Shown: piece after piece, positions 1 through 64,000 of the stretch
How positions within the stretch are numbered: the first letter of the stretch is position 1
Layout of the letters: each line of letters starts with the position of its first letter
Assembly: GCA_963845755.1 (NCBI GenBank)
Contig: CAWJTV010000011.1
Coordinates: 928,001 to 992,000 of the forward strand
From: an uncultured Planctomycetota bacterium
GTDB lineage: Bacteria; Planctomycetota; Planctomycetia; Isosphaerales; Isosphaeraceae
DNA length: 64,000 nucleotides
Reading direction: 5' to 3'
Translations under genes and position numbers: made by a program
The notes under the pieces: generated by a model
Seen by the model: the letters and a program-made list of their open reading frames with translations, nothing else
Told to the model about the DNA's origin: nothing
The model's database searches: none

Positions 1-988
1 ACCGGGACCGGTCTCCAGTCCGGTTTCTCGGCCGGGGTCGCCGATTCACTCGCCGGTGGCAGCTCGACAGCCGATCCCAGAGGTCCAGCAAAGCACGTGG
101 GGAGGTTCGGCTGTGGATCGACGTCGGATACCTGACGCTTCATCCGCAGCAGGACGGCCGTCTTGGTCTCCCTCCAAGCCGGCTCGTGGACCCCCGGCCC
201 GTGGTCGGGTTGGCGCACCTGAATACGACCGCCATCGATCATGACGGCGGCCAACTCGATCGGCGGATTCGCGGCCGTCGTCGGCGTCATCAACGGGCGA
301 TCTTTATAGGCCGTCGTCCGCTCGGTTTGCTCATCGACTCCGATGCCTCCCTGTTCCTGGCAGAGCGTCTGGAGGTGGCGGGGTGAGATCTTCAGTTCCG
401 CAGCGATGCCGGCCAATTTCGCGGCCTCGGCGAACGAGCGGGCGGCGATGGCCATCGCGACCAGGATTGCCCGCATCGTCGGGCTATAGCCGCGGTGATC
501 CAAGCCCTGGCGCGGTCTATTGGGGGAAAAAGACCCGCCGGCATCGCGGGCAAGAGTGCCGTGCCTCTTTGAGGGAGATCGGCCCGTCGCGGGTCTCCAG
601 CGGTCGCTCTTGGATGGTTCCGGCGCAAGCCTGGCCGCAACCGGGACAGGGTTGCTCGTGCTCGGCGGACTCGGCGCATTGAGACGCGGTTTGCTCGCAG
701 AGCAGGCGTGCCACCTTGCGACCGGCTTCGTGAGCGCGTTGCTCGATGGTGGCGAAGTCGAGCCCCGCACCCGTCTGATCAACCGCGAAGAATTCTTCCT
801 TGACCATCCCGAGAAGTCGCTGAAGACGGGCATCCTGGGCCGAATCGGTAGGCGAGCCGCGAAACATGACGATCCTCCATGATCAAGCTATCTTGCCCCA
901 ACGTCCTTCCACCCTATCAAAATTCGTCGAGTTCTCCTATTGACGTTTGGCTACACCCGGATGTGGCGACATTAGCGTTCCTGCTCCC
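1..988 (-). mobile_element. ISKra4/ISLre2-like (IS256-related) insertion sequence, copy 1, cut by the window edge
   Basis: Nearly identical to about 31685-32673. Ends in CATTAGCGTTCCTGCTCCC (970-988), the same terminal repeat as copy 2, after which the flanks diverge. Confidence 0.9.
517..867 (-). CDS. Transposase N-terminal ORF (orfA) with Zn-finger Cys pairs
   Basis: 116 aa with CPGCG and CPRC motifs, ending RRVFFPQ at a TTTTTCCCCC run. The catalytic part continues in another frame toward the window start. Confidence 0.75.
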   Translation of the reverse strand: MFRGSPTDSAQDARLQRLLGMVKEEFFAVDQTGAGLDFATIEQRAHEAGRKVARLLCEQTASQCAESAEHEQPCPGCGQACAGTIQERPLETRDGPISLKEARHSCPRCRRVFFPQ

Positions 989-1242
989 CTTACACTCTGT
1001 GTATCGTTTCTCGCCTTGCCTCGCTTGACCTCTCCGGGTATGGTCTCGGTCGTGTCCGGCTCCCGCGACGATTCGGGCGACCCGCTTTTGGCGCAACCCG
1101 TGCCCATCCACCTTCGGATCGACCTCAAAACCCCGCCACGAATCCCTGCGATCGGCGAACTCGCCAGAGCCGTGCCGGGCCGGTATCGCGGTTCGACTGC
1201 GCCGAGGTTGAGAACTCAACCCGAGGAGAGGAAGATCAGGGC

Positions 1243-3513
1243 ATGGGGCATCAGGAGAGGAACGCGACCCTCGGTGGTCGAGTCCGACGGGTGGCCGCAT
1301 GGCTGGCGATCGGACTGATGACGGTCGTGCCGTGCCGGTCGCTGGGCGAAGAGCCCTCGGCCCAGGACTGGGTCGGTAAGCGAGTCGTGCAGAAGTACAA
1401 CAACTTCCCCCTGCGCAACGACGGCCAACCCGTGGCGGGGAGCGGTGAGCGGTTCGTGATCTACCGCGTGGAGCGGGTTGAGGGCGGACGGCTCTGGCTC
1501 GAGGCCGAGGGGCAAGGCCTGCGCGGCTGGGCTGCGGTCGGACAGATGATCCCGGTCGACCAGGCCATCGCCTTCTTCACCGATCGAATCCGTACGCGCC
1601 CGGATGATCCGTTCCTGCGTTCGATGCGACTCGGGCTGTCGATGGATCAGTGCGCGCACGCCTGTGCCGTGGCGGATTGCACCAAGATGGTTTGCGCGGG
1701 GATCGCCGAGTTGAGCCGGAAGGCCCGGCTGGCGGCGCGGGAGGCGGCCGTGGCCGGAGTGCCCATCGAGTCCGACGGTCGTGAGCTTTCCCTCGAGGAT
1801 TGGCTCGGCCAGAAGGTTGTCCCGAAACATCGGGACTTCCGGCTTCCGAATGGACAGGGCGACCCCTTTCACGATAAGAAGCTCCTGTCTCACTACGTGC
1901 TGGACGTGAACGGCCTTTCACTGACGATCATGACTTCCCAGGGCGACGCCTGGGTCCCGGCCGATCAGGTCGTACCGCTCGACAAGGCGGTCGCGTTCTT
2001 CAGCGACACCATCAAGGCCAATCCCCGGGATCCGTTCCCTTACTTCATGCGCGCCAAGGTCCTGCTGGATGTGTCGAACGATCCGGACAAGGCCCTGGCG
2101 GACCTGAACGAGTCCATCCGCCTCGATCCGAAGAATGCGGCGAGCTACCGCAATCGCGCCGACGCCTGGTCGGAGAAGGGGGATCCGGACAAGGCCATCA
2201 CCGACGACTCGGAAGCCATCCGGCTCGATCCGAAGGATGCCGGCTCTTACCAGCATCGAAGCGAAATGTGGGGGGCCAAGAAGGATTACGACAAGGCCCT
2301 CGCCGACGTCAACGAGGCCATCCGGCTCGATCCCCGCGATGACGACGCATTCGCCCTGCGCGGCGATATCTGGCTGTCCAAGGAAGCCTACGATCAAGCG
2401 ATCGCCGATTACACGGAAGCCATTCGGGTCTATCGCCGCCGTCATGAGGTTTTGGCGGGTCGTCCCGCGTCCCAGTACGGAAATCCGAAGTCGGATCGGG
2501 CCGGCGACGATCCGGCGCACCTCGCTTTCTCACCGGCCGCGCCCACGCCATTGCCATCTGTTCTGGCAGACCTCGATCCCGATCGCTTCCTGGATCACGG
2601 GCGCGAGCTGGCCCTGGCCTACGTGGCGCGCGGGAGAGACTGGTCGGACCAGGAGGAATACGACCGGGCGATCGCCGACTACACCGAGGCCATCCGGATC
2701 GTTCCTCCGCTCGCCGAAGCCTACCTGAGTCGTGGCATGGCCTGGACGAAGAAGGAAGCGTACGACCAGGCGATCGCCGACCTCGACAAAGCCATCGAGC
2801 TCGACCCCCGGAACGCGGGTGCCCACGGTGTTCGCGGCGTCGTCTGGGGCGAGCGGAAGCAGTACGACAAGGCCCTCGCCGATTGCAATGAGGCGATCCG
2901 ACTCGATCCCAAAGACGGGGACGTCTACGTGTCCCGAGGCTGGGTTTGGAGATGTCAGCAGAAGTATGACAAGGCGATCGCCGATTTCAGCGAGGCCATC
3001 CGTTGCGAACCGCGGGAGGCGCGATTCTACAGCACGCGCGGCTGGGCCTGGTATGAGCGGAAGGCGTACAACCAGGCCCTCGCCGACTACGATGAGGCCA
3101 TCCGGCTCGATCCTGGCGATGCGTCCGGTTATGGAGGGCGCGGCTACGTTCTCTCGAAGAAGCGAGAGTATGGTACGGCTCTCGCCGACTTCGACCGGGC
3201 GATTCGCCTCGATCCGCGATGCGTGGGAGCCCACGCCGGCCGCGCCTGGATCCGGGCGACCGCTCGCGATGCGAAATACCGCGACGGCCCGAGCGCCAGA
3301 GAGTCGGCTTCCCAGGCGTGCGCGCTGTCGAAGGAGAAGAACGCCTACGCCCTCGATGCGATGGCCGCGGCCTGCGCCGAGGTGGGCGATTTCGACGCGG
3401 CGATAATCTGGGAGATCCGGGCGATCGAGCGCCAGAATGACGAGGAAGACCAGGCGGAATCCCGCTCGCGGCTGAAGCTCTACCGGGAACGGAAACCCTA
3501 CCGAGCCGAGTAG
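1243..3513 (+). CDS. Secreted TPR protein, paralog 1 (two SH3-like N-terminal modules)
   Basis: Signal-like N-terminus, DWVGKRVVQKY...YRVERVEGGRLWL module, many xDKAIADxxEAIRLDP repeats and a C-terminal cap ending RLKLYRERKPYR. Confidence 0.9.
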   Translation: MGHQERNATLGGRVRRVAAWLAIGLMTVVPCRSLGEEPSAQDWVGKRVVQKYNNFPLRNDGQPVAGSGERFVIYRVERVEGGRLWLEAEGQGLRGWAAVGQMIPVDQAIAFFTDRIRTRPDDPFLRSMRLGLSMDQCAHACAVADCTKMVCAGIAELSRKARLAAREAAVAGVPIESDGRELSLEDWLGQKVVPKHRDFRLPNGQGDPFHDKKLLSHYVLDVNGLSLTIMTSQGDAWVPADQVVPLDKAVAFFSDTIKANPRDPFPYFMRAKVLLDVSNDPDKALADLNESIRLDPKNAASYRNRADAWSEKGDPDKAITDDSEAIRLDPKDAGSYQHRSEMWGAKKDYDKALADVNEAIRLDPRDDDAFALRGDIWLSKEAYDQAIADYTEAIRVYRRRHEVLAGRPASQYGNPKSDRAGDDPAHLAFSPAAPTPLPSVLADLDPDRFLDHGRELALAYVARGRDWSDQEEYDRAIADYTEAIRIVPPLAEAYLSRGMAWTKKEAYDQAIADLDKAIELDPRNAGAHGVRGVVWGERKQYDKALADCNEAIRLDPKDGDVYVSRGWVWRCQQKYDKAIADFSEAIRCEPREARFYSTRGWAWYERKAYNQALADYDEAIRLDPGDASGYGGRGYVLSKKREYGTALADFDRAIRLDPRCVGAHAGRAWIRATARDAKYRDGPSARESASQACALSKEKNAYALDAMAAACAEVGDFDAAIIWEIRAIERQNDEEDQAESRSRLKLYRERKPYRAE

Positions 3514-3569
3514 GTCAGGCTTTCCTGCCTGACGGATTTGATGATGTCAGGCGGGAAAGCCTGACCAAC
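3510..3569. repeat. GTAG-type REP doublet (REPIN-like)
   Basis: GTAGGTCAGGCTTTCCTGCCTGAC ... GTCAGGCGGGAAAGCCTGACC inverted pair. Related copy at 29856-29920. Confidence 0.75.
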
Positions 3570-3586
3570 GAATGGAGGATCGGGGA

Positions 3587-5160
3587 ATGAGGCATGGAGT
3601 GAAACACGCGACGATGGGCGAAACGGTCCGGCTGACCGCGTGGGTGCTGGTGTTTGGGCTGTCTATCGCCTTACCGGTGCGCTCGCTGGGCCAGCAGCCG
3701 GCCGGCCCGGAGGGAGGCGGCCTGCGCGTGGTGCCGAAGCATCGGACCCTCACTCTTCAGAACGGCGGCGGCGCGCCGCCGCGCGGTGAAGCCCGATGTC
3801 TTCCGCGTCGCTCAGTCCAAGGGCGGCTGGCTCTTGCTCCGGCCCGACGAGGGCCCCGCCGGCTGGGTTGCGGCCGATCAGGTCGTCGCCCTCGATCAAG
3901 CCGTCGCGTTCTTCAGCAGCGCGATCAGCAAGGACCCGCACGATCCCCACAACTTCGCGATGCGCGCCCTGGCGCTGCTGGTCGAACGGGAGGATCCGGA
4001 ACACGCCCTCGCCGACTGTAACGAGGCGATCCGGCTGGATGACAAGGACCCGATCGCCCACCGCATCCGCGGCGCGATCCACTCGGCCACCCAGAACTAC
4101 GACAAGGCGATGGGCGATTTCGACGAGGTCATCCGGCTCAGGCCGAAGGACGGGGCCTCGTATCACGACCGCGGGACCACCCGGATGTTCCAGCAGGACT
4201 ACGACCGGGCCATCGCCGACTTCAACCAGGCCATCCAGCTCAATCCCAAGGACGCGGCGAGCCATATCTCCCGCGCCGCGGCCTGGCTGGAGAAGAACCA
4301 GCAAGACCAGGCCATCGCCGATTGCAACGAGGCCATCCGGCTCGATCCCGCGAACGCCGATGCTTACCTGCTGCGCGCCTCGATCCATGGCCAGAAGCGG
4401 GAGTTCGACCAGGCCATCGCCGACTTCACGCGGATCATCAAGATGAATCCCCAGGCGTTCCTGGCGTACGAGGCGCGGGACGAGTTGGCGGAACAAGAAA
4501 GAGTACGCCCGGGCGATCGCCGATCTCAACGAGGCGATCCGCCTCAATCCGAACTACCCCGGCGCCTACGTCGAGCGCGGACTCACCTGGCGGGATCAGC
4601 GCGAATACGACAAGGCCATCGCCGATCTCGGGCAGGCCATTCGCATCGATCCCGAGAGCCCCGAGCTCTATGCCCTCCGCGGCGACACCTGGGTCGAGAA
4701 GAAGGGGTTCGACCAGGCCATCGCCGATTTCGGCCGGGTCATCCAGCTCGAGCCCAAGAACGCGTTCGCCTATTGCAGCCGCGGCCTGGCCCACGCCCGG
4801 AAACAGCAATACGACCAGGCGATCGCCGACCTCGACAAAGCCATCCAGCTCGATCCCAAGAACTCGGATGCCCTCAACGGCCGCGCCTGGTTCCGCGCGA
4901 CCTGTCCGGTCGCCAGCTATCGCGATGGGGCCCAGGCCATCGCCTCGGCCACCCAAGCGTGCGAGGTCGCCGGCTGGAAAGAGCCCGGACTGATCGACAC
5001 CCTCGCCGCCGCCTACGCCGAGGCCGGCGACTTCGGCTCCGCCCTGAAATGGCAGGCCAAGGCGATGACGCTGGAAACCGATGCCCACGAGAAGGCCGAA
5101 TACGGCGCGCGGCTCCAGCTCTATCAGGCGAAGAAGCCCTATCGTGAGGAGAAACCCTAG
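3587..5160 (+). CDS. Secreted TPR protein, paralog 2 (frameshifts near 3780 and 4490)
   Basis: GGAGG before ATG 3587. Signal peptide, SH3-like module, TPR repeats and cap are spread over three frames and end at TAG 5158-5160. Confidence 0.8.
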
Positions 5161-5478
5161 AGCGCGTAACGATTGCATTGCGCACGCCCCCGGGGGCGTG
5201 CGATCGACCCGCCGCAGCCCGGGGGGACGACCTCCGACGGCGGCCCGAAGGGCCGCAGGAGCAAAGCCCCGGGTGAAACCCGGGGTCCGCGGCAGGCCAG
5301 CCCCCATCTCCGGCGGCCTGAAGGGCCGCAGGAGACTTCCGGCACCCCTTCAGGGTGCACGAGGAAGGCGCGGGGTGCACGAGTCCCAGGGTTTCACCCT
5401 GGGCTGGGGTCCCGCGGCCCGTCAGGCCGCAGAACATCGGCTGACAGCGTGTGCGCAACCCATCTGTTATGCGCTCTA
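5158..5478. mobile_element. TA-ended MITE-like element carrying palindromic REP-like units
   Basis: 28-bp terminal inverted repeats TAGAGCGCGTAACGATTGCATTGCGCAC / GTGCGCAACCCATCTGTTATGCGCTCTA (22/28 by eye). Internal hairpins include CCCAGGGTTTCACCCTGGG. Confidence 0.7.
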
Positions 5479-5572
5479 ATGCGGCGCTGACCTGGAGGCG
5501 CTCAACGGTTGGATTTCCAAACAGCGCGAGAAGCGGCAAGGACGACGTCCGTACCACAAGGAGGATCGGGCT

Positions 5573-7639
5573 ATGCGGGGTTGGTGGAAGCTTGCGGCGA
5601 GTGGCGGCACTCGGCTCCGGGTCTGGAAGGCCGTCGTATTCCTGGGCCTGGCGATGGCCATGGCGGGCGTCTCGGGCGGCGAGGAGCCGTCGGCAAAAGA
5701 CTGGGTCGGCAGGCGGGTCGTGCAGAAGTACAACAACTTCCCCCTGCGCCACGACGGCCAGGCCGTGCCGGGGAGCGGAGAGCGGTTCGTGATCTTCCTC
5801 GTGGAGCGGGTCGAGGACGGACGGCTCTGGCTCAAGGCCGAGGGGGAAGGCCTGCGCGGCTGCGCCGCGGTCGGACAGGTCATCCCGGTCGACCAGGCCA
5901 TGGCCTACTTCGACGCGCGCATTCACGCCCATCCGGACGACACGTTCCCCCATTTCATGCGCGCCGGCCTGTGGATGGATCGGAACGAGATCGACCGCGC
6001 CGTGGAGGACTGCACCGAGATCGTCCGCCTCAACCCCGAGCCCCGTTCGTTCGTGGATCGCGGCAATCTCTGGCTGCGCATGCACAACGCCGACAAGGCG
6101 ATCGCCGACTTCGACCAGGCCATTCGCCTGGATCCTCGGGCCACCCCGGCGTTCACCGGGCGCGGTGAGGCTCACCTGCTGAAGAAGGAGTACGATCAGG
6201 CGATCGCCGACCACAGCGAGGCCATCCGGCTCGATCCCGACGACGTCGTGGCCCGCTTCAGTCGCGGACAGACCCAGGCGGAGAAGGGCGACTACGACCA
6301 GGCCATCGCCGACTTCACCGAGGCCCTGAAGCGCGATCGGGAATTCCTCGCGGCGCTCAACGGCCGGGGGCTCGCCTGGCACAAGAAGGCGGAGTACGAC
6401 AAGGCGATCGCCGACTACAACGAGGCCCTCCGCATCGATCCGAAGAACGCCACGATCTATTACAACCGCGGGCTCTCCTGGCAGTTCAAGAATGAGTTCA
6501 TCAAGGCGGTCAACGATTACAATCAGGCCGTTCGCCTCGACCCGCGCTACGCCGCGGCCTCCCGGTTCGGGCGTCCCACCTCGGGCCTGGCCGGGCTCGT
6601 CGGCGCGATCCAGGTTGGTCCGCCGTTCGCACCGGGGGGCGCGGGTGTCGTCGATCCGGACGTGCTCAAGGCGGGCGGTGACGACCCCTTCGGCAACTTC
6701 ACCCGGGACCTCGAGCGCGACCTGGCCTACGCCGACCTGTGCATGCGACGCGGCTACGAATGGGGGAGCGAGAAGGCGTACGACAAGGCGATCGCCGATT
6801 TCACCGAGGCCATCCGATTCAACCCGCACCTGACCGGTGCCTACATCGGCCGCGGCCACGCCTACCGCGAGAAGAAGGCGTTCGAGAAGGCCATCGCCGA
6901 TTACGACCAGGCGCTAAAGGAAGATCCGCAGGCCGGGGTCGCAGTCATGGGCCGCGCCCTGGCCCGGGAAGGTCTGGGACAGATCGACCAGTCGTTCGCC
7001 GACCTCAACCAGGCCGTCAAGCTCGACGCGCAGTCCCCGGTCGCCCATGCCGGCCGCGCCTACGGGTGGCTGCGGAAGAAGGACTACGACAAGGCCATCG
7101 CCGATTTCGACGAGGCCTTGCGCCTCGATCCCCAGATGCTCAGCGCCTACGTCGGCCGCGGTCATGCCCGGTTGGAGAAGAAGGCGTTCGACCAGGCGAT
7201 CGCCGACTACACCGAGGCCGTCCGGATCAATCCCGAGATCGTGGAGACCTACCTCGGCCGCGCCCGGGCCTGGTCCGAGAAGAAGGAATACGACAAGACG
7301 ATCGCCGACTACGCCGAGGCGATCCGGCTCGACCCGCAACTGGCGTGGGCCTACAACAACCGCGCCTGGCTCTGGGCGACGTGCCCCGAGGCCAAGGCCC
7401 GCGACGGCAAGAAGTCCATCGAATCGGCGACCAAGGCGTGCGAGCTGTCCGACTGGAAGGAGCCCGGCATGATCGACACTCTCGCCGCGGCGTATGCCGA
7501 GACGGGCGACTTCGAGGCGGCCGTGAAGTGGCAGACCAAGGCCAACGGGCTCTTCGCCGACGGTAAGGATAAGACCGACGGCGAGGCGCGGCTAAAGCTC
7601 TACCAGGAGAAGAAGCCGTATCGCGAGACGGCGCCGTGA
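5573..7639 (+). CDS. Secreted TPR protein, paralog 3
   Basis: AAGGAGG ribosome site, N-terminal module almost identical to paralog 1, TPR repeats and cap [15 protein letters not shown]...KKPYRE. Confidence 0.9.
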
Positions 7640-7669
7640 CGAAGCCAGCTCGGCAAGGAGGATCGGGCG

Positions 7670-10066
7670 ATGCGAGGCTCGAGAGCGATCGCGGCGGCGT
7701 GCGGCGGGACGAGAGCGCCGAACACTCGCATTGCGCATGCCGCCGATTCGGATGGAGGGACCCCCTCATCCGCCCTTCTGGCACCTTCTCCCCGAGGGGG
7801 AGAAGGGGACGCGATCCGTCGCCCTCGCCCCCACGGAGAGAGGGTCGGGGTGAGGGGGCGTGTGCGCAATCCAACCGTGAAGCGATCTGGATCGCCTCAC
7901 ACTGGGGTTGGACACACGCGAAACCCTCTCCCGAAGAACCCCCCGGAACCCCCCCTGCGTAAGGGGGGGACAATTGAGGCGGGAGTGGTCCCTTTCCTGT
8001 CCCCCCCTTACGAAGGGGGGGTTCCGGGGGGTGGATTCGCGCCCCCACAGGGTGTGCGCCATTCAATCGTTAAGCGATCTAATGGAATCGGACTGGTCGT
8101 CGTCGTCGGCCTGATGACGGCCTGGGCGGTCAGTGCCCGCGGTGACGAGCCCGCCGGCAAGCGAGTCGTGTCCCGCTCTGGTGCTGGCCTCGATGGAGGC
8201 TTCCTGGCCGACCTTGTCGCCGATCTTCGAGAATTCGGCTCCGATTGCTGCGTCTTCTGCGGCTGCGTCTTGCTGGAGACCGACGAATACGACAAGGCGA
8301 TCGCCGCCTTCAACGCGGCCATCCGCCTCGATCCTCAGAACGCCGAGGCCTACACTGATCGCGGCTTTGCATGGTTTCAGAAGAACGAGCTGGACAAAGC
8401 GATTGCCGATCTGAATGAGGCCATCCGCCTCGATCCCCAGGTGGACGGAGCACACGCGAATCGCGCCGTCATCTGGTCGGTGAAGAAGGAGTATGACAAG
8501 GCCATCGCGGACTACTCGGAGGCCATCCGACGGGATCCGCGCGACGCTGCCGCCTATGCCGGTCGGGGAAGCGCATGGGGGAACAAAGGTCAGTACAACC
8601 GAGCCATCACTGATTACAAGGAGGCGATTCGGATCGATCCGCACCTCGCCACGGCCTACATCGGTCGTGGTGCCGCCTGGACGCGGAAGCTCGAGCTGGA
8701 CAAGGCCTTGATCGATCTGAATGAGGCCATCCGCCTCGATCCCCAGGACACACTCGCTTTCATCAACCGGGCCGAACTCTGGAGGGCGAAGAGTGAATTC
8801 GACCGGGCCATCGCCGATCTCACCGAGGTCATCCGGCGGGATCCCCGAGCCGCCAAGGCATATGCCGATCGCGGCTGGATCTGGAAGGCCCGCGGTGAGT
8901 ATGCCAAGGCCATCGCGGATTATTCCGAGGTCATTCGCCTCGATCCTCGAGATGCGCGGATGTTCAACAGTCGTGGGATCGCTTGGTATTTCCGGAAAGA
9001 ATACGATCGCGCGATCGCCGATTACACCGAGGCGATTCGCCTGGATCCGCGTTACGCTCAAGCCTACAACAACCGCGGGCTCGTCTGGCAAGTCAAGAAA
9101 GAATTTGACAAGGCCATCGCCGATTTCAACGAGGCGGTGGGCATCGATCCTCGGAACGCCAAAACCTTTGATAGCCGGGGCGAGGTCTGGTTTCAGAAGA
9201 ATGAGTACGACAAGGCGATCGCCGATTTCAACGAGGCGGTCAGGCTTGATCCCCGGCAGATCAGGTCTTACGGAAACCGCGCGTCAACATGGCGCAGAAA
9301 GGGAGAGTACGACAAGGCGATCGCCGACTGGAACGAAATCATCCGCATCGAACCTCAGTCCTCTGGGGCGTATAGTGATCGCGGCGCGGCTTCGATGAAC
9401 CTGGGGAAGATCGACGCGGCGATGGCCGATTTCAACGAGGCCCTGCGGATCGATCCTCGCCACAGCCTGGCCCACAGTAATCGCGGCTTGGCCTGGTGCA
9501 GCAAGGGAGAGTATGACAAGGCTATCGAGGATTGCAACAAGGCTATCCAGCTCGATCCACAATGTTCACTTGCCTACAACAACCGAGGTATTGCCTGGTG
9601 GAGCAAGAAAGAGCGTGATAAAGCCATCGCCGATTACACAACAGCCATTCAACTCGATCCTCGAGATGCCAGAACTTACTACAATCGCGGCATAAGCTGG
9701 CACGACAAGGGCGACTACGACAAGGCCGTCGCGGATTATACAGAAGCGATCCGGCTCAATCCCGGGCATGCTAATGCGCGTAGCGGCGGGGCCTGGATCT
9801 GGGCGACCTGCCCCGACCCGAAATACCGCGACGGCCAGAAGGCCGTCGCGTCGGCGACCAAGGCGTGCGAATTGACCCACTGGAAAGACGCGAATCACCT
9901 CCATACCCTCGCCGCGTCGTACGCTGAAACGGGCGACTTCGAGGCGGCCGTGAAGTGGCAGACCAAGGCCAATGGGCTGTTCGCCGAGGGTAAGGACAAG
10001 ACCGACGGCGAAGCGCGGCTCAAGCTCTACCAGGAGAAGAAGCCGTATCGCGAGACGACACCGTGA
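7670..10066 (+). CDS. TPR protein, paralog 4, with an in-frame MITE insertion in its signal peptide
   Basis: AAGGAGG before ATG 7670 as in the sister genes. ORF is open through 7711-8081, followed by a hydrophobic segment, ARG-DEPAGK, TPR repeats and cap. Confidence 0.85.
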   Translation: MRGSRAIAAACGGTRAPNTRIAHAADSDGGTPSSALLAPSPRGGEGDAIRRPRPHGERVGVRGRVRNPTVKRSGSPHTGVGHTRNPLPKNPPEPPLRKGGTIEAGVVPFLSPPYEGGVPGGGFAPPQGVRHSIVKRSNGIGLVVVVGLMTAWAVSARGDEPAGKRVVSRSGAGLDGGFLADLVADLREFGSDCCVFCGCVLLETDEYDKAIAAFNAAIRLDPQNAEAYTDRGFAWFQKNELDKAIADLNEAIRLDPQVDGAHANRAVIWSVKKEYDKAIADYSEAIRRDPRDAAAYAGRGSAWGNKGQYNRAITDYKEAIRIDPHLATAYIGRGAAWTRKLELDKALIDLNEAIRLDPQDTLAFINRAELWRAKSEFDRAIADLTEVIRRDPRAAKAYADRGWIWKARGEYAKAIADYSEVIRLDPRDARMFNSRGIAWYFRKEYDRAIADYTEAIRLDPRYAQAYNNRGLVWQVKKEFDKAIADFNEAVGIDPRNAKTFDSRGEVWFQKNEYDKAIADFNEAVRLDPRQIRSYGNRASTWRRKGEYDKAIADWNEIIRIEPQSSGAYSDRGAASMNLGKIDAAMADFNEALRIDPRHSLAHSNRGLAWCSKGEYDKAIEDCNKAIQLDPQCSLAYNNRGIAWWSKKERDKAIADYTTAIQLDPRDARTYYNRGISWHDKGDYDKAVADYTEAIRLNPGHANARSGGAWIWATCPDPKYRDGQKAVASATKACELTHWKDANHLHTLAASYAETGDFEAAVKWQTKANGLFAEGKDKTDGEARLKLYQEKKPYRETTP
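7711..8081. mobile_element. Two tandem MITE-like elements (about 7711-7889 and 7888-8081), same end family as 5158-5478
   Basis: Ends GAGAGCGCC...ATTGCGCA / GTGTGCGCAATCCAACCGTGAAGCGATCTG and TGGATCGC... / GTGTGCGCCATTCAATCGTTAAGCGATCTA, with GC-rich hairpins inside. Confidence 0.65.
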
Positions 10067-10096
10067 CACGGCCTGCACGACAAGGAGGATCGACCG

Positions 10097-12121
10097 ATGC
10101 CAGTTTCAAGGACGATTGGGGCGTCGTGCGGACCGGTGTCGATCGCGCGCGTCCTGGTCGTTGTACTGATCGCTGCCGGGGCGGTGGGCGCCCGGGGTGA
10201 CGAGCCGGCGGGCAAGGATTGGGACGGAAAGCTCGTCGTGTCGCGCTCCGATACTCTGACGCTGCGCAACGACCACGGCGCCATGATCGGCACCGGCGAG
10301 AAGGGCCTGTTCTACCGCGTGGAGCGGGTCGAGGGCGGCCGGCTCCGACTCAAGGCCGAGGGGAAGGACCTCAGCGGCTGGGTCGCGGCCAAGGAGATTG
10401 CCGTTCTCCAGCCGCGGGCCCCCACTCCGCCGGCAGGCGCTGCCGGCTTCGCCGGGAGGAGACTCCGGCCCGCCGATATGCCCGAATTGAAAGGCGTGAT
10501 GACCGTGCGCCAGATCTCTGTCGGCTCCCGGTTGCTCGACGCGCGAGAGTACGACAAGGCGATCGCCGAATTCACCGAGGCGATTCTCTGGGATCCTCGG
10601 AACGTCGTGGCGTACACCAATCGCGCCTTCGCCTGGATCCAGAAGAACGAGCTGGATAAAGCACTCGACGATCTGAATGAGGCCATCCGCCTCGATCCCC
10701 AGGATGAGGTCTCGTACAAGAATCGCGCCGGCATCTGGTGGACGAAGAAGGATTATGACAAGGCCATCGCCGATGACTCTCAGGCGATTCGATGCAATCC
10801 GCGGGATGCCGCCACGTACGTCTATCGAGGAAGTGCCTGGGGGAACAAAGGGCAGGCCGACCAGGCCATCGCCGATTACACCGAGGCGATTCGGATCGAT
10901 CCGCATCTCGCCGTGGCCTACTCCGGTCGCGGTGCCGGATGGCTAGCGAAGCGGCAGTTGGACAAGGCCCTGACCGATCTGGATGAGGCGATCCGGCTCG
11001 ATCCCCGGGACACGTTCGCCTTGATCAACCGCGGCGAGGTCCGGCGGAGGAAGAGCCAATTCGACCAGGCCCTCGCCGATTGCTCGGAGGCGATTCGGAT
11101 CGATCCGCATCTCGCCGGGGCCTACCTGAATCGCGCGAGTATCTGGTCGGACAAGAAGGAGTACGAGAAGGCCATCGCCGACCTCACCGAGACCATTCGA
11201 CTCGATCCACGAACGGCCAAGGCGTATGCCGACCGCGGCCGGAACCGGAGCAAGCGCGCCGAGTATGACAAGGCGATCGCCGACTATAGCGAGGCCATTC
11301 ACCTCAATCCTCGCGATGCGGGCCTGTTCAACAGCCGTGCTATGGCGCGATATTTCCGGAAGGAATACGATCCGGCGATCTCCGACTACACGGAGGCCAT
11401 CCGGCTCAGTCCTCGTTACACTCGAGCCTACTACAACCGCGGCCTTACCCACTATAACAAGAGCGATTATGACAAGGCCATCGCGGATTACACGGAGGTC
11501 ATTCGGCTCGATCCTCGATACACTCGAGCCTACCACAGCCGCGGCCTGACCCACTATGACAAGGGCGATTATGACAAGGCGATCGCGGATTACACAGAGG
11601 TCATTCGGCTCGATCCTGGAGATCCCGGTGCCTACTACAATCGCGGCATCAGTTGGCACGACAGGGGCGACTATAACAAGGCCATCGCGGATTACAGTAG
11701 AGCGATCTCACTCAGTCCCAAGGACTACTATTATGCGGATCGTGCCTGGGCGAGACGCGAGAAGAAGGAGTATGCCACAGCCCTCGCCGACTACACAGAA
11801 GCCCTCCGCCTCAATCCCCGTAGTGCTTCCGCCCTTAACGGCCGCGCCTGGATCTGGGCGACCTGCCCCGATGCGAAAAACCGCGATGGCCAGAAGGCCG
11901 TCGAGTCGGCGACCCACGCGTGCGAGCTGGACGATTGGAAAGATGCGAGTCATCTCGACACGCTCGCCTCGGCCTATGCCGAGCGAGCCGACTTTGATGC
12001 GGCCGTGAAGTGGCAGACCAAGGCCAATACGCTATTCACCGAGGGCAAGGAAAAGGCCGAGGGCGAAGCGCGGCTAAGGCTCTACCAGCAGAAGAAGCCT
12101 TATCGCGAGACGGCGCCGTGA
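10097..12121 (+). CDS. Secreted TPR protein, paralog 5
   Basis: AAGGAGG, signal peptide ending ARG-DEPAGK, SH3-like module, TPR repeats and cap. Confidence 0.9.
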   Translation: MPVSRTIGASCGPVSIARVLVVVLIAAGAVGARGDEPAGKDWDGKLVVSRSDTLTLRNDHGAMIGTGEKGLFYRVERVEGGRLRLKAEGKDLSGWVAAKEIAVLQPRAPTPPAGAAGFAGRRLRPADMPELKGVMTVRQISVGSRLLDAREYDKAIAEFTEAILWDPRNVVAYTNRAFAWIQKNELDKALDDLNEAIRLDPQDEVSYKNRAGIWWTKKDYDKAIADDSQAIRCNPRDAATYVYRGSAWGNKGQADQAIADYTEAIRIDPHLAVAYSGRGAGWLAKRQLDKALTDLDEAIRLDPRDTFALINRGEVRRRKSQFDQALADCSEAIRIDPHLAGAYLNRASIWSDKKEYEKAIADLTETIRLDPRTAKAYADRGRNRSKRAEYDKAIADYSEAIHLNPRDAGLFNSRAMARYFRKEYDPAISDYTEAIRLSPRYTRAYYNRGLTHYNKSDYDKAIADYTEVIRLDPRYTRAYHSRGLTHYDKGDYDKAIADYTEVIRLDPGDPGAYYNRGISWHDRGDYNKAIADYSRAISLSPKDYYYADRAWARREKKEYATALADYTEALRLNPRSASALNGRAWIWATCPDAKNRDGQKAVESATHACELDDWKDASHLDTLASAYAERADFDAAVKWQTKANTLFTEGKEKAEGEARLRLYQQKKPYRETAP

Positions 12122-12151
12122 TACGGCCGGGACGCCAGGGAGGAGCGGGCC

Positions 12152-14003
12152 ATGCGTAGTTCGAGGGGGATCGGGGCGCCACAGGCCAGATCGCTGTGGC
12201 TCGGGGTGAGTCTCGCTGTCGGACTCTGGATGGCCGGGACGGCGGGCGCCCAGAGCAACCGGTCGGCCAATGCGGTCCCCGCGGCCGGGCCCATTGCCGA
12301 CCCCGCCGTTCAGCAGGCCGACATTCCTGTACAGCATGGCATCGGCCTGGCCATCGCGACGGCTTTCGGTCGGATGGAGGCCAAGGCCTCTTTCCGCCAT
12401 GGCCTGGAAGCGGCGGAGCGTCGCGATTTCGACCGGGCGATCTCCGAGTTCACCGAAGCCCTCCGGCATGATCCCCTGTCGGCCCAGACCTACTTCGAAA
12501 CGCGCGTCGGTCTGGATACAACAGAAGGAATACGGCCAGGCGATCACCGACCTCAGCGAATCGATCCGCCTGAGTCCCCACTATGCGGTCACATACGCCA
12601 ATCGTGGCGGCATCTGGATGATCCAAGGTCAGTACGACAAAGCCATCGCCGACTTCAATGAAGCCATTCGCCTCGATCCTCGAGATGCCGGCTTTTATGC
12701 CATGCGAGGGTACACCTGGTTCCAGAAGCGGGTGTTTGATCGAGCGATCGCCGACTACAACGAGGCCATCCGGCGGCAGCCGCGAATGCACGGAGCCTAC
12801 ACGCTGCGCGGCATGCTCTGGATGGAGACGCACGATGCGGATAAGGCCCTCAGCGACCTGACCGAGGCGATTCGGCTCAATCCTCGGAATGCAACGGCTC
12901 TGGTAAACCGCGCCGAGGTCTGGGGCGGCAAAGAACAATTCGACCAGGCCATCGCCGATTGCAACGAGGCCATCCGAATCGATCGTTCAACTCTCGATGG
13001 CATACGCCATTCGTGGCCGTGCCTGGGGGGAAAAGAAGGAATACGAGACCGCGCTGAATGATCTGAACGAGGCGATCCGCCTCGATCCCCGAAATGCCGC
13101 CGCCTTCCTGACGCGCGGTGCGATCCGGGGCCGGAGGGGTCAAGAGGATCAGTCGCTTGCCGATTGCAACGAGGCCATACGACTGGATTCGCATCTCTCG
13201 ATGGCCTACACCGTTCGCGGCACGACTCTGGTGGCGAAAGACGAGCTGGACAAGGCCCTGAGCGACCTGAACGAAGCGATTCAGCGCAATCCGCGTGACG
13301 CCTGGGCCTATTCCAATCGCGGCGCACTCTGGCTGAAGAAGCAGGATTACCCCAGGAGCTTCGCCGACCTGAATGAAGCGATCCGACTCGATCCGCGAAA
13401 CGCCATGTCGTATAACAACCGCGGGTGGGCTTGGGCCGGTTTGAAGGCGTACGACAAGGCGCTCGTTCGACCTGGATGAAGCGATCCGCCGTGATCCCCA
13501 ACTGGCCCTGGCTCACGCCAATCGCGGCGCCGTCTGGTACGAGAAGAAGGAGACGCAACGAGCCTTTGCCGACCTGAACGAGGCGATCCGCCTCGATCCC
13601 CGAAATGTCCGGTTATATTGCGCGGTCGAGGATCTGGAAGGCCGAGGGTCAGTTCGACCGAGCGATGGCCGACCTCGACCGAGCCATCCAGATCGATCCC
13701 CAGGACACGACCGCGCTAAACCGGCTCGCCTGGTTCTGGGCGACCTGTCTCGACCCGAAATACCGTGACGGCAAGAACGCGGTCAAATTGGCGACACGGG
13801 CCTGCGAGCTTGACGGGTGGAAAACCCCGTACCCGATCGGCACCCTCGCCGCCGCCGATGCCGAGGCTGGCGACTTCGATTCGGCGGTGAAGTGGCAGAC
13901 CAAGGCCAATGCACTCTACTCCGGCGTCAAGGACAAGGCTGACGGCGAGGCGCGGCTCGAGCTCTACCGAGAGAAGAAGCCGTATCGCGAGACGACACCG
14001 TGA
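12152..14003 (+). CDS. Secreted TPR protein, paralog 6 (several frameshifts)
   Basis: TPR repeats continue across ORFs 12152, 12270, 12997 and 13605. Same cap ending [16 protein letters not shown]. Confidence 0.8.
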
Positions 14004-14070
14004 GGACACAATCGACAGGCTCTTGGCGCGGCTCGCTCGAATGCCTCACACTTGGGATGCGCACGGGCGA

Positions 14071-14137
14071 GTAGGGTGCTCTGCGAGCACCGGGCTTGCA
14101 GGGAACAACTCGGATCGGTGCTCGCAGAGCACCCTAC
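14071..14137. repeat. GTAG...CTAC REP doublet
   Basis: GTAGGGTGCTCTGCGAGCACCG ... CGGTGCTCGCAGAGCACCCTAC perfect inverted pair. Confidence 0.8.
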
Positions 14138-14160
14138 AAAGACCTTCCTCCACAGGCCCA

Positions 14161-14520
14161 TCACCGGCGCGGCTGGTCCGCCTCGGCCTCCTTCAGCAGC
14201 GATTCGATGGCATTTTCGAACACTGGCGTGTCGAACGGGTGGAGATCCGCCTTGGAGCGGATCACGCCGCGGTGGTCGATGAGGAAGAACGTGGGATGGC
14301 CGCGGACATTCCAGCTCGTGGCGATCGGGCCGGGGTTGTCGAGCTTGCCGCTGTCGCCGTCCCATCAGCATCGCCAGGTGATCTCGCCGCGTGCGATCGC
14401 CTGCTCGAGCGCGTCGCGGCGATCAGGGTTGTTGATCCCCAGGATGACGAACGGCCGGCTCCTCAGACGTTCGAGGGTCGCTCGCAGTCGCGGGTAGAGC
14501 TCTCTCGCGTCGGCTGATCT
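14161..14520 (-). pseudogene. C-terminal remnant of a TlpA/thioredoxin-like protein
   Basis: Reads PFVILGIN...ITWRC*WDG...GPIATSWNVRGHPTFFLIDHRGVIR, with an in-frame TGA at 14365-14367 and no CxxC or clear start upstream. Confidence 0.6.
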
Positions 14521-14590
14521 GTTCGCGCGTCTTGGGTTGTCGTAAGCTGAAATCGAGTATTGCCTCCGTGTCTTCTGGAGTTGCTTCGTC

Positions 14591-15367
14591 ATGACGAGCC
14601 CATTTCCCGGCGTCGATCCCTATCTCGAAGCCCAGGGCTATTGGCCGGACTTCCACGCGAGATTCATCACCTACTGGGCGGAAGCCCTGAACGACGTTCT
14701 GCCGGACCATTACGAGGCGAGGATCGACGAGCGGCTGAGCCTGGTCGAGTTGCCGGCTGAGATGGTCAAGCGGATCGAGCCCGATCTGGTCATCAGCGGG
14801 CGCGGTCCATCTCCTCGCGTCCTGACGGCTCCAGCCGTCGTCGAGATCATCGAGCCCGTCACCGTTCCTCTGTTCATCGAGGAGGAGGGCCGAGAAACCT
14901 TTATCGAAATCCGGCATCGCCCGGAACGCACACTCGTGGCGGTCCTGGAACTGCTCTCACCTGCCAACAAGGAAGAACCGGGTCGCCGGTCGTACTTGAA
15001 CAAGCGCCATGCTCTGTTGCGCGAGAGAGTCCACCTGGTCGAGCTGGACCTATTACTCGGCGGACGCCGGCTTCCCCTCAGTGCGGATTACCCGCCTGGG
15101 AATTATTTCGCCCTGATCTCGCATGCGGCCCACCGGCCGAATTGCAGCGTGTATGCCTGGACGATCGCGCAGCGGCTGCCGAACATCCCGATCCCGCTTC
15201 AAGAACCTGACCCGGACGTCCGGATCGACCTGGCCGCGGTATTCGCCCAGACATTCCAGCGCGGGCGCTATGGACGTTCGATTGACTACACCGCAATACC
15301 GTCCCTGTCGCTTTCCCCGGCCGAGGGGGAGTGGGTCCGACAGTTGGCGTCCACGGCGAGAGGTTGA
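14591..15367 (+). CDS. DUF4058 family protein
   Basis: MTSPFPGVDPYLE...WPDFH, ELLSPANK and VHLVELDLL motifs. Confidence 0.85.
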   Translation: MTSPFPGVDPYLEAQGYWPDFHARFITYWAEALNDVLPDHYEARIDERLSLVELPAEMVKRIEPDLVISGRGPSPRVLTAPAVVEIIEPVTVPLFIEEEGRETFIEIRHRPERTLVAVLELLSPANKEEPGRRSYLNKRHALLRERVHLVELDLLLGGRRLPLSADYPPGNYFALISHAAHRPNCSVYAWTIAQRLPNIPIPLQEPDPDVRIDLAAVFAQTFQRGRYGRSIDYTAIPSLSLSPAEGEWVRQLASTARG

Positions 15368-15437
15368 AGATCACGGATCCGGATCGGCTGGCGCCGGAGG
15401 CTCGAACGCGGCGAGTACTACGAGGAGGACGAGGATC

Positions 15438-17762
15438 GTGAGACGCTACCGTTCGCGGATCTTGATCGCGTTCGTCGTGCTGGTCGCGGCCCTGATCTTC
15501 ATCCCCCTGTTCGTCCCATGGACGCCGATCAACTGCGGATATGATGAAGTGGATATCCGCACGGGCAGGACCCGATCCTCCTGGTATCTCGCAGGCTGCA
15601 AGGTCTACCAAAGGGTGAATGCGTCCGCGCTCTCGCGCGCCCTGCCGCGTGAGATGGTCAACGGCGCGAAGCCCGAATGGAAGACGGTCAATACGATCTC
15701 CCCGGGACTCGGCTATTCCCCGCACCACCGATTCCACGGTGCGCTTCACCAGATCCGCACCCTCGAGCGTCTCTGGCAGGACGCGAAGGTCGATGAATCG
15801 GGCAGACGACAGATGGCCTCTCATGTCCTGGCGCTCTGGCAGTTCTATGGGGGGTATTACGAGCCCGGCCATTACATCGACGGCCTGCGGGGCCTGTCCG
15901 ACGCCAGGGAGCGTGGGCCGCTCCTCCGGACCATCGGGACATTAAACATGCCCGAGGAGCATGCCGAAGGCGATCACCTCGTCCTCACCGTCTTCTACCC
16001 CGATGGGAAACCACTGGAACGGGTGCGAGGTTATCGCGAGGCAAGCGGTCAGTTCGTGAAACACGGCACCCGTGAGACCTGGCATCCGGACGGAAAACGA
16101 GAACATTATCAGCATTTCGATCGGGGGATGCCCCAGGGTTGGGGGTTCGATTGGGATTGGGACGGCAATTTAACGTGCATTCATAAACATAATCGTATAG
16201 ATATTGTAGAATATAAATATCAGAATCTCGAATCGCATCCCGCCTACGCGGAAGCCCGACGTCTCATCGCGACAGGGCCCGATGATCGCATGGATGGCCC
16301 CGAGGCTCCGGAAAAGGTGATACCGGACGAGCGAAGTTTCCCCGGCCAGCCGCCCCGCCGTGCCCCGGCATCGCCCCGGCCGGCCGATGGCGGCGAAGCC
16401 GACAAATCCATCATCGACGACGCAGTTCAGGTTCCTCTTGACGATCTTGATGCCGGTCGGGACGACGGGGCGGTGAAGGTGCAGCCGCCGGCGCTCGCTG
16501 TGCACGGCCTGGTGATCGACGCGGCGACGAAGCGGGGGATTGCTCGGTTCCGGGTCATCCCCGGCGTGCAGCAGAGTTCCGAGGTGACCGAAGTGAACTG
16601 GCAGTCGCATTCGATCACGACCCATCGTGGCGGGCGGTTCGACCTGCCGCCGGACGCTCGGGCCTGGCCTAACATGCGATACCGGGTCGAGGCCGAGGGG
16701 TACCGGCCGAGCGTCTCCCGGATCGTGAAGAGCTCGGAAGGGGAGGTCAAGCTCACGTTCGTCATGCAGGCCGACGCGGGAATCTCGGCCGTCGTCCGGG
16801 CGCCCGACGGCGCCCCGGCGGCCGGGTCGCAGGCCACCTGGATGACATACTCTCGCGAGGCGACCGGCCACGGGGCGACGATCACCGTCTCGATAGACGA
16901 ACGCCGCGGAGCCACGGTCGTCACCGCCGACGCCGCGGGCCGATTCCGGCTGCCGCCTGAGTGCGACCCGGGCACGATCGTCATCGCGCACGATCGCGGG
17001 TATGCCGAGATCCGGCCGGCTGACCTCATCTCCTCGGGCGTCGTCACGCTCCGCAGGTGGGGCCGCGTCGAAGGCCGGGTGTTCGCGGGCACGAAACCCG
17101 TCGCCGGTCAGACGATCTGGGTGCAACGGTGCGGGCACCCGAGCGGCGATTCGCCGAGGGCCTTCTGGATGAATGAGGTGATCACCGACGCTGACGGCCG
17201 GTTCGTCTGCGATCGGGTCGTTGCGGGCGAGCTGTTTGTCGATCGCGTGTTTCCGACGAGCAACGGCCAGGGCGCCGTGGATGGCCTGACGACGACCATC
17301 GAGGTCCGCGAGGGACAGGTCACGCGCTTCATCCTCGGCGGCCCGGGTCGCACTCTGGTCGGCCGCTTCGAGGCTCCGAAGGACCTCGGCTTGCCGATTG
17401 ACTGGTCGAAGGTCCGCGTCGATCTCGGCCTGAAGGCCCCGCACATCGGATTCCCCGGCGATGAGACGGTGTGGAAAAACTACAGGACGTTCTTGAACAC
17501 GGAAGAGGGCAGGACCTACAACCGCTACAATCTGCCGGTCGGCCGCGACGGCTCGTTCCGGATCGAATCGGTGCCGCCGGGCGACTACCAATTGATGATC
17601 ACGATCGACGGACCGGCCGTCGGCAAGCCGGCCGAGACCCGGATCGAATACGCAGCCGGAGGTGCCGAGATCGAGGTCAATCCGGTGGTCAACGGTCGCG
17701 GCGAGGAACCACAGTCTTTCGGTACGATCGCGCTTCAGAAGCTGGAGCGGCTCACGAACTGA
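15438..17762 (+). CDS. Membrane-anchored hypothetical protein with carboxypeptidase-regulatory-like beta domains
   Basis: GAGGAG before GTG 15438, N-terminal hydrophobic helix and TADAAGRF / TDADGRF repeats. Start codon inferred. Confidence 0.7.
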   Translation: MRRYRSRILIAFVVLVAALIFIPLFVPWTPINCGYDEVDIRTGRTRSSWYLAGCKVYQRVNASALSRALPREMVNGAKPEWKTVNTISPGLGYSPHHRFHGALHQIRTLERLWQDAKVDESGRRQMASHVLALWQFYGGYYEPGHYIDGLRGLSDARERGPLLRTIGTLNMPEEHAEGDHLVLTVFYPDGKPLERVRGYREASGQFVKHGTRETWHPDGKREHYQHFDRGMPQGWGFDWDWDGNLTCIHKHNRIDIVEYKYQNLESHPAYAEARRLIATGPDDRMDGPEAPEKVIPDERSFPGQPPRRAPASPRPADGGEADKSIIDDAVQVPLDDLDAGRDDGAVKVQPPALAVHGLVIDAATKRGIARFRVIPGVQQSSEVTEVNWQSHSITTHRGGRFDLPPDARAWPNMRYRVEAEGYRPSVSRIVKSSEGEVKLTFVMQADAGISAVVRAPDGAPAAGSQATWMTYSREATGHGATITVSIDERRGATVVTADAAGRFRLPPECDPGTIVIAHDRGYAEIRPADLISSGVVTLRRWGRVEGRVFAGTKPVAGQTIWVQRCGHPSGDSPRAFWMNEVITDADGRFVCDRVVAGELFVDRVFPTSNGQGAVDGLTTTIEVREGQVTRFILGGPGRTLVGRFEAPKDLGLPIDWSKVRVDLGLKAPHIGFPGDETVWKNYRTFLNTEEGRTYNRYNLPVGRDGSFRIESVPPGDYQLMITIDGPAVGKPAETRIEYAAGGAEIEVNPVVNGRGEEPQSFGTIALQKLERLTN

Positions 17763-17978
17763 TTGCGTGCAGAATACGAGAATTGTGAATATTGAAATAT
17801 ATTATGTATAATATTAACGATGGTGAATCGAGGGTCGGGTTGGCACACCTGTTCCTCCACCTGTTCTCAGGTGCACGACCCTGGGTCGTTTCACGCTCGG
17901 GTTGCGCACGCGCCACGCGGACGCCGCGGTGTGCGCAGCTCATCCCTTCCGGATCATCCAGGCCCATGGAGGTGTACG

Positions 17979-20900
17979 ATGGCCCCACTCTTGCCCGTGC
18001 TGTGGCTGGCGATGGGGATGACGGTCCCGCTCAACGGGACGGTCGTGGATTCCGCCGGCCGGCCGGTGGCGGGAGCGACGGTGTGGCTCGGCGATACGAT
18101 CGCGACCCGCCCAGGGCCCGAGGTGCTGGCGACCGCCCGGACCGACGATCGGGGCCGGTTCCGGCTCGAACGGGCCGACGATCTGGCGGGCCGGGGTGTG
18201 ATGTGGTCGCCGACGCTGTGGGCGTATCACCCGGGTTCGCGCGTCGCCTTCCGCGAATTCAAGGGGAACGTGCCCGGGGCTGATGAGCCCGTGCGCCTGG
18301 TGCTCGGCCCGCCCGCCTCGACCGCGCTCCGGGTCCTCCAGGCCGACGGCAAGCCCGCCCAGGGGGCGCGCGTCCGGCTGGTCCAGGCGAACTTCAAGGC
18401 CCCACGCCCGCCGGACGGGATGCTCGACCGCCTCGCCGCGACGACCAACGCGGATGGCCGCGCCACGCTCGACGGCTTCGCGCCGGCGGACATCTTCTCG
18501 CTCGACGTGACGGCCCCGGGGCAGCTCGTGCAGTGCCTGCCGATCGACGCCGAGAGCGGGACGGTCGCGCTCCGCCCGCTCGGCCGGCTCACGGCCCGGA
18601 TCGTCGCCGACAACCCGAAGGTCCTGAAGGGCTGGACGATCACCGCCTGGTCGCGACCGACCGAGCCGGGCTACCGCGGTCCGTATCGAACCCACTGGGT
18701 TCGCGAGACGACCGGCGATGACGGACGGGTCGCGTTCCCGCCCATCGCCCAGGGTGCGGTCGACTGGGAGTTCAAGGCTCCCGAGGGGTCGAACTATCTC
18801 GTGGCGAAGTTGCCGTCAGCGCGGATCCGGCCGGGCGAGACGGAAGCGGCGGAGATCCCGGTCATCCGCGCCGTTCGGGTCGAGGGGACCGTTGTCGAGG
18901 AACCGGGCGGGGCGCCGATCCCGGGCGTCACGGTCGATCTGGACTCGCTGACGCACTTCAACGGACGCGCCAATCGCATGGTCACCGATGCCCAGGGGCG
19001 GTTTTCGACCCTTGTCCAGCCGAGTAAGGTCCGATTCAGTTTCACGTTCCACAACATGCCCAAGACGTATTTCTTGCCCCCGCAGACGCCTCACTGGGCG
19101 GATTTCGATATCCCGCAGGGGGCCGAGCGACAGACCTTCAACCCACCCCGGCTCCGCCGGGCGGCGCAGGTCCGGGGCAGGGTGGTCGACGAGTCGGGAA
19201 AACCGGCCGTAGCGATCAGCGTCGAAGGCCACTGGACCTCGGCCGAGTTCGGAAGGAACCCGAACTCGATCCGGGCCGAGACCGACGGGCGGGGCGAGTT
19301 TGTCCTGGGCAACATCGCGCCGAAGGCCGAGGTCAAGCTCTCGGCGTCGAGCGGATTGGTCGCCGAGTCGGAGCTGGTCACCGTCCCCACGGCCGGCGAG
19401 GGTGAGCCGGTCACGCTCCGGCTCCGGAAGAAGCCGACCCTGGCCCTCTCCGGTCGGGTGCTCGGCGCCGACGGCCGGCCGATGCCCGGCGCCCTGGTCC
19501 GGGTCAAGGTCCGCCCGCCGGATCAGTGGCCGGGCGAGGGGAGCGACTTCGCGTTCGACGGGGCGGAGGAGGTCCGCACGGGGCGCGATGGCCGATACCA
19601 GACGCCCGCGCAGCTCCCCATCGGATATGAGTATCGCGTGGCGGCGCAGGCGCCTGGACATGAGCCGGGGACATCGAGCTGGGTCGTCGCCCCGGGCACG
19701 GTGGTCCCCGACCTGAGACTCCGGCGGTCGGTCGGCACGCGCGCGGTGGCCGGTCGGGTGGTCGACTCGGGCGGCAAGCCGGTCGCCGGGGCCGAGGTGT
19801 TCCAGTCGGGCGATGGCCCGACGACGACCCGGGATACGACCGGCGCCGACGGCCGGTTCCGGGTCCCCGGCGTCCCGAATGCGCCGGCGTTCCTGTTCGT
19901 GTCGAAGGAGGGATATCACTTCCTCGGCCGCCGGGTCGAGCCGAAGGACGAGTCGGTCGCGTTCGCTCTCCGACGGCTCGACGAGGCTCCCGCGGCCCCG
20001 CTTCGATCGGCGGCCTCACCGGTCGCTCGAAACGAGGAGCGCGCGATCGCCCGGGCTCTGATCGCCGAGGCCCAGAAGGCTCCCGGAGGCGCTCATGAGA
20101 CGCCGGAGCGCATGCAGATCCCCGAGATCACCGCCCTGATCGACCCCGACCGTGTCCTCGAGATGATCGAGAACCAGGTGCTCGCGGCCGGGCCGCCTCT
20201 GGTCTCGGCCATGGCCCTTGCCCGGTTCGAGGATGACCCTGGGAAGGCCCTCGAGCTCCTCGATGCGATTGATCAGCCGGATACGGCATCGGTCGCCGCC
20301 TTGAGTCTGTTCGATCGCCTGGGGGCGATGGCTTCGCCCGAGTTCCGCCGCGAGCTCCTCGAACGCGCCGCGCGTCGGCCCCCGATTAGCGAGGATCCCG
20401 GCCAGGCCGCGAGTCAGCTCGCCCGGATCGCCGACCGCTGGCTCGACCTCGGCGATGCCGACCGCGGCGCGGCCCTCGTGCGGAAGGCCCAGGCCCTGGC
20501 GGAAAGGCCCCGCCAACAACCCTTTCCCGATCCTCGTGGCGACCTGGCGCTGGCCCTGGCGCGGGTCGACCTCCCCGCGGCGCTGAAGCTCCTGGAAGGC
20601 CCGGAGCCGCGTGGGTATTCGCCCCAGGTGATCCAGACGGGGATCGCCAATCGCCTCGCGACGGTCAACCCGGGCGAGGCTCGCCGGATTATCGGCCTGC
20701 TCTGGGAGCCCGGCAGCGCGTCGGTCCGGCGCGGGGTCTGTCTCCGGATGGCGGCGAAGAATTTGCCCGCGGCGCGGGCCCTGGCGGCCGCGGATCGCGA
20801 CTCGATGGTCGAAGCCCTGCTGCCGGCGGTCGCGGCCCGGGCTCGGGCGAAGTCCGACCCCGACGGCGCCCGGGCGCTGTTGCGCGAGGCGGTCGAACGG

Positions 20901-21479
20901 CTCGCCAAGGTCGAAGACGGCCCGGGGATCCGGCCCGCGCCGGCCGTCGCGCTGGCCCGGCTGTTGCCGCTGGCGGTCCGGATCGACCCCGACCGGGCGC
21001 CGGATCTCTTGTGGCTCGCCTTGTCGCGACGCCAGCCGCTGACGGCCCTCCCCGAGTCGATGCCCGGCGTGAACCACCCGGTCCGCCAGCACTACCTCGA
21101 CCTGGCCGAGGTGGCGGCCCTGGTTGCGCGCTACGACCACTCGGCGGCCGAGGCCGTCTTCGCGCCGGTGGCCGACCGGCTCCTGGAACTCCTCGACGAG
21201 CTCCAGGGACTGGGAATCGAGGGCCCCACGATCTTCCGGGCCGCGGGGGCGTTCGACGCCCGGCTCGCCAGGACATTGCTCGATGCCTTGCCCGAAGACC
21301 CGGAGCGACCGGCCAGCCCGCCGACCGGCCGACCGCCCGGCTGGCCCAATTTCCGCCATCACACCAAGGCCCAGGCCCGGATCGCCCTGGCCAGGATCCT
21401 CGCCCTGCCCCCGGGGCTGCGCCTCCGCGAGCTGTTCCCGCCAGATCGCTACGACTGGGTTGGAGATTTCGAGGATTGA
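17979..21479 (+). CDS. Large exported protein with repeated carboxypeptidase-regulatory-like domains and a helical C-terminus
   Basis: GGAGG before ATG 17979 and repeated GxVVDxxGxPVAGA...TDxxGRF units. Confidence 0.8.
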   Translation: MAPLLPVLWLAMGMTVPLNGTVVDSAGRPVAGATVWLGDTIATRPGPEVLATARTDDRGRFRLERADDLAGRGVMWSPTLWAYHPGSRVAFREFKGNVPGADEPVRLVLGPPASTALRVLQADGKPAQGARVRLVQANFKAPRPPDGMLDRLAATTNADGRATLDGFAPADIFSLDVTAPGQLVQCLPIDAESGTVALRPLGRLTARIVADNPKVLKGWTITAWSRPTEPGYRGPYRTHWVRETTGDDGRVAFPPIAQGAVDWEFKAPEGSNYLVAKLPSARIRPGETEAAEIPVIRAVRVEGTVVEEPGGAPIPGVTVDLDSLTHFNGRANRMVTDAQGRFSTLVQPSKVRFSFTFHNMPKTYFLPPQTPHWADFDIPQGAERQTFNPPRLRRAAQVRGRVVDESGKPAVAISVEGHWTSAEFGRNPNSIRAETDGRGEFVLGNIAPKAEVKLSASSGLVAESELVTVPTAGEGEPVTLRLRKKPTLALSGRVLGADGRPMPGALVRVKVRPPDQWPGEGSDFAFDGAEEVRTGRDGRYQTPAQLPIGYEYRVAAQAPGHEPGTSSWVVAPGTVVPDLRLRRSVGTRAVAGRVVDSGGKPVAGAEVFQSGDGPTTTRDTTGADGRFRVPGVPNAPAFLFVSKEGYHFLGRRVEPKDESVAFALRRLDEAPAAPLRSAASPVARNEERAIARALIAEAQKAPGGAHETPERMQIPEITALIDPDRVLEMIENQVLAAGPPLVSAMALARFEDDPGKALELLDAIDQPDTASVAALSLFDRLGAMASPEFRRELLERAARRPPISEDPGQAASQLARIADRWLDLGDADRGAALVRKAQALAERPRQQPFPDPRGDLALALARVDLPAALKLLEGPEPRGYSPQVIQTGIANRLATVNPGEARRIIGLLWEPGSASVRRGVCLRMAAKNLPAARALAAADRDSMVEALLPAVAARARAKSDPDGARALLREAVERLAKVEDGPGIRPAPAVALARLLPLAVRIDPDRAPDLLWLALSRRQPLTALPESMPGVNHPVRQHYLDLAEVAALVARYDHSAAEAVFAPVADRLLELLDELQGLGIEGPTIFRAAGAFDARLARTLLDALPEDPERPASPPTGRPPGWPNFRHHTKAQARIALARILALPPGLRLRELFPPDRYDWVGDFED

Positions 21480-21980
21480 TCGATCGATCGACGCGATGGG
21501 CCCAGGAGGGCGAGCTGTCGGAAGTTGCGCTTGTGATCTCGTTCTTGCGCTCCGGCATGCGTATACCGTGAACAGGGTGGGGCGTTCCCAATTTCGGAAT
21601 ACCCTGGTTAAATGGGTTCAGATAACCGTGCGACGTCTTCTTCTCAGGGAGTGCGACTGTCATGCTCCAGGCTGGGTCTGGTTTGTGGTCAACGGAGCGA
21701 GATGAGTTGGTGGAAGTCTCCTGTTAACGGTTCGACTTGTCCGCGAGGCATCCCCGGTTGCTCTGGGATACCATCATCCTGGCCGCGGGCGGAGTCCTCG
21801 AGGATCGATTCCACAACCAATCCTTCCCGGTCCACGATGATCCCGAAGTTGCTCGAAGACCTGGAGGGGAGTGGTTCGGTTCCCATGCCTTGAACTTGCC
21901 CTTGCCCGGGCCCGCTATGGGATGTGGAGGAGCACGCATCTACAGATAACATCGTGCCAGGCTCTTCAAGGAGCTTCGCC

Positions 21981-24353
21981 ATGCAACCTGCCGCGCAGAC
22001 GGCCCGCGGCCGTCGCTTCGTCCCGATCGTCATCCTCCTGCTGATCGCCGTGATGCCCTCTCCGGCCCGGTCCCAGGAGCCGGCGCCGGCGAGCGCCCCC
22101 GCCAGGCCGAGCCGTGGACCCCGCCGCGAACGAGCCTGCCGCGGTTCTTGGTTTCGGCGACTGCCACGCTCTTCGAGCAGGGGCTCGCCGATCCGCGCGG
22201 TTGCGAGTACCGGACGATTCAGATCCGGGTCGGGAGCGTCTGGGGGGGTCAGGCGCAGGAAGCCACCACGCACGGCTGGGTCTTGCCGGTCGCCGACGGC
22301 GCGAAGCCTCGTCACGCGATCGCCTGGAGCGGCCTGGTCTACCCGCTGGCCGGCTCCGGCGAGCCGGCCGACCTCGACGCCGACGTCCGAGCCATCGAAG
22401 ACACCACCGGCACCGCTCGGGCAGCCGGTGCCGCCAAGGGCCGGCCGGGTCGAGAGATGGGATTCCATGCGATTCGGGACCAACAACGAGGGATCCGCGG
22501 TCTCGGTCGCGACGCTCCATTCGATCAAGGTCTGCCTGCTCCTCCGGCTGGGAAGGGCCGACCTCGCCGAGGTGGTCTGGGCGGCGGGCACAGGGCTGCC
22601 GAAGGACCCGAAGCCGGCCGGTGCGCGGCCGAAGCTCGACTTGAACTCCTATGGTCTCTCCTACCTGAGCATCGCCCGGGACCTCGCCTGGTACCGCTTC
22701 GACCGGGCCATCTGCGCCCACATGCGAGGCGACGACCCGCTCGCCCTGGCCGACGTCCGGGCGCTCGACGCGCTGGCGCTGGCCGTCGATACCAAGGCCG
22801 AGGCGATGGGCTTTTCCCGGCCCGATCGGCAGGTCCCGCCCGGCGAGGTGGCGCCCTACATCGAATTCCTCAACCAGTTGCCCGAGTTCCGGGACGACCA
22901 GGAGCGGCGCGCGCGGGAGCGGGCCAACCCGCCGGCCCCGGTTCGGGGCGAGGGCCGGCCGGCCCGGGTCGCGAAGCTGATCCGCGACCTGGACCAGGTC
23001 GCCGCCCGCCAGTGGGGCCAGCCCGGGGGCGTGGTCCTGGGCGAGTCGCCGATCATCAAGGGCCTCATCGCCGAGGGAGACGCCGCCGTCGAGCCGCTGA
23101 TCCGCGCCTTCCGATTCGACGACCGCCTGACCCGCTCGGTCGGCTTCCATCGCGATTTCTTCCGGAACCGGCATATCCTGCGGGTCGACCAGGCTGTGCA
23201 CACCGCACTGACGGGCATCCTCAAGACCACGAACTTCGCCCCGCCGGACCCGAACCAGCCCGGCCGCGGGCCGATCAGCCGGGAAGAACTCGCCAATCAG
23301 ATCCAGGCCTACTGGGAAAAGAATCGGGCGATCCCGGTCGTCGAGCGCTGGTATCAGACCCTGGCCGACGACGAGGCCGGCGACGCGGCCTGGCTCGAAG
23401 CGGCGGGGAACATCCTCCAGCCCGAGAATATCCGGACCGTCCCCGGCGGCGGGCCGTTCGTTGTGACCGAGACGACCCCGGCGAAACCGGGGGAGCGGCC
23501 CCGGCTGCGGGGCGAGTCGCTCCGCGCGGACCACGAGCCGACCGTCGCGGCCCTGATGGCCCGGCGCGTCGAGTCGATGTTGAAGACTCCCGAGGGCCAG
23601 CGCTTCGAGCTGCTCGACCCGTGCCGGATGGGCGCGATGCTCGCGGCCTGGGACCCGGTTGCCGGCGCGCCGACGCTCCGCGAGCTGACCCGGATCTGCC
23701 GCGAGCGCTACGCTCGGCCCGATAACGGCCACGACTGGACCCACCAGAACCTCGCCGTCTCGATCGCCCGGTTCACCCTGGCCCTGGCCACGGCCGGCGA
23801 CGCCAAGGCCATCCGGGAATATGCCGAATGGGTCCGAACGACCTCGCCCGACTGGCTCGATCGGAACGCCCTGGCGGTCCTGGAGCCGTTCTACCGACGG
23901 CCCGACGACCCCACGCTCGCCGCCACCGCCGCCTGGCTCTTCGGCGACAAGCGATCCCCCTGGGTCCCGCTGATCGGCCGCAAGGGGGTGCGGCTGACTT
24001 ACCACGTCGCGGAGCTGATCGCCTCGCCGATGGTCGAGGTCCCCGCATTTCGCAAGATGCTCCTCGCGGCCCTCGACGACCGCTCGCCCGCCGGGACGGC
24101 CAAGATCGGTGACAACGAGTCCGTGAGCGTCGAGATCGAAGGGGGCTTCTCGATCGGCCGCACCGCACCCAAGGACGACCGCGACCCGCCGGCCCAGGGG
24201 ACCGAGGTTTCCATCCGGATGTGCGACTTCTACGCCTGGCAGCTCGCGACGCTCCAAGGCGCTCCTACCTTCAACCCCTGCTGGCCCGAGTCGCGACGCG
24301 ACGCCGGCGTGGCCGCGATCGCGGCGTTCCTCAGGCGCAAGGGAGTACGTTAA
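21981..24353 (+). CDS. Exported hypothetical protein (compensating frameshifts around 22130-22430)
   Basis: AAGGAG before ATG and a signal peptide. The coding-like segment ATLFEQGLADPRGCEYR lies in the alternative frame. Confidence 0.65.
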   Translation: MQPAAQTARGRRFVPIVILLLIAVMPSPARSQEPAPASAPARPSRGPRRERACRGSWFRRLPRSSSRGSPIRAVASTGRFRSGSGASGGVRRRKPPRTAGSCRSPTARSLVTRSPGAAWSTRWPAPASRPTSTPTSEPSKTPPAPLGQPVPPRAGRVERWDSMRFGTNNEGSAVSVATLHSIKVCLLLRLGRADLAEVVWAAGTGLPKDPKPAGARPKLDLNSYGLSYLSIARDLAWYRFDRAICAHMRGDDPLALADVRALDALALAVDTKAEAMGFSRPDRQVPPGEVAPYIEFLNQLPEFRDDQERRARERANPPAPVRGEGRPARVAKLIRDLDQVAARQWGQPGGVVLGESPIIKGLIAEGDAAVEPLIRAFRFDDRLTRSVGFHRDFFRNRHILRVDQAVHTALTGILKTTNFAPPDPNQPGRGPISREELANQIQAYWEKNRAIPVVERWYQTLADDEAGDAAWLEAAGNILQPENIRTVPGGGPFVVTETTPAKPGERPRLRGESLRADHEPTVAALMARRVESMLKTPEGQRFELLDPCRMGAMLAAWDPVAGAPTLRELTRICRERYARPDNGHDWTHQNLAVSIARFTLALATAGDAKAIREYAEWVRTTSPDWLDRNALAVLEPFYRRPDDPTLAATAAWLFGDKRSPWVPLIGRKGVRLTYHVAELIASPMVEVPAFRKMLLAALDDRSPAGTAKIGDNESVSVEIEGGFSIGRTAPKDDRDPPAQGTEVSIRMCDFYAWQLATLQGAPTFNPCWPESRRDAGVAAIAAFLRRKGVR

Positions 24354-24439
24354 GAGCGGATCCAGGATCATCGTGGCGCGCGATCCAACCGTCCGGCGCT
24401 CTCGATTCTTCCGCCCTGCGGGGTTTCGGGAACAGACTT

Positions 24440-24676
24440 TCAGAGGCGGTCAGCCTCCTCGGCCGGGACGTCGGGCACCCTGGCCAGGACGCGATCGAAC
24501 GCGCCCCGATCGCCGCGAGCGGCGCGCTCTTCCAGGTACTCGGCGGTCATCAACGCCGAGAGCTTCTCGGCCACCGCGGTCGTGATGAACTGGTTGATCG
24601 AGATGCCCTCCCGCTCCGCGGTCCGCTTCAACTCCTTGTGCAACGATTCCGGCAGTCGTAGGCTCAACGTGCTCAT
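24440..24676 (-). CDS. Ribbon-helix-helix/HicB-like antitoxin
   Basis: MSTLSLRLPESLHKELKRTAEREGISINQFI. Start overlaps the stop of the PIN gene. Confidence 0.85.
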   Translation of the reverse strand: MSTLSLRLPESLHKELKRTAEREGISINQFITTAVAEKLSALMTAEYLEERAARGDRGAFDRVLARVPDVPAEEADRL

Positions 24677-25101
24677 CGGGTCTCTCCGATCCGGGTCAGG
24701 AACTCGCGGGGTGTCATGATCCAAAGGCCGAATCGCTCGACCCCCGCAAAATCCTTGGCGTTGAACGTGACAATCCCCTCACAATGCGCGGCGACAGCCA
24801 GCTCGAGCACGAGGTCATCCTTCGAATCCGGAAGCCACGGGCGCCAAAGATAATAGATCCGTTGCCGCTGACCCACTGCGCAAATGTAGTCGATCACGGC
24901 GTCGATTTCCGTCTGATCGAAACCCACGATCTTGACATGCCGCATCAGCACATCTTCGTATTCGAGCATGAGCGGAACCGATATCGCGATCTCGAAGCTC
25001 TCGGTGCCCAGTAATTGGATCAGGCGAAACAATGCCCTCTGGCGTGACCGCAAACCGGCCTCGAGCACATTCGTGTCCAGGACGATCCTTGGTGTGTCCA
25101 T
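24673..25101 (-). CDS. PIN-domain toxin (VapC-like)
   Basis: IVLDTNVL...LEYEDVL...DSKDDLVLELAV...IVTFNAKDF acidic PIN motifs. Confidence 0.88.
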   Translation of the reverse strand: MDTPRIVLDTNVLEAGLRSRQRALFRLIQLLGTESFEIAISVPLMLEYEDVLMRHVKIVGFDQTEIDAVIDYICAVGQRQRIYYLWRPWLPDSKDDLVLELAVAAHCEGIVTFNAKDFAGVERFGLWIMTPREFLTRIGETR

Positions 25102-25151
25102 CGCGGTATTATAGAGTCTTCCTCCGTAGGCTCCCTGCCGCGTGCCGCACC

Positions 25152-25267
25152 TCTGGGGATTCCGAATTCCGGATTCGGGATTCCGGATTCCCGGATCATT
25201 CCCCTTCGGGAATCCGGAATCGCGAATCGGGAATCCCGATTGGGTTGCGGCCGAAGGTCGCGTTAGG
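25152..25267. repeat. Heptamer-built palindromic repeat, copy 1
   Basis: (GGATTCS)n, central TTCCCCTTCGGGAA, (GAATCSS)n, then GGGTTGCGGC...CGCGTTAGG. Near-identical to 29701-29814. Confidence 0.8.
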
Positions 25268-25539
25268 CGATACCAAGAAAGGAACAAGCCGCCTTGCGCT
25301 CGGGTCGGTCCGATCCGGACGATGGATCTCGGAGACGACCGCGCCAACGCCGAGCCACCGGCGGCATTCGGCGCGGTGCCTGGACGTTGTCGGCGACCGT
25401 CGTGTTCGGTTTCCTCCGGCCCCGCCCTTGCCGTAGAATGGACCCGACGCGGCGCTGATCCGTTCGCCGCCGAACGGCCGGCGACCCGGCAGGGGTCGCG
25501 GCGTCGGCCGACTGCCGCGTCGGAAGGCCCTGGCTCGCC

Positions 25540-26493
25540 ATGCCGAAACAACGCATCTTCATCAGCGCCACGACTCGCGACCTGGGAAGCTATCGCGAGC
25601 TTGCCGGCAAGACCCTGCGCGAGCGCGGCTATGTCGTGGATGATCAGGCCGTCTTCAACCTGACGTATCAACAAATCGGCGAGAAGCTCAAGCACCGGAT
25701 CGCCGGTGACCTGGGAGACGGCCCTCGCCCAGTTGACGGAGCCGGAGCGACGCTTGCTCGAAGTGCTCTCCTGGCTGGCTCCGGGGCCGATCCCAATCTT
25801 TTTCTTCGACGCCAAGCCGTTGACGGAGGCCATCCCCGATCCCCGTGAGGCGCTGGCGGGACTGGCGGGCTATTCGCTGGCCTGGTTCGATGCCTCGGGC
25901 GATGCGGTTGTGGTCCACCGACTGGTGCAGGGGATCACCCGCGGTCGCATCCCCAAGGCCGACCGCACCGCGAGCCTGCAAGTCGCCCTGGACGCGGTGA
26001 ATGACGCGGCCCCGCACGAGAGCTGGGATGTCCGCACCTGGGAGTCTGGACGCCCTTGGCGGCGCATGCGGAGGCGGTCAGCCGGAACACCGACGATGCC
26101 AGCATCACCGAGCCGACGGCCTGGTTGGCGAATCAACTGGGTTTGTACTGGTATGCCCGCGGCCAGTTCCGCGTCGCCGAGCCGCTCATGCGCCGGGCGC
26201 TGGCGATCAATGAGGGGAGACATGGCCCGGACCACCCCGAAGTCGCCAGCCGGGTCCGCAACCTGGCGCAGTTGCTCTACGTCACCAGCCGCTTGTCCGA
26301 GGCCGAGCCGCTGATGCTCCAGGTCGTGCGGATCCGCATCGAGTACCAGCGCCGGACGGGGCACGAAGACCCGAACCTCCGCGTCGGCGTGGACAATTAC
26401 GTTGGCCTTCTGCGAGCGATGGCGAGGACCAAGAAGCAGATCCAGCACCAGTTGCGCGAGCTGGACGAGTCCCTGGGTTCGGAAGGCTCTTGA
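25540..26493 (+). pseudogene. Internally deleted DUF4062 - (NB-ARC) - TPR gene
   Basis: RIFISATTRDLGSYR (DUF4062-like start) joins near 25705 to TWETALAQL...LSWLAPGPIP...VHRLVQ, then the TPR AEPLMRRALAI...GPDHPEVA. No P-loop is present. Confidence 0.65.
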
Positions 26494-26713
26494 CCCCGCG
26501 CACGTTCCGGGCATTCCGCTGGTCAGTCCGCATCCGCCCAGGCGAAGGAAACGCGCTCCCGGCCGCCCGCGCCGGCATGAGGCCCGCTCGCGCGCGAGTC
26601 TTCGGCCCATGTCTCGAAAGCCACGCTCGAAGATTCGGGTGACAGGCACGCGATACGGACGGAAGTCTCTGTTGGTAAGGGGTTTGCGTCGTGTCAACCC
26701 GGGTCGGTCGTGG

Positions 26714-26742
26714 TTGCGTAAAGGGCCGGGTTTCGGTATAAT
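26714..26742 (+). promoter_or_regulatory. Sigma70-type promoter upstream of gyrA
   Basis: TTGCGT, 17-bp spacer, TATAAT. Confidence 0.65.
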
Positions 26743-26837
26743 GAATGATCCGAATCATCCGGCCGCGCGCGGCGAGCTAAGCCGGGTGTCCTGCCTCCCC
26801 TTGATGGGGCTCAGAGGCGATCTCCGTTTGTCGATTC

Positions 26838-26902
26838 GTCGGGTGGGTGCAACCCACCAAATTTATGCGATCAAGAAGTTCGGTGGGTTGCACCCATCCT
26901 AC
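26838..26902. repeat. REP doublet in the gyrA leader
   Basis: GTCGGGTGGGTGCAACCCACC ... GGTGGGTTGCACCCATCCTAC. Confidence 0.7.
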
Positions 26903-26979
26903 TGGGACTAAAGGCTGAGTCAGAACCCGGTTGGTCTTTGAATGAGCCTTCAGCCTTCCGACAGAGGGACCGATTGACT

Positions 26980-29663
26980 GTGACTACTGCCGTTGTACCT
27001 CCCGCCCCACCCCTGCCGCCCCAGCCGCTGGACATCGAGGAAGAGCTCAAGGAGAGTTACCTCAATTATGCGATGTCGGTGATCATCAGCCGTGGCGCTG
27101 CCCGACGTCCGCGACGGGCTCAAGCCGTCGCAGCGGCGGATCCTGGTGGCGATGCGCGACCTGGGCCTGGTGCCCGGCGGGTCCACCAGCAAGTGTGCGG
27201 GGCCAGTCGCCGAGACGATGAAGCGATATCACCCGCACGGCGACGCCTCGATCTACCCGACCCTGGTCCGCATGGCGCAGTGGTGGAACATGCGCCACCT
27301 GCTGATCACCGGGCAGGGAAACTTCGGGTCGATCCACGGCTTGCCCCCGGCGGCCTTCCGTTATACCGAGTGCAAGCTCAGCCCGGTCGGCGCCGAGATG
27401 CTCGAGGACCTGACCCTCGACACGGTCGACTTCCAGCCGAACTATGACGGCAAGTATGAGGAGCCCCGGGTCCTGCCCGGCAAGTTCCCCAACCTGCTGG
27501 TCAACGGCTCGGGGGGCATCGCCGTGGGGATGGCCACCTCGATCCCACCCCACAACCTCGGCGAGGTCTGCGATGCCCTGATCGCCTACATCGACGACCC
27601 AACGATCGAGCTCGACGAGTTGATGGAGATCATCCCTGGCCCGGACTTCCCCACCGGCGCGACGATCTGCAACAAGTTCGGCCTGCGCGAGGCGTATCGC
27701 ACCGGGCGAGGACGCGTGATCATCCGGGCCAAGTACGAGATCGAAGAGCTCAAGGACGGCCGCGCCCAGATCGCCTTCACCGAGATCCCCTACCAGCTCA
27801 CCAAGGAGATCCTGCTCAAGAAGCTGGCCGATCTGGTCAACGGCGGCCGGATCACCGGCGTATCCAACATCGACGACTTCAGCGACCGCAAGCAGCCGGT
27901 GCGGCGTGGTCGTCACCGTCAAGAAGGGCGAGGACCCGAACGTCGTCGTCAATCAGCTCTTCGAGTACTCGCCGCTCCAGGACACCTTCAGCGTGATCAT
28001 GCTGGCCCTGGTCGACGGCCGGCCCAAGACCCTGCCGCTGAAGGACCTGCTGCGGCTCTACGTCGAGCACCGCGTCAACGTGATCCGGCGTCGGACCCAG
28101 TATCAACTCCGCCAGGCCCGGCAGCGCGCCCACATCGTCGAGGGCCTCTTGATCGCGCTGGCCTACATCGACGAGATCATCCGCGTGATCCGCTCGTCGG
28201 CCAATCCGCCCGAAGCCCGTACCCGGCTGATGGGCATCGCCGTCTCGGCCGAGATCCTCCGCCGCGCCCTCGACGATCCCGAGGCCAAGGAGGCGGCGAG
28301 CCTGACCCGCATGCAGGCCGACGCCATCCTCGCCATGCAGCTCCAGCGCCTCACCGGCCTCGAGGCCGACAAGCTGGCCCAGGAGTACATCGGGCTCAAG
28401 GCCGACATCGCCGGCTACGAACGCATCCTGGCCGACGAGGCCGTGATCCTCGAGATGATCCGCGCCGACCTCCGCGAGATGAAGCACAAGTACGCCGACC
28501 CGCGCCGGAGCATGATCGCCGACGAGGAGGTCGGCGACTACGACAAGGAGGCGCTGATCCGCGAGGAATACATGGTCGTGACCGTCACGCACGACGGCTA
28601 CATCAAGCGGCTGCCGCCCAGCACCTACCGCGCCCAGGGCAGGGGGGGCCGCGGCATCGCCGCGACCAACACCAAGGAAGGCGACTTCCTCGAGCATATG
28701 TTCGTCGCCCTGACGCACGACTACATCCTGTTCTTCACCGACAAGGGGAAGGTCTACTGGATCAAGGTTTATGACCTGCCGCTGGCGACGCGGACCGCCG
28801 GGGGCCGGGCCATCGTCAACCTCCTGCAACTGGGCGACGGCGAGCGGATCACCGGGATGATCCCGGTCCGCCAGTTCCACGAGGATGAGTGCCTGTTCAT
28901 GGTCACGCGGCGGGGCACGGTCAAGAAGACCGAGCTGACGGCGTTCAAGCGGCCGCTCGGGCGCGGGATCATCGCGCTGGGACTCGATGAGAACGACGAG
29001 CTCATCGGCGTGGCGCGCACCAAGGCCGGCGATCACGTGATCCTGAGCACCCGGGACGGCATGGCGATCCGGTTCGATGAGTCGCGGGCCCGTGCGATGG
29101 GCCGGCAGGCCTATGGCGTCAAGGGGATCGACCTGGCCGAGGGGGACGAGGTCGTCGGCATGATCGTGGCCGTCGGCGATGAGGACCCGGCCAGCATCCT
29201 GACCGTCTGCGCCAAGGGCTACGGCAAGCGGACCCTCCTGACCGAGTACCGCACCCAGAACCGCGGCGGCAAGGGCCTCATCGACATCCAGACCTCCGAG
29301 CGCAACGGGCCGGTCGTCGTCGTGTCCAAGGTCACCGAAAACGACGAGATCATGCTCACCACCAGCGGCGGCCTGGTCATCCGGACGCGCGTGGACACCA
29401 TCCGCACCATCGGCCGCAATACCCTGGGCGTCCGGCTGATCAAGCTCGACGACGGCGATACCGTCAGCAGTCTCGCCAAGCTGCCCGAGGTCGAGCTCGC
29501 CGACGCCGGAGCCGAGGTCATCGACGAGGGCGACGTCGACGAGGGCCAGCTCGACGGTCTCCACGAGCCCCACATCATCGATGACGGCGTAGCCGAGGCC
29601 GAGGCCAGCGACCACCTCGATGAGACCCAGGACGAAGACGGTTCGGCGCTCGGGAGTGAGTAG
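26980..29663 (+). CDS. gyrA: DNA gyrase subunit A (two apparent single-base insertions near 27092 and 27903)
   Basis: [37 protein letters not shown] (catalytic Tyr), GyrA box QGRGGRG, pinwheel repeats and acidic tail. Start codon inferred. Confidence 0.93.
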
Positions 29664-29700
29664 GGATCTTCCTCCGTCAGATCGCCGCGCCGTGCGCGCA

Positions 29701-29814
29701 TCTGGGGATTCCGAATTCCGGATTCGAGATTCCCGATTCCGGAATCATTCCCCTTCGGGAATCCGGAATCTCGAATCGGGAATCCCGATTGGGTTGCGGC
29801 ACGTCCGCGTTAGG
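29701..29814. repeat. Heptamer-built palindromic repeat, copy 2
   Basis: Same structure as 25152-25267. Bracketed by the direct repeat AGATCGCCGCGCCGTGCGCGCATCT (29679-29703 and 29816-29840). Confidence 0.8.
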
Positions 29815-29855
29815 AAGATCGCCGCGCCGTGCGCGCATCTTGCTGCGGTTTTTCG

Positions 29856-29920
29856 GTGGTCACGCTTTCCAGCCTGACCCGCCTGGCGTTGTCATGGTCA
29901 GGCTGGAAAGCCTGACCTAC
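29856..29920. repeat. GTAG-type REP doublet
   Basis: GGTCACGCTTTCCAGCCTGAC ... GTCAGGCTGGAAAGCCTGACCTAC, same family as 3510-3569. Confidence 0.75.
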
Positions 29921-29923
29921 GAA

Positions 29924-30597
29924 TCAAGAGGCTCGTGCCGTCCGGCGCCCCTGGCGGAAGGCCAGATAAGGGAGGAGAGAACCACCAGCCAGCATCAAGA
30001 TCATCGAGGACGGTTCGGGGATGCTCGTGGGCTGGATGGGATTGAAGATGATCCCCGAGGTCAACGTCACGGAACCGGTGTTGGTCGTGGGTGGCCCATT
30101 GGGATCCGAGGTCGAATGCGACTTACCCACGTAGATGACGTCCGTCGTCGGATTCGTGCCACTGGGTGTATCCACGTTGCCAAAGACGGTGAAATAGCCC
30201 AGGAACAGGTCGGACGCGGAGTTATCGACGATTGGCGACGAGGAACTGTTGATCCAGGTGACATCGGATGCCGTCGGGTTGGTGCCAACCTGGGTGATGC
30301 TGGAGACGAACGGACCGTACTGAGGTGGGGAGAGCACGGATCCCCCCGGTTGCGACGTACCCGCGCCGGAGCGATCCCAATAAGGTCCTGGGCTTGAATC
30401 GAATCGCCGACCTTGAGGATGGTGCCGGGTGTCAGGTAAACCAGGAATTGATAGTCAAAAAACGGGTCACCGACCCCCTGGACGCCACCCGTCTTGATAA
30501 CGACGGCCCCCGCCTGGGCCTCGCTCCCGCCGGCGATCATCGCCATGAGCGCGGTCGCACCTACCCAGAGGGACATACGTTGAGTTGATCGGTTCAT
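29924..30597 (-). CDS. PEP-CTERM sorting domain protein (frameshifted around 30340-30390)
   Basis: Signal peptide ending AQA-G and C-terminal IPEPSSMILMLAGG...RQGRR. Confidence 0.8.
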
Positions 30598-30991
30598 GTT
30601 GCACCCCACCTTAGCACACCCAAAGGATTAATAATCCTGGGAGACCGCATGCTCCACCGGGGGGTATCCACCGGAAGTCTGCCGCCGTCCAGGTCCCCTG
30701 AGAGCCGCACGAAATAGCACCGATCTCACTTCGAAAATCCGCCGTGGACTTACGAACCGTTATTGCATCGATAGGAGATCGTAACCGGACTGATTGAGTA
30801 AACGCAAGGATGTATCGCCCTCTGTTGAAAAAAGGGAACAAGCCCCGGCCCAGCAAGCCGAGGGGAGGGTTGTGCTTGCAGCCGGGATGGGACGAGCCGG
30901 GGCCGCCGGTCGTTGATGCGAAAACCAGATTTTTTGTGCGTCTTGGAACGGAGATCGGAATCCCGAACTGCTGACTGTGCCGTCCGAAGTC

Positions 30992-32673
30992 GGGTGCAGG
31001 AACGCTAATGATTTTTCACGCAGCGATGGGTGCTTGCGTGTCGCGACCTGGCCGCGCGTAGGGATGACCTGGCCGGTTGCGAATCTGGTCGATGAATTCC
31101 TCGTCGTCGTTGAGCCAAGCCTGCGCGGAGGTTGAGCACGGCCTCGGGGTTGGCGTTGTTGTTCCAGAATTTCTCGCTCCCTTTGGCGCACTGGTTGAGC
31201 TGCTTGACCCACGATTCCACCGGGCTGCTGGTGATGGGTAATCCGACCCGGCGGTAGCGCGGGTAGTCCATGCGCGACTGATTATTCTCCAAGTAGCCGC
31301 GCTCGCGATCGAGCACGCACCAGGGATGGTCGGGGTCGTCTTTGGGATTCGTCGGTGGATCGATCCGGCTTTGGTGATCGGCGATCTCGCCCAGGACGTC
31401 CCCGACGCGACCTTCCCAGCACGACTCCGCCCAGTGCCGGCCCAACTCAACGCCTTGGCCAGTGGCCTTGGCCGCGGCGTGCACGTGTTCCGCGGCGTGG
31501 ACGAAATCCAGGATCGGCTCGAAGTCGGCGAAGTGACGACGCTGGATCGACCAGTTATACGGCAGGCCGTCGCTGACGAAGGCCTTGGCCGTGGCGGTGA
31601 AGAAGCCGCGCCGGTCCGCGGCGGCAGCCGCCATCCAACCGAACGTCTCGCTGTCATTCAAGGTGGCCAGCCCGGAGCGGACCACCGGGACCGGTCTCCA
31701 GTCCGGTTTCTCGGCCGGGGTCGCCGATTCACTCGCCGGTGGCAGCTCGACAGCCGATCCCAGAGGTCCAGCAAAGCACGTGGGGAGGTTCGGCTGTGGA
31801 TCGACGTCGGATACCTGACGCTTCATCCGCAGCAGGACGGCCGTCTTGGTCTCCCTCCAAGCCGGCTCGTGGACCCCCGGCCCGTGGTCGGGTTGGCGCA
31901 CCTGAATACGACCGCCATCGATCATGACGGCGGCCAACTCGATCGGCGGATTCGCGGCCGTCGTCGGCGTCATCAACGGGCGATCTTTATAGGCCGTCGT
32001 CCGCTCGGTTTGCTCATCGACTCCGATGCCTCCCTGTTCCTGGCAGAGCGTCTGGAGGTGGCGGGGTGAGATCTTCAGTTCCGCAGCGATGCCGGCCAAT
32101 TTCGCGGCCTCGGCGAACGAGCGGGCGGCGATGGCCATCGCGACCAGGATTGCCCGCATCGTCGGGCTATAGCCGCGGTGATCCAAGCCCTGGCGCGGTC
32201 TATTGGGGGAAAAAGACCCGCCGGCATCGCGGGCAAGAGTGCCGTGCCTCTTTGAGGGAGATCGGCCCGTCGCGGGTCTCCAGCGGTCGCTCTTGGATGG
32301 TTCCGGCGCAAGCCTGGCCGCAACCGGGACAGGGTTGCTCGTGCTCGGCGGACTCGGCGCATTCGAGACGCGGTTTGCTCGCAGAGCAGGCGTGCCACCT
32401 TGCGACCGGCTTCGTCGAGCGCGTTGCTCGATGGTGGCGAAGTCGAGCCCCGCACCCGTCTGATCAACCGCGAAGAATTCTTCCTTGACCATCCCGAGAA
32501 GTCGCTGAAGACGGGCATCCTGGGCCGAATCGGTAGGCGAGCCGCGAAACATGACGATCCTCCATGATCAAGCTATCTTGCCCCAACGTCCTTCCACCCT
32601 ATCAAAATTCGTCGAGTTCTCCTATTGACGTTTGGCTACACCCGGATGTGGCGACATTAGCGTTCCTGCTCCC
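30992..32673 (-). mobile_element. ISKra4/ISLre2-like insertion sequence, complete copy 2
   Basis: Terminal inverted repeats GGGTGCAGGAACGCTAATG / CATTAGCGTTCCTGCTCCC (18/19) and 9-bp target duplication TCCGAAGTC at 30983-30991 and 32674-32682. Confidence 0.93.
31005..32552 (-). CDS. DDE transposase (ISKra4/ISLre2-like)
   Basis: IDGG...WRETK, FVSDG, ILDFVHAAEH and YLENNQSRMDY...GLPITSSPVES motifs. Two extra C bases relative to copy 1. Confidence 0.85.
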   Translation of the reverse strand: MFRGSPTDSAQDARLQRLLGMVKEEFFAVDQTGAGLDFATIEQRARRSRSQGGTPALRANRVSNAPSPPSTSNPVPVAARLAPEPSKSDRWRPATGRSPSKRHGTLARDAGGSFSPNRPRQGLDHRGYSPTMRAILVAMAIAARSFAEAAKLAGIAAELKISPRHLQTLCQEQGGIGVDEQTERTTAYKDRPLMTPTTAANPPIELAAVMIDGGRIQVRQPDHGPGVHEPAWRETKTAVLLRMKRQVSDVDPQPNLPTCFAGPLGSAVELPPASESATPAEKPDWRPVPVVRSGLATLNDSETFGWMAAAAADRRGFFTATAKAFVSDGLPYNWSIQRRHFADFEPILDFVHAAEHVHAAAKATGQGVELGRHWAESCWEGRVGDVLGEIADHQSRIDPPTNPKDDPDHPWCVLDRERGYLENNQSRMDYPRYRRVGLPITSSPVESWVKQLNQCAKGSEKFWNNNANPEAVLNLRAGLAQRRRGIHRPDSQPARSSLRAARSRHASTHRCVKNH

Positions 32674-32838
32674 TCCGAAGTCTGGCTGAACGAGTTGAGG
32701 TGGAGCGATCGTATCGATCCGGTTAAGATGGCCGTGTGCCGGTCGATTCCGTGGTTCGTTCCGGAGGGGTGTACCGTCCCCACCGGGGCGTTATCGGATG
32801 TGGCGGAAGGCCCGTGGATGGGCTGAGGAGATGATTGC

Positions 32839-33285
32839 ATGGACGCTGAAAACGGGGGGAAGGCGAAGTTTCGCATTTCGAGCCGGTCGATGATGCTGGC
32901 CCTGGGTGTGCTGACGGTCCTGACCGTGTCGGTGGTCTGGAGTGTCCGGCAGTCACGGCTCACGCAGGAGGCGCTCCACCGGGCCGTCGCCGCCGAACAG
33001 GCTGCGACGCAAGCGCAGGCGAATACCGCGGAGCCGCACCATCCGCTTCGGGGCAGGGCAAAGATCCTCCGAGACGAGGCGCTCCAGCGGGCGGCCCGCC
33101 GCTCTCCGAAGGACGTCGAACGCGTCGGTCACCTTTACCAGGAGCTCGACTCCCTGATGCAGATCCAGAATCGGATCCAGCAGGACCTTCAGACCCTCCG
33201 TCGCCAGAGGCCCAAGCCGGACGCCGCCGCGACCGGGAACACACGCCCGGTACCAGGGTCCGATCCGGCGGCCGGGCTGCCCTGA
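32839..33285 (+). CDS. Hypothetical membrane-anchored coiled-coil protein
   Basis: GAGGAG upstream, one hydrophobic helix and a Q/L-rich helical tail. Confidence 0.6.
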   Translation: MDAENGGKAKFRISSRSMMLALGVLTVLTVSVVWSVRQSRLTQEALHRAVAAEQAATQAQANTAEPHHPLRGRAKILRDEALQRAARRSPKDVERVGHLYQELDSLMQIQNRIQQDLQTLRRQRPKPDAAATGNTRPVPGSDPAAGLP

Positions 33286-33445
33286 CGAGGATGTGAAAGC
33301 ATCGAATAGACGATTCCAGATTCAAGACTTCATGAATGCAATGCCTCATGCAGACAGGAATTACATCCGTCTTCTATCTTGAATCTGCGATCTTGAATCG
33401 ATGCGGCCCCAGCTTCTCAGGGACCTGGGGACTGGAGGACCAACC

Positions 33446-34417
33446 ATGCGAGCGCTGGTGACGGGCATATCGGGCTTCGTTGGCGGGCACCTGGCCGAGC
33501 ACCTGGCCGAGGCGGGCGACCTGGTAGTGGGGGTCTCGGCGTCGGGCCGCTGGCCGGCGGAGCCGGCCCACCTGGGGCGAATCGCTCGGATCGAGCGGTT
33601 CGACCTGATCGATTCGGAGGAGGCCGAGCTGGCCGAGCTGTTGCGCCGCAAGCAGCCGGAGGTGATCTATCACCTGGCCGCGCAGTCGAATCCACAGCAG
33701 AGCGTTTCGGACCCGCGGGGCACCTGGGCGATCAACCTGGGCGGGAGCCTGAACCTGCTGGAGGCGGTGAAGGCGTCGGGCGTGAAGCCGCGGGTGATCC
33801 TGGTCAGCTCGGGGACCTGTTATGGCGATCCGGCGCCGGAGTTCATCCCGGTCCGCGAGGATTGCCCGGTGTGCCCGAATAACCCGTATGCGGCGAGCAA
33901 GGCCGCCGCGGACTTGCTGGGAATCCAGCATCATCGGGGTCATGGTACGGACGTCGTGATCGTCCGGCCGTTCAACCATGCCGGCCCTCGGCAATCCCCG
34001 AGGTACGTCCTGTCCGGGCTGGCGAGCCAGGTGGCCGCGGTCGAATCGGGCCGCAAGGACGCGGTCGAGGTCGGCAACCTCGATGTGGTCCGCGACTTCA
34101 CGGACGTCCGCGACGTGGTCCGCGGCTACCGGCTCCTGGCGACGCACGGCAATCCCGGCGAGATCTACAACCTCGGGAGCGGTCGCGGTACCCGGATCGC
34201 CGATGCGCTGGAACATCTCCGGTCGCTCGCGAAGCGACCGGTCACCGTGCGGGTCAACGCGGCGCGGGTGCGGCCGGTGGACCTGCCGTTGCTCGTCGCC
34301 GACGCGGGGAAGCTCCGCGCCGCGACCGGCTGGGAGCCGCAGTTCACCATCGAGCAGACGCTGGCTGATATGCTGGAGTTCTGCCGTGCAACGGGCGTGG
34401 GACTGACGTCGCGATGA
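33446..34417 (+). CDS. Extended SDR, GDP-4-keto-6-deoxy-D-mannose reductase (Rmd)/GDP-mannose dehydratase-like
   Basis: ALVTGISGFVG, YHLAAQS, NPYAASK, RPFNHAGP and RDFTDVRD motifs. Confidence 0.85.
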   Translation: MRALVTGISGFVGGHLAEHLAEAGDLVVGVSASGRWPAEPAHLGRIARIERFDLIDSEEAELAELLRRKQPEVIYHLAAQSNPQQSVSDPRGTWAINLGGSLNLLEAVKASGVKPRVILVSSGTCYGDPAPEFIPVREDCPVCPNNPYAASKAAADLLGIQHHRGHGTDVVIVRPFNHAGPRQSPRYVLSGLASQVAAVESGRKDAVEVGNLDVVRDFTDVRDVVRGYRLLATHGNPGEIYNLGSGRGTRIADALEHLRSLAKRPVTVRVNAARVRPVDLPLLVADAGKLRAATGWEPQFTIEQTLADMLEFCRATGVGLTSR

Positions 34418-34928
34418 CCGTGATGGTGATGCTGGGACCGGCAAAATGGCATTGAGATAAGGATTAACTCCAGATGGTGTGTACACGTTCACGGGCCGAG
34501 GGTGATTTCCGTTCCGATTGGAGCCGGGTGCGGAAGCATGGAACCTGATCTGGCGACCCCCGGGTCAGAGGCACCCACTTGAACGCGTCGGCGCCGTCGG
34601 ACCGACGCACGCAAGAGCCATCCAGTTTGAGATGACCGGTGCGGGGATTGTAGGGCCAGAGGACGTACACCAACTCGGTTCAAAATCCAATTGTCCCGAT
34701 TCGCCAGAGGCGAATACAGCCGGAGATGGGAGAAAGGAGACAGCGGCCATAGACTCCTCCTCCGCTTCCTGATTCGTCCAAGCGGACACTTGACCGCGGC
34801 CCGTTGCCCCTTTCTAATTCGTTCGCTGGGCGCCCGACTCATTGCCCGTTCACCGACGGCGTGCTCCTCTGATCGCGCCGTGTGACGCGGGGGAACCGAG
34901 CGGCCCGACTGAATGATAGAACCCGGGG

Positions 34929-36029
34929 ATGAACACCCAGGACATGACCATGATCCTACAGATTGGGCTGTCCGTTATTGCCTCGCTGGCGCTGTCGCTT
35001 CAGGGGATGGTCCAGAACGGCCCTCTGATTGGAATTGACTGCAACTACACCCTGGACATGGCGAAGCGTAACAAAGCGTGGAAAGATCGGTTTGAACTCG
35101 TTGACCCATTCGAGCTGTTCGCAAAGAACGGATGCCGGAACGCGCGCATCCGCTTGTGGGTCGGTGACGATGGGATCAATCGTCTGCGATACGCCACCGA
35201 GACTGCCCGTCGTGCGAAGCAGGCCGGTCTCAAACCGTACCTTGTCGTTTTTCTGAGCGACGAGTGGGCGGACTTTGTAAAACAACCAGCGCCGGTTGTT
35301 TGGAAGAAACTAACACCAGAGAAGAAATTGGCGGCGGTGGCAACATACACGGAAAACGTCGTCATCCACATGGCCAAGAATGGGGTTGACATCGACACTT
35401 TCGAGATCGGCAACGAGATTGATTTTGGAATCTGTGGAGAGTTCGAAGAAGAATGGCCGCGGCGCGTGAGTGTCGAATTCATGCGAACGCAAGTCTGGCC
35501 GCGCATGACGCCGATCCTCAAGGCGGCGCAGGCCGGTGTGCTCAAGGTCCAGCCCAAGGCGAAATTCATCTTGCACTTGTCGCAGTGGAATAACGTCAAC
35601 TATTGCATCTCCTTCTGGCAAGCGATGATCGCCGCTGGAGTGCAACTCGACTATCCAGGGCTCAGCTACTTTCCTTCTTCGGCGAAAGAGCCTATGCAGC
35701 GTCCGTTCAGTTTTCTGCAAGCGCAGGGTGGCAAGATTGTCGAGGCACTGCACAAGCCGGTACTAATCTGCGAGACCGGATATCCAGCCGCCGCCAACTT
35801 CGGCGGGCAGTTCGCAGAGTGGAATCTGCTGGCCGAAGGGTATCCCCTGAGCGACGATGGACAAGCCAAGTGGATCGCCGATCTGGCCGCGGTCATTCGC
35901 CATGATCGAGATTTCGCCGGCGTATTCTATTGGAGCCCGGAATGGTATGACGGCGGGCTTTGGGACGCATTCGCGCTATTCGATACGCACGGCGTCGCAC
36001 GGCCGGGAGTGCGATCGTTGACTCCCTAA
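34929..36029 (+). CDS. Glycoside hydrolase family 53-like (arabinogalactan endo-beta-1,4-galactanase)
   Basis: RIRLWV, SDEWAD, EIGNEI (acid/base), ICETGYP (nucleophile) and GVFYWSPEW. Visibly lower GC than the flanks. Confidence 0.8.
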   Translation: MNTQDMTMILQIGLSVIASLALSLQGMVQNGPLIGIDCNYTLDMAKRNKAWKDRFELVDPFELFAKNGCRNARIRLWVGDDGINRLRYATETARRAKQAGLKPYLVVFLSDEWADFVKQPAPVVWKKLTPEKKLAAVATYTENVVIHMAKNGVDIDTFEIGNEIDFGICGEFEEEWPRRVSVEFMRTQVWPRMTPILKAAQAGVLKVQPKAKFILHLSQWNNVNYCISFWQAMIAAGVQLDYPGLSYFPSSAKEPMQRPFSFLQAQGGKIVEALHKPVLICETGYPAAANFGGQFAEWNLLAEGYPLSDDGQAKWIADLAAVIRHDRDFAGVFYWSPEWYDGGLWDAFALFDTHGVARPGVRSLTP

Positions 36030-36542
36030 CGCGCGTCGGTCTGATCGACGAATGGGTGCGCCGTGGCTAAGGTTTGTCTGGTCTTGTCGGGAGTGCCCCG
36101 ACCCCGCTGGAAGAAGGCGGGTCAAACGTTCCGCTGACCTTCAACCGAAAGGATCGAGGGGACAACAGCATGCGGAAGAAGCGACGTGAGGCCCAGCGTC
36201 AAAGGGCCGAGAGACGTTCGCAAGTTAGGCCACGCATGGGTAAGGCTGGATTGCTTGAACTCCAGTCCCAGTGGGTGTGCTCGATCACCGCCGGGAATGA
36301 CGCTGAAACCCGGATTCCTGTCTCACGGGGGCATGCCATTCACCTCCGTGATCTTCCGGCAGGACACACCCTGCAATGAGCAGGGGCAAGGGATGAACGG
36401 AGGCCCTCAACGTGGACCGGACCTGACCGACAACCACGGGATCGCCTAACGGCAGCAATGCCCAAGGCGACAGAGTCCCCGTAGTAGGCATCGGCCCAAG
36501 GGGGACAGGACACAGGGCTTCACCAAGAACGGGGTGACTCGG

Positions 36543-37045
36543 ATGAGTCATTCAGCCCTACTCAGGCTTGAAGCACTGCGGAAGTGCAACACGGACCTCA
36601 ACTGGGTCAACGCGGATCTGTATCGACTCCTCTACAAGACGGATCTCTACATCGTCGCGTATGAGAAAATCAAATCCGCTCCCGGGAACTTGACTCCTGG
36701 CACCGACGGGATGACTCTCGATGGGTTCTCCATGGATGCCATCGACGACATCGTGGCGACCCTGCGAGACGAGGGTTTCCAATTCAAGCCTTCGCGGCGG
36801 GAATACATTCCCAAGGCAAATGGCAAGATGCGGCCTCTCGGCATCTCATCCCCAAGGGACAAGATCGTCCAAGAGGTCATCCATGTGATCCTCGAAGCGA
36901 TCTACGACAGTCCGAAAGGGCCTACCTTTAGCGACTGTAGCCATGGTTTTCGGCCTGGTCGAGGGACTCACACGGCCCTGCATGAGTTCAGGACCAAGTG
37001 GTCTGGTGTGACGTGGATCATCGAAGGGGATATAAAATCCTGCTT
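36543..37045 (+). pseudogene. ltrA: Intron-encoded reverse transcriptase/maturase, N-terminal part
   Basis: GNLTPGTDG, YIPKANGKMRPLGI...DKIVQE, SHGFRPGRGTHTAL, WIIEGDIKSC, then interrupted. Confidence 0.9.
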
Positions 37046-37068
37046 GGATCGGGCATCTTGATACCCTC

Positions 37069-39114
37069 CTAAAAACGTAAGTTGTTGAGATCTCCTGCCC
37101 GCAGTTGCCGGAACCGGGCCAGGGTCTCGGGAGTGTCGGGAAACAGGTAAGTCCTTCTCTCGAAATTGATGTCAATTTGAATTGTTCCATTGTGGATTCG
37201 ATCATAGATCCAGTGTCGTGGGATATTCAGCTTCATGGCCACCTGTGGGACTGTCAAGAAGCCGGGGATCTGGCGTGGGTGCGATTGATGGCGGTCGCGC
37301 ATCAGACCGTGGCTCAGGCGAAGGAGCTGAACCGTGCTGGGCAGAACGGTTCGGCCCCTGGGCGAACGGAAGCCATCTTGGGTCAACTGGCCGGCGATCT
37401 CCTCATCGGTCTTCCCTTCCCGCGCCAGCCGCAGGATCGTGTCCTCCATCTCTCGGCTGCCTGAGAGTCGGGCCAAGGCGCCCACCGTGACTGCGAGGTC
37501 GGCCTCCGACACGTCACCCCCCTTCCAGACGACGCGACAGTGGACCGTGTCCGGGACCCTCCGATCAACGACGACCTTGTCGATCAGGCATCGCAATAGC
37601 GCCTTCTTCTGCTCCTGTGAGAAGCGGTTGGCCTCCCACCATTCCGGGATCGTCCGCCCGGCGTCACTCAGCGCCTGGCGTGTCGCGCTGTCGAGTCGAG
37701 CCCAGGTCGCTGGCTGCGGCTCTTCTCGTGCCCGCGCCTCTTCGGCCTGCTTGAGTTCCCGTAAGGCGATCTCCCAACGCTTCTCGAGTTCCGCCGTCAC
37801 CAGCCGGTTGTCTGGATCGGACTTCTGGAACTGGCGTTCGGCCAGTCGCGCCTGGTAACGAAGTCGTTCCAACTCTTGCTGCCGTGCCCGATGGATCTGT
37901 TCGTGTTCCTCCGAGAGAGACCCCAGGACGCGCTCGTAGATGTCGAGCTCCGCAGGCGCCAAGGCGGCGAAGAAGACTTGCACGACATGGTCGTCGATCG
38001 GGTCCGCGGGGAGGTACTGGCAAACCGGGACCTGATGTTGTTGGCGCAAATAATTGCAGATATAGTGAGTTTTCGGTTTGTACTGCACGACCATCTGGTG
38101 GCCGCACTCGCCGCAGTAGACAATGCCGTGCAACAAGGCTTTTCCCGGCCGGGGAACGCCTCGGGTCCGATTGCGATCATACTCGCTGTAATTGTCGCGG
38201 ATCATGGCCTGGATTTTCTCATAAGTGGCCCAGTCGATGTAGGCCGGATACTTGTCCGGAATGCGGATTCGCCACCCGGCCATCGGCTGGAGTTTCTGCA
38301 CGGCCGGCTGGTTGGGACCGGTTCGGACCGAGCGGGTGCGCCCGTAGACAAATGCGCCCGCGTAGGCGGGATTCTTCAGGGTCGAGCCCAGACCGGCGAC
38401 CGAGGGCCTCTTCCAGGCGACGTCGCCGAAGGAGTCGCGTCGAGGAATGAGCAAGTTTCGCTCTTTGAAGTACCGGACGACTTTGGCAATGGACCGCAGG
38501 CGGAGGAACGTGGCGAAGACCAGATCGATGCGTCCCTGGACCTCGCGATCCGGATGCTTGGTGACGCGTCCCAGCGGATCACGGATGAGGCCGGTCGGCA
38601 GAGTCAGTGCCAGTTCCCCGCGTTGGGCCTTCTTGAGCACGCCATCGATCAGCCGACCCCGGAGGGTATGGAGCTCCAGCTCGGAGATCTGGCCTTTGAG
38701 CCCGAGCAGAAGGCGACCGTTGGGAGTGGAGGGATCGTAGATCCCATCGCGGTCGCCGATGAGGCAATGACGGTAGCCGCAAAGATCGAGCAGTTGATAC
38801 CACTCGGTGCAGTTTCGTGACAGACGGGTGACATCGTAGGAGAAGATGATGCCGACCTGGCCGAGTGTGACCCGAGTGATGAGTTCCTTCAACCCCTCGC
38901 GTCCCACGACGGTGCTGCCGGTCTTTCCCAGGTCGGCATCGATGATCTCGACGTCCTGGGGATCCCAGCCGCACTCACAGGCGCGTTGCCTGAGATCGTA
39001 CTGGAGCCGTTGGCTCTCCAGATTGTTCAGGACCTGATGAGGGCTGGACTGTCGGATGTAGATCAGGGCCTGGCGGCCCCGGTGGAAAGCCGTTACGAGT
39101 TCTGAGATATTCAT
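37069..39114 (-). CDS. Large serine recombinase (resolvase + recombinase + Zn ribbon + C-terminal HTH-like region)
   Basis: YIRQS catalytic Ser, DVTRLSR, LKNPAYAG and CGECG...YIC motifs. Confidence 0.92.
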   Translation of the reverse strand: MNISELVTAFHRGRQALIYIRQSSPHQVLNNLESQRLQYDLRQRACECGWDPQDVEIIDADLGKTGSTVVGREGLKELITRVTLGQVGIIFSYDVTRLSRNCTEWYQLLDLCGYRHCLIGDRDGIYDPSTPNGRLLLGLKGQISELELHTLRGRLIDGVLKKAQRGELALTLPTGLIRDPLGRVTKHPDREVQGRIDLVFATFLRLRSIAKVVRYFKERNLLIPRRDSFGDVAWKRPSVAGLGSTLKNPAYAGAFVYGRTRSVRTGPNQPAVQKLQPMAGWRIRIPDKYPAYIDWATYEKIQAMIRDNYSEYDRNRTRGVPRPGKALLHGIVYCGECGHQMVVQYKPKTHYICNYLRQQHQVPVCQYLPADPIDDHVVQVFFAALAPAELDIYERVLGSLSEEHEQIHRARQQELERLRYQARLAERQFQKSDPDNRLVTAELEKRWEIALRELKQAEEARAREEPQPATWARLDSATRQALSDAGRTIPEWWEANRFSQEQKKALLRCLIDKVVVDRRVPDTVHCRVVWKGGDVSEADLAVTVGALARLSGSREMEDTILRLAREGKTDEEIAGQLTQDGFRSPRGRTVLPSTVQLLRLSHGLMRDRHQSHPRQIPGFLTVPQVAMKLNIPRHWIYDRIHNGTIQIDINFERRTYLFPDTPETLARFRQLRAGDLNNLRF

Positions 39115-39208
39115 GAATAACCTCCGCGCAGATCGCTGAGATGTCGTCGATGGCTTGCTGTTTCACGGTCTTGGGGAGCTTCGACCAGACGTCTTGGGGC
39201 AGGGACAC
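38975..39208 (-). CDS. Small hypothetical ORF of the recombinase element
   Basis: GGAGGA upstream. MSLPQDVWSKLP...; overlaps the recombinase start, so the true length is uncertain. Confidence 0.4.
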   Translation of the reverse strand: MSLPQDVWSKLPKTVKQQAIDDISAICAEVIHEYLRTRNGFPPGPPGPDLHPTVQPSSGPEQSGEPTAPVRSQATRL

Positions 39209-39438
39209 GGCGTTTCATCCTCCTGGATCAGGGAAAGGAGCTCACGGATGGCGTCCGGAGTCCATTTTGTCCCGGGAAGGGTGATCTGGCTTACCATCGC
39301 GCTGGTCGAGGCGACGGGGATGCGGAGCTGCATCCCGTCGCGATAGGCGACGAGTACATGGCCGGAGCCGTGGGGTGGTCGGGAGATCGAGACGACGGCA
39401 AAACGCCGGCGGAAGAGGGGGTGAGTCGGATCCGTCAC
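39163..39438 (-). CDS. Small recombinase-associated protein (Y4bD/Y4pK- or DUF5372-like)
   Basis: VTDPTHPLFRRRF...LRIPVAST, lying upstream of the recombinase. Family recalled, not searched. Confidence 0.55.
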   Translation of the reverse strand: MTDPTHPLFRRRFAVVSISRPPHGSGHVLVAYRDGMQLRIPVASTSAMVSQITLPGTKWTPDAIRELLSLIQEDETPCPCPKTSGRSSPRP

Positions 39439-39500
39439 CTCAATCTCTTCGGGAAGGGATTGAGGCGGGTTGTGGAACGGGGCATCATGAAAGGGTCTCG

Positions 39501-40838
39501 TTCGACGAGATCGATCACCACGTCCTGGTTTCCCTGATCCGGAAGAGGATCTCGGACGAACGCTTCATCGGCCTGATCTGGAAAGCACTCCGGGCAGGCT
39601 ACCTATGGAGGAAGGAACCGGGGGCCTCGTTTATCGGGACCCCGCAGGGGAGCGTGGCCAGCCCTATCCTCGCCAACATCTACCTGCACGAACTCGACCT
39701 CTTCGTCGAGGGACTACAGCAGAAGTACGAGAAGGGCAGCAAGCGGAAGGACAGCCCCGAGTATCACCGGATCAACTATCGCAGGCAGCGAGCGTTGAAA
39801 CGGTCAGGTGGGATCATGACGCCGGAGATTCGCGCTTTGACGAAACAGATGCGATCTCTCCCGTCGATGGACACGTTTGACCCTGGCTTCGTCAGAGTCA
39901 AATACATCAGATATGCAGACGATTGGATCGTCGGCGTCACGGGGCCGAGGTCCCTGGCCGAACAGATCAAGGACGAGATTCAGGCGTTCCTATGGGACAG
40001 GCTGAAACTGCAACTCAGCCAGGAAAAGACGGTCGTCACTCACGCCAAGACCGAGGAGGCCTTCTTTCTCGGGACGCGGCTTCAGGTGGGGGCCGTCAAC
40101 CCACAGCCCAAGGTTACCCACTGCCACAACCAACGGCGGCACTACCGGCGCCGGTGTACGGGGTGGAGCCCGCTGATGCGAGCGCCGATCAGGAAACTGG
40201 TCAAGCGTCTTCACCAGAAGGGCTTCTGTGACGGTGAGGGCATCGCCCGATCCAAGACAGCGTGGGTCTGCCTGGAGGTGAAGCACATCATCGAACTGTT
40301 CAACAGCACCAATTGGGGGCTGTTGAACTACTACAGGTTTGCTGACAACTTCGCCTCCATGAGCCGTATCCAGTACATCCTGCATTTGTCACTTGCGAAG
40401 ACCTTAGCCCACAAGTTGCAGAAGCCCGTTAAGCAGCTCCTCTGCGAACACGGACGCACTCTGCAATTCAACTGGAAAGACGGCGAGGGGAAGGAACGGA
40501 ACACCTTCTTCAAAGCCAACTCCGACTGGACCCGGAACCCCACGGCATTTCTAACGGGAAGAGATCAAACCGACCCACTGGAGATGCACGTCCGATTCCG
40601 GACAAGGTCCCGCCTGGACCACCCATGCATCATCTGCGAAACAACGGTCGGGGTGCAGATGCACCACGTCCGTCACATCCGAAAGATGGAGGGCAAACCT
40701 GTCGGTGGGTTTGCCTGGCTGATGCGACTCCAGAACCGGAAGCAAGTGCCCGTCTGCCGAGAGTGCCACCGTAAGATCCACCGAGGAGAATATGATGGCC
40801 TCCGACTGGCGGACCTGGCATACCGGGTTGGACCGTGA
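39501..40838 (+). pseudogene. ltrA: Intron-encoded protein, C-terminal part (RT, maturase X, HNH endonuclease)
   Basis: GTPQGSVASPILANIYLHELD, YIRYADDW, FLG, GLLNYY and CIIC...HHVRH...VCRECHRKIH. Confidence 0.9.
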
Positions 40839-40986
40839 CACAAATGTAGATCCTGTGTCTGGAGAGCCGGATGCACGAAAACGTGCCTGTCCGGTTCGGG
40901 AGGGGGCGGTTGGATTCCCTTGAGATCAAGGGGCTGGCCGCCTACCTCATCATTAGCTTAGTCGAAAACCCTGGTCATTTAATGAG

Positions 40987-41180
40987 TTACGCCAAAAGGT
41001 CGCCGTTCGCGGGGCGTAACAGATGGGATGAGGCGACTTTGATCACCGGTTCCGCCTCGGGCACGAGGGAGGGGATCGCATGGCCATCGCGATCAGCTCG
41101 GAAGCACGACGCCAGGTAGTCCAGGACGTTGAGCCCTTGCTGCCGACACCAGGTCACCAGGGTCAGCATCCGCTCCACGA
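40987..41180 (-). pseudogene. IS66 transposase C-terminal remnant
   Basis: FVERMLTLVTWCRQQGLNVLDYL...PSL, joined directly to about 100 bp of IS left end. Confidence 0.75.
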
Positions 41181-41284
41181 AGGTAGGACGGTGTCCCAGA
41201 GTCGTCCAGGCAGAGTAGGCTGCGGGTTCATGCTGCAGATATTACGAAATTACCGTACAAGGAGTTCGGACCGTGAACGGCTAC

Positions 41285-42294
41285 GGCCATGGCCCAGTTC
41301 ACGCGGGCGATGGAATTCTTGAACCGGTTCGCGCCGAATTACCCGTCGCGAACCACGGTCCTGGCGGACTACGAATACACTTACCGTCAGCTCGGCCAGG
41401 CGTGTCTGATGTCCGGCTGGACGGCGGGGGCCGAGTACAGCCGGAAGGCCCTGGAATCGGCCTGGGCCTTCGTCGCGGCCGAGCCGGAGAACCTCTGGCT
41501 CCGCAAGAAACTGGCCATCGACTACGACCAGCTCGGCGCCGCGCGATTGCTCCTCGGCGACCTCGACGGCGCGGAGGCGGTTGCTGTATCAGAAATGCCT
41601 GGCCACCAGCGAGACGTTCGCCGACGCCGATCCCGGCTCGGTGCAGAAGCAGGGGGATGTCCTGGAGACCCTGGAAGCCCTCACCGATAATGCCGAGCGT
41701 GCCGAGCAGTTCCCGGAATCGCTCGAGTGGATCAAGCGGACGTTGCACTGGCTCGACCGGCTCGACCGCGAAAAACGCCTAGGGCGCGACGTTCTGGAGC
41801 CGTCGCGGTTGATCGCCATGGGACGGCAGGCGCTCTACCAGCCCGCCATGGGTGGCCTCGGGCTGGATTCCACGACGGCCCCGGCCCCGGATCTACCGCC
41901 CCTCCTGCAAGACTGGTGGAAGCTCCTGCGGGGCCTGGGACTGGCCCGGCGCGGCCGGCACGCCCAGGCCGCCGCCGAGGTCCGTGACGTGCTGAGCCGC
42001 GACGCCCAGAACCCGATCAAGGCGATCCGGGTCGGCCGGGTTTTCGCCCGCTGCGCCGAGGCCGTCGCGCTGGGTAAGGCGGACACGGCACTGACTGCCG
42101 AGGAACGCACGCTTCGACAAGATTACATCGACTCGGCTCTCGATGCGGTCTGGCGGACGATCCGGCTCTCGCCGGATACCACCGCCGACACATTCGCCGA
42201 GCCCGATTACGACCTCCTGTGGCGCCGCGGCGACCTGGCGACCGTCGCCCGCGAGCTGAGCCAGGAGGCGAGCCGGAAGGCCCCGGCGCCGTGA
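41285..42294 (+). pseudogene. 5-prime-truncated helical-repeat gene (resembles the tail of a kinase-TPR protein)
   Basis: Begins immediately after the IS66 end, with a frameshift near 41580. LARRGRHAQAAAE...FAEPDYDLL tail. Confidence 0.55.
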
Positions 42295-42356
42295 GTCGTT
42301 CACCCCAACGGTCTCACGAGCCGTGGGCGCGGGATCGGTTCGGCGCGGGTCACGGC

Positions 42357-45300
42357 TCATTTTGCCCGCATGATCTCGCGAGCCCGGACATCGCCCAGAT
42401 CGCGGGTCTCGCCGGGCTCGAGCACGACGCGATCGATCACGACGCCGAATCCCCCCTTGGCGGCTTCCGGCCCGACGGCTTGAGCGGAATACTCCTGACC
42501 GGTGACCAGGCCCTCGTACCGGAACCGGCCGTCGGCGTCGGTCTTCTGGCCGAAGAGGATGACACCCCGGGCCGGGTCGATCATGGCGTCTTGCCAGTCG
42601 CCGGTCATCAGATCGACGCGCGGCCTGGGCTTGCCCTCGGCGTCGACCAGGCGGCCGACGATCGTGCCCCAGGGCTGGAGCTTGACCGTGTACGGCTCGG
42701 CTTCATCGCCCCGAGCGATGAGCAATCCCACCAGCTTCTTCCCGTCGTGACGGAAGAGGAAGCGCTTGGGCCGCATCGGGTTGAGCCTTGAAATCGCCAT
42801 GACGCCGGGCGTCTTCGTCGCCTCGATGCCTTCGTTCCCGGTCGGAAACGCGTGAGTGTGGCCAGTGACGCCGTCCACGGGCATACCGTCGGGTCCGAGG
42901 ACATGGACCTCGCGCTTCCGGTCGGGCACCAGTACCGCCTCGGCGGTCATCAGGCCCGAGTCGTCGGGGGGATTGACCAGCACGATGGCGCTGATTCGGG
43001 TCCTGCGGGGAGTGGACGCGCCCATCACCGACGGCGAGGATGAGGGTGTCCTTGTCGCCGTAGGTCTGGACGGAGCCCTTGACCGGCGCCTTCGCCTTCC
43101 CCGCGTTGAAGAACTCCTCGGGATCGACGCAGGCCGGCCGGTAGTGGCCCTCGGCCGTGCGGACGAGGACTGCTCCCGGGCCCGGCAAGACGCCCAGGAG
43201 GTAGGACCCGTCGCCCTGAGCGATCCCCGAGTTGTAGGGCCCGAAACTTTGCACCGGGTCATAGCCGGGGACTTCCCGGACATGGGGATTTGTGTAGATG
43301 GGCTGATAGCGAACGTCGCGCGCCTCTGACGGGCTTGCCCGTCTCCTGGTCGATCAGCTTGAGTCGCATCGGGATGCCCGGGACGCAGTCCACGTCAAAC
43401 GGGATAGGTGACAGGCCGGCAGTATCGGGCACGTTGGCGCACGTCACGAAGTACGGGGCTTTCTTTCCCGCCAGGACCATCAACCCGTAGCTCTTGCCCT
43501 TGGGAAAGCCCGACAGGGTGTACTGCCCATTGGCGTCGGTGGTTACGCGGGTGTTCGTCTCCTTGCCGCCGACGGCCACGCCGGCCAGAGGCTGTCCGGT
43601 CCGCTTGTCGCGGACGACGCCGGTGAGTGCACGGCCGGGCGGGATCAGGTGATCGAAGCTCGCGCCGTAGATCGTCCTGGCCGCGAACGTGCCCGGAGGA
43701 GTCGAGACCGTCGCGGCGTTGCGGGTCATCGCGGTGATGGTGGCGTTCTGGATCGTCGGCCCCTCGACGGCGATCTCGACGATCCGGTCGCGGCCGATGC
43801 CGGTCATCCGGAATCGACCTTCGGCATCGGTCGTGACATTTGCCGGATGGCCGGGAATTCGCGACCAGTAATTCTTGGCGAATCGGTGGTTGGAAGCCCG
43901 CCTCGGGTCATCGCCGAGGAGCTGGAGATAAGGGTCGATGCCGTCGGCGCCCTCGGCCTCGATCCGGCCGCGCGTGACCTTCGCACCGGCGACGGGGCGA
44001 CCCTGAAGATCGAGGATCCGTCCCGTGATCGGCACGGAGTCATCGACCAAACGGAGGGTCAGGCTCTCGTCGGGCACCTTGCGCAGCTCGACCCAATCGG
44101 GGCCGAGTCCCTCGGCCGTTGCCAGCACGGTGACGGTCGCCCAGGGTCCGCGGCCGATGGCGTCGTCGAACTCCGCTTTCGACAGGGTGACACGAAAGCT
44201 TCCCTTGTCATTCGTCTTGGCCTTGAGGATCGGCTCGGCTCGCTCCCGGATTGAGCCGGGGTCGAACAGGAACACGGATGCTCCTGCCGCCGGCTTGCCC
44301 GCCGGGCCGAGCACCGTGCCCTTGATCCGGTAGGCCGGGATGAGCGTCACGTCCTGCTTCATCACTTCGGCCCCCTTGGGTGGGTCGATCCGGGCGAGGG
44401 CGGCGAAGTTGCCCGTGATGATGCCGTAGGGCGCAACGTTGAGATCGTGCTCCTTCACCCCGTACTCGTCGTCACGTTCGGGGGTCACCAGGTAATGGTA
44501 ATCGCGGTCGTGGTACACGCCGATCAGTCCGGGACCGGGCAAGCCGACGACCCGGTACGATCCGTCTTCCTGGGCGTGGATGATATGGGATGGGATAAAA
44601 CCGCTGAAGCCGGGATAATCCGGCAAGTTCGGGTTGCCATGCAGGGAGAAATACTCCACGCCGACCGACACCGGCTTCCCGGTCACCTTGTCGGTGATCT
44701 TCCCCTCGATCCAGATCCCGCGCCTCAGCTCGAGGGCGGCCGTCACCGGGTCCAGGCCGGGAGTATCGGGCACCTCCTGCGTGATGCAGGGATACGGCTG
44801 ATCGTCGGCCGGCAGGGCCATGATCCTGTTCCCCTTGCCCCGGGGCATGCCCGTGAGCCGGAAGCGTCCGTCGGCGTCGGTGGCGGTCTGGATGAGGTCG
44901 TCGATGTAATTCGGGCGAGTGGCCCGCGTGGAGCTGCGGATCGTGATCCCGGCCAGCGGCTCCTGGGTATCCCGATCGCGGACGACGCCGACGATCGGCT
45001 TGCACGGTGCGGCGGCGTGCTGGAAGTTGGACCCGTAATACGTCGTCATGATCCGCGGCTCGCCGCGATGGGGAGGGTTCCGACTTTCCGGCACTTCGAG
45101 CGTCTTCCCTGGTCGCGTCAGGATATGCAGATGCTGGCTGACGATGGTCGGTCCGTCGAGCTGGGCCGCGACGAGTCGATTGGGGCCGATGCCGTCGAGC
45201 CGGAAGCGGCCCTCGGCGTTCGTCGTGACCGTCGCGGATGGTGCGATGGTATACTGCGGGAGATGCTGGTGCTCGAGCTGGAATCGGTCCCCTTTTTGGC

Positions 45301-46672
45301 CCTCGACGGCCGCGAGCCACGGGCCGAGGTCTTCCCCCGGCGCCGCGTTGATCTGCATCACGCGAAGGGTCGCGCCCGGGACCGGTCGTCCTTCGAGGTC
45401 GATGATCTGGCCGACGATCGGCACGTCGTCCTTTACCAGGGTAATCGTCAGGTCGTCCGACTTCCCGTTCGGCGGGATCTTCACCCAGCCGACGCCGTAA
45501 TTCGGCGCCGCGGCGGCGACGGTGGTCCCCTGGTTGCGGTATTTCGTCGCGGGGACCGTGAAGGCGAACTGGCCGCCCGGCCCGGTCCTCCCGGCCTCGG
45601 ACGACGGCTGCGGCTGATGGGGATAGCCCCATGAAATCGTCAGGTACAGCCTCGCACCGGCGACGGGCTGCCCGCTCGGTCCGAGCACGCGGCCGCGGTA
45701 GGTGAGCGTCTCCGCTTCGGCGGTGGCCTTGGCAGGCTCTGGGACGGGCTCGTGGGCGACGATCCGGGGTAGGGCCGGGATCGGCGCGTTGGAGACGGCC
45801 GGTGCCATGGCCGCCAGGCCGGTGGCGAGGCAGGTCAGCGCGCCCAGGATCAAGGCGGCGGTCGCGGCGATCTTCAGCCGGGCGATCATCATCGACCTCA
45901 TGGCCTGCTTCATCAGGGCCACCGTCGTCGTCGAGACCATGCCGGCCTCAGCCGATTCGCCCAGCGCGATGTGACTGGCGGCCCGGGTCGTCGCCCGGAG
46001 TAGCGGCATCGCGACCGCGGAAACTGTGCGGGCGGCGGATCCGGCGCCGAGCGTGGCGGCGGTGAAGGCCACACCGCGTCGCGTCAACCGATCCCGGAGC
46101 AATTGCTTGCCCCGGGCCAGGCGTCCCCGCGTGGTGCCTTCACTCCATTGCAAGGAGTTGGCGGCCTGCTGGTAGGTCATGTCCTCGAGGTAGCAGAGGA
46201 CGATCGGTCGGCGATAGCGCTCGGGGAGCCGGTCGATCTCCTGGTGGAGCACGGCGCCGGCGTCGTCCCAGGGCGGACCGGAAGTCTCCCGCGCGCCGCC
46301 AGCTCGGCCGCCTTCTGCTCCAGTCGGCGGCGCCGGGCGGCGTCGGTCTTGACCTGAAACGCGATGCGCCAGGCCACGCGATGGAGCCAGCCGCCGATCG
46401 AGCCGTCGATCCAGATCGACCTGGCCTTTCGGGCCAGCAAGAGGAAGCTCGCCTGGAAGGCGTCGTCGGAGTCGTTGGGATCGTCGAGGACGCCGCGGCA
46501 GACGGCCATGACCATAGCTCCATGGCGCTCGACCAGGGCCTGAAAAGCCAGTTCGTCGCGGTGCGACACGTAATGTTCCAGCAACTGACCGTCGGTGAGT
46601 CCCGCCAGGGTCCCCTCGTCGAAGAGGCGGTGGATCTGCCGAAGGGCGGTGCCGCGTCGTGCGCGTAGCCAT
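42357..46672 (-). CDS. ECF sigma factor with TM helix and long exported carboxypeptidase-regulatory-like extension (several frameshifts)
   Basis: GTLAGLTDGQLL, AFQALVERHG, DDAFQASFLLL, EIDRLPERYR...GRLARG, then a TM segment and beta repeats. Confidence 0.8.
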
Positions 46673-47263
46673 GGGTGGTCTCCCTCAGGATTCGCGGGTT
46701 CCTACCCATACTAAGGGCTGCCGGCCCAGGGTACGCACGGAGTTTCCTCGAATTTCGGCAGTCGGGCACGTCCGCGTCCGCACGGAGTGGAATCAGAAGC
46801 GGATTTCCGGGCGTCGGGTTGATGACCCAACCGGCCGTCGCCATCCGACCTCGCCGCGAGCTTCATCTCGTCCGCCCGGACTTCCCCGCTCGGTCCGGCG
46901 CCAGGATCACGTCGAGGAGTAAACGCACGTCGCGGTGCGCCGAGACCGGATGGCGGAACGGGCAATCGGCGTGGAGCTCGTAGCGGTTCGCCGGCCCTCG
47001 CGGACTCGCGAGAGATATCCGCCTTGCTCCAGGAGGGCTGCTCACTCTACGCGCCGAGGTCTGCTACAGGCGCTGGTCGTTGCACTCACCATTGTGATGC
47101 GCCGTGGGCGTTTCTCGATCGAGTTTCCGCTCAAGCGAGTTGCGGGACGCTCCCGGATGGCCGTTCCTGCCGGGTGAGCCGGGGCGCGACAACCGGTCGC
47201 CCGGTGTCCTCGCCTTCGAACGATTCTCCAACGGAAACTTCGACCCGGAGCCTATTCCGGGTC

Positions 47264-47503
47264 ATGCGGGAGTTCCCACAGAGGAATCCGATCGTCTTCG
47301 CGATGAGGCGCCCCGTCACGACCCTGATTCTGGTCGTGGCCCTGATCAGCGGCGGCTTCCTCGCCTTCAACAAGGTCAGCGACGGTCAGTGGATCGAGGT
47401 CACCAACCTCCAGCACCCGGCCGATCCCCGCAACGACGATCAGTGGGTGCCGATCAATGGCCTGGAGCAGGTGATCCTCGGCGACCTGTTCGACCCTCGG
47501 TGA
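47264..47503 (+). pseudogene. Deletion remnant of an RND efflux locus
   Basis: NPIVFAMRRPVTT (permease-like start) fused to SDGQWIEVTNL...EQVILGDL (adaptor-like tail). Recognised by recall only. Confidence 0.45.
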
Positions 47504-47798
47504 GGGCTCGCACGTCGAGCTCGATTCCACCCGAGTCGCAGGCGAGCCACCGCTCCCGGTTCGTGATCTCGCCAAACCCCGCGCCGCGCGCTGGCGCGGC
47601 TTCTCTGAATTGACCGGTCCGCACTCCAGTCGGTGGCTGGACTTTCCGTCGCGGTTGCGGTCGGCCACCGCCTGGAGCCTTGAGTGGGGACAACCCGTTG
47701 TATCCTTGTCCCATCGATCGCTCCCTCGTATCATCGGGGCCAAAGCCAGTGGGACCATTCGTGATGAACCGAGGACCGAAGACGAAGGATCCGCGCCC

Positions 47799-48239
47799 AT
47801 GCTTCCCGAACTCACCGAGACGATCCTCCACACCAAGGCCGCCAAGGGACTGACGTTCGTTGACCTGGCGAAGTTCGTCGGGTGCAATCCGATCTTCCTG
47901 GCCTCGGTCTGCTACCGCCAGGCCAGCGCCACCCGCGAGCAGGCCGAGAAGCTCATCGAGGCCCTCGGCCTTGATCCGGCCTGTCTGGCCGAGTTGACTG
48001 CGTTTCCCGTCAAGGGGGGATTGATGCCGACGATCCCCGTGGACCCGCTCCTCTATCGTTTCCACGAGATCCTGCAGGTCTACGGGCTGCCATTGAAGGA
48101 CGTCATCCAGGAGACCTTCGGCGACGGCATCATCAGCGCCATCGACTTCACCATGGACGTCGAAAAGGAAGCGGACCCCAAGGGCGACCGGGTCAAGATC
48201 ACGATGTCCGGCAAATTCCTGCCATACAGGAAATGGTGA
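47799..48239 (+). CDS. cynS: Cyanase (cyanate hydratase)
   Basis: PVDPLLYRFHEILQVYG, FGDGIISAIDF and GKFLPY motifs. Confidence 0.95.
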   Translation: MLPELTETILHTKAAKGLTFVDLAKFVGCNPIFLASVCYRQASATREQAEKLIEALGLDPACLAELTAFPVKGGLMPTIPVDPLLYRFHEILQVYGLPLKDVIQETFGDGIISAIDFTMDVEKEADPKGDRVKITMSGKFLPYRKW

Positions 48240-48374
48240 ACCGACCGCCGTTCCCCGGCATTCGACCCACACATCGAGATGCGATTTTTCCCCAATTCCT
48301 GAACGCGCCGATCCCCTCACGGCCAGTACCATAGATAGGGAACCTTTGAGAGAAGGCCGGCGAGGGTCCATGCG

Positions 48375-51300
48375 ATGGCGAGGGGATCGACCAAAAGCGC
48401 TCTCCGACAGATCCGGACGCTCTTCGAGCTGGGCACGCTCGGCGGGTTGACCGATGGCCAGTTGCTGGAGTTGTTCCTGACGCGGTCAGGGGACGACGCC
48501 GAGGATGCGTTCGCGGCGCTGGTCCATCGGCACGGTCCGATGGTCCTGGGCGTCTGCCGCAGGATGCTGCCCGGCTCGCACGACGCGGAGGACGCATTCC
48601 AGGCGACCTTCCTGATCCTCGCACGGCGGGCCGCCGCGATCGGCCGGCGGGAGCGGTTGGCGAACTGGCTCTATGGCGTCGCAGTCCGGACGGCGAAGGA
48701 GTCGCGGCGTCGGGCGGCGCGGCAGCAGGCGCGGGAAAGGCGGGCGATGGACAGGAACAAGGTCGAGTCGGAGCGGGCCGGAGATTGGGACGACGTGATC
48801 CCGATCCTCGACGAGGAATTGAGCCGTCTGCCGGATCGATACCGAGCCGCGCTGGTGGCCTGTGAGCTGGAGGGCAAGTCGCGTCACGACGCCGCCCAGC
48901 AACTCGGACTTCCCGAGGGGACGCTCTCGACTCACCTGGCGCGCGGCCGGAAGCTGCTGCGCGATCGACTCGTCCAGCGCGGGGTGAGCCTCGGGGTCGG
49001 GGCCTGGGCGGGACTGCCGCGCGGCGCCGCCGAGGCCGCGGTCCCGGACCGGCTGCTCACCTCCACAGTTCATACGGCGCTCGGTCACGCGTCCGGCGGA
49101 GTGGCATCGGGAATGGTTTCGGTAACAGTCACGGCCTTGGCCGAAGGAGTGCTCAAAATGATGATCCTGACCCGGTTGGCTCTGCTGGTTGCGGCTGTCC
49201 TGGGATTCGGCGCGGCGGGCCTGGGCGCGTATGTCGCCTGGGCGGCAGTGCCGTCGCCAAGGGACGAGCCGTCCGGGGCCCCGGTCGCCGTCAAGGCGGA
49301 GGATTCCACGGCCGGCACTCGCCGGGCCCGGGTCCATGGCATCGTCGTCGACGGGGCCGGAGAAGCCGGTTCCCGGGATCACGGTGCGGGTCGCGAACTA
49401 CGACGACCATCAGTCGCGCGGCGTCACGGACCCGTCCGGTCGGTTCGATTTCGCCATCCGGAGCCCTCTGCTCAGAGACACGATGCTTCTCGCCGGCACG
49501 GCCGACCAGTCGCGGCAGGGGTTCTACGCGTACGACTTCTCCGTTGAGGAGACCGAGACGAAACAGCCCGTCACCATCGTGCTCAAACCGAGCCGGGACG
49601 TGGTTGTCCGCGTGACCGACCCGGCGAAATCGCCCGTACCCGGCGCCGCGGTCGAAGCCGTGGCGTCTTTTCGGACCATCGCGACGGCAACGGCGAATAA
49701 CCAGGGGACGACCTTGTTGCGCATCCCCGCCGAGGCGCCCGTCCAGTGGATCATGGCCCTGAAATCGGGTCAGGGGATTCGACTACTTCGAGCATGGCAG
49801 CAAGCTGCAAACAGGTGCCCCGAACGAGGACCTTCCGGCGATGGTCACCCTCGTCCTCGACCGCGCGCGGACCGCCCGCATCCAGGCGGTGGATAGCGCG
49901 GGCAAGCCGCTCGCGGGGATTGGCTTCGTACCGTGGTATTTCCAGAAGCCCGGCAAGCGCGGGGATGCCAACATCGCGGGGGGCGAGATCGTGCAGGTCG
50001 TGACCGACGAGCGCGGGATCGCGACCTTCGACTGGCTGCCGGCGACGACTTCACCCGTCGTCTTCTTCCCACGCACGGAGGGTTACCATGCCCCGTTGCG
50101 GACGATGCTGGAGAAAGGAGCGGCGGACACCACCCTCACCGCGCGATTGCTGCGGATGGAGACGATCCGGGGCCGGGTGATCGGGGCTGACGGGAAGCCC
50201 GCCGCGGGGATCCTGGTCGTGGCGCAGGGGTGCGGACCGGGCTCCGACAACGGCAGCAGCCGGGCTCGAACCGCGGCCGATGGGTCCTACGAGATGACCG
50301 TCAACTCGGACGAGTCGTATGTCGTGACCGTCTCCGACGACGACTGGGCGGCGCCGGGCCACATCGGGGTCATCGTGCCGCGAGGGCCGGCCTGTCGCGG
50401 GGCTCGACTTCCGCCTCGAACGCGGAACCCTGATCCACGGGACCGTGACCATCGGCTCGAAGGGGAGGCCGGCGGAACGACGGAGTCTCTGGCTCCATCA
50501 GAGCGGGGGCGAGCTTCCCAAGGAGTTGCGGGGGAACGACCGGATCTATCATGAAGTGCGGATGGACCGCTATGCGACGACCGACGCGAACGGACGATAC
50601 CGGATCCGGGTCGGGCCCGGGACCTATGGCTTGGGCATCTCGGGTCAGATCGCGCAAGAGACCGTCACAATCAAGAATGAGCCGGAGCTGATCCACGATT
50701 TCCGCATGCCGAGGCTGGAGCGCGGGCCGATTTCCGGGCGGGTCGTCGTCGCCGGGGAGCCCAACCGGGGCATGGCCGGAGCGAAGATCGACGGTGTGAT
50801 CGCCGAGCCACTCGGGGGTCTCGACCTGATCATGGTCGCCGATGCCGAGGGCCGGTTCCGCGCCGAGCGCGAGCTCAAGAAGATGGTCGTCCATGCCAGG
50901 AGTCCCGATGGGTCACTCGGCGGCATCGTCGAGATCAGCGGTGATGATACCGAGATCGAGATCCCGGTCGGACCGACGGCGATCGCGTCGGGGATCATCC
51001 TCGACAAGCACGGCGACCCGATGGCCAACGCATTGCTCAGTTGGGGTCGCCGCGTTCATGCGGGTGACGAGAATGCACCGTTCCGGGACAGCTTCGGCCC
51101 GAAGGTGGTGACGGATGAGGAGGGTCAGTTTGTGCTCCCGGAGCTGGTCGTGGGCCAGGAGTATCGAATCAGCGTTCCTACGGGGAACGATACCTGGAGC
51201 CAGGTCGGCACGGTCTTACCCAGCGAAGCCGTGCACATCGACCTCGGGACACTCCAGGTCGATGCGAACGGCGGGAAACGGGATGCCTCGTCGTTCCGCG

Positions 51301-51768
51301 ACGGCGGGCCGGATGCGGGCGACCTGGCCCCTGGTTTCGATGCGGGTGGACGTTCTCACGGTGCGCGGACCCTCGATGGCCGTCCGCTCAAATTGGCGGA
51401 CTTCCGCGGCAAGTTCGTCCTGCTGGATTTCTGGGCGAGCTGGTGCGGGCCATGTATTTCCGAGATCCCTCAACTCCAGGCGGTCCATGAAGCCTTCGGC
51501 CGGGATTCGCGGTTTGTCATGCTCAGCCTGAGCGTCGACGAGAGGATCGAACGCGCCTCGGCAATTTCAGGAGAAGCGAAAGCTCCCCTGGATGCAGGGT
51601 TTCCTCGGTATGGGCATTCAGGGCGCGATCCCGGACCGCTATGGTGTCCAGGCGATCCCGGCCTTGGTCCTGATCGGCCCCGACGGCAAGATCGTGGCCA
51701 AGGGGATGCGGGCGGAGATCCGGAAAGAGGTCGCCCGCGCCCTATCGGGAAGTCGGAAGGCTGAATAA
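48375..51768 (+). CDS. ECF sigma factor with exported extension ending in a TlpA/thioredoxin domain (several frameshifts)
   Basis: AFAALVHRHGPMV, EDAFQATFLIL, EELSRLPDRYR, TM helix, beta repeats, then LADFRGKFVLLDFWASWCGPC...YGVQAIP...LIGPDGKI. Confidence 0.8.
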
Positions 51769-52211
51769 AACCGGTCCGGACTCCTAGCCTGGATTCCCAT
51801 GGAGGCAGATTGGGCTAACATTTGTTGCCGCATGATTGGAAAAAAGCCCGCGATACTCAGCTTTTCGCCTCGGAACTGGTTATGCTCCTCCAAGAGTTAA
51901 AGGTGGGTCTCCCACTAAGTTAACTTGATCACCATGGATGATATGTTCGTCGATCGAATCTCACTTCCTCCTGGAAAACAAGGGGTTCTTGCGACAAATC
52001 TATCGAATTCACCACAGTGGATGCATTGAGTTGACACCGTGGATGCTCTTTTTTCAGTTTACGGATCACCTAACATCGAGAGAGGCGTTTCGATGAGCCG
52101 TTTCAAGCCAGAACCACTTGAAATCCAGGGGAAAACCCACTTCGACGAATTTTGCTTCGTTTATGGATTGCGTCGTAGCCTACCCCGTTTTTGCCTCCAT
52201 GGGAATCCAGG

Positions 52212-53033
52212 CTAGACCAGCGTGATGAGCACGACCTCGGGGCGGCAGAGGAAGCGGATGGGCGGTGTCACGGTGCCGACGCCCCGAGTGATGAAGACCT
52301 GGGCACACGGGCCTTGAACGAGTCCGTGGAGGTATTTCTGCCCGTACCGCGAGGGGACGACCGGGGCACCGAAGCCGGGCACGATCACCTGGCCACCGTG
52401 GGTATGGCCACTCAGGACCAGCCCAACACGAGGGTCTCGGAGGGTCTCGACAAAGTCCGGGTTGTGCGACAGGAGGAGGACGGCGTCGTCCAGGGTCGCG
52501 TCGCCCATCGCGGCGGGGAGGTCTTGCGAATCCGTCCAGAGATCGCCGACGCCGCAGACCCGCAGCCGGGTCCCGCGGCGCTCGAGCCAGACGCCCCGGT
52601 TATTCAGGTCGGGCAGGTTCGCCTCAGCCAGCGCGGACCGGCTGATGGACGTGAATTCCCGGTTGTCGTGGTTGCCCCGCACTGCGAACCGTCCCAGGGG
52701 AGCTGTCAGCTTGCCCAGCTCGGCAATTCCCGGCTCGATGAAGTCGGCGGAACGGTGCATATAGTCCCCGGCCAGCAGGACCATGTCGGGCCGCAGCGAA
52801 TTGGTCAGCGCGACGACATGCCGGACGTATTCCAGCGGGACGAACGGCCCGTGGTGCACGTCGGCCAGCAGAGCGACGGTCGTCCCCCGGAAGGGTCCAG
52901 GGAGGTTCGGCAGCGCGATCGTTTGCCGCACCACCCCGCACCACCTGGCCTCCAGGAAGGGATAGATCCCGCCAGCCACCGCGCCGCCCGCCGCCACCAG
53001 GCCCACCCGCTTCAGGAACTTGCGTCGATCCAT
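52212..53033 (-). CDS. Metallophosphoesterase (YkuE-like) with a Tat-like leader
   Basis: MDRRKFLK, DVHHG, AGDY, GNHD, SHNPD and SGHTHGGQ motifs. Confidence 0.9.
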   Translation of the reverse strand: MDRRKFLKRVGLVAAGGAVAGGIYPFLEARWCGVVRQTIALPNLPGPFRGTTVALLADVHHGPFVPLEYVRHVVALTNSLRPDMVLLAGDYMHRSADFIEPGIAELGKLTAPLGRFAVRGNHDNREFTSISRSALAEANLPDLNNRGVWLERRGTRLRVCGVGDLWTDSQDLPAAMGDATLDDAVLLLSHNPDFVETLRDPRVGLVLSGHTHGGQVIVPGFGAPVVPSRYGQKYLHGLVQGPCAQVFITRGVGTVTPPIRFLCRPEVVLITLV

Positions 53034-53385
53034 CGATTCCTCCCCGATTCCGGTCGCCCGAAAACACCACGCGCATCGTGTTGGCGTTAGCATGCTGGAA
53101 TTCCATCGAAAAGGCCACCGCAAACGCGACAGGTTCGTGACGCTTCGCGGATCCTCGGGACGATGCATCGCTCTGGAGATGATTGACGCCCCGATGATCT
53201 TACTCTACGATACGCGCTTCCACGATCGAGGTGAAGTAAGTTCGCTTCGGGAAACAGGGTTACGCTCGGTGGTCTGGCGAATCAACCCAGGCGGGTGGCA
53301 CGCATCGTGGTGGTTCGATCATCTCTCTTGCAGCGATTGAAGGGGTAGCTCCCCGAGTCGGACGACCGCACCTGGAGCACTCACG

Positions 53386-54810
53386 ATGGCCGACCGTCCG
53401 TACATCTTCTTCGAACTGACTAATAGCTTGTGCTCGACCTGCCTGCGCAAGGTCGAGGCGAAGGTGATCTTCCAGGAGGGGCGCGTCTACCTGGTCAAGC
53501 ACTGCCCCGAGCACAAGCAGGAAAAAGTCCTGATCTCGACGGACGTCGATTACTACCAGTTCTCGCGGCGTGCGCTCAAGCCGGGCACGATGCCGCGGAA
53601 GTTCAACACGGCGATCGAGCGCGGTTGTCCCTACGACTGTGGGCTCTGTCCCGACCACGAGCAGCACAGTTGCCTGGCGCTGGTCGAGATCACCGACCAC
53701 TGCAACCTGACCTGCCCGATCTGCTACGCCGAGAGTTCGCCGCGTCGCCCGTTGCATCGGTCGCTGGAGCAGATCGCGTTCATGCTCGACTGCGTCGTGC
53801 GGAACGAGGGTCGGCCGGACATCGTGCAGATCTCTGGCGGCGAGCCGACGATCCATCCCGAGTTCTTCGAGGTGCTCGACCTCGCCCGGCAGCGGCCGAT
53901 CAAGCACCTGATGGTCAACACCAACGGCGTGCGCATCGCCCAGGACGCCGAGTTCGTCCGGCGTCTCGGAGCGTACAAGCCGGGCTTCGAGGTGTACCTC
54001 CAGTTCGACTCGCTCGACGCGGTGCCCCAGCAGGCGTTGCGCGGCGCGGACCTGGTCGAGGTCCGCACCCGGGCGCTCGAGCACCTCAACAAGCACGGGA
54101 TCTCGACCACGCTGGTCGTCACGCTCAAGAAAGGGCTCAACGACGACCAGGTCGGCGCGATCATCGATTTCGCGCTGGAGCAGCCGTGCGTCCGCGGGGT
54201 GACGTTCCAGCCGGTGCAGGCCGCCGGACGGATCGAGGGGTTCGACCCGGCGCGCGACCGCTTGACGCTGGGCGAGGTCCGCGCGAGAATCCTCGAACAA
54301 TCGTCCCACTTCCAGCCCAGCGACATCGTGCCGGTCCCTTGCCATCCCGACTGCCTGGCCATGGCCTATGCACTGAAGCTCGGCGGCAAGGTTGTCCCCC
54401 TGACCCAGCTCCTGGACCCCACGACGCTCCTGGAGATGCAGGGCAACACGATCCTCAACGAGCAGGATCCCGAGATGCGCCGGCTCGTCCTCGAATTGTT
54501 CTCGACGTCACACTCGCCCGACTCGTCGGCCTGGACGCTGCGCCAGCTCCTCTGCTGCCTGCCGGAGCTGTCCGTGCCGCAGCAGCTCACCTATGACAAG
54601 ATCTTTCGCGTGTTGATCGTGCAGTTCCTCGACCCGTATAACTTCGACGTCCGCTCGGTGAAGAAGTCGTGCATCCACATCGTCCACCCGGACGGCCGGA
54701 TCATCCCATTTGACACGTATAATTTATTCTATCGCGACACGGTCGCCGCGCGGATGCCCGCGATGCCCTGGAATCAGAGTCTGCCGATCCTGGTCGGAGG
54801 GGTGTCATGA
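53386..54810 (+). CDS. Radical SAM enzyme of the Tes/GDGT-MAS (MJ0619-like) family
   Basis: N-terminal CSTC...CPEH, GCPYDCGLCPDH, CNLTCPIC SAM motif, SGGEPT, YLQFD and C-terminal SCIHIVHPDGRIIPF. Confidence 0.85.
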   Translation: MADRPYIFFELTNSLCSTCLRKVEAKVIFQEGRVYLVKHCPEHKQEKVLISTDVDYYQFSRRALKPGTMPRKFNTAIERGCPYDCGLCPDHEQHSCLALVEITDHCNLTCPICYAESSPRRPLHRSLEQIAFMLDCVVRNEGRPDIVQISGGEPTIHPEFFEVLDLARQRPIKHLMVNTNGVRIAQDAEFVRRLGAYKPGFEVYLQFDSLDAVPQQALRGADLVEVRTRALEHLNKHGISTTLVVTLKKGLNDDQVGAIIDFALEQPCVRGVTFQPVQAAGRIEGFDPARDRLTLGEVRARILEQSSHFQPSDIVPVPCHPDCLAMAYALKLGGKVVPLTQLLDPTTLLEMQGNTILNEQDPEMRRLVLELFSTSHSPDSSAWTLRQLLCCLPELSVPQQLTYDKIFRVLIVQFLDPYNFDVRSVKKSCIHIVHPDGRIIPFDTYNLFYRDTVAARMPAMPWNQSLPILVGGVS

Positions 54811-55124
54811 GCGATGCCCCCCTTGCGCCGGATTGCCGACACTGTGGCGCGGTGAACGACTCCGGTGCCTCGGAATGCTGGCAGTGCCACCGACGGGACT
54901 GGCGGGGCTCCCAAGGCCCCGTCGAGGAATCCCCGGTCTTGGCCTCCGTTCGAGGCGCAGGGGTCGTTGACGGGCGGCCTGGTCCTGATCATCACGATCC
55001 TCTGCGCGGTCGTCGGCCTGGCCTTCCGGGCCAGCCCGTACCTCGGCGCGTGGTCCTGCTCCCGACTCTTGTGATCCTTGCCCTGGCGGTCGCCCTGTTC
55101 ACGATCTGCATGGCATTCGGCTGA
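54807..55124 (+). CDS. Zn-ribbon membrane protein, paralog 1 (compensating frameshifts)
   Basis: CRHCGAVN...CWQCHRRDW, TM segment in the alternative frame, ends LALAVALFTICMAFG. Start overlaps the rSAM stop. Confidence 0.75.
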   Translation: MSDAPLAPDCRHCGAVNDSGASECWQCHRRDWRGSQGPVEESPVLASVRGAGVVDGRPGPDHHDPLRGRRPGLPGQPVPRRVVLLPTLVILALAVALFTICMAFG

Positions 55125-55134
55125 GGCCACCCCG

Positions 55135-55845
55135 ATGAGCACCATTCCCGCATCGCTCCCATCCGACGCATCGCCACTTCCCGGAAGCGAAGACCGCCCG
55201 TGGTACATCGTCGGCCGCTGGCAGGAATACCAGGGCGAGGCGCGGGCGAACCTGCTGCGGCTGGTGGCCGTCGCCGCGTTCTACGTCATCGAGCTGATCA
55301 ATTATTACGGCGTCGATCTGGGCTTCATCCAGCTCCCGAAAGTCAGCGACCTGGCGTTTCACAAGACCGTCACGGCGATCGCCGCGGCCTGGGTCTTGCT
55401 CGGCGTGGGAGTCCACTTCTGGCTGCGACTTCACCTCATGCCCGAGGCGCTGAAGTACGTCTCCACGAGTCTGGACGTCGTGCTCTTGACCCTCCTCCTG
55501 ATGGTCTCCGATGGGCCAAGGAGCCCGATCATCGCTGCCTATTTCCTGATCCCTGCCCTGGCCTGCCTGCGGTTCCAGCTCCGCTTGGTCTGGTTCGCGA
55601 CGATCGCCGCGATGCTCGGCTACGTCTGGCTGCTGGGTTGGGCGGTCTGGATCGAGAGCGTTCGGAACGTCCGCGTGCCGCGATACCACGAGCTGATCTT
55701 CCTGACGGCGCTGGCGATGAGCGGGATCATCCAGGGCCAGGTGATCCGCCGGGTGAAAGCGCTGGCCGCCGAGTATGCGCGCCGCCTGGCCTCCACCGGG
55801 GAGCCAGCTCGACCTGAGTCGAGCCCGGTTGGAGGAACCTCATGA
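55135..55845 (+). CDS. Polytopic membrane protein (about six TM helices)
   Basis: Repeated hydrophobic segments and EARANLLRL. Stop overlaps the next start. Confidence 0.75.
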   Translation: MSTIPASLPSDASPLPGSEDRPWYIVGRWQEYQGEARANLLRLVAVAAFYVIELINYYGVDLGFIQLPKVSDLAFHKTVTAIAAAWVLLGVGVHFWLRLHLMPEALKYVSTSLDVVLLTLLLMVSDGPRSPIIAAYFLIPALACLRFQLRLVWFATIAAMLGYVWLLGWAVWIESVRNVRVPRYHELIFLTALAMSGIIQGQVIRRVKALAAEYARRLASTGEPARPESSPVGGTS

Positions 55846-56201
55846 GCCGGATCGAACCCCGACCGAAACCGGAACCAAAGGGGAGTTGCTGGGACTGCGG
55901 CGCGACCAATTGGGCCGATGCCCGGGGTTGCTGGCTCTGCCACCGCCGCGATTGGAAGTCGGGCGCGATCGCGGCCTCCGTAGGACGCACGGCGGCTGAC
56001 GACGAGCCGACCCCAAAATCGAGAGATCGGGCCGATAAGGCCGCCAGGGTGAGCTCGATCGCATCCACGGTGCTCATCTCTCTAGCCGCGTTTGTCTTTG
56101 TGACGGTCGTCCTACCACTCATGGTCATCGGTTTTGTGACCGTCGCCCTGGTCATCGCCCTGAATCAGTTCTGCTCGGCCCTCACGGCTCACCCGCCTTG
56201 A
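55842..56201 (+). CDS. Zn-ribbon membrane protein, paralog 2
   Basis: CWDCGATN...CWLCHRRDW, ends VALVIALNQFCSALTAHPP. Confidence 0.8.
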   Translation: MSRIEPRPKPEPKGSCWDCGATNWADARGCWLCHRRDWKSGAIAASVGRTAADDEPTPKSRDRADKAARVSSIASTVLISLAAFVFVTVVLPLMVIGFVTVALVIALNQFCSALTAHPP

Positions 56202-56287
56202 TGGCCGGGCTGGGGAGGGCCCGCTTGGCTTCATCCGGAGACCACGAAGACAGCCCGGATCCCTGGTTTGCAGCAACTGAGGTTCCC

Positions 56288-56740
56288 ATGAGTTCCGAGA
56301 AACCGCCGGCTTCCCTGAGATGCTTCGACTGCGGCGCGGAGAACGACCCCGGCGCCTCGGAATGCTGGCTCTGCCATCGGCGGGACTGGCGAGAGGGCTC
56401 CGCGGGCGCCGAGCCGAAGTCCCTCGACTACGCGCCAGATCATCGAACAGCTCCATCGCGAGCGACTCGTGTCGATGACCGGCCGGATTGGTGTGGTCGC
56501 GCTCGGACTAGTGCTGCTCGCAACTCTCGCGGTTGCGCCGGACTGGCCATCGGGCTGGGGATCTTGGCGGTGCTGATCGCCCTCCCGGTCTGGGGTGCCG
56601 GGACGATTACCAAAGGGATGTCGCCGCTGGCCCGATTCTTCGTGACCTTGGTGCTAAGCCTCGTATTCTTAATCCTGCTGGTCGTGGCGCTCTACATCGC
56701 CCTTTATCTCATCTGCATCGCGATGGGCCTGATCGATTAG
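56288..56740 (+). CDS. Zn-ribbon membrane protein, paralog 3 (probable compensating frameshifts near 56460-56540)
   Basis: CFDCGAEN...CWLCHRRDW, ends VALYIALYLICIAMGLID. Confidence 0.78.
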   Translation: MSSEKPPASLRCFDCGAENDPGASECWLCHRRDWREGSAGAEPKSLDYAPDHRTAPSRATRVDDRPDWCGRARTSAARNSRGCAGLAIGLGILAVLIALPVWGAGTITKGMSPLARFFVTLVLSLVFLILLVVALYIALYLICIAMGLID

Positions 56741-56835
56741 AATGGAGCTCGAGAGGCCCCGGGATCACGGGACGAGTTTGACCCTGAGGGATGCCGGCGT
56801 CGGGAAGCGATCCGAAGCGAGAAAGAGTTTCCGCC

Positions 56836-57273
56836 ATGAGCGCCGGGATACCCCAACCGGAACTCCCCTGCTGGCACTGCGGTGCGTGGAACCACCGCGG
56901 CTCGTCGGAGTGCTGGCTGTGCCAGCGCCGGGATTGGAACAAGTCGCCCTTGCTCCCACCGAGGACGGCCGCCCGGTCGCCGCGCGGGCCGCTCTCGACC
57001 ATCGCGGGCCACATGATCTTGATCGCGCTGATCGCCGTGTTCCTGGTCATCTTCATCGCGGCGCCGCCCCTGGCTATCGCCTTGCTGGTTTGTGCCCTGC
57101 CGGCCTGGGCGATCGTCGAGATGAAAGCACGCCGCCGCCGTCGCCGAGGTGACTCGATGTCCGGCATCGAGAGAGCCCTGTGGATCGTCGGTCTGACGAT
57201 CGGGATCCCTATCGTGTTGGCAGTAGCTCTGGCCATCGCCTTGTTCACGTTCTGCGCCTTCATGCAGCGGTAG
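56836..57273 (+). CDS. Zn-ribbon membrane protein, paralog 4
   Basis: CWHCGAWN...CWLCQRRDW, ends VALAIALFTFCAFMQR. Confidence 0.8.
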   Translation: MSAGIPQPELPCWHCGAWNHRGSSECWLCQRRDWNKSPLLPPRTAARSPRGPLSTIAGHMILIALIAVFLVIFIAAPPLAIALLVCALPAWAIVEMKARRRRRRGDSMSGIERALWIVGLTIGIPIVLAVALAIALFTFCAFMQR

Positions 57274-57290
57274 ACGGAGATGAGACACCG

Positions 57291-58508
57291 ATGATCAACC
57301 CGCCGCCTACCCCTGGCCTGGCCTACACCGGGATCATGATCCTGTCGATCGCGACGGCAGTGATCTTGAAGCGCCGGGGCGACCGATCGTTGCCACTGTC
57401 GGCCGCGCAACGGTGGGGGATCGCGCTGGGGGCTTTCTGCGGCGCGATGATCGGCTCGAAGATTCCGTTCGTGCTGGCCGACTGGGAGGGCCTCATCAGC
57501 GGCCGGGCCTGGTTCGACAACGGCAAGACGATCCTGTTCGGCCTGGTCGGGGGTTATTTTGGCGTCGAGCTGGCCAAGGCAATTCTGGGCGTGACGGTCA
57601 AGACGGGGGACAGCTTCGCGGTGCCGGTAGCGGCGGCGGTGGCCGTGGGCCGGCTGGCCTGCTTCGTCGGAGGCTGCTGCTTCGGCAAGCCGACGAGTCT
57701 CCCCTGGGGCGTCGTGTTCCACGATGGCATCCCTCGCCACCCGACGCAGCTCTACGAAGCGGCGTTCCACGCCTCGGCCGCAGTGTTCCTGGCCTGGACC
57801 GAACGCCGGGGACTGTTCCGACTCCAGCGGATCAAGCTCTATTTGATCGCCTACTTGATCTATCGCTTCTTCACCGAGTTCATCCGCCCTGAGCCGGTCA
57901 TCGCCCTGAGCCTGACAGCCTATCAGTGGGGGGCACTGGCCTTGCTCCCGGTTTTCGCCTGGCTCTGGCGGCGCGACGCGGCGCCGCGCTCACTAGAGTT
58001 CGAGGATTTGCTCGCCGCCGTGCGCGGGATTGCCGGCCAGCGAGTGAGATTCCCAGTCCACGACGAGGTCGAGTCGCAGAAGTGGCAGCCGACCGATGAG
58101 GACCGGTGTGCCATCGGGGACTTCCACAACGTCCATCGTGCAGTCTCGCCCCTGGATGGTGAGCCGCACGGGGTCGTACATGGCGGCTTTCTGGTTCTGC
58201 GCCTCCAGTCCGAGCCGATGAATGACACAGGACGGAAGCGCGATCAGCTTCGTACTGGAATCCACCAGCGCGTTGGGAACCCTCACGCGCCGGACATGGT
58301 CGGCGGAGATCAATCCGCGCTCGGCGTCCCAGAGGTCCTTCAAACTCTCGATCGTCGCTTCCGTGAAAACACGCCCCATCGTTTCGGCCTCCATGGACTT
58401 CGCCTCCTTCGATATCAGGCATTCGGACGATCTGGCCCTATGACCATCGTGCTCCAAATTTCACCGAAAGACCAGTCAAGTCCGCGAGATCGGCGAACTG
58501 CGACGTGA
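57291..58508 (+). CDS. Prolipoprotein diacylglyceryl transferase (Lgt)-like protein; domain ends near 57990 and the ORF runs on antisense to the next gene
   Basis: GRLACFVGGCCFGKPTSLPWGV, RHPTQLYE and YRFFTEFIRP motifs. Confidence 0.85.
   Translation: MINPPPTPGLAYTGIMILSIATAVILKRRGDRSLPLSAAQRWGIALGAFCGAMIGSKIPFVLADWEGLISGRAWFDNGKTILFGLVGGYFGVELAKAILGVTVKTGDSFAVPVAAAVAVGRLACFVGGCCFGKPTSLPWGVVFHDGIPRHPTQLYEAAFHASAAVFLAWTERRGLFRLQRIKLYLIAYLIYRFFTEFIRPEPVIALSLTAYQWGALALLPVFAWLWRRDAAPRSLEFEDLLAAVRGIAGQRVRFPVHDEVESQKWQPTDEDRCAIGDFHNVHRAVSPLDGEPHGVVHGGFLVLRLQSEPMNDTGRKRDQLRTGIHQRVGNPHAPDMVGGDQSALGVPEVLQTLDRRFRENTPHRFGLHGLRLLRYQAFGRSGPMTIVLQISPKDQSSPRDRRTAT
57993..58394 (-). CDS. Retropepsin-like aspartyl protease family protein
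   Basis: MGRVFTEATIE...ALVDSSTKLIALP...PVLIGRLPL...DLVVD. The catalytic motif deviates from DTG/DSG. Confidence 0.7.
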   Translation of the reverse strand: MEAETMGRVFTEATIESLKDLWDAERGLISADHVRRVRVPNALVDSSTKLIALPSCVIHRLGLEAQNQKAAMYDPVRLTIQGRDCTMDVVEVPDGTPVLIGRLPLLRLDLVVDWESHSLAGNPAHGGEQILEL

Positions 58509-58616
58509 GGTGCAATCCCGGCCCGCCGGTTGACTCGGATCGGTTCACCCCGTTACGATCGGCGGAGACAAACCGCGTAAAGATGAAGCCCGTAACCCGA
58601 GATGGTAAGTCGAGCG

Positions 58617-59375
58617 ATGCAGATCCTTTTGACAAACGATGATGGTGTTTTTGCCCCCGGCTTGCGTGCGTTGCGCAAGGAGCTGATGCGGCTGGGGGAA
58701 GTGACCGTAGTGGCCCCGGCGATGGAGCAGAGCGGCGTGGCGCACTCGATCACGCTGCTCGAGCCCTTGGTGGTCAAGAAGGTCGAGGATGTCAACGGCA
58801 CGACCCTGGGCTGGAAGGTCGAGGGGAGCCCGGCCGACAGCGTCAAACTGGGGATCTGCGAGTTGATGGCGCGCCCCCCGGACCTGATCGTCTCGGGGAT
58901 CAATTCGGGGTCCAACGCTGGGATCAACGTGCTGTACTCCGGCACGGTCGCCGCGGCGATCGAGGGGGCTTTTTTCAAGATCACGAGCATCGCGATCTCG
59001 CTGGAGCTCTCCGAGCACTTCGATTTCCCCCACGCGGCGCGGCACGCCGTGCGGGTGATCGAGAAGATCCTGGCCAATCGGCCGCCGAACGGCTCGCTGT
59101 TCAACGTCAATCTGCCGGCCCACTCGCGCGGCGAGCCCCGGGGCATCCGCGTCGTCCCCATGGGGCTGGGCCGCTACGGTGAAGGCTTCGAGCGCCGGCA
59201 GGACCCCCGCGGTCGCACTTACTACTGGATGACCTACAACCCGCCCTATCACCTCGAAGGACCCGAGACCGACGTCACCAGCCTCTGCGAAGGTTACATC
59301 ACCGTCACCCCACTCCATTTCGATCTGACCCTCCACGATCGGATCGACGAGATCGGTCGATGGAAGTGGGATTAG
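58617..59375 (+). CDS. surE: 5-prime/3-prime nucleotidase SurE
   Basis: ILLTNDDG, EQSG, GSPADSV and SGINSGSNAG..VLYSGTVAAAIEG. Confidence 0.95.
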   Translation: MQILLTNDDGVFAPGLRALRKELMRLGEVTVVAPAMEQSGVAHSITLLEPLVVKKVEDVNGTTLGWKVEGSPADSVKLGICELMARPPDLIVSGINSGSNAGINVLYSGTVAAAIEGAFFKITSIAISLELSEHFDFPHAARHAVRVIEKILANRPPNGSLFNVNLPAHSRGEPRGIRVVPMGLGRYGEGFERRQDPRGRTYYWMTYNPPYHLEGPETDVTSLCEGYITVTPLHFDLTLHDRIDEIGRWKWD

Positions 59376-59408
59376 CCCTCGGAAGCCTCCGGCCTCAAGG
59401 AGACAGCC

Positions 59409-60032
59409 ATGCCCCCGCGACCGCCATCGCGACCCAACGGTTCCCGACGTCCGGCCCGACGCCGACTCGCCCCCCTGAACTGGCTGGGTGTCGTCGCCTG
59501 CGCCCTGGCTTGCGCCGGCTGCGAGGAGGAAGTCCGGCATGTCGCCGATGCCAAGCGGCCCGAGACCCGTGCGCCGGGAATCGCCGGAGTCGTCATCGAC
59601 CAGGACGACATGGCCCGGCCCGCCGCCAATCCTCAAGCCCAGGCCAAGCTCCAAGCGCCGGCCAAACCCCGTCCGATCCTCAACAAACGCACCAATGACA
59701 TCCGAAACGCGCAGACCGAGCTGCAATCGGGCGGAGCCAAAGTCGCCTCGACCCGGATCGTCGCCAAGGATCCCATCACGCTCCAGGGCAACGCATATGT
59801 CTCCATCATCGGCCGCGCATCGACGGACAACATCAAGCACGCCATCGATCTGTGGCAAGCCGAGAACGGTCGCTACCCCAAGGATTATAATGAGTTCATG
59901 GAAGAGATCATCAAGAAGAACAACATCGCCCTGCCGCAACTCCCTTACTACCAGGAGTACGGCTACGACGAGAATCAGCACAAGCTCATCATCCTGGAAT
60001 ATCCGGACCGCAAGGCGCAACCGCCGCAATAA
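59409..60032 (+). CDS. Putative lipoprotein
   Basis: AAGGAG, basic n-region, hydrophobic stretch and lipobox-like LACAGC. Confidence 0.7.
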   Translation: MPPRPPSRPNGSRRPARRRLAPLNWLGVVACALACAGCEEEVRHVADAKRPETRAPGIAGVVIDQDDMARPAANPQAQAKLQAPAKPRPILNKRTNDIRNAQTELQSGGAKVASTRIVAKDPITLQGNAYVSIIGRASTDNIKHAIDLWQAENGRYPKDYNEFMEEIIKKNNIALPQLPYYQEYGYDENQHKLIILEYPDRKAQPPQ

Positions 60033-60103
60033 TCGGAAGGCTGAAGGGTGAGTCAGAACCGGGCTGATCTCGATTCATCGTCCTCCTTTCCTCCCCGGGA
60101 GAC

Positions 60104-60766
60104 TCAGTTCGGCTTGGGCGGGTTGCTGGGAGTGAGCGAACGGTCGACTTGCGGTGAATAGTGTCGAAGGCCGCTTCCCCCCCGGCCGATCCGGTTCGAA
60201 GAGGGGGTCCCGGAAGGCATGATCTGGGCCCCGTAGGGGATCTGAACCGGGGAGATCCGGTTGACCTTCCAGACACCCGGCTCGGTCTCCTGGAAGCCCA
60301 GCGACCAGACGGAAGTGCCCGAGCCGAGGTTTGTCCTGGCGAGGGCCCCGAACTCGGCGCTGCCCCGTCGCGACTGGTGGCCGGCATTGGTCCGAAGGTT
60401 CCGGATCGCGATGAAATCGAAGGTGGTATGGCTCAACCGCTCCTGGATCAGGCTGCGCGTCGCCTCACCGTCCAGGGCCGTGTCCCCTCTCAAGTATTGG
60501 ACGTTCGGAGTCAGGTGCGTCATCACCCGATCGACGTCCGAATCCAGGACCGCCTGCCGAAGGTCGTAGACCACGTCCTCGATTCGCTCCGTGTCGGTGA
60601 CCCAGACCCACTCGACGGCGACGAGCACCACGGCCAACCCCGCCGCAATCAACGCACCGATCAGGTATTTGCCCTGCTGCGTCACCTTCAGCGCGACCCC
60701 GAAGGCCGCGGCCAGCAGCAACAGCCCCGCCGCCAGGACCGTCGGATCCTCCGAAATATAGGTCAT
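60104..60766 (-). CDS. Membrane protein with a possible SnoaL/NTF2-like domain
   Basis: Two TM helices followed by VTDTERIE...DVDRVMTHL. Confidence 0.65.
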   Translation of the reverse strand: MTYISEDPTVLAAGLLLLAAAFGVALKVTQQGKYLIGALIAAGLAVVLVAVEWVWVTDTERIEDVVYDLRQAVLDSDVDRVMTHLTPNVQYLRGDTALDGEATRSLIQERLSHTTFDFIAIRNLRTNAGHQSRRGSAEFGALARTNLGSGTSVWSLGFQETEPGVWKVNRISPVQIPYGAQIMPSGTPSSNRIGRGGSGLRHYSPQVDRSLTPSNPPKPN

Positions 60767-61214
60767 CGAGATCCACTCCTCAGAGCCGGATGATTGGTCG
60801 TTCGCAGATGAATTGAACTCTCGACCGCGACTCCACCGGGCCACTCCGATCGCCCTGCGACCGCCACCACCCGGGGGCATCGCCCCGGAAGGATGAAGGC
60901 TGAGTCAGAAATGTCGCCCTCCGGGCACCGAGGCCAGCCAACCCAGGCCCGGCTTCGGAAGTCCGGGGTGGCTGGCGCCGAGCCGGCTTTTTCATCCTTC
61001 ATCCTTCCCGACGTCGTGCCGCGACCACGAGGTTCACCGAAAGGGATTCGCGGGCCATGACGGTTGATTCTCCTCTGACATTTGTCACACTTCTCTCATA
61101 GGCATTGTAGGCTGCGATTCTCGGCGGGAAAGGGGGTATACCGAGATTCCGGGGACAACGAGCGAGACCAGGGTTTCGAGCCGGTCGATCGCGCCAGGCC
61201 GGCGGAGGAACGGG

Positions 61215-62372
61215 CTACGGCCGTTTGGGTTTGGCTGGTTCGGCCGCGGGCTTCTTGGCGTCTTCGGCCTTGGGCTTGGCGACGGCTGCGGGGGCGTCCT
61301 TGGCCTTGGGCTGGTCCTTGGGGGCATCGCCGGGCCGGGTGTGGCGAATGGTCTGAATGTCGGAGAACGTGACGGGGAGGAGGTTATACTCGGGCTCCCA
61401 ATCGACGGCCCGGCCCCTCAAGGAGATCTCGAGGAACCGGAAGAGCGAGGAAGTGACCTTGGGCTCGAGGCGCAGGAGCTTGTAGCCGTGGAGGGCGGAG
61501 GGATAGAGCTCGATCTTGTTGAGCCGGTGGCGCTCGATCAGGGCACGGCTGCGTTCCACGGCGTCCTTGGAGGCATGATCGTTCTCGCCGGCGATCAGGA
61601 ACGACGGGATTCGGGGGGCGATCGAGGCCATGACATGGCGGAGCACGAAGCCGGAGCCCTCGGGCATGGGAGAGATCAGGACCAGGGCGCTGAGGTCGCT
61701 GGGTCGTCCTTCGGTGGTGATGGCCGCGCCGGGCTGAAAGGCCCAGGCCGTGGTGAGGTTGGCCCCGTCGCCCAGGGCGATCACCCCCAGTTTGGCCAGG
61801 TTGAGCTCGCCGCGGTTATGGCGGTCGACCAGGAAATAGAAGGCCGCTTGCAGATCCTCGACGACGCGAGGCCGCTCGATGGCGGTCAGGACCCGCCGTT
61901 GGTTCTGGCCCTGCCCGCGCAGGTCCAGGCTGAGGACGGCGTAGTTGAGGCTCTGAAGATGCTCGGCCAGCCCCTGTCCCTTGAGTTCGAGCACCGGCTC
62001 CTCGAAGTCCTTGCGCGACCGGCCCGACTCGTGGATCAGCATGACCACCGGCGCGGAGGGGCCGAGCTTGGAGCGATAATACGAGGCGGCCAGGGGCGCC
62101 CCATCGAAGGAATGGAGTCGGAAGTTGAAATGGTAAGTGCCCGGGGCCAGCCCCCCGACGCCGCCGCCGGCGAGCTTGGCCAGCGGATCGGCCGCATCGG
62201 GCTTGGCGACCTTCTTCAAGGCCACCCCTCCCTGGTCCTTGACAACGTTCCGCGCCTTCCGCGCCGGCGGTTGCTGGGCCTGGGCCTGCATCATCGCCAG
62301 GCCGAGGATCACCATCACCATGACCAGCGCCAACCACGACTTCGCCGCAAGCGCTTCGCAACGGTCTCGCAT
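61215..62372 (-). CDS. Exported alpha/beta-hydrolase-fold protein
   Basis: Signal peptide, VMLIHE, YAVLSLDLRGQG, LVLISP, GEND and HG. The nucleophile elbow reads ALGDG. Confidence 0.75.
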   Translation of the reverse strand: MRDRCEALAAKSWLALVMVMVILGLAMMQAQAQQPPARKARNVVKDQGGVALKKVAKPDAADPLAKLAGGGVGGLAPGTYHFNFRLHSFDGAPLAASYYRSKLGPSAPVVMLIHESGRSRKDFEEPVLELKGQGLAEHLQSLNYAVLSLDLRGQGQNQRRVLTAIERPRVVEDLQAAFYFLVDRHNRGELNLAKLGVIALGDGANLTTAWAFQPGAAITTEGRPSDLSALVLISPMPEGSGFVLRHVMASIAPRIPSFLIAGENDHASKDAVERSRALIERHRLNKIELYPSALHGYKLLRLEPKVTSSLFRFLEISLRGRAVDWEPEYNLLPVTFSDIQTIRHTRPGDAPKDQPKAKDAPAAVAKPKAEDAKKPAAEPAKPKRP

Positions 62373-63399
62373 GGTTTTGTCCTTAAGTCCGTGGTCCGTG
62401 GTCCTTGGTTTTCTTCCGCGAGCGTCCCGCGACGTTTCGCAGCGCCTTGCGAATCGTCGGTCAACCCGGCGACTCGGTTCGGGCGATCCGGTCGGCACCG
62501 GCGAATGAGCCATCGAACCGAGGACCAAGGACAATGCCCTCTCGTCAATCGTAAGTACCGCTCGCACAATGGACAAGCACAAAGCCTCGCGAGAACGTTG
62601 GGCGGGACCGGCCAGAATCGGGAGCGTCCTCTCAATAATCCGGGAACACCGCGGGCTCGATGTGGCCACTCTTGAGCGTTGCGTCGCCGGACGGAGCGGG
62701 CTCCTCCATCAATCCGAGCGAGGAGTGAGCACGGCCTCCCGATTCGACGCGATCGCGGAGGGTCGGCTCGGTGCGTTCTGGCCGAGCGGCTTTCCGGATC
62801 GCCGCTCCCGGCGGGCGGGTGGTTCCAGGAGCGTGGCACACCCGTGATTTGGGCGCAGGACCCGGTATTGATGTAACGTCATGAGTTCCAAGAACTTCGG
62901 AGGGCGAACCGGTGATATGAATCGGCACCTTCTGGCAACTTTTGCAGCGGTCCGCAGTCCGTGGTCCTCGGTCAGAAAATGCAGGGAATCAAAGAGAGGA
63001 AGAAGATCCGGCCGCACTCTGAGTCTCGTCTTTTCCGGAACAGGAAACATCGAACGTCGCCTCCTATTTACTAGGATGCCGCAGCTTTGGAAAAACGTTA
63101 ATGCACCTACGGCGAAATCGGCCGATTTTCTCGGCGCAACCCCGCACGAGAATGAGACATAAAAATTTTTGATAAATATTTTTGACTGTTGATTAGGGCC
63201 TGGTTCAAGTCGCTCGAAACTCGGCTAACACTTTTCTCGGTAGGCTGCGGCGCTGCTCCAGTCGCAAATCGTGATCAAGCAAGACTTTACTGCCAGAATG
63301 GCCCCAGGCTTTGCACCGGAAAGGGTTGCCCGGCGTTGAACCAGGCCGGATTACGACCGAAGTCGAACCACGGATAACGGACCAGAACTGGGAGAATCG

Positions 63400-64000
63400 A
63401 TGTCCACGCAACGTGTTGTCGGTCCCGGTGTTGTGGGCGAGTCGCTCCGGACGCTCTTCAGCGTCGGCACGCTGTCGGGCCTGACGGATGGGCAGCTCCT
63501 GGAACGGTTCGCGGCGGTCCGCGGCGGGACGCCGGAATCGGAGGCGGCCTTCACGGCGCTGGTGGAGCGCCATGGGCCGATGGTGCTGTCCGTCTGCCGG
63601 ACGGTCCTGGGCGACCGGCATGATGCGGAGGACGCCTGCCAGGCCACGTTCCTGGTCCTGGCGCAACGAGCTGGGTTGATCCGGCGGAGGGATTCGGTGG
63701 CGAGCTGGCTTTTTGGCGTGGCGCGCCGGGTGGCGCTGCGCGCCCGTCGCCAGGCCGCCCGGCGTCGAGAGCTGGAGCGGCGCCGTCGGGCGCGGGTCGG
63801 GGTTGGCGATCCGGTCTGCTCGCCCCCCGCCGAGCCCTGGCCGGAGCTGTACGAGGAGCTCGACCGGCTCCCCGAGTCGTTCCGCGCGGCGGTCGTGCTC
63901 TGCGACCTGGAGGGGCACTCCTACGAGCAGGCCGCGGGGATTCTCCACTGCCCCGTCGGGACCGTCCAGAGCCGGCTGGCGCGGGGACGGGAACGGCTCC
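63400..64000 (+). CDS. ECF sigma factor, N-terminal part (runs off the window)
   Basis: GTLSGLTDGQLLERF, AFTALVERHGPMV, EDACQATFLVL and EELDRLPESFR...GTVQSRLARG. Confidence 0.88.
   Translation, partial: MSTQRVVGPGVVGESLRTLFSVGTLSGLTDGQLLERFAAVRGGTPESEAAFTALVERHGPMVLSVCRTVLGDRHDAEDACQATFLVLAQRAGLIRRRDSVASWLFGVARRVALRARRQAARRRELERRRRARVGVGDPVCSPPAEPWPELYEELDRLPESFRAAVVLCDLEGHSYEQAAGILHCPVGTVQSRLARGRERL

Follow-up and report, generated by a model that had tools for sequence, protein, structure and literature searches.

Serine recombinases acting as transposases

Large serine recombinases (LSRs) act as transposases in the clostridial elements Tn4451/Tn4453 (TnpX) and Tn5397 (TndX), mobile non-phage transposons that exceed 6 kb and carry resistance cargo together with mobilisation functions. 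These transposons excise as circles and recombine at a 2-bp core, GA, with no target duplication, and the joining of their ends creates a promoter for the recombinase. Phage serine integrases (SPbeta SprA/SprB, TP901-1, phiC31/gp3, Bxb1/gp47) recombine att arms that are imperfect inverted repeats and use a single chromosomal attB. A circle joint that makes a promoter is also a property of IS911, IS2, IS30 and IS110/IS621, whose transposases are of the DDE or DEDD type. TnpX is described as the sole transposon protein required (Lyras et al. 2004, as cited in PMC5704250), and DUF4368 is reported in 63% of multi-targeting clade members (Durrant 2022, PMC10083194). The IS607 transposase TnpA is described as a small serine recombinase with an N-terminal DNA-binding domain, encoded by an element that lacks terminal inverted repeats (PMC6188088).

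The element considered here lies in a window of 64,000 nucleotides (the whole stretch of DNA that was analysed) from the genome of an uncultured Planctomycetota bacterium, where it interrupts the reverse transcriptase (RT) gene of a group II intron. Taken as a whole, it is very probably an IS-sized mobile element with an LSR as its transposase, motif 3 of RTs as its target, and a first gene, ORF-A, that depends on the joint of the element's ends. A literature search on such serine-recombinase elements returned no description of one.

Anatomy of the insertion

The intron and the element that it hosts comprise the following features, in window coordinates.

36056 to 40960, plus strand: group II intron hosting the element (blastn against its own genome; Rfam Intron_gpII; RT, maturase and HNH domains)
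36534 to 37045, plus strand: N-terminal half of the intron RT gene (Pfam RVT_1, profile positions 1–81 of 205)
37044 to 37045, no strand: crossover core TT of the left junction (attL), with its counterpart the sole sequence common to both junctions and the empty sites
37046 to 39500, minus strand: body of the serine-recombinase element, 2455 bp (99.9% identical copy at C26:91221-93675; 74.6% identical copy on C6)
37046 to 37071, minus strand: recombinase-distal end arm (GGATCGGGCATCTTGATACCC...; arm consensus)
39470 to 39500, minus strand: recombinase-proximal end arm (...GGGGCATCATGAAAGGGTCTCG), an imperfect inverted repeat of the other arm
39501 to 39502, no strand: crossover core TT of the right junction (attR), common to junctions and empty sites as above
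39501 to 40838, plus strand: C-terminal half of the intron RT gene (Pfam: rest of the RT domain, maturase, HNH)
40862 to 40950, plus strand: intron RNA domains V-VI (Rfam RF00029, 62 bits, E 7.5e-11, gathering score 40)

The host is recognised as a group II intron by its RT/maturase/HNH open reading frame, by domains V-VI downstream of it, and by its multiple copies of more than 99% identity. GTGCG is located at 36056, and the sequence common to the other copies spans ~36030 to ~40960 (blastn, own genome). Translation of the RT may begin at GTG 36534 or ATG 36543; the N-terminal half ends in ...GDIKSC plus the TT of a Phe codon, and the C-terminal half opens with F-DEIDH and continues through RVT_1 to position 205, Intron_maturas2 and an AI2M-like HNH domain. 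Both junctions are as the preliminary description had placed them, ...AAATCCTGC TT GGATCG... on the left (TT at 37044-37045) and ...GGTCTCG TT CGACGAG... on the right (TT at 39501-39502). Removal of 2457 bp yields, as was also claimed, a single open frame containing ...EGDIKSCFDEIDH... (615 aa from GTG 36534, equivalent to 612 aa from ATG 36543), each half being free of stops. The empty site is real: five uninterrupted intron copies with 99.4–99.9% identity (two on contig C34, one each on C7, C42 and C36) carry a single TT. The assembly is of draft quality (87.9% complete, 3.3% contamination); its copies may stem from different strains and its frameshifts may be assembly errors. With one TT at each junction against a single TT in these five empty sites, the exchange is conservative and there is no target-site duplication.

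The arms at the two ends both read CGA....CA.CTTGATACCC in their consensus. On the minus strand the recombinase-distal arm contains GGAGG (37065-37069) and an ATG (37054-37056), the significance of which is taken up below. The element is thus an insertion sequence in the general sense, shorter than 3 kb, limited to mobility functions, bounded by terminal inverted repeats and present in multiple copies. The earlier view of a minimal IS-like serine-recombinase element parasitising a retroelement is borne out by its 2455 bp, imperfect inverted-repeat ends, freedom from cargo, 2-bp core and lack of target duplication. It was further said to hold only the recombinase and two tiny ORFs; the inventory is correct, but the small ORFs are not filler, both being conserved genes.

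The proposal that excision would switch intron mobility back on fares less well. Nothing is duplicated or lost in a conservative reaction, so precise excision would restore the RT gene, returning a 612/615-aa protein in a frame identical to that of active-looking copies and assembled from two stop-free halves. These properties would favour a domesticated switch, in which programmed excision serves the host or the intron as a means of turning the RT and intron mobility on or off, after the model of the serine-recombinase-excised elements that interrupt sigK in Bacillus and fdxN in Anabaena. Such a switch is nevertheless very improbable. No sign of regulated switching was seen and no host function is linked to the element; five uninterrupted copies of the same intron reside in the genome, so that nothing depends on the interrupted copy; the same element occurs also within a non-coding repeat and a second intron family; and its relatives are multi-copy, spread across nine phyla and inserted in unrelated RTs, many of these RTs being decayed.

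The recombinase

37069 to 39114, minus strand: LSR, 681 aa (Pfam PF00239, PF07508, PF13408; PDB 3g13 match over the catalytic domain)

From its N terminus the LSR comprises the catalytic domain, a recombinase domain and a zinc ribbon that includes a coiled-coil region, followed by an additional C-terminal part. The catalytic domain (PF00239, Resolvase, E 2.3e-19) covers residues 16-167, and its YIRQSS aligns with YCRVST of PDB 3g13, with R21, Q22 and S23 invariant in 22 relatives. Recombinase (PF07508) and Zn_ribbon_recom (PF13408) domains follow at residues 196-308 and 327-380, the latter with cysteines C334, C337, C353 and C365 invariant among relatives, and a coiled coil probably extends over residues ~385-485, judging from sequence and model. 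The C-terminal part gave a weak HTH_17 match (E 0.0017, below the cut-off), and DUF4368 found no Pfam match at E<=0.01 for the whole protein or E<=5 for the C-terminal 203 aa. The three defining Pfam domains, the predicted catalytic serine and the 2-bp core place the protein, on sequence grounds, in the large serine recombinase (serine integrase) family.

Other copies of the element

Within its own genome (blastn) the element occurs in two copies 99.9% identical, on contigs C11 and C26, and a third junction is present. In soil contigs from metagenome runs X1 and X3 the element end at 39502 runs into ...TGATCAAATCAGCC... (F-DQISHNWLL), a sequence belonging to a second intron family (the third RT family encountered) that has five uninterrupted copies in this genome; contig C17 starts exactly at the TT of this second family. 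The near-identical copies and the metagenome junction argue for recent activity of the element. A more distant relative on C6, with an LSR 71% identical, adjoins a different RT fragment that ends in VVDGDLSGY and covers RVT_1 positions 1-81.

Unlike these, the C26 copy lies outside any RT, in a short repeat resembling half of the site and agreeing with it at 6/8 conserved right half-site positions. The 12 other copies of this repeat among the matches listed are empty, and have ATG (AAG in one) or unrelated sequence where the occupied copy has CTA beside the core. Given the 6/8 agreement, the C26 insertion is an off-target event rather than a demonstration of random insertion.

Signs of excision were also sought. 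Contigs of four metagenome runs, assemblies from which rare forms are dropped, showed no joint of an excised circle; neither an empty-site polymorphism nor a transcript was observed. A lone ‘skip’ joint in run X1 was considered as a sign of excision and rejected, being explained by the uninterrupted intron copies.

The distribution of copies also bears on the idea that the recombinase cassette is cargo of the intron, spread mainly by retrohoming of intron RNA with RT supplied in trans from intact copies. Domain IV of group II introns tolerates insertions, intact copies able to supply RT are present, and the cassette, lying antisense to the intron, would leave its translation signals undisturbed. 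This explanation is very improbable all the same: the cassette is found in only one of six copies of the intron family, an identical cassette stands free of any intron at C26 and also lies in a different intron family, near-identical elements in other genomes occupy different RTs (e.g., loci L030/L031, and L060 to L064), and the boundaries consist of a 2-bp core and inverted-repeat arms, the signature of serine recombination.

Target specificity among relatives

A scan of a genome collection identified 59 loci with LSRs at 44–75% identity, for which end arms could be located in 46 (N side) and 37 (C side); 41 N-side flanks of at least 20 aa and 33 C-side flanks were compared. RVT_1 was recognised in 31 of the 41 N-side flanks, and in 30 the match stops at profile position 75-78 of 205, no more than three residues from the end of the flank; the remainder comprised one Resolvase, one Pkinase and eight without a match, three of which (L016, L034, L070) retain the Dx-D-(I/L)-x-x-(Y/F) ending. 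On the C side RVT_1 appears in 22/33, and in 21 the match begins at profile position 79-80, at residue 1-2 of the flank; these RVT_1 flanks include 13 with GIIM and three with Intron_maturas2. Among the distinct flank sequences (34 N-side, 28 C-side) −15 G, −11 T, +9 T and +14 C are invariant, and conserved bases reach 15 nt to either side of the core. RTs only 25–35% identical to one another are struck at the same codon. The RT-positive loci belong to Planctomycetota, Chloroflexota, Cyanobacteriota, Pseudomonadota, Desulfobacterales, Acidobacteriota, Actinomycetota, Verrucomicrobiota and Chlamydiota (taxa as the records name them). Occurrence of relatives at one codon in at least nine bacterial phyla makes the element a parasite homing on another genetic parasite.

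Exceptions exist, 10 of the 46 located N-side flanks not being an RT in the usual orientation. Among them are a further LSR gene, a gene for a protein kinase, DNA that is non-coding or unknown, two sites with RT on the C side only, and L045, where the element lies in an RT target but in reverse orientation; a copy on a Microvirga plasmid is inserted in a DctP gene. A quick tree of 28 LSRs has RT targets on either side of its root, with non-RT targets nested among RT ones. These exceptions suggest a specificity that is strong but not absolute, some lineages having switched target.

Essentially random insertion at TT by a relaxed ‘multi-targeting’ recombinase, with RT genes struck because they are abundant and tolerated, would accommodate the C26 copy, the Microvirga copy and the several relatives in unknown DNA. 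It is, however, extremely improbable, since a single codon is struck even in such divergent RTs, as the clustering of flank ends on both sides attests, the conserved bases extend well beyond the core, and C26 itself fits the right arm in a repeat whose other listed copies, differing beside the core, are empty. The preliminary description had suggested targeting of a conserved RT motif, and this is strongly supported by sequence comparison: the same RVT_1 position recurs in a second RT (C6), in a third RT family (metagenome), and on both sides of the relatives' insertions. It had also named copies at unrelated targets as evidence against such targeting; one identical copy, that in the C26 repeat, is of this kind, while RT targeting is retained overall.

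The small open reading frames and a split gene

39163 to 39501, minus strand: body of ORF-A, DUF5372-like (tblastn, 48 loci; alignment; weak Pfam DUF5372; Atlas neighbours)
38975 to 39208, minus strand: ORF-B, a short conserved peptide (...VWxRLP...AEVIxE...; recognised by eye in the window and in each of the 14 relatives inspected)

By tblastn, ORF-A is a conserved gene present at 48 loci; it contains an invariant DPxHPL motif, and shows indels upstream of its core in multiples of three. Its match to DUF5372 (PF17342) is weak (E 0.0084, 16.6 bits, under the Pfam cut-off of 25), but 29 of the 30 nearest Atlas clusters carry DUF5372 (best score 0.95) and a precomputed PF17342 match exists in five homologues. 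In 16/37 elements ORF-A stops no more than 4 nt from the start of the LSR, or the stop overlaps that start by 3 or 6 nt. ORF-B, in a different frame, overlaps the end of ORF-A and the start of the LSR gene, and its tblastn matches may partly reflect the overlap with the latter.

The frame of ORF-A is open from the junction, and 21/37 elements, as integrated, lack any in-frame start codon (ATG, GTG or TTG) from the upstream stop to the conserved core. When the element ends are joined, an ATG located 13 nt before the element end falls in frame with ORF-A, with no intervening stop, in 32/32 cases. Most printed ends have a purine-rich stretch a few bases 5' of this ATG (by eye, uncounted), which in the window is GGAGG. 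Integration thus appears to part ORF-A from its start signals, located at the other end, so that full-length protein would come only from the excised circle or a head-to-tail joint, and we read ORF-A as a cofactor produced from the excised circle only. In the window copy an internal GTG at 39438 could yield a 91-aa product without end joining. The conserved ATG is located inside the recombinase-binding arm and its conservation alone could reflect DNA binding; the split-gene argument is therefore founded on frame, openness and the missing alternative starts.

A model of ORF-A in complex with the LSR scored an ipSAE of 0.63, compared to 0.00 for the best control. Of 157 solved complexes 116 attain the mark used, as do 2 of 215 mismatched pairs; this calibration is only approximate for the custom alignments employed here. 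Three model runs share at least 86% of contacts, with partner pLDDT of at least 63. The modelled interface brings LSR residues 333-339, 384-400, 470-489 and 502-536 together with ORF-A residues 25-30 (the invariant PxHPLF) and 75-95. ORF-A is accordingly predicted by modelling to bind at the zinc-ribbon/coiled-coil junction, a surface used by recombination directionality factors. Binding there would most likely mean that ORF-A acts as a cofactor linking the direction or level of recombination with the topological state of the element. Were it a classical excision-promoting factor, production from the circle only would look counter-productive.

A proposed mechanism

These observations are consistent with a mechanism in which the LSR would recognise ~35–40 bp encoding RT motif 3 of group II intron reverse transcriptases, with the consensus GAnGnnGAYATnnnnnnnTrY-TT-YGAYnnnATHnnnCAY, encoding (D/E)x-D-(I/L)-x-x-(C/Y/F) followed by F-D-x-I-x-H. 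It would recombine this site with the joined element ends, a near-palindromic attP ...GGGTATCAAGATGnnnGATCG-TT-CGATCnnGCATCTTGATACCC..., with exchange at TT, a 2-bp core that opens the Phe codon. The core is not palindromic, so orientation would be fixed and the recombinase gene would run antisense to the RT. Selection on the RT protein keeps the site constant, and introns are both dispensable and present in multiple copies, together suggesting a safe landing pad in almost any intron-carrying bacterium. Integration would separate ORF-A from its ribosome-binding site and ATG at the opposite end of the element. A further and more tentative suggestion, somewhat short of an even chance in our estimate, is that the element senses its own topology, the DUF5372-type cofactor made only from the circle binding the directionality hotspot of the LSR and driving or licensing re-integration into the next RT gene. 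If true, the polarity of ORF-A would be opposite to that of classical phage directionality factors. Taken with at least two further recombinase families in these data, which home to RT motifs 1-2 and 4, it would also imply a dedicated serine-recombinase hyperparasite for every conserved block of the group II intron RT gene across bacteria.

Comparison with known systems

Like Tn4451/Tn4453 and Tn5397, the element is mobile, is not a phage and appears to use an LSR as its transposase. It also shares their 2-bp core and absence of target duplication, and family knowledge leads us to infer a circular intermediate such as theirs. In contrast, it measures 2.46 kb with neither cargo nor mobilisation gene, its LSR is without the DUF4368 of TnpX/TndX-type transposons, its core is TT rather than GA, and it prefers a single target, a stretch of another mobile element that codes for a protein motif. 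The signal divided at the joint is not a recombinase promoter but the start of translation of a small cofactor gene. Phage serine integrases have the same domain set and similar imperfect inverted-repeat att arms, but here the recombination module stands by itself, outside any phage or island, the cofactor gene extends across attP, and the target is degenerate and multi-copy instead of a single attB. IS607 elements are likewise IS-sized, employ a serine recombinase and leave no target duplication; membership of that family is ruled out by the 681-aa LSR with its N-terminal catalytic domain and by the inverted-repeat ends. With IS911, IS2, IS30 and IS110/IS621 the element shares the logic by which end joining creates an expression signal that integration destroys, although it does so with a serine recombinase and with a joint that would complete an ORF by supplying a ribosome-binding site and ATG. 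We regard it as a variant of serine-recombinase transposable elements.

The interrupted intron and the anatomy of the element

The element resides in a group II intron of a draft genome (14.3 Mb, 49 contigs, 87.9% complete, 3.3% contamination; window G000:C11:928001-992000), splitting its reverse transcriptase (RT) gene into two parts set apart by 2455 bp, with a TT at either border (37044-45 and 39501-02).

Features of the intron and the element
about 36056-40960, group II intron hosting the element
GTG 36534 or ATG 36543, start of the intron RT gene
left of the element, first part of the RT gene, RVT_1 positions 1-81 of 205 (Pfam)
37069-39114, minus strand, large serine recombinase (LSR), 681 aa, with Resolvase, Recombinase and Zn_ribbon_recom domains (Pfam)
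39163-39501, minus strand, ORF-A, DUF5372-like
right of the element, second part of the RT gene, remainder of RVT_1 with Intron_maturas2 and an AI2M-like HNH domain (Pfam)
40862-40950, intron domains V-VI (Rfam, 62 bits)

Removal of 2457 bp yields a single 615-aa frame (612 aa from the ATG) reading ...EGDIKSCFDEIDH..., and the empty site is also found naturally: blastn within the same genome identifies intron copies without the insert, 99.4-99.9% identical, on contigs C34 (two), C7, C42 and C36, each with a single TT at the insertion point. The preliminary description had proposed that the RT gene is split at a TT core and that excision rebuilds a 612-aa protein; the TTs at both junctions and the five single-TT empty sites establish the former as correct, and the rebuilt frame agrees with the latter.

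The 681-aa protein is a large serine recombinase, in whose catalytic domain the stretch YIRQSS is aligned with YCRVST of PDB entry 3g13. The element is without cargo, and its ends form imperfect inverted repeats, both arms reading CGA....CA.CTTGATACCC outward from the core across relatives. A 2-bp core, the lack of a duplication and inverted-repeat arms are the expected remains of serine recombination between a joined-end site (attP) and a target (attB). This anatomy, with an intron RT as the target, supports the earlier view of a minimal IS-like serine-recombinase element parasitising a retroelement.

Another copy of the same intron is interrupted in its maturase region (window-equivalent 40330-40348) by an IS21-like element at C36:46523-49020, a call made by eye from its two ORFs, one a transposase-like frame of 389 aa and the other containing a GxxGxGKS P-loop. 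The intron copies have about 26 nt in common upstream of the GTGCG start (36030-36055 in the window), which suggests a common homing site; in the window this stretch lies directly 3' of the stop codon of a 366-aa ORF (34929-36029).

Copies of the element in the same genome

A relative on contig C6 (34137-36596) has one frameshift and is 74.6% identical at the nucleotide level, its LSR 71%. The RT that flanks it is a different one, ...GHTEVVDGDLSGY^F-DAIPHAELMKSL... (here and below, the caret marks the insertion point), and the N-terminal part of that RT again comprises RVT_1 positions 1-81 of 205 (Pfam), so that the relative's position is that of the window's element. In contigs from two soil-metagenome runs (X1 and X3), the element's end (39502) is followed by TGATCAAATCAGCCATAACTGGCTGCTG, translated together with the TT as F-DQISHNWLL. 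This sequence is part of a second intron family, of which the genome has five copies without an insert (...EGDIKAC-F-DQISH...). Together, these matches place the identical element in a second RT family as well, at the same codon. Contig C17 starts exactly at the TT of this second family.

A 99.9% identical copy lies outside any RT (C26:91221-93675), 11 bp into a roughly 100-bp repeat present many times in the genome, including window positions 5377-5468. In RT orientation its site reads ...CCCATCTG TT CTACGCTCTAGGCCAA, agreeing with the right arm of the target consensus at +1, +3, +4, +9, +14 and +15, six of the eight positions scored as conserved. Of twelve other repeat copies inspected, none carries an element insertion; the three core-adjacent bases, CTA in the C26 copy, are ATG in ten of them and AAG in one, and are replaced by unrelated sequence in the copy on contig C15. 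The flanking ORFs across the rebuilt site are short and spurious-looking, so the site was treated as non-coding. We read this copy as an off-target event at a pseudo-site. The repeat family itself occupies at least 11 other genome places besides that in the window, often as inverted pairs, and starts cTAGAGCGCAT-AA-CAGATGGGTTGCGCACAC... A comparison of further copies, RT genes against random TT sites, had been proposed preliminarily; the C6 relative and the second RT family, both at the same codon, bear out an RT target, whereas the C26 copy does not conform to it.

The circle junction (a 'go back' joint) was not found in the contigs of runs X1-X4. A single skip joint from 37043 to 39501 (run X1) was rejected as a sign of excision, since it derives from uninterrupted intron copies.

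Relatives and target specificity

One LSR scan of a species-representative genome collection identified 59 loci with LSRs 44-75% identical over the best segment, and the element measures 2455-2494 bp in most loci with both junctions located. Element ends were placed by position weight matrices derived from the first tblastn-defined junctions, and flanks were translated in the core-set frame. On the side holding the N-terminal part of the target gene (N side), 46 junctions were located and Pfam was run on the 41 flanks of at least 20 aa. RVT_1 was matched in 31 of these, with 30 matches ending at profile position 75-78, at most 3 residues from the flank end, and one (locus L065) at position 59; Resolvase and Pkinase were matched once each (L020 and L024, respectively), and eight flanks gave no match, three of which (L016, L034, L070) terminate in D-(A/V)-D-(I/L)-x-x-(Y/F). 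On the opposite, C side (37 junctions located, Pfam run on 33 flanks), RVT_1 was matched in 22 flanks, in 21 of them starting at profile position 79-80 and residue 1-2, with additional GIIM matches in 13 and Intron_maturas2 in 3, so the targets are RTs of group II introns, with no fewer than two maturase types among them.

The target consensus, GAnGnnGAYATnnnnnnnTrY-TT-YGAYnnnATHnnnCAY, is based on distinct flank sequences (34 on the N side, 28 on the C side), and positions G-15, T-11, T+9 and C+14 (counted from the TT core) are invariant. By record title the RT-positive loci span nine phyla, and among RT insertions with a located N-side junction the LSR is antisense to the RT in all but one (L045). 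A quick tree of 28 distinct intact LSRs (from 30 intact sequences, midpoint root) has RT-targeting rows on both sides of the root, with non-RT rows nested among them. The suggestion that a conserved RT motif is targeted is thus well supported, the same RVT_1 position recurring in the C6 RT, in the second RT family and in all but one of the RVT_1-matching flanks on each side. The element is a member of an unnamed, widespread family, IS-sized and built around a serine recombinase, that homes to RT motif 3 of group II introns. Three other readings of the element, as a domesticated switch, as intron cargo or as a random insertion, were considered and rejected.

Departures from the usual target

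Of the 46 N-side flanks located, ten depart from the rule of an RT in the usual orientation. Locus L020, with a TA core, lies inside another LSR gene at DG(L/I)Y^DP, a conserved catalytic-domain motif, and L021, L022 and L028 have the same target, judged by C-side flanks or score. In a Gemmatimonadota MAG (L024), the insertion of a 52% relative, with AA as its core, divides the gene of a Ser/Thr protein kinase within the catalytic loop (HRDLKPS^NILI). The core is GT at L047 and L069, where the surrounding DNA is AT-rich; L049, L063 and L066 are flanked by DNA without assigned identity; only the C-side flank is an RT at L041 and L051; and at L045 the target is an RT, but the element is inserted the other way round. 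Among plasmids, 449 records, mostly from rhizobia, contain relatives (E 1e-50 or better), and two of them were inspected: on a Microvirga plasmid, a 59% relative splits a DctP gene, and on Bradyrhizobium plasmid NZ_CP086137.1 (139819-141906), a 50% relative lies within an IS66-family element, with an IS66 transposase gene on one side and tnpB and a transposase gene on the other. A 48% relative in the draft genome itself (C9:4852-6873, boundaries approximate rather than to base level), with one in-frame TGA, is located among IS66-family transposase fragments, and together with the Bradyrhizobium relative may form an IS66-targeting lineage. These exceptions make the target specificity strong rather than absolute, and side lineages have adopted other targets, often genes of other mobile elements.

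The four loci within other LSR genes (Acetobacteraceae, Roseomonas) are a TA-core sub-lineage of the LSR family of the window. The left arm of the kinase site, GATCTCAAG, is similar to the RT site GATATCAAR.

Other recombinase elements in RT genes

A second, unrelated element of about 2.02 kb, consisting of an LSR only and bounded by perfect 22-bp inverted ends (CACGCCCCCAACAATGTTGCAA), is present in six copies in the genome, outside the window.

Copies of the 2.02-kb LSR-only element
C6:31937-33955
C16:2836-4853
C24:276-2294
C3:156926-158946
C47:14622-16639
C22:801-2824

All six are inserted in RT motif 4 (GTPQGGxx^ISP(A/L)LAN), in three different RTs and in either orientation, consistent with the palindromic AT core. 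In five of the six, the recombinase frame passes the element end without a stop and closes 53 codons on only if the ends are joined. A third LSR family, 33-38% identical to that of the window, is represented by L042:6250-9011 and L055:6272-8991 and probably by L039 and L058. It interrupts the same RT genes at a more upstream point, RPLG(I/M)P^...DK(L/I)VQ (RT motifs 1-2), so that some RT genes hold two different recombinase elements at two conserved motifs. In the region C6:31365-37196, the motif-4 element lies between the N-halves of two different RTs that point towards each other, and one of these halves also carries the motif-3 relative; the arrangement looks like an inversion or an exchange between element copies. 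A similar chimera occurs in the MAG with loci L030, L031 and L057, where L057 combines the N-flank of L030 with the C-flank of L031.

Two small genes beside the recombinase

The preliminary account of the element's content as a recombinase and two tiny ORFs stands, and both ORFs recur in relatives. ORF-A is kept in 48 loci at 31-58% identity, its indels upstream of the core come in multiples of three (alignment A1), and all 29 sequences of an alignment share residues D24, P25, H27, P28 and L29. ORF-B, a short peptide of the pattern VWxRLP...EVIxE read in a different frame that immediately precedes and crosses the LSR start, is seen in the window and in all 14 relatives inspected. ORF-A matches Pfam DUF5372 under the cut-off (E 0.0084), and 29 of its 30 nearest Atlas clusters carry DUF5372. 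Its structure model has a confident four-strand core and two helices (pLDDT 72.9, pTM 0.47), for which Foldseek gave no PDB match at E 0.001 or better; the best rows, at E 0.007 or weaker, are headed by ribosomal protein chains, which from the chain labels we take to be eS4, and include photosystem I chain E (PsaE) and a Tudor domain. These are small SH3-like barrels, so only this fold class is named for ORF-A.

In the integrated state, no in-frame ATG, GTG or TTG lies between the upstream stop and the conserved ORF-A core in 21 of 37 elements; the GTG of the window is GTC, GTA or GTT in most relatives, with the frame open to the element end. Joining the ends in silico brings an ATG, located 13 nt ahead of the recombinase-distal end, into a stop-free frame with ORF-A in 32 of 32 cases (31 loci and the window), and the first codons, M-H/P/R-D-R/Q-T, span the core. 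A purine-rich stretch a few bases 5' of this ATG, read by eye and uncounted, is present in most ends inspected (TAG-GAGG-GTATCAAG-ATG in the window). Databases hold 101 homologues of ORF-A, of which the N-termini of 30 were viewed, although protein records alone do not tell joined from integrated starts. In 16 of 37 elements the ORF-A stop and the LSR start are separated by no more than 4 nt or overlap, by 3 or 6 nt; in the window they are 49 nt apart.

A complex of the LSR and ORF-A, modelled in one job with the full LSR alignment (A2) and A1, scored an ipSAE of 0.63 versus 0.00 for the best control; among solved complexes 116 of 157 reach this mark, as do 2 of 215 mismatched pairs, counts that are only approximate here, own alignments having been used. 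Three runs share at least 86% of contacts, and partner pLDDT is at least 63. The modelled interface brings ORF-A residues 25-30, the invariant motif, and 75-95 together with LSR residues 333-339 (zinc ribbon), 384-400 and 470-489 (two coiled-coil feet) and 502-536. The model supports, and stops short of demonstrating, binding of ORF-A to the LSR.

Significance and proposed mechanism

A literature search found no publication on serine-recombinase elements within group II intron RT genes, nor any mentioning DUF5372. Durrant et al. 2022 (PMC10083194) assembled a large catalogue of LSRs and att sites, from the main text of which the term 'reverse transcriptase' is absent. Genome annotation labels the element loci only as "recombinase family protein", with the upstream small ORFs unannotated and the split target gene in pieces. 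As far as the search reaches, these loci represent an undescribed, widespread class of IS-sized LSR elements that inhabit other selfish elements. Their hosts are group II introns, with IS66 transposase genes and other recombinase genes used by side lineages. The class is relevant to the question of how safe insertion sites are found by mobile elements and to the limits on intron spread. Since the target is held constant by protein selection and is variable at synonymous positions, a single enzyme family comes with dozens of naturally occurring attB variants, a resource for work on LSR specificity and its engineering. A further novel aspect is a DUF5372-type gene for a putative cofactor that is split by integration; such an attP-spanning gene would be a simple way to couple recombination direction or level to the excised state, and the size of this three-gene, 2.5-kb system permits reconstitution in E. 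coli.

The insertion anatomy, the preference for RT targets and the split layout of ORF-A are established. By analogy with the family, the LSR would excise the element as a circle through attL x attR exchange at the TT, and the circle would re-insert via attP x attB, in an orientation presumably fixed by the non-palindromic core. The start-codon pattern and the complex model suggest that ORF-A is probably a cofactor whose production is confined, wholly or for the most part, to the joined form, and its role can be read in two ways. It may be a classical excision factor, acting in trans from circles or from fortuitous internal starts such as the GTG of the window, a reading to which we assign a little less than an even chance. 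We lean towards a role in the circle state, which we consider marginally more probable, where ORF-A would promote or license integration, or raise LSR translation by coupling. Such a role would be adaptive for a non-replicating circle, and it would have a parallel in the joint promoter of Tn4451.

Follow-up and report, generated by a model that had tools for sequence, protein, structure and literature searches.

The cassette at positions 53386-58508 of the window (the whole 64,000-nucleotide stretch of DNA analysed here) is, judged by homology, the form that a widespread three-part bacterial membrane module takes in Isosphaeraceae, and is not special to this operon. A relative of the lipoprotein enzyme Lgt, with a Cys at the position of E. 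coli N146, is encoded beside a radical SAM enzyme of the Tes/GDGT-MAS family, together with small transmembrane (TM) proteins whose last helix has a Cys at its outer end, followed by a short tail. The local twists, as far as sequence comparison indicates, are the zinc ribbons of the small proteins, the presence of four paralogs, an additional 6-TM protein and a swapped-in radical SAM clade. We found no published description of a module that combines an Lgt-like enzyme, a Tes-like radical SAM enzyme and Cys-tailed proteins.

The seven-gene cassette

ORF calling in the window gave seven co-directional ORFs. ORFs and domain matches agree with the arrangement described in the earlier note, in which closely spaced genes on one strand begin with the radical SAM gene and end with the Lgt-like gene:

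53386..54810, + strand: radical SAM gene, Tes/GDGT-MAS family, 474 aa, 'clade A' type (Pfam, NCBIfam, 7TOL profile match, tree)
54807..55124, + strand: zr1, zinc ribbon and one TM helix, 105 aa, end ...ALFTIC-MAFG (ORF, paralog alignment)
55135..55845, + strand: 6-TM membrane protein, 236 aa (without Pfam or NCBIfam family)
55842..56201, + strand: zr2, zinc ribbon and TM helix, 119 aa, end ...ALNQFC-SALTAHPP (ORF, paralog alignment)
56288..56740, + strand: zr3, zinc ribbon and TM helices, 150 aa, end ...ALYLIC-IAMGLID (ORF, paralog alignment)
56836..57273, + strand: zr4, zinc ribbon and three TM helices, 145 aa, end ...ALFTFC-AFMQR (ORF, paralog alignment)
57291..58508, + strand: Lgt-like 7-TM enzyme, homologous core about 57291-57985 (about 232 aa) (Pfam LGT)

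The ATGA overlaps at 54807 (radical SAM gene with zr1) and at 55842 (6-TM gene with zr2) are both seen in the ORF coordinates. The end of the operon, previously placed at 57990, has to be moved, because there is no in-frame stop at that position and the Lgt-like ORF runs to 58508. Homology to relatives fades at about 57980, and the relatives' genes have their stop codon 5-15 codons past a WLWRRD motif. The 3' tail has a non-coding-like codon-position GC (GC3 0.64 vs 0.87 in the core) and overlaps a convergent ORF at 57993-58457. As judged from these features, the ORF past its core is a non-homologous read-through tail over the convergent gene.

The four small proteins had been proposed to be Cys-tailed membrane paralogs, and their alignment supports this: in each of zr1-zr4 a CxxCGAxN...CWxCxRRDW zinc ribbon stands at the N-terminus, and the C-terminal TM helix closes with ALxIALxxxC, which holds the invariant near-terminal Cys. 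Such paralogs are confined to the cassette, none being found elsewhere in the genome. In 13/13 planctomycete members the C-terminal Cys is the only invariant residue outside the zinc ribbon. A poly-Arg loop stands just before the last helix of zr4, and by the positive-inside rule the last TM helix has the Cys at its outer end. The surroundings of the Cys are lipobox-like, with small residues at -2 and G or A at +3 (75 contexts), and a strict lipobox is matched by 3 of the 75.

The N-terminal zinc ribbons and the 6-TM nature of the remaining gene are features that the earlier note did not mention. Pfam and NCBIfam searches gave no family for the 6-TM protein; a language-model search (Atlas) pointed, as a lead only, to a membrane domain of the sensor type, PilS-like or MASE2-like. 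Homologs of this protein are found in seven other cassettes (L017, L022, L047, L025, L048, L050 and L026).

The radical SAM and Lgt-like enzymes

The radical SAM protein, which is cytoplasmic, matches Pfam Radical_SAM (PF04055, 80.8 bits) and Zn_ribbon_HMPTM (PF23545, 59.6 bits), with no other Pfam domain at E<=0.01. Apart from the N-terminal zinc ribbon it contains a CPYDCGLC motif and the radical SAM motif CNLTCPIC, and it is the sole member of its family in the genome at E<=1e-20. Residues 11-462 align to residues 24-511 of the GDGT-MAS structure 7TOL (E 5.5e-70), and the full-length Tes/GDGT-MAS architecture is present (zinc ribbon, auxiliary-cluster motif, radical SAM core and C-terminal domain). 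Its earlier description as Tes-like therefore stands at the level of this full-length match and does not extend to the Tes equivalog. The NCBIfam Tes model (NF045702) covers only residues 12-328 and scores 293 bits, below its cut-off of 450, so that we rejected Tes orthology; the pattern of the candidate cluster Cys also differs. Assignment to TrsS was also rejected, as the score is 329 bits against a cut-off of 490 and the gene has no in-frame TGA.

In the tree the protein falls within clade A (support 100). The N-terminal motifs are identical to those of 7TOL. In the C-terminal part of clade A, 'CC' is changed to 'SC' and 'PFC' to 'PFD' relative to 7TOL. Clade A lacks two Cys kept by 7TOL and by clades B and C, and for this reason its chemistry could depart from Tes chemistry. 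Two further Cys, C96 and C319, are invariant here and missing from 7TOL.

The Lgt-like protein scores 93.7 bits with Pfam LGT (PF01790; gathering score 24.9) and 39.5 bits with TIGR00544, below its cut-off of 118.9. The genome (14.3 Mb) holds three Lgt-family genes, two of them canonical (Pfam 206 and 204, vs 93 for the cassette copy). On the basis of an AF2 model (pLDDT 91.8), the protein is predicted to have the 7-TM Lgt fold: Foldseek gave one match at E<=0.001, namely 5AZB, the structure of E. coli Lgt (E 8.9e-6, TM-score 0.59), to which the profile of the protein also aligns (E 1.4e-15). The active site would face outward, toward the outer leaflet. In a tree, the Lgt-like proteins linked to radical SAM enzymes form one group apart from the two canonical Lgts of this genome (support 99).

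R122, R193, Y189 and D108 (E. coli R143, R239, Y235 and D129) are invariant in 27/27 Lgt-like sequences, and the invariance of the Arg pair argues for retained lipid binding. N146, which lies in the E. coli signature motif GRLGNFINGELWG, and H103, part of HGGL, are not kept. The former is replaced by Cys (C125) in all 27 sequences, within the active-site signature motif, and the latter by Val, Leu or another hydrophobic residue; in an excerpt of PMC13251419 both residues are described as essential in Lgt. The E151 position is Cys in the cassette protein and Asp in the other subtype. E94 and K97 are likewise invariant in the 27 sequences and align to hydrophobic residues of E. coli Lgt; by our reading of the helices, E94, K97 and D108 would sit where TM3 and TM4 end on the cytoplasmic side.

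Linkage and fusion across phyla

For linkage within the phylum, 401 genomes were searched and adjacency was computed around radical SAM matches. A same-strand Lgt-like gene lies within 700 bp of 35 of the 44 clade A matches. All ten clade B matches are followed by one in the same orientation (nine within 600 bp, and about 4.1 kb away in genome G430), and in clade C it lies within 200 bp in 3/3. The closest radical SAM orthologue outside the genus (74% identity, genome G013) has no Lgt-like gene in the surrounding 10 kb. Across more than 10 phyla, an Lgt-like gene is present at 70 of the best 80 loci, mostly overlapping or abutting the radical SAM gene; carriers were found in Planctomycetota, Bacillota, Bacteroidota, Acidobacteriota, Pseudomonadota, Myxococcota, Cyanobacteria/Melainabacteria, Elusimicrobia and Gemmatimonadota, and include Paenibacillus, Mucilaginibacter and Chitinophaga. 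PF01790, PF23545 and PF04055 occur in a single chain in 73 of the 75 longer homologs of the cassette Lgt-like protein. The order in three fusions checked is LGT, zinc ribbon, radical SAM, which places the radical SAM enzyme at the cytoplasmic C-terminus of the Lgt part.

A Cys-tailed TM ORF stands directly downstream of the radical SAM gene in 46 of 75 loci (4/75 in an opposite-strand control), and a stricter detector accepted 75 of 3044 nearby same-strand ORFs vs 50 of 10662 other ORFs. Tandem copies of these small genes are common. No adjacent Cys-tailed ORF was found in the other 29 loci, about one third; these include several Acidobacteria loci, in which inspection showed none either. The gene-neighbourhood analysis that the earlier note had proposed thus links Tes-like radical SAM enzymes, Lgt-like enzymes and Cys-tailed TM proteins in many phyla, the two enzymes being often fused. 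According to two trees, the cassette pairs a clade A radical SAM enzyme with an Lgt-like protein of the type usually paired with clade B, suggesting that partners may be interchangeable between clades.

Gene linkage, fusion, family membership, residue pattern and topology by the charge rule are directly supported. The explanation that we favour, at somewhat less than an even chance and with all of its chemical steps inferred, is a dedicated lipidation of the small proteins on Cys, combined with radical remodelling of lipid tails. The Lgt-derived 7-TM enzyme, with its phosphatidylglycerol-binding arginines kept and an invariant Cys in place of Asn146, would work toward the outer leaflet. The radical SAM enzyme would be docked on its cytoplasmic C-terminus, to which it is fused in many organisms. 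The candidate acceptor is the Cys that is the only universally conserved residue of the small proteins; it closes the last TM helix on the outer side and stands in its lipobox-like context. Most likely, the Lgt-like enzyme would move a glycerolipid moiety onto this Cys, a step that is topologically sensible, since the active site of Lgt and the Cys are both on the outer side. The radical SAM enzyme, from the cytoplasmic side, would activate C-H bonds and couple alkyl tails through C-C bonds; its substrate could be the donor lipid, prior to its transfer, or tails that meet at the bilayer mid-plane. Because this enzyme and the Cys are on opposite sides of the membrane, direct action on a lipid already bound to the Cys would require a hypothetical reach as far as the mid-plane. 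Also weighing against this explanation are the replacement of N146 and H103, the fit of only 3/75 contexts to the strict lipobox, the 29 loci without an adjacent Cys-tailed ORF, the G013 locus without an Lgt-like gene and the two Cys lost from clade A. The cytoplasmic zinc ribbons of the small proteins may offer the radical SAM enzyme a handle. This would yield small membrane proteins that carry an unusual lipid, macrocyclic or membrane-spanning; in this cassette the four paralogs would be the small proteins, accompanied by the possibly PilS-like 6-TM protein.

A more specific form of the product, a protein-bound bolaform or macrocyclic lipid in which a Cys thioether-linked glycerolipid has its tails welded together or to an inner-leaflet lipid, seems rather doubtful; if true, the protein would be covalently stitched across the bilayer. 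To our knowledge such a lipid-protein conjugate is known in no organism. If this reading is correct, a large fraction of those 'bacterial Tes homologs' that serve as genomic markers of brGDGT producers would instead be part of this protein-directed system.

Alternatively, and with a chance well below even, the two enzymes could form a complex whose product is a free glycerolipid of the bulk membrane, membrane-spanning or macrocyclic. In this case the Lgt-like protein would bind or transfer phosphatidylglycerol-type lipids, the radical SAM enzyme would couple tails as Tes does, and the Cys proteins would not be substrates but accessory subunits, chaperones or regulators. Such a pathway would fit the enzyme pair with its fusions as the invariant core of the module, the 29 of 75 loci without an adjacent Cys-tailed ORF, several Acidobacteria among them, and the end-to-end resemblance to GDGT-MAS. 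It is less easily reconciled with the fixed-position Cys as the sole conserved feature of fast-diverging small proteins, often in tandem like precursor genes, or with carriage by Paenibacillus, Mucilaginibacter and Chitinophaga, in which we know of no membrane-spanning lipids. In favour of the free-lipid pathway, a passage of PMC8941075 (Zeng et al.) proposes bacterial Tes homologs for brGDGT synthesis, and a passage of PMC13159169 describes Acidobacteria as making iso-diabolic-acid lipids with no mss homolog found there; against it, PMC13159169 reports Tes homologs in just 3 of 14 acidobacteria that produce these lipids.

It is unlikely that the system is instead RiPP-like, with the radical SAM enzyme modifying the small protein itself (e.g. 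by a thioether or C-C crosslink) and the Lgt-like protein serving as an inactive scaffold that holds the substrate helix. Tandem small paralogs adjoining a radical SAM gene do resemble precursor/maturase sets, the essential N146 and H103 of Lgt are absent, and the zinc ribbons of the planctomycete small proteins could serve as recognition handles. However, by the charge rule the Cys lies outward, whereas fusion puts the radical SAM enzyme on the cytoplasmic side of the Lgt-like protein; the radical SAM protein matches a lipid enzyme from end to end, Pfam giving only the Tes-type zinc ribbon beyond the core; and all 27 Lgt-like sequences keep the Arg pair with which Lgt binds phosphate.

Slightly less probable still is transfer of an acyl chain or another non-diacylglyceryl group, in which the Cys at the N146 position would be a nucleophile as in the Lnt acyl-enzyme and the radical SAM enzyme would tailor the chain moved onto the small protein. 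The invariance of C125 within the signature motif, and that of E94, K97 and D108, of which only D108 aligns to a charged E. coli residue, speak in favour of it. In an excerpt of PMC13251419, however, a Leptospira Lgt with N146C partly complements E. coli, so that the Cys need not alter the chemistry, and it is suggested there that this Cys may merely form a stabilising disulfide. A chance neighbourhood of a spare housekeeping Lgt and unrelated genes, conceivable in a 14.3-Mb genome with three Lgt-family genes, is refuted by phylum-wide and cross-phylum linkage (70/80 loci), 73 fused proteins and the separate Lgt-like group in the tree, and can be practically discarded.

Comparison with known systems

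TrsS (NF045646), a radical SAM (seleno)protein attributed to Haft & Tolstoy 2025 in a table of PMC13188914, is the best NCBIfam model for 10/10 Lgt-linked radical SAM proteins tested (190-356 bits), and two clade B members have an in-frame TGA as well. Unlike TrsS, none of the ten reaches the cut-off of 490, and the cassette gene lacks a TGA. Mss of Thermotoga is likewise a bacterial radical SAM enzyme for which lipid-tail coupling is proposed or shown; the portion of PMC13159169 that deals with it treats it as distinct from Tes and mentions no Lgt-like partner or Cys-tailed proteins. Among Lgt homologs, M. smegmatis MSMEG_5408 (Y26H, N146C) and the Leptospira interrogans Lgt have the N146C change common to all Lgt-like proteins here, and Y26H also occurs in the subtype paired with most clade A radical SAM enzymes; unlike the cassette copy, the Leptospira enzyme is presented, in an excerpt of PMC13251419, as that organism's Lgt and not as a spare copy.

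E. coli Lgt (5AZB/5AZC, PF01790) shares with the cassette protein the LGT domain, the 7-TM fold and the inferred topology, equivalents of E243, R246 and G154 in addition to R143, R239, Y235 and D129, and a candidate acceptor Cys placed where an N-in/C-out hydrophobic helix ends on the outer side. It differs in N146, H103 and E151 (here Cys, a hydrophobic residue and Cys or Asp), in having no counterpart of the invariant E94 and K97, and in its periplasmic head domain, which is reduced in the Lgt-like proteins. The latter are always accompanied by, or fused with, a radical SAM enzyme, and their candidate acceptors are tiny and polytopic, with the Cys 3-25 residues from the C-terminus and a strict lipobox in only 3/75.

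We know of no Lgt-like or Cys-tailed partners of Tes. Tes/GDGT-MAS (M. jannaschii MJ0619, 7TOL/7TOM, NF045702) is homologous to the cassette enzyme over the full length, with the zinc ribbon, CPYDCGLC, CX3CX2C and the C-terminal CIH motif in common. In contrast, the Lgt-linked radical SAM proteins form their own bacterial clades in the tree, clade A has 'SC...PFD' where 7TOL has 'CC...PFC', and the bacterial enzyme is coupled to an Lgt-like membrane enzyme and Cys-tailed proteins.

Gene content and boundaries of the cassette

All seven open reading frames (ORFs) that the earlier note had read as a co-directional cassette were found on the plus strand, and the two ATGA overlaps, at 54807 and 55842, are both present. 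The cassette and its flanks are organised as follows:

52212-53168, minus strand: Tat-signal metallophosphoesterase, YaeI/LpxG-like (158 and 109 bits, both below cut-off)
53386-54810, plus strand: radical SAM enzyme (rSAM), 474 aa, with Pfam Radical_SAM and Zn_ribbon_HMPTM
54807-55124, plus strand: zr1, small zr paralog
55135-55845, plus strand: polytopic (6-TM) membrane protein, 236 aa
55842-56201, plus strand: zr2, zr paralog
56288-56740, plus strand: zr3, zr paralog
56836-57273, plus strand: zr4, zr paralog
57291 (start), frame open to 58508, plus strand: Lgt-family protein (Pfam LGT, 93.7 bits)
57993-58457, minus strand: convergent 154-aa ORF overlapping the tail of the Lgt-like gene; faint match to the clan-AA aspartic-protease model TIGR03698 (E 0.0085)
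58602-59375, plus strand: SurE, on the 3′ flank of the cassette

The 6-TM protein and the small proteins are without any Pfam or NCBIfam family match. G+C at the cassette is about 0.65 and composition is unbroken. The assembly (14.3 Mb, 49 contigs, 87.9% complete) encodes two canonical Lgts (206 and 204 bits) in addition to the cassette copy (93 bits), and a single Tes-like rSAM at E≤1e-20; a profile of the zr family matches this genome at the cassette only.

The cassette had been proposed to end at 57990. There is, however, no stop at this position, and the Lgt-like frame runs on to 58508 through the antisense strand of the convergent ORF. The Lgt-like genes of relatives stop 5-15 codons past a WLWRRD motif, DNA similarity between the window and a same-genus genome is lost near 57980 and returns at 58478, and GC3 of the ORF is 0.64 in the tail versus 0.87 in the core. 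Together with the overlap of the convergent ORF, these observations indicate that the 7-TM core of the Lgt-like gene is intact and that its last ~170 codons are read-through or an assembly flaw. The convergent ORF had no tblastn match in the 14-kb same-genus locus L017 or in loci L019, L067, L068 and L069. We also considered the phosphoesterase and SurE as cassette members and rejected both, since their synteny is confined to the same genus and they are absent from the neighbours conserved across loci.

Conservation and fusion of the enzyme pair

A homolog of the window rSAM is present in 11 of 41 related genomes, and in ten loci compared the Lgt-like gene adjoins the rSAM in nine, with zr-type proteins in seven and the 6-TM protein in four. 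We then searched each enzyme against 401 genomes of the phylum and compared coordinates. The Lgt-linked rSAMs form three clades. In clade A, which includes the window rSAM (≥54% identity to it), 35 of 44 matches have a same-strand Lgt-like gene within 700 bp, mostly less than 120 bp away and usually upstream; several of the nine exceptions lie at or near a contig end. All ten clade B rSAMs (39-44% identity) have a same-strand Lgt-like gene downstream, nine of them within 600 bp and one (genome G430) at ~4.1 kb, as do all three of clade C, within 200 bp.

More remote Tes-like genes in the 401 genomes often form tandem pairs without an Lgt-like gene; examples with 28-38% identity, in pairs or triples, are found at loci L065 and L066 and in genomes G163, G228, G052, G058 and G229. 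These probably form a separate system, which may correspond to the Tes/Gms-type clusters of PMC11214058. Three single loci deserve mention. Outside the genus, the rSAM orthologue nearest to that of the window (G013, L018/L070; 74% identity) has an LmbE-like gene upstream and no Lgt-like or zr gene in the 10 kb around it. In G009, of the same family (L019:4016-5420), the clade-A rSAM is split over three frames (pieces of 71%, 67% and 72% identity) and represents either a pseudogene or a fault of assembly; the zr and Lgt-like genes of the locus are whole. In G027 (L021:5143-5313), the ORF before the Lgt-like gene opens with five in-frame copies of EEWKSGRV ahead of the likely true start.

Beyond the phylum, a one-genome-per-species scan returned 589 rSAM relatives, of which we analysed the best 80 (57-94% identical to the window rSAM). 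The nearest are Isosphaeraceae kin of the window (92-94%), and the 80 also include Tepidisphaeraceae, Phycisphaerales, Myxococcota, Melainabacteria, Chamaesiphon, Acidobacteriota, Paenibacillus, Neobacillus, Brevibacillus, Cohnella, Niallia, Mucilaginibacter, Chitinophaga, Pedobacter, Hymenobacter, Saprospiraceae, Rhodanobacter, Dyella, Elusimicrobia, Longimicrobium and one Halobacteriales MAG. An Lgt-like profile matches 70 of these 80 loci, almost always directly upstream of the rSAM and often overlapping it; three of the ten loci lacking a match end immediately upstream of the rSAM. The co-occurrence on which the earlier proposal depended is thus conserved in both the phylum genomes and the 80 loci. 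All-versus-all BLAST of the loci found no conserved neighbour other than the two enzymes and the small proteins; ABC ATPases and the like occur sporadically. At least 7995 rSAM homologs at E≤1e-80 occur in 5.8 billion proteins, under generic names throughout. Two records under archaeal and dinoflagellate labels (the Halobacteriales MAG, L104, and protein record P0188, labelled Symbiodinium) contain the module or a fused version of it, which suggests transfer or contamination. A search of sequencing runs found small DNA shares in soil metagenomes (≤0.13) and listed no RNA dataset for the sequence.

Among 75 homologs longer than the window Lgt-like protein, 73 are single-chain fusions (444-753 aa, mostly 620-750) that contain PF01790, PF23545 and PF04055, with an Lgt part mostly 52-62% identical to the window protein. 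The two enzymes are physically coupled in these chains. The three fusions examined share the order LGT (5-216), zinc ribbon (~250-295) and rSAM core (~330-530); since the charge rule puts the C-terminus of Lgt in the cytoplasm, the rSAM in this order lies at the cytoplasmic side of the Lgt-like protein. Complex prediction for rSAM, Lgt-like protein and zr4 scored 0.00 in two runs without controls and carries no weight either way.

Trees of the two enzymes bear out this division into clades. The window rSAM falls within clade A (support 100), and the same-family genomes G023 and G007 carry a clade B rSAM. All rSAM-linked Lgt-like proteins separate from the two canonical Lgts of the window's genome (support 99), and that of the window belongs to the group accompanying clade B (support 97). 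Judging by both trees, a clade-A rSAM is paired in the window, G001 and G009 with a clade-B-type Lgt-like gene and with zr genes, and the genes stand in a new order. Such an exchange speaks for rSAMs of clades A and B serving the same partner.

Small proteins with a near-terminal cysteine

The four Cys-tailed membrane proteins were correctly recognised as paralogs: N-terminally they have the same zinc ribbon (CxxCGAxN...CWxCxRRDW), and their C-terminal TM helix, which ends in ALxIALxxxC, leaves a tail of 4-8 residues. The zr profile matches clade-B-type cassettes only, and the zinc ribbon on the small proteins is a planctomycete addition. In clade-A loci BLAST finds the enzyme pair alone conserved; directly downstream of the rSAM, however, these loci encode three-TM proteins of 85-130 aa, often in tandem, whose last TM helix is likewise followed by a Cys and a short tail (...LLIGF[ASG][TS]C... 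in Bacteroidota and ...TFLLNA[AS]CFG... in Bacillota).

The occurrence of such proteins beside the rSAM elsewhere, proposed earlier as a check, was confirmed with a fixed detector: a Cys-tailed ORF lies within 1.3 kb downstream in 46 of the 75 loci with enough flank, versus 4 of 75 in the opposite-strand control. A stricter detector, applied to 129 loci, accepts 75 of the 3044 same-strand ORFs nearby versus 50 of the 10662 others. A relaxed detector proved uninformative (56 of 80 loci versus 27 of 80 on the opposite strand) and was discarded. About one third of loci, including several Acidobacteria, have no Cys-tailed gene nearby.

Across 75 sequences, the Cys is preceded by L/I at -6 and -5, G/L at -4, F at -3, G/S/A at -2 and T/A/L at -1, and followed by F/S/A/G at +2 and G/A at +3, with a median tail of 9 residues; only 3 of the 75 contexts form a strict lipobox. 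Ahead of the last helix all the small proteins have a positively charged loop, so that the Cys is expected at the outer face. A C-terminal His, often as ...FH, ...WH or ...NFH, is present in 17 of the 75 (L067-L146, downstream of the rSAM); the window zr1-zr4 are without it.

Proposed function and relation to known lipid enzymes

The enzyme pair is conserved and often fused, the Cys-tailed small protein is recurrent, and the Lgt-like active site and the small-protein Cys are shown to match in topology. We tentatively propose a dedicated Cys lipidation by the Lgt-like enzyme combined with radical lipid-tail remodelling by the rSAM. The Lgt-like enzyme would lipidate the small-protein Cys, and the rSAM, working from the cytoplasm, would carry out tail chemistry of the Tes kind on the donor lipid or on tails at the bilayer mid-plane. 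The chief alternative is a free-lipid pathway in which the small proteins are accessory; we consider it less probable but plausible. If lipidation with tail remodelling is correct, bacteria of more than ten phyla would possess a dedicated lipidation route whose target is a Cys close to the C-terminus of very small polytopic proteins. The route would employ an altered Lgt active site and, coupled to it physically, a radical enzyme from the tetraether-synthase family, and would amount to a new class of lipid-protein chemistry. Cultured carriers (among them Paenibacillus harenae, Mucilaginibacter pineti, Chitinophaga hostae, Aquisphaera giovannonii) make the system directly testable, and the natural single-chain fusions offer material for biochemistry.

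The proposal bears on a long-standing geochemical question, the role of bacterial Tes homologs in brGDGT synthesis. Our literature search, whose coverage leaves out most subscription journals, found no paper tying an Lgt homolog to a Tes-like rSAM. In PMC8941075, PMC11214058 and PMC13459092 bacterial Tes homologs are tied to brGDGT synthesis by hypothesis, and the first of these proposes them as synthases of brGDGTs or membrane-spanning lipids. Their distribution matches lipid phenotypes badly: of 14 acidobacteria producing iso-diabolic acid, such homologs were found in only 3 (PMC13159169). An obligatory Lgt-like partner and Cys-tailed proteins could explain failed single-gene expression, should such tests have failed, and may also imply another role for many bacterial Tes homologs.

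The window rSAM aligns over its full length with GDGT-MAS (7TOL), in keeping with the Tes-like label given to it earlier; it is no orthologue of Tes itself, scoring 293 bits against an NCBIfam cut-off of 450. The NCBIfam model nearest to it is that of TrsS, a family reportedly defined by Haft and Tolstoy in 2025, with 329 bits (cut-off 490). None of ten Lgt-linked rSAMs from the three clades reaches either cut-off, and neither do three other Tes-like rSAMs. Clade A reads SC...PFD where 7TOL and clades B and C read CC...PFC; C96 and C319 are extra invariant cysteines in all three clades, and clade C is without the CPYDCGLC motif. The clade-B rSAMs in a pair of genomes from one genus (L048:6244-7650, plus strand; L050:7100-8510, minus strand) contain an in-frame TGA at residue 385, within a Cys-rich insert (ACCAPGES-TGA-GP), after which the frame proceeds to a normal C-terminus; this may encode selenocysteine, as in the TrsS family.

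The cassette Lgt-like protein lies well below the NCBIfam Lgt equivalog cut-off and, as a single sequence, had no phmmer match among PDB sequences. A profile of 27 Lgt-like proteins, however, matches E. coli Lgt (5AZB) at E 1.4e-15, and 5AZB is the sole structural match (E≤0.001) of an AF2 model with pLDDT 91.8. Equivalents of R143, R239, Y235 and D129 (E. coli numbering) are invariant in the 27, which shows the lipid-binding residues of Lgt to be retained. The H103 position is hydrophobic, that of E151 is Cys (GC-CxG, the window type) or Asp (xEDxTxG), and that of N146 is Cys in 27 of 27. PMC13251419 (2026) shows that E. coli Lgt depends on Y26, H103, R143, N146, G154 and R239 as essential residues, and it points to N146C in distant Lgts, namely M. 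smegmatis MSMEG_5408 (with Y26H) and that of Leptospira, which the Lgt-like enzymes resemble in this substitution.

Follow-up and report, generated by a model that had tools for sequence, protein, structure and literature searches.

To our knowledge, Lgt has been described solely as the enzyme that lipidates the lipobox cysteine of secreted prolipoproteins. In eukaryotes, DHHC enzymes S-acylate juxtamembrane cysteines, yielding a thioester. The C-terminal sorting signals of the LPXTG/sortase, PEP-CTERM/exosortase and GlyGly-CTERM/rhombosortase systems consist of a motif, a membrane helix that is removed and a basic tail. Peptide-maturase systems usually comprise several divergent, small, Cys-bearing genes beside the gene of a radical SAM enzyme. 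According to the published account of E. coli Lgt, the active site faces the periplasm, N146 and E151 belong to the signature motif and the respective mutants are inactive, as are, specifically, E151A/Q and every tested H103 mutant, and the HGGL motif, which includes H103, is the proposed site of the lipobox peptide (PMC4728403). Homologs of the tetraether synthase Tes are common in Planctomycetota and other bacteria. They are included among the candidate genes for branched tetraether lipids that serve as palaeoclimate proxies, and none of them has been tested (PMC11868695).

The locus described here lies in a window of 64,000 nucleotides from an uncultured bacterium of the family Isosphaeraceae, and combines relatives of Lgt and Tes with a family of small cysteine-bearing membrane proteins. 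The cysteine of these proteins is retained almost only beside the two enzymes, a pattern suggestive of a membrane-protein modification that has not been described so far. The literature searched contained no account of the cassette.

Composition and spread of the cassette

Across the Planctomycetota, the cassette encompasses a PilS-like membrane protein with six transmembrane segments (6-TM), one to seven zinc-ribbon/TM proteins of an unnamed family (hereafter, the family), a radical SAM enzyme similar to Tes and TrsS, and a short paralog of Lgt that we denote LgtL. Cultured carriers are Aquisphaera giovannonii, A. insulae, Tundrisphaera lichenicola and Lacipirellula limnantheis. In the window, all these genes are on the forward strand, starting with the radical SAM enzyme (53386..54810) and ending with LgtL (57291..57986). 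Four tandem family paralogs, A to D, lie between the two, with the fourth cassette component, the 236-amino-acid (aa) polytopic membrane protein Mem255 (55135..55845), located between A and B. The divergently oriented neighbor, on the reverse strand, is a Tat-signal calcineurin-like phosphoesterase (YaeI/LpxG-like; 52212..53168), and this synteny is limited to the Isosphaeraceae loci of group 1.

Among 121 Isosphaerales genomes, LgtL was detected in 38 and the radical SAM enzyme in 34, all of which are among the 38. For the phylum as a whole, 62 LgtL loci with at least 4.5 kb of upstream DNA were available; the radical SAM enzyme is present in 53 of these, a family member in 52 and both in 50, and in seven loci neither partner was seen within the available flanking DNA. 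At least one Cys-bearing copy is found in 50 of the 52 loci with family members. Mem255 occurs in 30 of the 62 loci. Searches of the Pfam and NCBIfam profiles yielded no match for this protein, and its nearest ESM-Atlas clusters contain PF25323 (6TM_PilS) in 15–48% of their members; we treat its assignment, as a PilS-like 6-TM or a MASE2-like protein, as a lead only.

The zinc-ribbon membrane proteins

The initial annotation reported a lipobox-like motif ending in Cys at the C-termini of the four paralogs, and the four tails it quoted (LALAVALFTIC-MAFG, VALVIALNQFC-SALTAHPP, VALYIALYLIC-IAMGLID and VALAIALFTFC-AFMQR) were all confirmed exactly, the Cys lying 4, 8, 7 and 5 residues upstream of the stop in A, B, C and D, respectively. 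Paralog A (54807..55124) is a 105-aa open reading frame (ORF) with its Cys codon at 55107-55109; paralog B (55842..56201) encodes 119 aa (Cys codon 56172-56174); paralog C (56288..56740) encodes 150 aa counted from the Met at 56288 (Cys codon 56714-56716); and paralog D (56836..57273), the best-conserved type, encodes 145 aa (Cys codon 57253-57255) and is identical to entry P0129 of the protein collection. The ORFs of C and D open at 56198 and 56791, with 56288 and 56836 as alternative starts. A regular expression for the tail, [VL]AL.[IV]AL..[IF]C, matches four times in the 28.5 million six-frame residues of the 14.3-Mb genome, each time in one of the four paralogs; being built from these same tails, it shows specificity and carries no independent probability. 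A hidden Markov model (HMM) of the four proteins detected no further paralogs in the genome, the next matches having E > 1.

That the middles of the paralogs differ in length and sequence is true in part, and in part reflects the assembly. Near-identical soil-metagenome contigs have one additional C in paralog A, following position 55050, and another in paralog C, following 56537, with each call being based on one independent contig at a depth of 2–3. At these points in both genes, a membrane helix that matches orthologs is encoded in another frame, such that the middle of A is in the wrong frame and that of C is affected by an indel. In A, the +1 frame (ORF 54865-55074) matches the first membrane helix of an ortholog, and in the orthologs of C, two helices precede the basic loop.

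All four paralogs share an N-terminal four-Cys zinc ribbon, C-x2-C-G-A-x-N-x6-C-W-x-C-x-RRDW, which is absent from the initial annotation, followed by membrane helices and a helix with the terminal Cys. The C-x2-C ... C-x2-C spacing is RanBP2-like; the Pfam profiles DUF7577 (22.6, cut-off 28) and Zn_Ribbon_1 (14.6, cut-off 25) both score below cut-off. The same build, with the ribbon in the cytoplasm, 2–4 membrane helices and a conserved Cys ending a helix after a cytoplasmic loop rich in Arg, characterizes the family as a whole. In proteins of 105–150 aa, the Cys is residue 101–143, with 3–14 residues or one additional helix after it; across most of the phylum, F-P-x-G comes next, then a fourth helix and finally a basic tail. 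The seemingly C-terminal forms from Isosphaeraceae in this window are best explained as truncated versions that end 3–14 residues past the Cys. The suggestion that the tail is a C-terminal recognition signal for the Lgt-like enzyme is supported with respect to linkage with the enzyme pair (see below) and not with respect to C-terminality, given the fourth helix after the Cys elsewhere.

Nor is the motif a canonical lipobox: none of the 149 distinct Cys contexts fits [LVI][ASTVI][GAS]C, position -1 being bulky or beta-branched (I/F/L/V/Y in the short-tail forms and T/V in the long forms). An N-terminal lipoprotein signal peptide was rejected as well. Much as in the Lgt/lipobox pathway, a hydrophobic helix preceded by a loop with positive charges leads up to the family Cys, whose periplasmic position is predicted for the three- and four-helix forms and ambiguous for the two-segment forms; unlike in that pathway, more than 100 residues separate the Cys from the N-terminus and, as it ends helix three of a polytopic protein, no mature domain follows. 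The family resembles the C-terminal sorting signals in combining a short conserved signature and a C-terminal membrane helix with a dedicated, co-encoded enzyme, but the family Cys ends the helix, the short forms lack a basic tail and the conserved cassette includes no protease.

The predicted topology is based on charge. Lys and Arg are numerous in the N-terminal linker, nearly absent from loop 1, number 4–7 in loop 2 and 0–1 after the Cys, and reach 3–9 in the C-terminal tail of the four-helix forms. From this positive-inside pattern, we infer that the Cys of the three- and four-helix forms is periplasmic; the AlphaFold2 model of paralog D (pLDDT 87.7) has three helices, 56–75, 77–103 and 110–144. 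The two-segment forms A and B are ambiguous, as their Cys would be cytoplasmic if both hydrophobic segments span the membrane.

The enzyme pair

LgtL has a conserved length of 232 aa (the ORF in the window continues to 58508), and its homologs are mostly about 225–255 aa long. It is a third, divergent LGT-family copy in the genome, besides two canonical Lgt genes, and scores 93.7 bits with the Pfam LGT profile (cut-off 24.9), falling below the NCBIfam lgt equivalogs TIGR00544 (85 vs cut-off 334) and NF000778 (39.5 vs 118.9). A profile match to E. coli Lgt (5azb; PF01790) was obtained at E 4e-6, and the AlphaFold2 model (pLDDT 85.5) shows the seven-helix LGT fold, with 5azb as the sole PDB match at E <= 0.001 (E 1e-5, TMq 0.62). 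The head domain of LgtL is reduced compared with that of E. coli Lgt. The invariant residues Y12, R121, G132, R192 and E196 align to Y26, R143, G154, R239 and E243 of the E. coli enzyme (PDB 5AZB/5AZC), and the equivalent of R246 is retained as well. In contrast, C124 occupies the position of N146 and C129 that of E151, both Cys being invariant in 74/74 ORFs, as is the motif G-R-x-x-C-F-x-x-G-C-C-x-G, and H103 is probably replaced by V/L, in a region where the alignment is weak (7.8 bits). Because N146, E151 and probably H103 are replaced, canonical Lgt chemistry is not to be assumed for LgtL. By homology to Lgt, the active site probably lies on the periplasmic side.

The radical SAM enzyme belongs to the Tes/TrsS clade and carries a zinc ribbon of the HMPTM type at its N-terminus (Pfam Radical_SAM, 80.8 bits; Zn_ribbon_HMPTM, 59.6 bits). 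It shares the ribbon and the radical SAM core both with Tes/GDGT-MAS, the archaeal tetraether lipid synthase (NF045702), and with TrsS, a curated radical SAM (seleno)protein (NF045646). The match to TrsS is full-length (positions 3-433 of 441; 329 bits, cut-off 490; 324–355 bits among the orthologs), whereas that to Tes covers only the N-terminal two thirds (positions 2-320 of 486; 293 bits, cut-off 450) and leaves the C-terminal third unmatched; three orthologs from other lineages likewise match Tes partially and below cut-off. Set apart from Tes and TrsS by the Lgt paralog that accompanies it throughout, the cassette enzyme also scores below both cut-offs. No SPASM or peptide-recognition domain was detected in the Pfam search.

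Conservation and loss of the cysteine

The four zinc ligands are present in 65/65 aligned family members and the Cys in 58/65, more than any other non-ligand position except the start Met and on a par with the ribbon Asn (58/65). The conservation in orthologs that the initial annotation required extends to 88 of the 94 aligned ORFs across the Planctomycetota and to 39 of the 40 best metagenomic homologs. Among enzyme-linked ORFs, 65 have the Cys, a tally in which one ORF is possibly double-counted since one contig was entered twice; two have other residues and 22 (fragments or short forms) are unaligned at this column. For copies that are unlinked or come from genomes without detected enzymes, the corresponding numbers are 2, 16 and 10. 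Thus, among aligned copies, the Cys follows linkage to the Lgt-like/Tes-like pair, with 65/67 against 2/18.

Likewise, the motif is not equally common in the absence of the enzymes. Thirteen Isosphaerales genomes encode a full-length family member with neither enzyme ortholog detected, and in 12 of them the Cys is missing; several of the enzyme-less genomes are incomplete (54–89%). The Cys is retained in one genome with no enzymes detected (G054), and two genomes (G031 and G072) each have an enzyme-linked copy without it. Losses fall inside genera, namely g37, g7 and g2, in which other genomes bear the enzymes; in G066/G067 and in genus g52, the enzymes are deleted and the family gene still lies beside its old flanking genes. 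In unlinked and enzyme-less copies, the Cys is replaced by a variety of residues (I, V, A, T, M, S, L, N, G and Y). These data give good support to a functional connection of the Cys with the enzyme pair. The phyletic data fit either LgtL or the radical SAM enzyme acting on the Cys equally well because the two always travel together.

Discussion

Our best guess is that LgtL S-lipidates the family Cys. In the mechanism we propose, the family proteins would be the variable, multi-copy part of a four-component cassette and, in the three- and four-helix forms, would present the Cys thiol at the periplasmic membrane interface, where LgtL helices 4 and 6 would end and expose the conserved Arg, Tyr and Glu of the enzyme and its three-Cys motif. 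LgtL would move a glycerolipid moiety onto the Cys, forming a thioether as with Lgt, without cleavage of the signal-peptide type, and the Tes-like radical enzyme would afterwards act on the lipid tails. This sequence of lipidation by LgtL and processing of the tails by the radical enzyme is the reading we favor, tentatively and a little short of considering it probable. The family is present in 1–7 copies per cassette at 30–60% identity, whereas the enzymes are 75–96% identical, so that the family evolves like a substrate. The proposed product would resemble that of the DHHC systems, with a lipid on a helix-end Cys of an uncleaved polytopic membrane protein, but the enzyme families are unrelated, the membrane face is the opposite one and Lgt chemistry would yield a thioether.

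The family proteins could instead be subunits, with their Cys and the three Cys of LgtL jointly binding a metal or relaying thiol/disulfide exchange where the membrane meets the periplasm, and the enzyme pair processing free membrane lipids. The invariant three-Cys motif (74/74 ORFs) occupies the phosphatidylglycerol (PG)-recognizing N146/E151 positions and would make a four-ligand set with one family Cys, the Pirellulales members have additional Cys with the spacing i, i+3, i+6 (F-C-x-F-C-x-x-C) at this helix end, and the co-loss pattern suits a subunit as well as a substrate; moreover, the Planctomycetota Tes homologues are discussed as candidate lipid enzymes (PMC11868695). However, subunits of conserved enzymes are usually single-copy and evolve at the rate of the enzyme, in contrast to the 1–7 copies and the disparate identities seen here, and the extra Cys residues are confined to certain lineages, so that we consider this arrangement unlikely.

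Alternatively, the Cys could be the target of the radical SAM enzyme, which might methylate the thiol or join it, through a thioether or C-S link, to a carbon of a lipid or peptide, with the zinc ribbon as a cytoplasmic handle for the multi-copy precursors and LgtL in a separate lipid role. Linkage to this enzyme is as tight as to LgtL (34/34 together; 53/62 loci), the layout resembles that of the peptide-maturase systems, and the Cys of A and B would be cytoplasmic if both segments span. Nevertheless, the Cys is predicted to face away from the cytoplasm in the three- and four-helix majority, and the enzyme falls in the Tes/HMPTM/TrsS clade and lacks a SPASM or peptide-recognition domain in the Pfam search; we regard such targeting as quite unlikely. 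That the Cys has no chemical role, being a helix-packing or contact residue for docking on the cassette membrane proteins or a mere product of shared ancestry in the sample, is very unlikely: the sampled relatives share ancestry, a single subfamily with Y-I-G-P behind the ribbon, perhaps an old unlinked paralog, accounts for some losses, and some genomes without detected enzymes are incomplete, but the Cys matches or beats every non-ligand residue bar the start Met, it is lost repeatedly, in at least three genera where other members bear the enzymes, and the replacements vary even within a lineage (I/V in g37, M/A in g7; those in g52, A/T, are of uncertain alignment, MAFFT giving A/V/A), which looks like release of a Cys-specific constraint.

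Returning to lipidation by LgtL, an extension that we deem improbable is that the cassette covalently tethers a membrane glycerolipid to the Cys of a polytopic carrier protein and the radical enzyme then joins its tails to lipids of the opposite leaflet, producing protein-anchored membrane-spanning lipids. Such tethering at the outer face of the inner membrane, if true, would explain the role of the abundant bacterial Tes homologues. Action of LgtL on an internal or C-terminal Cys of polytopic proteins, if true, would constitute a novel form of protein lipidation in bacteria. The fixed cassette of Tes homologues, LgtL and Cys proteins may alter the meaning of tetraether gene counts and offers a candidate substrate.

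Four tandem zinc-ribbon membrane proteins and their enzymatic neighbors

The four tandem paralogs in the window, A (54807-55124), B (55842-56201), C (56288-56740, counted from an internal Met) and D (56836-57273), all on the + strand, share an N-terminal zinc ribbon, C-x2-C-G-A-x-N-x6-C-W-x-C-x-RRDW, that yields only below-threshold Pfam matches (DUF7577). The ORF translations reproduce exactly the four C-terminal tails quoted in the initial annotation, and the distance from the Cys to the stop is 4, 8, 7 and 5 residues in A, B, C and D, respectively, within the range of 4-8 reported there. When the entire 14.3-Mb genome is translated in six frames (28.5 million residues), the pattern [VL]AL.[IV]AL..[IF]C has four matches, all of them A-D, which rules out a chance motif; given that the pattern was written from A-D themselves, the scan speaks for specificity and yields no independent probability. 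Searching the genome with a profile built from A-D revealed no further paralogs.

Upstream of the paralogs, a gene at 53386-54810 (+) encodes a radical SAM enzyme of 474 aa with an HMPTM-type zinc ribbon. The enzyme aligns with TrsS over the full length (329 bits, cut-off 490) and with the tetraether synthase Tes over the first two thirds only (293 bits, cut-off 450); because both scores fall under the curated cut-offs, we do not assign it to either equivalog. Tes homologs have been described as frequent in Planctomycetota MAGs, with none tested (PMC11868695). Between A and B, at 55135-55845, lies a gene for a polytopic membrane protein of 236 aa, with no family match in Pfam or NCBIfam. The nearest ESM-Atlas clusters consist of planctomycete hypothetical proteins, 15-48% of which carry PF25323 (6TM_PilS); as a lead only, this protein might contain a PilS-like 6-TM or MASE2-type domain, and the comparison hints at a membrane domain of the sensor type that lacks an output domain.

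Downstream of the paralogs, at 57291-57986 (+), lies a gene for an LGT-family protein (Pfam, 93.7 bits) with a conserved part of 232 aa, the database homologs of which are mostly about 225-255 aa long and bear the plain name 'prolipoprotein diacylglyceryl transferase'. Two canonical LGT genes (204-206 bits) are found elsewhere in the genome, which rules out the housekeeping Lgt and makes this gene a third, specialized paralog. Searched with phmmer as a single sequence, the Lgt paralog had no match in the PDB, but a profile of 15 orthologs matched E. coli Lgt (5azb, E 4e-6), which was also the only significant PDB fold match of the structural model (E 1e-5, TMq 0.62). The equivalents of Y26, R143, G154, the HPxQLYE stretch, R239, E243 and R246 (E. 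coli Lgt numbering) are invariant, whereas Cys takes the place of N146 and E151 in the motif G-R-x-x-C-F-x-x-G-C-C-x-G, itself invariant in 74 of 74 ORFs. The HGGL residue H103 corresponds to Val or Leu in a stretch where the alignment is weak, and the periplasmic head is much reduced. According to a study of E. coli Lgt, the active site faces the periplasm, mutants in R143, E151, Y26 and H103 are inactive, and HGGL has been put forward as the site that binds the lipobox (Mao et al. 2016, PMC4728403). The Lgt paralog is thus an LGT-fold protein that keeps the phosphate-binding arginines, with the donor-selection and acceptor site rebuilt, and does not belong among the canonical Lgt enzymes.

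A planctomycete cassette

Among 121 Isosphaerales genomes, the Lgt paralog is present in 38 and an ortholog of the radical SAM enzyme in 34, all 34 being among the 38; in the four genomes with the Lgt paralog only, the loci are decayed or at a contig edge. Scanning one genome per species for the Lgt paralog brought up 186 relatives, of which the best 80 are without exception from Planctomycetota (Isosphaeraceae, Pirellulales, Lacipirellulaceae and Planctomycetales). In the 62 of these best 80 loci that have at least 4.5 kb of upstream DNA, the radical SAM enzyme is present in 53, a member of the zinc-ribbon family in 52, both in 50 and the 6-TM protein in 30. The Lgt paralog stands alone in 7 of the 62, as scored within 4.5-6 kb upstream; in these lone loci (L167, L183, L184, L192, L198, L199 and L200), the Lgt paralogs are 58-62% identical.

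Two layouts can be distinguished: in group 1, which includes the window, the zinc-ribbon genes are located between the two enzymes, and in group 2, the order is 6-TM protein, zinc-ribbon genes, radical SAM enzyme and Lgt paralog. The group 1 enzymes are 75-96% identical to those of the window, but the zinc-ribbon proteins, in 1-7 copies, only 30-60%. In Pirellulales and Lacipirellulaceae, fabD/fabG-like genes and ruvB flank the cassette on its two sides, which holds for 8-12 of the best 80 loci; we consider this lineage-specific synteny and do not include FabD/FabG and RuvB in the cassette. Our literature search found no description of the cassette.

The conserved cysteine and its predicted location

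The Cys is conserved in the orthologs. It is present in 58 of 65 aligned family members, the same count as for the ribbon Asn, and only the four zinc ligands (65 of 65) and the start Met are better conserved; phylum-wide, it is found in 88 of the 94 ORFs aligned at this column (15 more being unaligned fragments or short forms), and among metagenomic homologs, in 39 of the best 40. The C-terminal position, in contrast, holds for the window forms, which are truncated 3-14 residues past the Cys, but not for most members outside group 1, where F-P-x-G comes after the Cys, and then a fourth helix and a basic tail. What is conserved is thus a Cys that ends the helix following an Arg-rich loop.

The resemblance to a lipobox did not hold: none of the 149 distinct Cys contexts fits [LVI][ASTVI][GAS]C, and position -1 is I/F/L/V/Y or T/V. 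Residues of this kind would also be ill suited to cleavage by signal peptidase II. By the usual definitions of sorting signals, the anatomy rules out a sortase or exosortase type. In Pirellulales members, two additional Cys residues precede this one by three and six positions; the F-C-x-F-C-x-x-C arrangement (Cys at i, i+3 and i+6) occurs at the helix end in the Pirellulales/Lacipirellulaceae loci L137, L138, L154, L158, L164, L178, L181 and L203.

Simple hydropathy segmentation gives one charge pattern across the family: Lys and Arg residues are abundant in the N-terminal linker, nearly absent from loop 1 and number 4-7 in loop 2; 0-1 follow the Cys, and the C-tail of the four-helix forms holds 3-9. 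The AlphaFold2 model of D (pLDDT 87.7) contains three helices, the Cys being placed four residues short of the end of the third. If the zinc ribbon is cytoplasmic, the Cys is predicted to lie at the periplasmic interface; the two-segment forms (B, and A after frame correction) are ambiguous, the Cys being cytoplasmic if both segments span the membrane. From model helices and charge distribution, we infer that the three-Cys motif of the Lgt paralog would lie at the periplasmic end of helix 4, on the same side as the family Cys.

Loss of the cysteine together with the enzymes

The genome groups compared here were set by independent searches for each enzyme. ORFs linked to the enzymes include 65 with the Cys, 2 with another residue (R in G031 and W in G072) and 22 unaligned, one contig being present twice in this set so that one ORF may be double-counted; ORFs that are unlinked or come from genomes without detected enzymes include 2 with the Cys, 16 with another residue and 10 unaligned. 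Thirteen genomes (G007, G023, G024, G054, G055, G056, G065, G066, G067, G110, G111, G112 and G114), six of them only 54-89% complete, encode a full-length zinc-ribbon member without detected enzymes, and 12 of these lack the Cys (G007, G065 and G114 as judged by eye), with only G054 retaining it. The Cys is thus not equally common where the enzymes are missing. These related genomes are non-independent and fall into about six lineages; three of these belong to genera in which other genomes carry the enzymes. In G066, G067 and genus g52, the enzymes are gone and the family gene has kept its place next to the former neighbors (phosphoesterase and SurE).

The 16 replacement residues are I, L, M, A, N, A, S, V, I, L, G, V, Y, A, T and A. 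They vary between lineages and also within g37 (I/V) and g7 (M/A); an A/T difference in g52 rests on an uncertain alignment, MAFFT giving A, V and A. By sequence signature (Y-I-G-P), several unlinked members may represent one old paralog. In L040 (G012) and L123 (G021), the radical SAM gene is fragmentary or absent, the Lgt paralog has an internal stop and the neighboring family genes keep the Cys; these are decaying cassettes and may be recent losses.

Frame disruptions in and around the cassette

The divergence of the middle parts of the paralogs, as initially described, is in A and C partly an assembly artifact. There seem to be single-base indels within A (54865-55074, near 55050) and C (56440-56560, at 56537), and between the paired shifts, ortholog-like membrane helices lie in another frame; in A, frame +1 (54865-55074) encodes a membrane helix matching the orthologs. 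Near-identical soil-metagenome contigs have an extra C after 55050 (A) and after 56537 (C), each insertion being seen in a single contig (depth 2-3) that agrees with the window at all other positions over 150 bases; no contig covers the suspected upstream shifts, at about 54905-54955 in A and about 56440-56490 in C. Among sequencing runs, a search listed only soil DNA contigs at small shares and no RNA dataset.

The Lgt-paralog ORF lacks a stop at the ortholog end (about 232-250 aa) and continues for about 170 codons to 58508 (57987-58508, +), probably through a lost stop or another indel. The read-through is antisense to a minus-strand ORF (57993-58457) that is 57-63% identical in relatives and has no match in Pfam or NCBIfam when searched over 57993-58394; on first impression, it might encode an aspartic protease. 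A gene at 50445-51764 combining CarboxypepD_reg with a TlpA/ResA-like thioredoxin domain seems to carry a frameshift close to the end, as the C-terminus typical of thioredoxins is found in a separate 58-aa ORF (51592-51768); its adjacency to the cassette is not conserved in relatives. In L041 (G046, the window's genus), 8-10 family fragments with many frame breaks span 8208-11736, next to enzymes 96-97% identical to the window's, the cause being either a low-quality consensus of long reads or additional copies in the process of decay.

Possible role of the cysteine

The initial annotation took the Cys for a signal recognized by the Lgt-like enzyme. The link to the enzyme pair is well supported, and the Cys very probably works together with the two enzymes; which of them acts, and by what chemistry, we infer. 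Our tentative suggestion, for which the chances are somewhat short of even, is that the Lgt paralog would lipidate the Cys through an S-linkage at the periplasmic interface, after which the Tes-like enzyme would act on the lipid tails. Three points favor this reading: the arginines are retained in the LGT fold, the predicted membrane side is the same for both partners, and the family resembles a set of substrates in its multiple, divergent copies.

A shared Cys4 metal or redox site, formed by the Cys and the three invariant Cys residues of the Lgt paralog, appears unlikely. A complex prediction for the Lgt paralog with residues 50-145 of D, run without control pairs, gave ipSAE of 0.01 and 0.00, which is evidence neither for nor against contact. 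Somewhat less likely again is that the Cys is the target of the radical SAM enzyme, which accompanies the family in most loci; the Cys is predicted at the periplasmic interface, with the two-segment forms ambiguous. That the Cys is a purely structural contact residue is improbable, the variety of its replacements fitting release from a Cys-specific constraint.

With S-lipidation by the Lgt paralog as the tentatively preferred reading, the present analysis contributes the four-component layout of this planctomycete cassette, a multi-helix zinc-ribbon protein with a conserved Cys, a topology argument that would place this Cys at the periplasmic interface, a lipobox test that failed, and a pattern of co-loss that ties the Cys to the two enzymes.
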